A stretch of 18,023 nt of DNA from Candidatus Bipolaricaulia bacterium (GTDB lineage: Bacteria > Bipolaricaulota > Bipolaricaulia > JBHIAT01): positions 1-18,023 of the forward strand of contig JBHIAT010000065.1 in the NCBI GenBank assembly GCA_046758705.1, read 5' to 3'. Position numbers and translations under genes: made by a program. Shown here piece by piece: positions 1 to 18,023 of the stretch. Positions within the stretch are counted from its first letter, which is position 1, and each line of letters begins with the position of its first letter. Under the pieces are notes generated by a model. It ran no database searches. It was not told where the DNA came from and saw only the letters and a list, made by a program, of their open reading frames with translations.

Positions 1-187
1 CTTCAAGCGCACAATTGTAGAGGTTGCGGCACAGGTCAAGGGTACGTTCCAATCTGGCTATAGTACCTTTAGAAGTGGGGTAGGCGCGATATTTGTAGGT
101 TTTACGGATGGTAGTCGATGGGGTAGAATGGTTATTATCGGTCAATACACCGGACTTCAGTCCGCGTGGACTTTCTCCTCTTTCCAT
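1..187 (-). CDS. tnpB: TnpB-like (IS200/IS605 OrfB) RNA-guided nuclease, N-terminal part only; runs off the window; original start displaced by an insertion
   Basis: Manual minus-strand translation: (MERGESPRGLKSGVLTD)NNHSTPSTTIRKTYKYRAYPTSKGTIARLERTLDLCRNLYNCALE. RKTYKYRxYP...LERTLDLCRxLYNxALE is the typical OrfB N-terminal HTH segment. In-frame ATG at 187 and TTG at 145 lie within the inserted element. The RBS-associated ATG at 463 is in the same frame but blocked by TAG at 343-341. RuvC domain not visible. Confidence 0.88.
   Translation of the reverse strand, partial: MERGESPRGLKSGVLTDNNHSTPSTTIRKTYKYRAYPTSKGTIARLERTLDLCRNLYNCALE
101..129 (+). promoter_or_regulatory. Putative antisense promoter within tnpB coding sequence
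   Basis: TTTACG (101-106), 17 bp spacer, TAGAAT (124-129). The -10 box is the complement of the His-Ser-Thr codons (CATTCTA). Confidence 0.5.
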
Positions 188-456
188 GGTATAATGATCA
201 CAGATCTTTGACAACGTATGGGGTTGTTGCCGCAACCCTGAGCAACGTAAAACGTTGTGGGTATAGCCAGGTGCATTTTGCCAGCGTTTTGCTGTTCAGC
301 GAAACAGAAGCTAACAGCCGCGAAGCCTGGCCTAAAGAAACTAAAACGTTGTGTGTGAACTGGCCGGGCGCGGCCAGCGTGGAGGCGTGAACCGCTGCGA
401 GAGCAAGTTCCGCCTGTGAAACGAGAAGCCCCGTACTTTAGTGCGGGGAGCGTCAC
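136..456 (+). mobile_element. Non-autonomous IS200/IS605-family mini-element inserted in the tnpB start
   Basis: Left-end-like hairpin CACCGGA-CTTCAG-TCCGCGTG (148-168). Right end GAAG-CCCCGTACTTTAGTGCGGGG-AGCG-TCAC (425-456). TTAT immediately left (132-135, alternatively 135-138). No credible ORF and no target duplication. Removal rejoins the tnpB frame. Left boundary uncertain by 3-6 nt. Confidence 0.75.
167..195 (+). promoter_or_regulatory. Sigma70-type promoter inside the mini-element, facing the omega-RNA-like region
   Basis: TGGACT (167-172), 17 bp spacer, TATAAT (190-195) with extended -10 TG at 187-188. Confidence 0.7.
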
Positions 457-476
457 TAGCCATGTCGTCACTCCGT
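202..476 (+). ncRNA. Putative TnpB omega-RNA (reRNA) scaffold plus ~20 nt guide from the right flank
   Basis: Downstream of the promoter. Several stems (GGGTTG/CAACCC, CAACGT/ACGTTG, CCAGG/CCTGG, GGCC/GGCC, AGGCG/CGCCT). Ends in the right-end hairpin and TCAC at 453-456, the usual scaffold/guide boundary. Guide would start at 457 (TAGCCATGTCGTCACTCCGT). Confidence 0.62.
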
Positions 477-491
477 TTGACGGCTTGGTTA

Positions 492-533
492 GAGGCCGTG
501 AGCAGATCCAGTCTGCTTACGGCTTCGTTTTTT
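492..533 (+). terminator. Intrinsic terminator for the antisense/omega-RNA transcript
   Basis: 15 bp stem GAGGCCGTGAGCAGA / TCTGCTTACGGCTTC (two G-U pairs), 5 nt loop, then G and T6 (528-533). Confidence 0.8.
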
Positions 534-562
534 ATTCTACTGAATCGCTATCAGAAAGTCAA
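534..562 (-). promoter_or_regulatory. Sigma70-type promoter of tnpB
   Basis: Minus strand TTGACT (562-557), 17 bp spacer, TAGAAT (539-534); leads to GGAG-N7-ATG at 463. Confidence 0.72.
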
Positions 563-605
563 GTCAAGGGCAAGAGGCAAAGGCTTTGCCCTTGGGCTTT
601 CTGGG

Positions 606-647
606 CCCCATAGCTGAAGCAAGGGGTCTTAGAAAGCCAATATCATG
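606..647 (-). mobile_element. Probable left end of the outer tnpB-carrying IS200/IS605 element
   Basis: Minus-strand hairpin CCCCTTGCTTCAGCTATGGGG (626-606) resembles IS608-type subterminal palindromes as I recall them. Candidate TTAT target motif at 651-648. No tnpA between this end and tnpB. Exact boundary uncertain. Confidence 0.6.
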
Positions 648-681
648 ATAAAAAGGCTCAAAAAACAGGGAAGATTTTAAG

Positions 682-2118
682 ATGTCCGTTCAATTAAAGT
701 ATGAGGGCGGTACGATTGCTATTACCGCCCCCCAACATGCTGAATCACTGCCGCTAGCGGTCTCTCTGCAATCCTGGGTGAAATGGGATGCCCGGTCTCA
801 GACGTATCGTGCCCTGGCCTTTCGTTACTATGAGCTTCTCCAGATCCTAAAGAGTGAGAGGATCCCCTTCGAGGATCGGGTTCTCAACCTGCTTCCCTCC
901 CCCTCCCTCGATCCCGATACATTCGCTTCGGATTCAGATTCCCCCCCGGTGATCGAACTGCGAGATTACCAACAAGAGGCGCTGGAGCGCTGGCTCACAG
1001 ACGGGCAGGGTCGAGGAACCGTGGAACTGCCCACCGGCGCGGGCAAGACGATCATCGCCCTGGGAGCCATTGCCCGGCTTAAGTGTGCCACGTTCATCGT
1101 GGTCCCCACGTTAGATTTGGTCGAACAGTGGAAGCGGGTTCTCTCACAATCGGGGTTTGAGCCTATTGGCGAGCTGACCGGGCAAGAAAAGCAACTCGAG
1201 GCGATCACGGTGGCCACCTACGATTCGGCCTACATCCACGCGGATAAGTTCGGCAACCGGTTTCCGCTCATCGTCTTCGACGAAGTCCATCACCTCCCCT
1301 CGCCCGGATATCGTCATATCGCAGAGTTCTTCGCTTCCCCCTATCGACTGGGTTTGACAGCCACCTATGAGCGTGAGGATGACCTGCATGAAGTGCTCTC
1401 GGAGCTCCTAGGGGGAGTGATCTTCGAGGTCCACGTCGAAGAACTGGCGGGGACCCACCTCTCCCGTTATGCCCTGGAGCGAATCTACGTCGATCTTACG
1501 CCGGAGGAACGGGAGGATTATGACAAAGCCCAGGACGTCTTTCAGGGCTACTTAAAGAAGCGCCGCATCAGAATTAGACACCCCCGCGATTTCGAAAAAC
1601 TGGTCTACCGCAGCGGTGGCGATTCCGAGGCCTGGAGAGCCATACGAGCACGCCACCAGGCTGTCCAGATCGCCTTCAACGCGAAGCACAAACTGGATGC
1701 GTTGCGAACCCTTCTGGACACGCACCGGGGGGACCGCATCATCATCTTCACACGCTTCAACGATCTGGTCTATCGCATTTCCCAGGAGTTCTTCATCCCC
1801 TGCATCACGTATAAGACGGGGCGGGAAGAGCGCCGTGAAGTGCTGGAGGGCTTTCGGGATGGAGTGTATCCGGCGATCGCCAGCTCCCAGGTCCTCGATG
1901 AGGGAGTGGATGTGCCTGAGGCTAATGTGGGGATTCTGCTGAGTGGCACCGGCAGCTCTCGGGAGTTCATCCAGCGGTTAGGCCGGCTGCTTCGGCCCCG
2001 GGAAGGAAAACAAGCCATTCTCTATGAGATTGTATCACGCGGGACTGGCGAAGAACAGACGGCCTCCCGCCGCAAGCGGAAACTAAGATCGAAGTCAAAG
2101 TCGAAAAAGGAGTCCTGA
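682..2118 (+). CDS. XPB/Rad25-like superfamily 2 DExH helicase
   Basis: LRDYQ, Walker A LPTGAGKT, DEVHH, LGLTAT, VLDEGVDVP and QRLGRLLRP motifs; N-terminal WDARSQTYRA segment; adjacent to a DUF790 gene. Confidence 0.92.
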   Translation: MSVQLKYEGGTIAITAPQHAESLPLAVSLQSWVKWDARSQTYRALAFRYYELLQILKSERIPFEDRVLNLLPSPSLDPDTFASDSDSPPVIELRDYQQEALERWLTDGQGRGTVELPTGAGKTIIALGAIARLKCATFIVVPTLDLVEQWKRVLSQSGFEPIGELTGQEKQLEAITVATYDSAYIHADKFGNRFPLIVFDEVHHLPSPGYRHIAEFFASPYRLGLTATYEREDDLHEVLSELLGGVIFEVHVEELAGTHLSRYALERIYVDLTPEEREDYDKAQDVFQGYLKKRRIRIRHPRDFEKLVYRSGGDSEAWRAIRARHQAVQIAFNAKHKLDALRTLLDTHRGDRIIIFTRFNDLVYRISQEFFIPCITYKTGREERREVLEGFRDGVYPAIASSQVLDEGVDVPEANVGILLSGTGSSREFIQRLGRLLRPREGKQAILYEIVSRGTGEEQTASRRKRKLRSKSKSKKES

Positions 2119-2125
2119 CCCCCGC

Positions 2126-3754
2126 ATGCTGACCAAGGACCTGCTGGTGGCCCGCCGATATCGAGACAAGATCCACCCGCGCTACGTGGATCCTCACTCG
2201 CCTGAGCAAATGAAACGGGCTGAACGAGTACTCGAGGTCTACCACGAGCACATCGGGGCACCCCGTGAGCGACTGACTCAGCAATTAGAGGACTTAGAAA
2301 CTCACCAGAACTTCAAACTGGCGCGTGGCCTGGCGCAACTGCTGGAGCGCCGTTGCCTCTTCGAGCCCGTTTACGCTGTAGAACCCCGACACTTAAGGCG
2401 ATTCCTCTGCCAGAAGGGCTATGTCACCGGTCCTCAAGAACGGACCACCCGGTTAAAGGAAGCCGCCCGGGCGTTGGAGAGCTCACCCGAAGATCTCGAC
2501 GATTCGTTCTGGGCTGACCGCGAGGAGAAGCAGATACTCCAAGGCTTTCTACCCGCCGGCCCTCTGCCTTTGAGGAAAAGAGAAAGAGGGAGAGGGCCGA
2601 CCGAGACCGAGCTGACGCCCGTAGATCAGCTGAACTTATCCCCTGAGGGTCTCCTGCGACAGTACAATCTCTCCCTGACACAGACGCTCTTGTTCGGCGC
2701 GCTGGATTTGTGGTTCCAGGCCTCAGGCAACTACCAGCAAATCTTCCGGTGGATCAAATACCTGGGCCTGATGTACGAGGCGGTTGAGGAACTGCCCGGT
2801 CAGGTCAAGGTGAGGGTGGATGGACCGGCTTCGATCTTCAAGGAGACAACCAAGTACGGCACCTCCCTGGCCAAGCTGCTCCCGGTCCTCACCCGGGCCG
2901 AAACCTGGCAACTCGTCGTCCACATCAAAGAGAAGGGGACGCGTTACACCTTCAAGTTAGATCACTCCAAGCGCGCCCTGTTCCCACAGCAACTGGACGA
3001 GGTCGGCGAAAAATTTGACAGCGCCGTAGAGCAAAACTTCTATCAGCGCATCCGTGCGGTGATGCGCGAATGGGAGGTAAAGAGAGAGCCGACGATTTTG
3101 AGGGCGGGGCCGCACATCTTCATTCCCGACTTCGGTTTCGAACACCGTGGGCTTCGGTACTATTTAGAGATCGTCGGTTTCTGGACGCCGGAGTACCTGG
3201 AGAAGAAGTTGAACAAGCTGAAGGCAGCTGATGCCGACCTTCTCGTTGCCGTCGACGTCAACCTCAACTGCACCGAAGACGATTGGGAAGAGACTGGCAA
3301 GGAAGTCTTCACCTATGACAAAAAGCTTCCGCTGGAGCCCGTGATCCAAAAACTGCAAGAGCTTGCCAAAGGACAAAAACAAAGGGAACTGAAACAGCTT
3401 CGACAACAAAAGTTCATACCGAAACTGGAAGACGATCTCATTGAGTTAGCGAAGCTGGCCCAGCAGTACGATGTTGGAGTGGAGACCATGAAGGAAGTGC
3501 TCGAGAAATGCCTGGAGAGCGGCCGTATTGAAGGGTATCACCTGATACAGGACACGGTGGTCTCTGATCGCCTGCTTAAGGAACTCGAAGATGAGCTGGA
3601 CGCCCTGCCAGCGGGGAAGGATGGAGGAAGGGATCTCAAGGCGGTACAGGACGTCTTAGAGCGCTATGGTTTGGGCCAGCAGGCATTGGAGCTTGTGGGG
3701 TACAAAGTGGAGTGGGAGAGCTTACTGGAGACGCGCGTTATCCGCATAAGATGA
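2126..3754 (+). CDS. DUF790 family / Bax1-like PD-(D/E)XK endonuclease
   Basis: MLTKDLL start, YNLSLTQTLL, DGPASIF..TTKYG, FDSAVE and REP...FIPDF...YLEIVGFWTPEYLEKKL signatures; 7 bp after the helicase stop. Confidence 0.9.
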   Translation: MLTKDLLVARRYRDKIHPRYVDPHSPEQMKRAERVLEVYHEHIGAPRERLTQQLEDLETHQNFKLARGLAQLLERRCLFEPVYAVEPRHLRRFLCQKGYVTGPQERTTRLKEAARALESSPEDLDDSFWADREEKQILQGFLPAGPLPLRKRERGRGPTETELTPVDQLNLSPEGLLRQYNLSLTQTLLFGALDLWFQASGNYQQIFRWIKYLGLMYEAVEELPGQVKVRVDGPASIFKETTKYGTSLAKLLPVLTRAETWQLVVHIKEKGTRYTFKLDHSKRALFPQQLDEVGEKFDSAVEQNFYQRIRAVMREWEVKREPTILRAGPHIFIPDFGFEHRGLRYYLEIVGFWTPEYLEKKLNKLKAADADLLVAVDVNLNCTEDDWEETGKEVFTYDKKLPLEPVIQKLQELAKGQKQRELKQLRQQKFIPKLEDDLIELAKLAQQYDVGVETMKEVLEKCLESGRIEGYHLIQDTVVSDRLLKELEDELDALPAGKDGGRDLKAVQDVLERYGLGQQALELVGYKVEWESLLETRVIRIR

Positions 3755-3775
3755 GGGGTTAGGAGGCGACCTTCC

Positions 3776-4123
3776 ATGCCCCGTATGGAAAAGATGACGC
3801 TAAAGGCATTTTGGGAGGCCGTGGAGCAACGACTGGCGGCGTGCTCCGCTGAGGAACTCCGTGCCATCTTGCGAACGATGGCAAAGGAGACACCACCCAC
3901 GGAACGTCAAGCGTTCCTCGCCAAACTGAGCTTGGCAGAGGGAACCGCCGCCGCTGTCGTCCAACAGGCGCTCCAACAGGAGGAATTGCTGGCAGACATT
4001 GAGGACCTCGCACACGAACTCAAGGCGGAGATGGAGCGGGCAGACGACCTGGAGATGGTAGACATCAGCGAAGCAGGCGGTCAGCGCCTGATCGAGATCG
4101 GCGATCAGGTTATTGACGGCTAG
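3776..4123 (+). CDS. Hypothetical helical protein, possibly a truncated fragment
   Basis: AGGAGG RBS upstream and protein-like composition; stop overlaps the convergent rpmE stop (CTAG, 4120-4123). Confidence 0.55.
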
Positions 4124-4326
4124 TCCTTGCGCAGTCCGTACTTGCGCTCGAACTTCTCGACCCGTCCTTCGGTATCGACGAACCGTTCCTCACCGGTGTA
4201 GAAGGGATGGCAGCTGGCACAGACATCCACGTGCAGGTTTTCTTTGGTGGAATAGGTCTCATATTCCGTGCCGCAGGCACAACGGATAATGGTCCGTTTC
4301 ATCTCAGGATGGATGTCGGTCTTCAT
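4120..4326 (-). CDS. rpmE: 50S ribosomal protein L31 (zinc-binding form)
   Basis: MKTDIHP...CACG...[12 protein letters not shown]...[19 protein letters not shown]. Confidence 0.98.
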
Positions 4327-4351
4327 GGGGTCACCTCTTGGCGTTTTGGCG

Positions 4352-4783
4352 TTAGCGCTTCGAGAACTGCTGACCCTTCCTCGCCTTGTGGCGGCCAGGC
4401 TTTTTGCGTTCTTTCATCCGCGGATCCCGGGTCAACAGGCCCGCTTGCTTGAGCGGGTCACGGAACGTCTCGTTGACGGCCAGCAGAGCACGGGCAATGC
4501 CGAGTTGGGTGGCCTCTAGCTGGCCGGTGAACCCGCCACCCCGGACGTTCGCCTTGACATCATACTGGTTGACCGTCTCGGTCACGGTGAACGGCCGTTT
4601 GAGAACCTGTCCCAATCGTTCCCTGATGAACGGCTCGGCAGCGAAGTACTCCTCGGCCGGCCGACCGTTGATCTGAACCTCTCCCTTTCCCTCTGACAGA
4701 TAGACCCGGGCAACCGATTCCTTGCGCCGCCCGACGGCATGAATCTTGCCGTTCACCTTTTTGGGCAATCTGGTTCCGCTCAC
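4352..4783 (-). CDS. rpsI: 30S ribosomal protein S9
   Basis: [32 protein letters not shown]...QFSKR. Start placed at GTG 4783 behind GGAGGG rather than at 4810. Confidence 0.97.
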
Positions 4784-4844
4784 GCGATCTCCCTCCAGGA
4801 ACGATCCCAAAGCCAGTCAAGTCTGGATAGCACTTTGGTGCTTT

Positions 4845-4873
4845 ATGATACTAGGTCCCTCCCCAACTTTCAA
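4845..4873 (-). promoter_or_regulatory. Putative promoter for rpsI-rpmE overlapping the ahcY 3' end
   Basis: Minus strand TTGAAA (4873-4868), 17 bp spacer, TATCAT (4850-4845). Confidence 0.5.
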
Positions 4874-6110
4874 GGTAGCTCTGCTGTGTCTCCGTCAGGC
4901 GATCGATCTCCACCTCCATCGTCTCGAGCTTCAGTCGGGCGACCTGCTCATCGATCTCGATCGGGACAGGGTAGAGGTCGGGCTTGAGGGAAGCTGCCTT
5001 CTTAAGCACGTACTCCGCCACCAATGCCTGGAGGGCGAACGACAGATCCATGACCTCGGTTGGATGGCCGTCGCCAGCAACCAAGTTAACGAGCCGCCCG
5101 CCGGCGAGCAGGTAGAGCCGTCTTCCATCCTTCAATTGGAACGCTTCGACGTGCTCCCGTACCCGCCGGCGGCCGACAGCGAGCGCCTCAAGGTCCGGTT
5201 TGCTGATCTCGACATCGAAGTGCCCAGCGTTGGCGAGGATCGCGCCGTCCTTCATCCGCTCCAGCGCCTCGCGAGTGATCACCGAGACGCTCCCGGTGAC
5301 GGTGACGAACAAGTCTCCAACTGGGGCGGCGTCGACGAGCTTCATCACCCGGAACCCATCCATCAGCGCCTCGATCGCCCGGACTGGATCGACCTCGGTC
5401 ACGATCACGTCAGCTCCCAGGCCGGCGGCGCGCATCGCGACCCCCTTGCCACACCATCCGTAGCCGACAACGACGGCCGTCTTCCCGGCGATCGACAGGT
5501 TCGTCGCCCGCATGATCCCATCCCAGGTCGATTGACCGGTCCCATACCGGTTGTCGAACAGATGCTTCATCATCGCGTCGTTGACGGCGAACATCGGAAA
5601 GCTGAGCCGGCGCTCGTTGACCAGGGCACGCAGTCGGGTGATCCCGGTGGTCGTCTCCTCGGCCCCGCTAACCACCCCGTCGGCGAGCTCGCTACGCGGG
5701 CCGTGAAGCAGCCGTACCAAGTCGGCACCATCGTCGATAATGATCTGTGGTTTCGTATCGAGAACCGCGTTGAGATGAGCTTCGTATTCCTCCGGGGTGG
5801 CACCGTAGCGGGCGTGAACCTCGACCCCGGTCTCGGCGAGCGCCGCGACAACATCGTCCTGGACCGAGAGCGGGTTGCTGCTACTGATCGCGACCTCGGC
5901 CCCACCTCGGTGAAGCACCTGGGCTAAGTAGGCGGTCTTGGCCTCAAGGTGAAGGCACACCCCAATCCGCACCCCGGCGAACGGCCGATCCTCCTGGAAG
6001 CGCCGGTCGATCCGCCGCAGCACGCCCATGTGCTGTTTCACCCAGTCGATCTTCTCCCGTCCCTGTGACACCAGGTCGGGGTCGGGGACATCCGGTTCAC
6101 GCTCAGGCAT
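4851..6110 (-). CDS. ahcY: Adenosylhomocysteinase (SAH hydrolase)
   Basis: [59 protein letters not shown] and GHPTEVMD motifs. Confidence 0.97.
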
Positions 6111-7155
6111 AAGACGGACTCAAGTCGATCGCTTCGACGATCTGAAATGTGCCGGTCTCAACTCGCCGGTCGTTCACGAAGAACTCCACCCTCCAGGAGC
6201 CTGGCGGCTGGCCACGAAGCTGGATCGCGTGGGATGCCCATCGCGATCGCCCAATGGTCGTCGGGAAGGATGCAGCCACCCGACCCGTCGGATCGATCCA
6301 GCGGACCTCGAACTCATCGCCCGGCCGCATCCTGGAGAAAAACAGCACCACGACCGCCTGCTCATCCCTCTGAGTGAAGATCTCAGTGCGCCTGACCCCC
6401 TGCAATCCTCCGCCCTTGCGTCGGACATTCTGGAAGATCCCGTATCGGAATTCTCGCGTCACACCGAGACTGATCTGGGATGCGATCTGACTGGCGATCG
6501 ACTGGAGCGCGTCGCTGATCAGCCGGTCGGTGGTTCCCAGAAGGACGAAGGTCTCGAAGATGTTCTCCAGAAGGGTATCTCCCGCCTCGACCTTATCAGA
6601 GTCCCGGGTTCTGCTCAGGGTATCGGCACTGATGATCTGACCCGTCTCGGCGCTCAGCATCTGGAACTGAACCCCTACATTGGCCCTCAGGAGGAAGGCC
6701 GACACCTCCTCTGTGACCACCTCGCCGGCCGCATCCCTGAGCACCTCGCCAGTCTCAGGATCCCTGACCTCTTTGGTGATCGTCGTCTCCACGGTCTGCT
6801 CGCTGACATTGGTGATCACCCCGCTGATCAGCGATTGAATGCCAGTCAGGTTCCCGATCTGTACCGCCGTCCCACTGTCAACCAGTCCGGAGGCGCCGAG
6901 CCGCTGCTCGGCGACGATCGCCTCCAGCCGGCTCCGGGAGAAGACGTCCACCCCCGGCTGGTTGACGAGCCCCACCTCGATCCGACTCGCGATATTGGCG
7001 CCCAGGTCCTGTTCACCCCCGCTGACATCCTCGAACGACAGCACCGCCACCCGCAGCGACTCCGGGGGCAGGACGAGAACGGCATTAGGCGGCGGGAAGG
7101 GGATCAGAGCAACAACCAGGACAATTATTCCGATCAACACAGCTAATGCTACCAT
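6103..7155 (-). CDS. Membrane-anchored/exported CsgG/FlgO-like domain protein with C-terminal beta-sandwich domain
   Basis: N-terminal hydrophobic helix; RVAVLSF...[33 protein letters not shown] pattern; C-terminal VRWIDPTG...[22 protein letters not shown]. Confidence 0.75.
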
Positions 7156-7377
7156 TGGATACCTCCTTTGTTCACATTCACCTTTTCAGACTTCAGATCT
7201 GCCTTTATACTATACCTTCACAGCCCGGTTTCAATCGAACGGGATCTGGCTGATCTGCATCAGCTTCTCCCACCGATGGACGGCATGAATATAGCAGATC
7301 GTTCCCGACTTGGACCGCATCACCAGCGAGTCGGTTCGAGCCCCCCCACTCTTCTCTCCGTTTCCCTGCGTTTCGCT

Positions 7378-8877
7378 TTAATGGCGGAAGACACGTCTTC
7401 CGGTGAACACCATCGGAATCCCGTGCTCATCGGCCGCAGCAATGACCTCGGAATCCCGGATTGAGCCACCGACCTGGACGATTCCTGCAACGCCGGCCTC
7501 GGCCGCCAGATCGATGCCGTCCCGAAACGGGAAGAACGCATCCGAGGCCATCATCGCCCCGCGTGCCCGATCACCCGCCTTCCACAGTGCCAGTCGCACC
7601 GCATCCACCCGGCTCATCTGTCCAGCGCCGATCCCGATCGTCCCTCCCTCGTTCGTGAGCACGATCGCGTTGGACGTCACCCAACCAACGACCTTCCAGG
7701 CGAACCGCATCTCTCTGAGCTGTGCCCCCGTCGGCCGCACCTGGGTGACGACTCGCCAACTGTCATTTTCCTGTGCTTCACCCACTGTCTGAACCAGCAG
7801 TCCGTAGCTGATGCTCCGGAGCTCCAGGGAGGGACGCAGGGGTTTGGATCGGATGACCCGCAGGCCCTTCTTCTCCCGCAGAAGTTTTAGCGCCTCCCGC
7901 TCATAACTTGGTGCTACAACCACCTCAAAGAAATTTTCCGCGATCATTTCGGCAACCTGGGTTGTCAACTGACGGTTGACCCCGATCACGCCCCCGAACG
8001 CCGACTGCGGATCGGTGGCAAGCGCTCGTTGAAACGCCTCCTCAATCGCAGTGGCCGACGCGAGTCCGCAGGGGTTGGTGTGCTTCACCACGACGGCGAT
8101 CGGTCGCTCGAACGAACTCGTGATCCGGACTGCCGCGTCGATGTCGAGAAGGTTGGTGTAGGACAGCTCTTTCCCGTGGAGCTTTGTGAATTCCGGCTTG
8201 TCGTCAGTGTACAGAGCCGCCTGCTGATCAGGATTCTCTCCGTAGCGAAGCATCATGCGGTGGGTGGCGACCCAACTGAGCGTCTCGGGCAACGGCTCGC
8301 GCTCGAGGTAACGATAGATCACAGCGTTGTAACGGGTCACATACGAAAACGCCTTTCTGGCAAGCCGCTCCGCCGTCTTTCCGCTCAACCGACCCCGGCC
8401 CTTCTGGATCTCCTTCAGGACCGACCGGTAGTCATCGGGGTCGACGACGACACCCACATGCCGGTGGTTCTTGGCCGCTCCCCGGATCAGGGTCTCACCG
8501 CCGATATCGACATACTCCATTGCTTCGTCGACCGCCATCGGGAGGGCGTTTGATTCAAACGGATAGAGGTTGACAACGACCAGGTCGATCGGCTTGATCC
8601 CGTAGGCCTCCAACTCCTGAAGATGATCGGGATCATCCCGGTTGGCGAGAATCCCGGCGTGAATCTTGGGATGGAGTGTCTTGACCCGGCCGCTGAGGAT
8701 CTCCGGATGGCCGGTATACGTTTCGATACGCTTCACCGGAACGTCTTCAGCTTCGAGACGATCGGCGGTCCCCGTGGATGCCAGGATCTCAACCCCCAGG
8801 TCGACCAAGCCGCTTGCCAGCTCCACCAGTCCGCGGGTCTCAGAGACGCTGATGAGAGCTCGACGCATCTGAATCAA
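7378..8877 (-). CDS. purH: Bifunctional AICAR transformylase / IMP cyclohydrolase
   Basis: RALISVS, GRVKTLHP, VVNLYPF, LRYGENP, KHTNPCG, GAGQMSRVD, ASDAFFPFRDG and terminal FTGRRVFRH. Confidence 0.97.
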   Translation of the reverse strand: MIQMRRALISVSETRGLVELASGLVDLGVEILASTGTADRLEAEDVPVKRIETYTGHPEILSGRVKTLHPKIHAGILANRDDPDHLQELEAYGIKPIDLVVVNLYPFESNALPMAVDEAMEYVDIGGETLIRGAAKNHRHVGVVVDPDDYRSVLKEIQKGRGRLSGKTAERLARKAFSYVTRYNAVIYRYLEREPLPETLSWVATHRMMLRYGENPDQQAALYTDDKPEFTKLHGKELSYTNLLDIDAAVRITSSFERPIAVVVKHTNPCGLASATAIEEAFQRALATDPQSAFGGVIGVNRQLTTQVAEMIAENFFEVVVAPSYEREALKLLREKKGLRVIRSKPLRPSLELRSISYGLLVQTVGEAQENDSWRVVTQVRPTGAQLREMRFAWKVVGWVTSNAIVLTNEGGTIGIGAGQMSRVDAVRLALWKAGDRARGAMMASDAFFPFRDGIDLAAEAGVAGIVQVGGSIRDSEVIAAADEHGIPMVFTGRRVFRH

Positions 8878-9554
8878 TGGGACCTCCTGTTCTCATTCTT
8901 ACTCTTCAACTGCTCGAGCAACTGCTTGGGATTCTCTTCGACGACTCGACGTGCCTGTGCCTCCGTCAGACCAGCTCCGAGGGCGATCCGCCGTTTCTCC
9001 TCGATCGGGACGAGACCGTCCGGGTTGTGGGCATCGGAGTTGACCAACAGCTCCGCCCCGGCCGCTGCAGCCATTCGGGCAACGTGGCCGTTGGCAAGAC
9101 CGTGAGTCCGGCCCGCGCTGAGCTCCAAAAACACGCCGTTCCCGGCGGCGATCTCCGCCTCCTCCGGAGCGATCAATCCGGGATGGGCAAGGATATCGAC
9201 GTCCGGGTTTTCGATCGCCGCCCGGTTCGTCCCGGGCTCGACCGGCTCGACGAGTGTCTCGCCATGCACTAAGATGAGCTCCGCTCCGGCCCGACGGGCA
9301 CGAGCAATCACCTCATCGAGCCGGGTGACCGACACGTGGGTCACCTCGACGCCGACGATCACCTCGATCCCCCAGTCCACCGTCGCCTCCTTCTCAGCCA
9401 GGGCCACCTCCACAACCTCCTCGACGTTCGAGTGGCTCGCATGGTCGGTCAGCGCCAGAGCTTCGAACCCGTTCACCAGCGCATAGCGAATCATCTCGAC
9501 TGGCATGTATTCACCGTCGGAGCGCAGCGTATGCACATGAAATTCGATCATCAT
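8874..9554 (-). CDS. PHP-family phosphoesterase, probable histidinol-phosphate phosphatase
   Basis: HVHT..SDG, TDH, GVEVTH, ILAHPG and NSDAH motifs; in a his operon whose HisB has no phosphatase domain. Confidence 0.82.
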   Translation of the reverse strand: MMIEFHVHTLRSDGEYMPVEMIRYALVNGFEALALTDHASHSNVEEVVEVALAEKEATVDWGIEVIVGVEVTHVSVTRLDEVIARARRAGAELILVHGETLVEPVEPGTNRAAIENPDVDILAHPGLIAPEEAEIAAGNGVFLELSAGRTHGLANGHVARMAAAAGAELLVNSDAHNPDGLVPIEEKRRIALGAGLTEAQARRVVEENPKQLLEQLKSKNENRRSH

Positions 9555-10168
9555 TATCGTCGCCGCCGCTCCAACGCCTTAAACACATCGTCCAGACTGA
9601 GTCCGCGGCTGAACAGTAACACCATCAGGTGGAACACCAAGTCAGCCACCTCTTCGATCAGCGCGGACTCGTCCTCGTCGGCCTCGGCCAGGATCACCTC
9701 GGTCGCCTCCTCTACGATCTTCTTCAGCAGCAGATCTCGATCGTCAAGCAGCCGGTTCACATAGGATTCCGGCTTGGGGTGCCGGAGGCGATCGTCAAAC
9801 ACCGACTCGAGCTCGGCGATAATCCCCGCGATGAATCGACGATCGGAGAAGCAGGTGTAACTGCCGGTGTGACAGGCGTTCCCAACCTGCTCGACCCGCG
9901 CCAGGATCGTGTCCCGATCGCAATCGAGATGCAAGCTTCTTACCTGCTGGACGTTTCCGGAGCTCTCCCCCTTGCGCCACAGTTTTCCCCGGGAGCGGCT
10001 CCAGTAATGCATCTCGCCCGTCTCCAGTGTCGATCGCAGCGCCGGTTCGCTCATATAGGCGAGCATCAACACCTGGTTGTCTCGGACGTTCTGGGCGATG
10101 ACCGGGATCAGTCCGTCGGCGTTCCAACAGATCTCCTCGATCTGCTGAGGGTCAAGGTTGAGCCTCAT
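9554..10168 (-). CDS. hisIE: Bifunctional phosphoribosyl-AMP cyclohydrolase / phosphoribosyl-ATP pyrophosphatase
   Basis: [29 protein letters not shown], then KKIVEEATE...EVADLVFH. Confidence 0.96.
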
Positions 10169-10923
10169 AACCGGATGGGCACCCCCCGTTCGTTGAGCGC
10201 CGATTTGACCTCGGCAACTGTGTAGCGGCCGTAGTGAAAGATTGAGGCGGCGAGCGCGGCATCAGCCCCGGTTTGGTCGAACACCTGATAGATGTGCTCG
10301 ATCTCCCCACAACCGCCAGAGGCGATCACCGGGATGTTCGTCGCCTCGCAGACGGCTCGGGTCAGTGAAACATCGTAACCCGCTCGAGTGCCATCGGCAT
10401 CCATGCTCGTCAGCAGGATCTCCCCGGCGCCGAGCCGCTCCACCTCCCGGGCCCACTCGATCGCGTCGAACCCTCGATTCTGTGAGCCACCATGGGTGTA
10501 AACGGTCCAGCCGTTCCCTTCCTGCTTAGCGTCGATCGCCACCACCACACACTGATTGCCGAACCGTCCGGCCCCGTCCTCGATCAATCCGGGGTTTTCA
10601 ACGGCGGCGGTGTTGATCGAGATCTTCTCCGCGCCGGCGTTCAAGGCGCGGCGGATGTCAGTGAGCCGTTGAATCCCCCCACCGACGGTGAGCGGGATAA
10701 ACAGGTTCTCAGCGGTCTGTTGGATCACCTGATAGATCGTCTCCTGACCCTGCTTCGAAGCGGCGATGTCGAGGAAGACAATCTCGTCGGCCCCCTGTTC
10801 CTCGTAGGCAGCCGCCAGCACCGCCGGATCACCGACCTGCCTCAACTGCTTGAACTGGATCCCCTTGACAACCTGCCGTTCCCACACATCCAGACATGGA
10901 ATGATCCGCTTCGCCAGCGCCAT
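10165..10923 (-). CDS. hisF: Imidazole glycerol phosphate synthase cyclase subunit
   Basis: [47 protein letters not shown] and AALAASIFH. Confidence 0.97.
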
Positions 10924-10927
10924 CCGG

Positions 10928-11467
10928 TTACGACCTCCAGCGTACCTTGCCCTTGGTGCTTCGGGTCTCGTCGATCACCTGGGTCGCCTCGTTCAGCGCC
11001 AGGCCCAATGCCTTAAACGTCGCCTCGATCGTGTGATGCCGGTCTTGGCCGCGGACCACCTGCGTATGCAACGTGATCCCGGTCTCAAGGGCGAACGATC
11101 GGAGGAAGTGGCGGTAGTGAGGGTCGGACAGCTCCACGTCGGCGTAGGGACGATCGATCAGGTCGACGGCAACGAGCACCAGCGCATCATCCATCGGGAC
11201 AATGCGGCTGCTGAACCGGATCAGATCACGCTCGACGATTTCCTCCTGGAACGCCCGGCCCAGCGTGATGGCCACGTCCTCGATCAGATGATGCTTGAGG
11301 TCTCCTTCACCCGTCACCCTCAGGTCGAACCCGCCGTAGCGGGCCAGCGTCTCCAGCATATGGGTCAGAAACCGGTCCTCGACCTCGATCTCGGCGTTTC
11401 CGCTTCCGTCAAGGTTTAGCTCGACTGTGACCCGGGTCTCCCGGGTGCTCCGTTCAACCTTCCCCAT
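10928..11467 (-). CDS. hisB: Imidazoleglycerol-phosphate dehydratase (monofunctional)
   Basis: RSTRET, FLTHML, HHLIED, PMDDAL and [10 protein letters not shown]; start placed at ATG 11467 behind AGGAGG. Confidence 0.95.
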
Positions 11468-12170
11468 AGAATGCCTCCTGAGCCCGGGCAACAGTGAGCT
11501 CTCCACCGTACAGGGCTGTTCCGATCACCGCTCCACCTGCTCCGAGGCCGGCGAGCGTATTGAGGTCAGCGGCACTTCGGATCCCACCGGCAACGATCAC
11601 CGGCAGGCGAACCGCACCGATCAGGTCGCGGATCGGACCGACACGGATCCCCTGGCTCCGACCCTCGACCTCCACGTCAGTATATAGGAACGCCGCCAGC
11701 TTCAACCCGTCAGCCACTTGCGCAAACTCGATCAGGGGTTCTCCACTTCCCTGCTTCCATCCCTCGATCACGATCTCATCGCCGCGAACATCAAGTGCCA
11801 ACATGACCTTTCCCGGATACCGCTCGACAATTCGACCCAGCCAATCCGGATCGGTCACCCCCCGGGTGCCGATGATGACGCGAACCGCTCCGCTCGCTAA
11901 ATTCCTCATCACGTCCGCGGTCGTACGGATTCCCCCGCCGACCTGCACCGGGATTTCGACTCGTCTCAGAATCTCTCCGACGATCTCAGCATTGTTCCCG
12001 TCGCCCAGAGCGGCGTTCAGATCGACGAGATGGAGCGCATCGGCTCCCGCCTTGGCCCATCCAATGGCCACGGCGACCGGATCGTCGCGAACGAACCGTT
12101 CGGTGCCGGGCTTCCCCCCGGTCAGCTGGACGCACCGTCCATGGTACAGATCGACCGCCGCACAGATCAA
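11454..12170 (-). CDS. hisA: ProFAR isomerase
   Basis: AVDL..GRCVQL, LHLVDLNAA, VQVGGGIR, YTDVEVEG and VIVAGGI; TTG start. Confidence 0.95.
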   Translation of the reverse strand: MICAAVDLYHGRCVQLTGGKPGTERFVRDDPVAVAIGWAKAGADALHLVDLNAALGDGNNAEIVGEILRRVEIPVQVGGGIRTTADVMRNLASGAVRVIIGTRGVTDPDWLGRIVERYPGKVMLALDVRGDEIVIEGWKQGSGEPLIEFAQVADGLKLAAFLYTDVEVEGRSQGIRVGPIRDLIGAVRLPVIVAGGIRSAADLNTLAGLGAGGAVIGTALYGGELTVARAQEAFYGEG

Positions 12171-12766
12171 CCGAACGCCTCCGCAAATCGGACAAAGTTC
12201 TCCAAAAGCCTCAACCCAGCTCGGCTGCTCTTCTCCGGGTGAAACTGTGTGCCGTAGACGTTTCCGATCCGAACGACCGCGGTGAACCGCCCACCGTACT
12301 CGGTCATCGCGATCGTCGGCTCACCCTCCGCCTTCCACGCATAGGAGTGGACGAAGTAGAAGTGCGTATCCTGATCGATTCCCTCAAAGATCGGGTCCTG
12401 ATCGTGATGAACCGTGTTCCACCCCATATGGGGTACCTTGACCCCGACAAGCCGTTCGACCCGGCCCGGAATCAGTCCCAACCCGGTGACCCCACCGGAC
12501 TCCTCGCTGTATTCGAATAGGAGCTCCATCCCAAGGCACACGCCCAGCACCGGCTTCTCATCCACAAACTCGATCAGCTCGTGCTTCACCGGTTCCAGTT
12601 GCTTCATCACGTTGCCGTAGGCACCGACACCGGGCAGGACCAGGGCGTCGGCGTCATCGAGTCGACCCAGATCGGCTGAGATCTTCACCTGTGTGCCAAG
12701 TCGCTCGAGCGCCTTCGCCAGGCTGTGCAAGTTCCCCACTCCGTAGTCGGCAATGGTTACCTTCAA
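12167..12766 (-). CDS. hisH: Imidazole glycerol phosphate synthase glutaminase subunit
   Basis: DYGVGNLHS, LPGVGA, LGVCLGM, VPHMGWN, YFVHSY and QFHPEKS; TTG start. Confidence 0.97.
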   Translation of the reverse strand: MKVTIADYGVGNLHSLAKALERLGTQVKISADLGRLDDADALVLPGVGAYGNVMKQLEPVKHELIEFVDEKPVLGVCLGMELLFEYSEESGGVTGLGLIPGRVERLVGVKVPHMGWNTVHHDQDPIFEGIDQDTHFYFVHSYAWKAEGEPTIAMTEYGGRFTAVVRIGNVYGTQFHPEKSSRAGLRLLENFVRFAEAFG

Positions 12767-12773
12767 CGCTCTC

Positions 12774-13826
12774 TCACCTATCCTGCAGGGTCCTCCTCAA
12801 TGATTCGACCAACCTCCGATTCAGCTCCTTCGTCCCAATGGTGATGCGCACACAACCTTCGAGCCCCGGTTGATCACTCACGTCTTTGATCAGGATCCCG
12901 CCGCGCTTCAGCGCACTCACCAGCTCTCTGACATCGATCGGACTGCGGGCCAGCAGAAAGTTCGCCTGTGACGGGTAGACCCGAAAGCCCAGGTTCTCCA
13001 GGTCCCGGCGAAGTCTTTCTCGTTCGGTTCGGACCAGCTGAATATAGCCTTCGACAAACGTCTGTTCGTTGAGCGCTTCGATCGCGATGCGCTCGCTGAT
13101 GGAGTTCATGTTGTAGTCGGGTCGCGCCCGGTCGAGAGCCCGCACCATCGCCTCACCCGCGACCAAGTAACCCACCCGGATCCCGGCCAACCCGTAGGCT
13201 TTCGAGAACGTCCGGTTGACGATCAAATTCTCATAATCTCCGATCCGTTTGACAAAGTTCTGGTCGCTGAACTCGGCGTAAGCCTCATCGATCAGGACGA
13301 CCGGGGTGTTCTCGATCACCTGGATGATCGCTTCCTCAGATAAGCAGTTGCCGGTGGGGTTGTTGGGCGAACACAGGATGGCAAGCTTCGCCCCCGCCCC
13401 GAGCATCCCGTCGACGTCGAGTGCAAACCCGTTGAGCAGAGGAACCTCGACGACCTCGGCCGCGTTCACCCGGGCGAAGAACGGGTACATGATGAAGCCG
13501 GGGACCGGGTAGGCAACCCGCTCCCCGGGGTTCACAAACGCTCTCACCACGATGTCCAGATTCTCATCGGCACCGCGACCGACCAGCACCTGTTCAATCG
13601 AAAGACCGTGGAACCGAGCCAACGCCTCGCGCAGCGGCCGAGCGTCGGGGTGAGCATAGTGGTTCAACTCCAACGAAGCTAGATCGACTCGGGTGACCGC
13701 CGGGTTCGGCCCGATCAGGTTCGTGTTCAGGTCCATCGGGATTCCCGGTTCGTACCGATATTCAGGCAACTCCAACTCCCGGACCGATTTTCTCATCAAC
13801 TGTTCCAACTTCTGCCTCAGCGCCAT
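12774..13826 (-). CDS. hisC: Histidinol-phosphate aminotransferase
   Basis: SPNNPTG, DEAYAEF, RTFSKAYGLAGIRVG (PLP lysine), PSQANF and VRITIGT. Confidence 0.95.
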   Translation of the reverse strand: MALRQKLEQLMRKSVRELELPEYRYEPGIPMDLNTNLIGPNPAVTRVDLASLELNHYAHPDARPLREALARFHGLSIEQVLVGRGADENLDIVVRAFVNPGERVAYPVPGFIMYPFFARVNAAEVVEVPLLNGFALDVDGMLGAGAKLAILCSPNNPTGNCLSEEAIIQVIENTPVVLIDEAYAEFSDQNFVKRIGDYENLIVNRTFSKAYGLAGIRVGYLVAGEAMVRALDRARPDYNMNSISERIAIEALNEQTFVEGYIQLVRTERERLRRDLENLGFRVYPSQANFLLARSPIDVRELVSALKRGGILIKDVSDQPGLEGCVRITIGTKELNRRLVESLRRTLQDR

Positions 13827-15103
13827 TCGTCCTCCAACCGGATCTCGACTGATCTTTTGTGCAGCGAAAGACCTTCGACGTCGGCGAGCGTCGCCGCCGT
13901 CGTGCTCAGGTGAGCAAGTCCGTCCCGGCTGATCGCCTGATACGAAAACTCCTTCAAAAAATCTTTGATACCGAGGCCGGAGAACCGCCGCGCTGCGCCC
14001 ATCGTCGGCAGGATGTGGTTTGTCCCCGAACAGTAATCACCGATGGCGACCGGCGCATACGGCCCCAGGAAGACCGAACCGACGTTATGCACCCGCTTCA
14101 GAACCGACTCCGGATCCTCAGTTTCAGTTATGATCTCCAGGTGCTCCGGGGCGTAGGTGTCGACGAACGCGATCGCCTCATCGAGATCATCACAGAGCAA
14201 CACGGCGATATGTTTTTCGTCCGGATCGCCCACCTGTTCATTCAGGGCGTCAGCGACGGTCTCGGCCAGCGGTCGACTCGAGGTCAGCAGGAGCGCTGAG
14301 GTATCCGGTCCGTGCTCGAGCTGCGCGGCCAAGTCGACGGCGATCCAACGGGCCAACGTCTCAACGGGCCACCCCTTCAATGGCTCGGCGATGACCGCGA
14401 TCTCGGAGGGGCCGGCAGGCAGATCGATGGCGACGACATCGCGCACCCGCTCTTTGGCAGCGGTCACATAGCGGTTGCCTGGACCGACGATCTTGGCGAC
14501 CGGTCTGATCGATTCGGTGCCGTAGGCGAGTGCGGCGATCGCCTGGGCACCGCCTACCTGATACACCTCGTCGATCCCGACGATTCGGGCAGTGGCGAGC
14601 ACCGCGGCTGACACTTCGGGCGGGGTACACAGAGCGATTTCACTCACCCCGGCGATCCGGGCCGGGATCGACGCCATCAGCACCGATGATGGATAAGCGG
14701 CGTTCCCCCCGGGAACGTAAATCCCGACGCGATCATAGGCGACGACCCGGCGACCGATCCGCACCCCCGGAGCGGTCTCCAGCTCGTACCCTTCGGGGTG
14801 TTGGGGCTTGTGATAGGCTTCGATATGGCTGGCACTTTTCCGGAGCGCGGCGAGTATCGCTTCGCCGACGGCGGCGTACGCCTCCGCCAGCGTCTCCTCC
14901 GAGACCCGGATCTCGGAATCGGAGAGCCGGATCCCGTCGAACCTTTCAGTATACTCAATCAACGCCGCATCGCCCCGCCTCCGGACGGTCGCGATGATCT
15001 CAGAAACGGCGGGAACGACGGCCTCCAGTGTCCCCCATCCCCGATTCAAGATCCTGTACCGCTCCTCATTGGATAGCCCGACCAGTTGTTTTGGTGTGAT
15101 CAT
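13817..15103 (-). CDS. hisD: Histidinol dehydrogenase
   Basis: GIYVPGG..AYPSSVLM, GGAQAIAALAYGTES, GPGNRYV, AGPSE, APEHLE and GDY..GTNHILPT. Confidence 0.97.
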   Translation of the reverse strand: MITPKQLVGLSNEERYRILNRGWGTLEAVVPAVSEIIATVRRRGDAALIEYTERFDGIRLSDSEIRVSEETLAEAYAAVGEAILAALRKSASHIEAYHKPQHPEGYELETAPGVRIGRRVVAYDRVGIYVPGGNAAYPSSVLMASIPARIAGVSEIALCTPPEVSAAVLATARIVGIDEVYQVGGAQAIAALAYGTESIRPVAKIVGPGNRYVTAAKERVRDVVAIDLPAGPSEIAVIAEPLKGWPVETLARWIAVDLAAQLEHGPDTSALLLTSSRPLAETVADALNEQVGDPDEKHIAVLLCDDLDEAIAFVDTYAPEHLEIITETEDPESVLKRVHNVGSVFLGPYAPVAIGDYCSGTNHILPTMGAARRFSGLGIKDFLKEFSYQAISRDGLAHLSTTAATLADVEGLSLHKRSVEIRLEDEWR

Positions 15104-15108
15104 CGAAA

Positions 15109-15957
15109 TTATCCCACCATCCGTTCGATCGGCAGGACAAGGATGCCGGTCGCCCGCTCTTGCTTCAACCTCGGGATCAGCCCATTGATCTCCATCTCGT
15201 CGACGACAGCGTGGACAGCGACCATCGCCTCATCGCTGCCGACCACCTCGACCACCGTCGGTCCCGAGATGCCGGGCAGGAGCGCCCGTACCCGATCGAG
15301 ATTCTCTTTGGGCACGTTGGCCATCAGATATCGCTTGCGGGCAGCGGACAGGACGCTGTTCAGCGACATCACCAGCTCGTTCAGCTCGTCCGCCCGTTCT
15401 GTCCGGTTGGCGATCAGCACCGCCTCGGATTCGAGGATCGTCCCGATCGCCTCCAGGCCGTTGCGTTGAAGGGTCGTGCCCGTCTCGGTGATGTCGGTGA
15501 TGATCTCGGCGACGTCGATGCTCGGGGTGACCTCGGTGGCGCCGGAGACCGGAATCACCTGCACCTGAATTGTGTTCTTTTTGAAGAACTGTTCGGTCAG
15601 CTTCGGAAAGGCAGTTGCCACCCGGATCCCCTTCGGGATCTCCTCGACCGAACCGATCCCCAAGTCTCGGGGCGCGGCAACGACCAGCTTGCACCGTCCA
15701 AACCCGAGATCGAGCAGTCGCTCGACGTCGGCCCCTTGCTCCCGAACCAGATCCCAGCCGGTGATCCCGGCGTCAGATGCGCCCATCTCCACATACTCCG
15801 GGATATCCTTGGTTTGGACGAACAACACCTGGTACTTCCCGCCCCCGGCCGTGACCGTCAGCCGCCGGTCCCCGTAAGGGATCTTGAGCCCAGCCCGGTT
15901 CAGCAGGTCGAGCGCTTCCTGATGCAACCGTCCCTTGTTCGGTACCGCGAGCTTCAT
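15109..15957 (-). CDS. hisG: ATP phosphoribosyltransferase, long form
   Basis: LAVPNKGRL, DIPEYV, DAGITGWD, LGFGRCKL, GATE, DITETGTTL and a C-terminal regulatory domain (PGISGPTV). Confidence 0.97.
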   Translation of the reverse strand: MKLAVPNKGRLHQEALDLLNRAGLKIPYGDRRLTVTAGGGKYQVLFVQTKDIPEYVEMGASDAGITGWDLVREQGADVERLLDLGFGRCKLVVAAPRDLGIGSVEEIPKGIRVATAFPKLTEQFFKKNTIQVQVIPVSGATEVTPSIDVAEIITDITETGTTLQRNGLEAIGTILESEAVLIANRTERADELNELVMSLNSVLSAARKRYLMANVPKENLDRVRALLPGISGPTVVEVVGSDEAMVAVHAVVDEMEINGLIPRLKQERATGILVLPIERMVG

Positions 15958-16011
15958 ATTGACAACCTCGGATCTTATCCCTCTACCTGTTGGGAAGGAT
16001 CGCTGCCTGTC

Positions 16012-16040
16012 ATCATAACAACTCGCCGGGCATTTATCAA
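16012..16040 (-). promoter_or_regulatory. Putative his operon promoter
   Basis: Minus strand TTGATA (16040-16035), 17 bp spacer, TGnTATGAT (-10 at 16017-16012). Confidence 0.6.
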
Positions 16041-16145
16041 CGTTTTTCTCTACATCAACGCGTCATCAGAGCAATCTGAAAAAGTTGATCCGTTCACTTC
16101 ACTTGATTTATCATATACGAAAATCAAAGAGGAGGCTCCAGTAAG

Positions 16146-17381
16146 ATGCAACAGATTCGATATTTGATCGTCGTCGTGACGATCGCGTTGGTGGTGAACC
16201 TGCTGTGGGCGTGGAGTGGTGCCGCCCAGCAGGTGTCGGCCACCGTGCAAGAGGGGGACTCGCTGTGGAAGATCGCCAAGCGAGCCTACGGACGAGGGTC
16301 GCTGTGGACGCTGATCGCTGACGCGAACGGAATCGACGTAGCGAATCCCAGATTCCTTCAAGTCGGAGAGAGGTTGATCGTTCCGGGCATGGTGACGACC
16401 TTCATCGCCGGGTTCAACAGCCCGCGCGGATTGGCCTTTGATGGCATGGGAGATCTGTGGGTGGCTGAAGCAGGCATCGGCGGGGATCTGCTGGTCGAGA
16501 CACCGGTAGGTCCGAACTGCGTCGGGGCGACCGGGCGTGTCCTCAAGGTCGACTCGGAGAGAAGAATTGAAACGGTCGTCGACGGACTACCGTCCGGCGT
16601 GGAGAACCAGGCGCTGAGCGCTCAGACTGGCACCCTGGATTGCAGTTCGTCGGACTTCTACACCGTCGGCACTCCGGGGGCCGTCGGTCTACACGGGCTC
16701 TTGTACACGGGTGGCACGCTCTATATGGTGCAAGGAGCGGGAGGCGCCCCGATCTCCAGTTCGTTGTTGCAAGTTGGGATGGACGGTTTGACTCCGGTCG
16801 CCTCTTTTGGCCCGTTCGAACAGGAGAACAACCCGGACGGCGCCGAAATAGATAGCAACCCCTGGGCGGCTGCCGCCGCACCCAACGGTTTCTACGCCAC
16901 CGATGCCGGCGGCAACACCCTCTACAGGGTCAGCCAGGATGGAACCCTTTCACCTCTGTTCGCCTGGACCGACAACCCGGTCCCGACGGCGTTGGCTTCA
17001 GATGCAGATGGGAACGCTTATGTGAGCTTCCTGACCCACGTCCCGTTTGAAGTTGGCACCTCCAGCGTGGTCAAGGTGACGCCGGCTGGCGAAGTCACCA
17101 TTCTGACCGGAGGGCTGACCATGGTGGTCGGACTGACCTGGGGACCGGACGGCGCCCTGTACGCGGTGGAGCTCGGTAGTGAGCTCACCGAGCGAGGTAT
17201 CCCGCCTCAGACCGGCCGGCTGGTCCGAGTGGGTCTGGACGGGTCGATGTCCGTGGTGGCGGAGGGCTTGAACTATCCGACGTTCGCGACCATGGGTCCA
17301 GACGACGCGATCTACGTCGCGGTCAACAGTGCGTTCAGCCCGCCGGGAACCGGGGCGGTGATCCGGATCGCCTTGCCGTGA
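16146..17381 (+). CDS. Secreted LysM-domain protein fused to a ScyD/ScyE-like beta-propeller
   Basis: Signal peptide; LysM TVQEGDSLWKIAKRAYG...LIADANGI...LQVGERLIVP; blade motifs PRGLAF..GDLWVAEAG, NPDG..IDSNP, TDAGGN, VPTALA and GPDGALY; GAGGAGG RBS. Confidence 0.8.
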   Translation: MQQIRYLIVVVTIALVVNLLWAWSGAAQQVSATVQEGDSLWKIAKRAYGRGSLWTLIADANGIDVANPRFLQVGERLIVPGMVTTFIAGFNSPRGLAFDGMGDLWVAEAGIGGDLLVETPVGPNCVGATGRVLKVDSERRIETVVDGLPSGVENQALSAQTGTLDCSSSDFYTVGTPGAVGLHGLLYTGGTLYMVQGAGGAPISSSLLQVGMDGLTPVASFGPFEQENNPDGAEIDSNPWAAAAAPNGFYATDAGGNTLYRVSQDGTLSPLFAWTDNPVPTALASDADGNAYVSFLTHVPFEVGTSSVVKVTPAGEVTILTGGLTMVVGLTWGPDGALYAVELGSELTERGIPPQTGRLVRVGLDGSMSVVAEGLNYPTFATMGPDDAIYVAVNSAFSPPGTGAVIRIALP

Positions 17382-17400
17382 TCTGATCGTACCCGACCCG

Positions 17401-17838
17401 ATGAAAAGGTCGATGCAGCGTTTCGGATGGCCCAGCGTTTGGGTCGTGTTGACTGTAACGGTTTTGATAGGAGTCTTCAGCACGCCCCTTCGGTCCATCG
17501 TGACCGGAGGCGTGCTGGAGGGTCCCCTGGAACAGTACCAGGCGTACTCGGTCGAACAGGCCAAAGCGACCACCGGGAAGTTCGGTTGTATAGCGTGTCA
17601 CCAATTGGAAGGTCAAGGCCGGTCGATCACCCTCAGCTTCGAGGACATCAGCCGATTGGCTCCGTCGCGGGCGGAGCAGTTGGGATTTGCGTCTACGGCC
17701 GACTTCATCCGGCAGTCGATCCTCGATCCGAGGGCGTTCATCGAGTACCAGGCGCCCGCCATCATGCCCACCGGTTTCGGCAACGTGATGACGGCCGCCG
17801 AGTTTGAGAACCTGGTCAAGTTCTTGACGGCGCCCTGA
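17401..17838 (+). CDS. Monoheme c-type cytochrome, exported/membrane-anchored
   Basis: N-terminal hydrophobic segment, CIACH heme motif, IRQSILDP...IMP (distal Met)...LVKFL. Confidence 0.85.
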   Translation: MKRSMQRFGWPSVWVVLTVTVLIGVFSTPLRSIVTGGVLEGPLEQYQAYSVEQAKATTGKFGCIACHQLEGQGRSITLSFEDISRLAPSRAEQLGFASTADFIRQSILDPRAFIEYQAPAIMPTGFGNVMTAAEFENLVKFLTAP

Positions 17839-17866
17839 TCATCGATCTTCGAGGCCACGACACTAC

Positions 17867-17895
17867 TTGACAGAAGGACGCAAGATTGGCATAGT
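17867..17895 (+). promoter_or_regulatory. Putative promoter for a downstream gene outside the window
   Basis: TTGACA (17867-17872), 17 bp spacer, TGnCATAGT (-10 at 17890-17895) in an AT-rich intergenic region. Confidence 0.45.
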
Positions 17896-18023
17896 ATTGG
17901 GTAAATTTTGTGAAAGAGGAGCAACTTACCGTTCGCTCATTCTAGATAGCAAAAATCAGAATCGCCGATTCGACAGCGGTCGCCAGATACGATAAGATAC
18001 AAGCTACCCAGGTTTGTATCATG

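Follow-up and report, generated by a model that had tools for sequence, protein, structure and literature searches.

The window analysed here is a stretch of 18,023 nt from a Candidatus Bipolaricaulia bacterium (GenBank assembly GCA_046758705.1, contig JBHIAT010000065.1), at the left edge of which a minus-strand tnpB gene is interrupted by a small mobile element. This element, PATE1, is a 321-bp, ORF-less (guide-only) mini-element of the IS200/IS605 type located at 136..456 (+); its class is known as PATE or "standalone omega-RNA", and its orientation is opposite to that of tnpB. Read along the minus strand, tnpB begins with ATG GCT A (463-457), gives way to the insert (456-136) and resumes with AT AAC CAT TCT ACC... 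(135 downward); the insert cuts the tnpB frame one base into codon 3, and the gene is broken after 'MA'. The 5' piece, 457..463 (-), comprises two full codons and one base of the third, and the 3' piece, 1..135 (-), holds the remainder of codon 3 followed by NHSTPSTTIRKTYKYRAYP... and continues in contig C274 (C274:56-1098), with which the window shares a unique overlap of 55 bp. Immediately 5' of the left end of PATE1 lies TTAT at 132..135 (+), its target and predicted transposon-adjacent motif (TAM).

At the place where the window has ...GAATGGTTAT|TAGCCATGTCGTCAC, an uninterrupted paralogue of the gene (C185) has ...GAATGGTTTTTAGCCATGTCGTCAC; the two are of equal length, and a target duplication is absent. 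Because this paralogue is uninterrupted at the same position, the boundary 136-456 is fixed to the base. A 24-nt empty junction (135|457) generated by script had its sole match in the C185 paralogue, with 1 mismatch, and the junction 138|457 had no match anywhere in the assembly. The original prediction that an insert breaks codon 3 of a minus-strand tnpB after TTAT thus agrees with both the sequence and the C185 boundary, whereas its alternative placement of the insert, at 139-456, does not hold. The junctions of the window copy rest on the assembly and the comparison with the paralogue: in the contigs of the public runs, the unique left flank reaches 25 nt into PATE1 and the unique right flank 28 nt, and a bridge call needs 31. 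PATE1 is short and has subterminal hairpins at both ends, with neither a protein gene nor terminal inverted repeats, and its two longest ORFs (104 and 74 aa) gave no Pfam matches. The description of the insert as an IS200/IS605-type element without a protein gene and with an omega-RNA-like right end was upheld by these hairpins, by the Pfam result and by the scaffold homology described below. A small protein gene within PATE1 was considered and rejected, given the lack of a family match and the compensatory changes in its stems.

Other copies of 136-456 with different flanks, proposed as a check on the original prediction, were found in the source genome. There are 6 full copies, 100% identical, on 6 contigs with unrelated flanks, together with 4 right-end and 5 left-end pieces at contig ends, and PATE1 occupies at least 10 further unrelated sites besides tnpB. 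TTAT precedes the element in 11 of 11 readable left junctions, and T is the first base of the right flank in 9 of 10; copies of a second family, PATE2, are likewise preceded by TTAT. One of the other full copies splits a 247-aa frame and another sits 8 codons ahead of a stop; the remaining three are crossed by frames of at most 91 aa or by none and were read as intergenic. The unitig depth in 3 runs was approximately 135-162 for PATE1 versus 11-14 for its flanks, which serves as a rough copy estimate only. The complete identity of the copies points to a recent spread; PATE1 is a multi-copy PATE of the IS200/IS605 type that, we consider quite likely, was recently active.

Apart from the interruption, the tnpB gene is intact. 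The piece in the window carries the HTH_OrfB_IS605 domain (Pfam PF12323), and the piece in C274 carries OrfB_IS605 and TNB (PF01385, PF07282), scores 334.2 bits against the NCBIfam model guided_TnpB and matches ISDra2 TnpB with E=6e-63. This leftward extension contains the RuvC D-E-D residues for which the original prediction had proposed to look: GIDVG, AFEQL and HRDHN in C274 align with the catalytic positions of ISDra2, and the equivalents of E278 and D361 (ISDra2 chain numbering) are kept. The first catalytic aspartate of ISDra2 TnpB is the one labelled D191. The intactness of the remainder of tnpB fits a recent insertion. Upstream of the start codon, the left end of the host IS, 464..647 (-), aligns with the C185 and C159 left ends and includes a hairpin region (628-597, -), a promoter-like site TTGACT-17-TAGAAT (562-534, -; 10/12 in our scan), a 5'-UTR hairpin (526-492, -) and the Shine-Dalgarno sequence GGAG (474-471, -), so that the claim of an intact promoter and RBS is confirmed. 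TTAT also stands 5' of this left end, at 648..651 (-), reading ...TTTTTAT|CATGATATTGGC, and is the same motif as that of PATE1. The C185 IS has TTTAT ahead of its left end, and the C159 left end, which shares 83% identity over 75 nt with that of the split IS (window 578-652), begins with the same CATGACGTTGGC preceded by a different flank. The right end of the host IS, GGGGAGTGTCAC, resembles that of PATE1, GGGGAGCGTCAC.

Within PATE1, folding as ssDNA (centroid structure) placed a subterminal hairpin, CGGAC TTCA GTCCG, at 151..164 (+) in the left end. This hairpin and the one at the right end (429-448) are alike in shape and different in sequence, and the left one is similar to a hairpin from the right end of a different IS605 family, seen at contig ends. 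A promoter-like site, TGGACT-17-TATAAT with a TG extension (167..195, +; scan 10/12), reads towards the right end. At the equivalent position in the sister family PATE4 (C159) lies the -35 element of a left end, CTTGACTT, and the PATE1 promoter has probably descended from the tnpB promoter of the left end. The putative omega-RNA scaffold of approximately 112 nt (345..456, +) includes the right-end hairpin and a pairing of 346-350 with 449-453. Over its last ~100 nt, PATE1 can be aligned to the 3' ends of the C274 and C185 tnpB elements (79-83% identity over 54-81 nt by BLAST), with compensatory changes in the hairpin. In every copy the scaffold runs up to 456, the boundary of the element, beyond which the flanks differ. 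The 16-20 nt of right flank at 457..476 (+) form the predicted guide, which covers in antisense the RBS of tnpB and its coding start as far as the first base of codon 3. A terminator-like hairpin with a T-run at 492..535 (+), approximately 36-79 nt past the right end, corresponds, on the opposite strand, to the 5'-UTR hairpin of tnpB and may end read-through from PATE1.

Comparison of 6 related sequences, from which the structure itself was predicted, showed that scaffold helices 7-13 were kept in 78.6-100% of the cells (helix 7 in 96.7%) and that both sides had changed in 11 of their pairs. For the whole RNA, 93.3% of the cells were paired versus 88.2% in shuffled alignments, and 16 pairs had changed on both sides versus 5.2 +/- 1.7 in the shuffles, a value reached by 0 of 500. 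A search against Rfam at the gathering score gave 0 matches over the whole window. At E<=10, three weak matches over 100-560 (E 1.2-6.4, far below the gathering score) were dismissed as chance, and a group I intron or IStron remnant was rejected, since Rfam gave no match.

Five of the 16 pairs changed on both sides fall in the segment between the promoter-like site and the scaffold, a structured 5' RNA domain of approximately 140 nt (205..344, +) that we call module X and that consists of a P1-closed junction with hairpins P2, P3 and P4-P6. Module X is conserved in four PATE families of the source genome that have different ends and different omega-RNA cores, and its 5' half recurs in a PATE family of an unrelated MAG. 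A search using nhmmer found 12 loci, none of which is beside a tnpB, and the domain was absent downstream of the tnpB genes at 4 loci of the second MAG; it was seen only in ORF-less elements, namely the four families here and the one in the unrelated MAG. In the PATE and omega-RNA literature consulted, no description of a similar domain was found. Module X is the least expected feature of the locus. Should it control how a trans-acting omega-RNA is expressed, processed or stabilized, it would explain how such elements stay functional without a tnpB mRNA, and it might then be of practical use for the expression of TnpB guides. In this respect, module X is a more useful lead than the nesting itself.

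PATE1 looks like an element of an already known kind, and its nesting looks ordinary. Guide-only PATEs or standalone omega-RNAs acting in trans have been published, and two accounts (Meers et al. 2023, PMC10055086; Altae-Tran et al. 2023, PMC10691335) describe them, like PATE1, as short, ORF-less, multi-copy elements with IS200/IS605 hairpin ends that follow a fixed tetranucleotide and have a right-end omega-RNA requiring TnpB in trans. Unlike the PATEs in those accounts, the PATE1 family has its own promoter, probably inherited from the tnpB promoter, and the extra 5' domain of approximately 140 nt, which has no counterpart in the tnpB elements of the source genome. The scaffold length (~112 nt) is close to the 116 nt of the ISDra2 omega-RNA (PDB 8bf8/8exa/8h1j), for which the structural account reports a pseudoknot and a dispensable 5' region (-231 to -117; Nakagawa et al. 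2023, PMC10097598). A similar long-range pairing, of the last bases of the right end with a segment approximately 105-110 nt upstream, is predicted in PATE1. The two differ in that the adjacent motif is TTAT here and TTGAT in ISDra2, and in that the 5' region of PATE1 is non-coding and conserved, whereas that of ISDra2 is part of the tnpB ORF. In the homing model as outlined in PMC10055086, the guide of a TnpA/TnpB element matches the scarless empty donor joint, and the predicted target of the PATE1 guide is likewise the scarless donor joint (TTAT plus the right flank). The locus differs from usual homing in that this joint is the start of another tnpB and that the nuclease would come from a paralogue, which makes it a special case of the same mechanism. 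The locus also resembles general nested IS decay, in which insertions into IS genes are tolerated and accumulate; unlike in such decay, invader and invaded are members of one superfamily, and the invader needs a protein of the very type whose gene it breaks.

The source genome contains the machinery on which PATE1 would depend, with 6 matches to Y1 TnpA (Y1_Tnp), among them candidates on C27, C207 and C257, and 23 matches to TnpB. The assignment of a TnpA to PATE1 is ambiguous because its left hairpin differs from the right one and resembles the right-end hairpin of another family. We can likewise only infer the cognate TnpB, since the right ends of the tnpB genes in the assembly show at most 79-83% identity to that of PATE1. 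The best candidate is the intact C185 paralogue, a full-length protein of 395 aa with the same motifs and a guided_TnpB score of 342.6 bits. This paralogue begins MAKNHST... directly after its RBS, and it was on this ground that PATE1 as a fixed 5' leader of tnpB, the arrangement that would have undermined the original prediction, was rejected. In the mechanism that we propose, a Y1 TnpA acting in trans would have inserted PATE1 3' of a TTAT that by chance occupies codons 3-4 in the tnpB gene carried by a related IS. PATE1 would then be transcribed from its promoter into an omega-RNA precursor whose guide is the right flank, in this copy running antisense across the RBS and start codon of tnpB. 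The predicted target of this copy is TTAT+TAGCCATG..., at which a TnpB bound to the RNA in trans could recognize TTAT as the TAM and cleave; a break at the empty site would be mended from a copy still bearing PATE1, in the manner of homing. The original prediction had recognized that the empty junction, TTAT + TAGCCATGTCGTCACTCC, is at once the predicted guide target and the start codon and RBS of tnpB, and this can be read directly from the sequence. However, all such elements take their guide from the right flank, which here is the tnpB start and RBS, and a match between guide and empty site is not evidence of design, because it is automatic for every such element under the published model.

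Three readings had been offered for this arrangement: an excision-activated, self-limiting switch, a parasite that uses TnpB to convert intact tnpB copies, and a chance nested insertion. The third fits best: in all likelihood PATE1 became nested in tnpB by chance, as a selectively neutral insertion, and did not evolve there as a switch. As a switch, PATE1 would be kept in codon 3, and its excision would restore a tnpB that is then cut again under the PATE guide, giving a pulse of TnpB. Precise in-frame restoration is indeed possible, the promoter, RBS and rest of the ORF being intact, and the guide corresponds to the start-codon region. However, the arrangement occurs once, the closest paralogue (C185) is uninterrupted, the assembly contains neither an empty-site form nor a second nested copy, PATE1 sits at 10 or more unrelated sites, and the 100% identity of the copies argues for a recent spread rather than a maintained arrangement. 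Moreover, the guide gene leaves on excision, and re-cutting would need a second, unexcised copy of the genome, as for any IS605 element; we therefore regard a switch as extremely improbable. The parasite reading amounts to generic homing applied to this site. The sole other near-match to the guide, in C185, follows TTTT in place of TTAT and departs from the guide at nt 16. This TTTT could be read as an escape from insertion or cleavage; at a nucleotide identity of ~80%, it would arise by chance more often than not.

A further reading is a preference of PATE1 for sister tnpB genes, where it would be held via the TnpB of a paralogue and would act as a hyperparasite that disables rival nucleases. 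In its favor, the target is a related IS with the same TTAT, the insertion lies ~185 nt from the TnpA-binding left end of that IS, and an intact paralogous TnpB is on hand in trans. Local action of TnpA at IS ends or exposure of ssDNA could be the cause. TTAT sites within tnpB regions number 64 of 12,134, and the naive chance of at least one tnpB insertion among 11-13 is 5.7-6.6%, before allowing for selection that retains neutral insertions; the placement is thus only mildly unexpected, and the figure of ~6% that favors a bias is set against the fact that a tnpB was struck at only 1 of 11 or more PATE1 sites. The equivalent site of the paralogue is empty and without TTAT. In addition, an unrelated mini-element (MITE) of ~236 bp with copies on C97 and C190 interrupts a second tnpB, on C33, from the same clade, which shows that nesting of small elements in tnpB recurs in the source genome, as expected if insertions into IS genes are tolerated. 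We judge a targeting bias of this kind unlikely. The insertion falls exactly at the gene start, which sits awkwardly with chance and may reflect a bias towards related elements.

The possibility that tnpB is still alive deserves mention because the minus-strand frame is open from 235 across the left junction into tnpB (ORF 2..235), and the left end of PATE1 could add an in-frame N-terminus from ATG 187, giving MERGESPRGLKSGVLTD + NNHSTPST.... We judge this very unlikely: there is no Shine-Dalgarno-like sequence ahead of ATG 187, the only nearby minus-strand promoter-like site (214-186, 9/12) overlaps that codon, read-through from the native promoter passes from the 5' piece first into a 40-aa ORF stopping at 341, and an open frame of ~50 nt is expected by chance in about one-third of frames. 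A bolder combination, in which PATE1 is a hyperparasite of its own family that has disabled one tnpB and is locked in via the C185 TnpB, with module X as a dedicated RNA module that makes or stabilizes the omega-RNA without a tnpB mRNA, seems doubtful to us. Even as a chance, neutral insertion, the locus shows cleanly, in a natural setting, how modular TnpA, TnpB and omega-RNA are. A guide-only element has entered a sister element's nuclease gene, where homing as already known would let a paralogous nuclease maintain it; this illustrates conflict within one element family, for which a new mechanism is unnecessary.

The empty junction was also sought beyond the paralogue: the genome yielded only C185 with its mismatch, and the joint of 135 to 457 was absent from the contigs of 4 public runs, which drop rare variants and are uninformative on rare excision. 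Among the public runs listed, none is recorded as RNA. The left flank of the window had no other copies than the 80%-identical paralogue and the overlap with C274. PATE1 was absent from 40 other genomes of the same class, and of 184 genomes from the phylum, the window's own was the only one with the motif. Public genomes and metagenomes were scanned for exact words only: a 26-mer gave 0 stretches in genome_contigs, two patterns gave 0 stretches in metagenome_contigs, and a 20-mer gave 1 stretch in genome_contigs (L034). A blastn search with 196-456 found no match among plasmids and, among phages, one 35-nt match to a Thermus phage (E 2e-3) that we judged trivial. A joint of 203 with 578 on opposite strands, seen in 2 runs, was rejected as a rearrangement at this locus and fits the C159 element, in which a left end like window 578-652 runs on into the 5' domain.

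Positions 136-456 (plus strand) hold a 321-bp ORF-less element of the IS200/IS605 type, PATE1 (a palindrome-associated transposable element), which splits the minus-strand tnpB gene of a host IS. The gene starts with ATG GCT A at 463, behind a Shine-Dalgarno GGAG (474-471) and a promoter-like TTGACT-17-TAGAAT (562-534), is broken at 457/456, and resumes its frame at 135 with AT AAC CAT TCT ACC. An uninterrupted paralogue on contig C185 of the same genome (395 aa; protein start MAKNHSTTPNIIRKTYRYRAYP; 76% protein identity to the piece of the split gene on contig C274) has GAATGGTTTTTAGCCATGTCGTCAC in place of the window's GAATGGTTAT/TAGCCATGTCGTCAC, so the frame (MANNHST...) is recovered, without a target duplication, when precisely 136-456 is removed. 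A script-built word joining 135 to 457 matched only C185, with one mismatch, and the word joining 138 to 457 had no match in the assembly; nor was an empty-site allele of the window tnpB seen there. The predicted insertion in codon 3 was thus confirmed as a discrete, multi-copy element with exact boundaries, and the uninterrupted C185 gene, these boundaries and the junction words rule out a natural tnpB start at 187/145 with PATE1 as a fixed leader.

A search for copies with other flanks recovered six full copies on six contigs, 100% identical and with unrelated flanks, and four right-end and five left-end fragments at contig ends. TTAT precedes the element at all 11 readable left junctions, and T is the first base in nine of 10 right flanks; the favored target may thus be TTAT^T rather than TTAT alone. 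In contigs of three public runs, unitig depth was approximately 135-162 inside PATE1 versus 11-14 in its flanks, a rough hint of about a dozen copies. A joint of 203 with 578 on opposite strands, present in the contigs of two runs, fits the element on C159, where a left end like window 578-652 is followed by a PATE 5' domain; the joint is thus no rearrangement of the window locus.

The window starts at a contig end, and its first 55 bases overlap the start of C274 uniquely. The remaining 366 codons of tnpB lie there, with a stop at C274:1098, followed by the host IS right end, which terminates in GGGGAGTGTCAC at C274:1117. The window piece matches HTH_OrfB_IS605, and the C274 piece matches OrfB_IS605, the TNB zinc ribbon, NCBIfam guided_TnpB (334.2 bits) and the ISDra2 TnpB structures 8bf8/8exa/8h1j (E=6e-63). 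The RuvC D-E-D residues, which were to be sought by extending the gene to the left, are present on C274: GIDVG, AFEQL and HRDHN align with the ISDra2 catalytic residues, the first of which we take to be D191, with E278 and D361 counted on the ISDra2 chain numbering. By these matches the split tnpB looks intact apart from the insert. A minus-strand frame is open over 2-235, from the left end of PATE1 into tnpB, and ATG 187 would give MERGESPRGLKSGVLTD followed by NNHST...; since neither an RBS nor a usable promoter was seen for it in the sequence and promoter scan, it is probably a meaningless chance frame.

PATE1 is bounded by hairpins at 151-164 and 429-448, and its two longest ORFs had no family match. 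A promoter-like TGGACT-17-TATAAT with a TG extension (167-195) points towards the right end. At the right end, the final ~100 nt can be aligned to the tnpB elements of C274 and C185 at their 3' ends; compensatory changes occur (for example, hairpin CTGGCCGGGCGCGGCCAG versus CCAGTGGGGCACCACGGG), and the C-terminal tnpB codons E-x-R-S-P-V-L-stop are still present. A predicted long-range helix (helix 7) pairs 346-350 with 449-453, is kept in 96.7% of cells, and has a parallel in ISDra2, whose 116-nt scaffold forms a pseudoknot of -105..-103 with -5..-3 (PMC10097598). From this homology and helix 7 we place the omega-RNA scaffold at ~345-456 and the predicted guide at 457-472/476. A different, high-copy IS605 family, which breaks the assembly at the ends of C151, C123, C101, C241, C44, C41 and C153, has a right-end hairpin (…CCCCGGACTTCAGTCCGGGGTAGTTGAC) that matches the left-end hairpin of PATE1, CCGGACTTCAGTCCG; the latter resembles that hairpin (CCCCGGACTTCAGTCCGGGG...TAGTTGAC) more than it does the right end of PATE1 itself, so PATE1 may be chimeric, with ends from two families.

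PATE1 is of a known kind, a standalone omega-RNA: PATEs encoding omega-RNAs used in trans have already been described (PMC10055086; PMC10691335, as far as the available text goes). In the model of PMC10055086, any IS605-type element takes its guide from its right flank and targets its scarless donor joint. The original prediction that the guide addresses the tnpB start region was therefore correct in its logic, but this logic is generic to any such element, and only the landing place of PATE1 is particular here. That place could reflect a dedicated, selected switch at tnpB, which we regard as very improbable, or an insertion bias or conflict, with PATE1 as a tnpB-seeking parasite, which is unlikely. 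Against both, tnpB is hit only once, the equivalent site in C185 is empty (with TTTT there and a mismatch at guide position 16), and the remaining PATE1 copies sit at unrelated sites. The copy at C63:2111-2431 interrupts a membrane-protein-like frame of 247 aa with many hydrophobic segments, so PATE1 insertions also inactivate ordinary host genes; another copy lies eight codons before a stop, and three are crossed by short frames only (<=91 aa) or by none.

A second tnpB of the split gene's clade, on C33, is moreover split by an unrelated mini-element of ~236 bp (C33:13029-13251; short inverted termini TTTTGCACC...GGTGCAAAA), copies of which are 97-98% identical on C97 and C190 and weaker on C6 and C162. 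On a naive estimate, one or more of 11-13 insertions would hit a tnpB with a probability of 5.7-6.6%, a figure that takes no account of insertions surviving better in dispensable genes. Taken together, these points favor a chance, recent and neutral nested insertion, which in our judgment is the probable history of the locus. The observation stands and its interpretation is partly supported: chance nesting fits better than the switch or the parasite, and chance together with standard homing logic explains the curious position of PATE1 in tnpB.

Judged by the C185 and C159 left ends, the host IS starts at 647 (minus strand), directly after TTAT (651-648), and the C185 IS likewise follows TTTAT; PATE1 and the family of the split TnpB thus share their adjacent motif. 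The genome has six Y1 TnpA and 23 TnpB matches, and the host IS right end is related to that of PATE1. On these grounds, mobilization of PATE1 in trans by a TnpA is plausible, as is use of its putative RNA by a TnpB of the split-tnpB clade, for which the intact C185 protein is the foremost candidate. Two caveats are the left-end hairpin of PATE1, with its likeness to another family's right end, and the tnpB right ends, of which the closest are only 79-83% identical to that of PATE1. An XPB-type helicase gene (ResIII, XPB_DRD, ERCC3_RAD25_C) lies directly beyond the left end of the host IS, its start codon 31 nt downstream of the IS, and is followed by a DUF790 gene (682-3754, plus strand); this pair is known as XPB-Bax1.

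The part worth follow-up is a conserved 5' RNA domain of ~140 nt (~205-344, plus strand) between promoter and scaffold, restricted to ORF-less elements. Four PATE families of the genome share it: PATE1, PATE2 (C120, C45 and C106), PATE3 (C244) and PATE4 (C159), with a remnant on C144; the left ends differ among the families, and the omega-RNA core of PATE4 is also different (C14/C33 type). None of the 12 nhmmer loci in the genome adjoins a tnpB, and its tnpB-bearing elements hold no counterpart. Across six sequences, few and related, with the structure predicted from the same sequences, 93.3% of cells were paired versus 88.2% in shuffles, and 16 pairs were changed on both sides (five in the 5' domain) versus 5.2 +/- 1.7, a count reached by none of 500 shuffles. 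The PATE4 left end is 83% identical over 75 nt to that of the host IS (window 578-652), and the CTTGACTT -35 box there keeps its place with respect to the left-end hairpin. By this likeness, the PATE promoter is the former tnpB promoter, with the 5' domain in the place of the tnpB ORF. The main-text passages of the literature searched gave no description of PATE 5' domains; an earlier one in supplements or other papers would lower the novelty.

In exact-word scans, the most conserved 20-mer of the domain had one match in 185,579 species genomes, in an unrelated MAG (G041), and domain words had none in the metagenome collection; among 184 genomes of the window's phylum, only the window's own carries the domain. 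G041 has at least seven places (L035-L041) with the 5' half (P1-P3), and none at the four tnpB loci read. Each of the five places with a readable flank belongs to a small PATE-like element that has a left-end hairpin and promoter of its own, a GGGGAGTGTC-type right end and a different P4 hairpin.

Still smaller deletion derivatives occur in the window's genome. At C80:9200-9349, a mini-PATE of ~150 nt, lacking both promoter and 5' domain, has the omega-RNA scaffold directly behind half of a left-end hairpin; at C297:~1290-1398 a left end is fused to a C14/C33-type scaffold, and at C46:~13425-13535 the first tnpB codons are fused to the right end.
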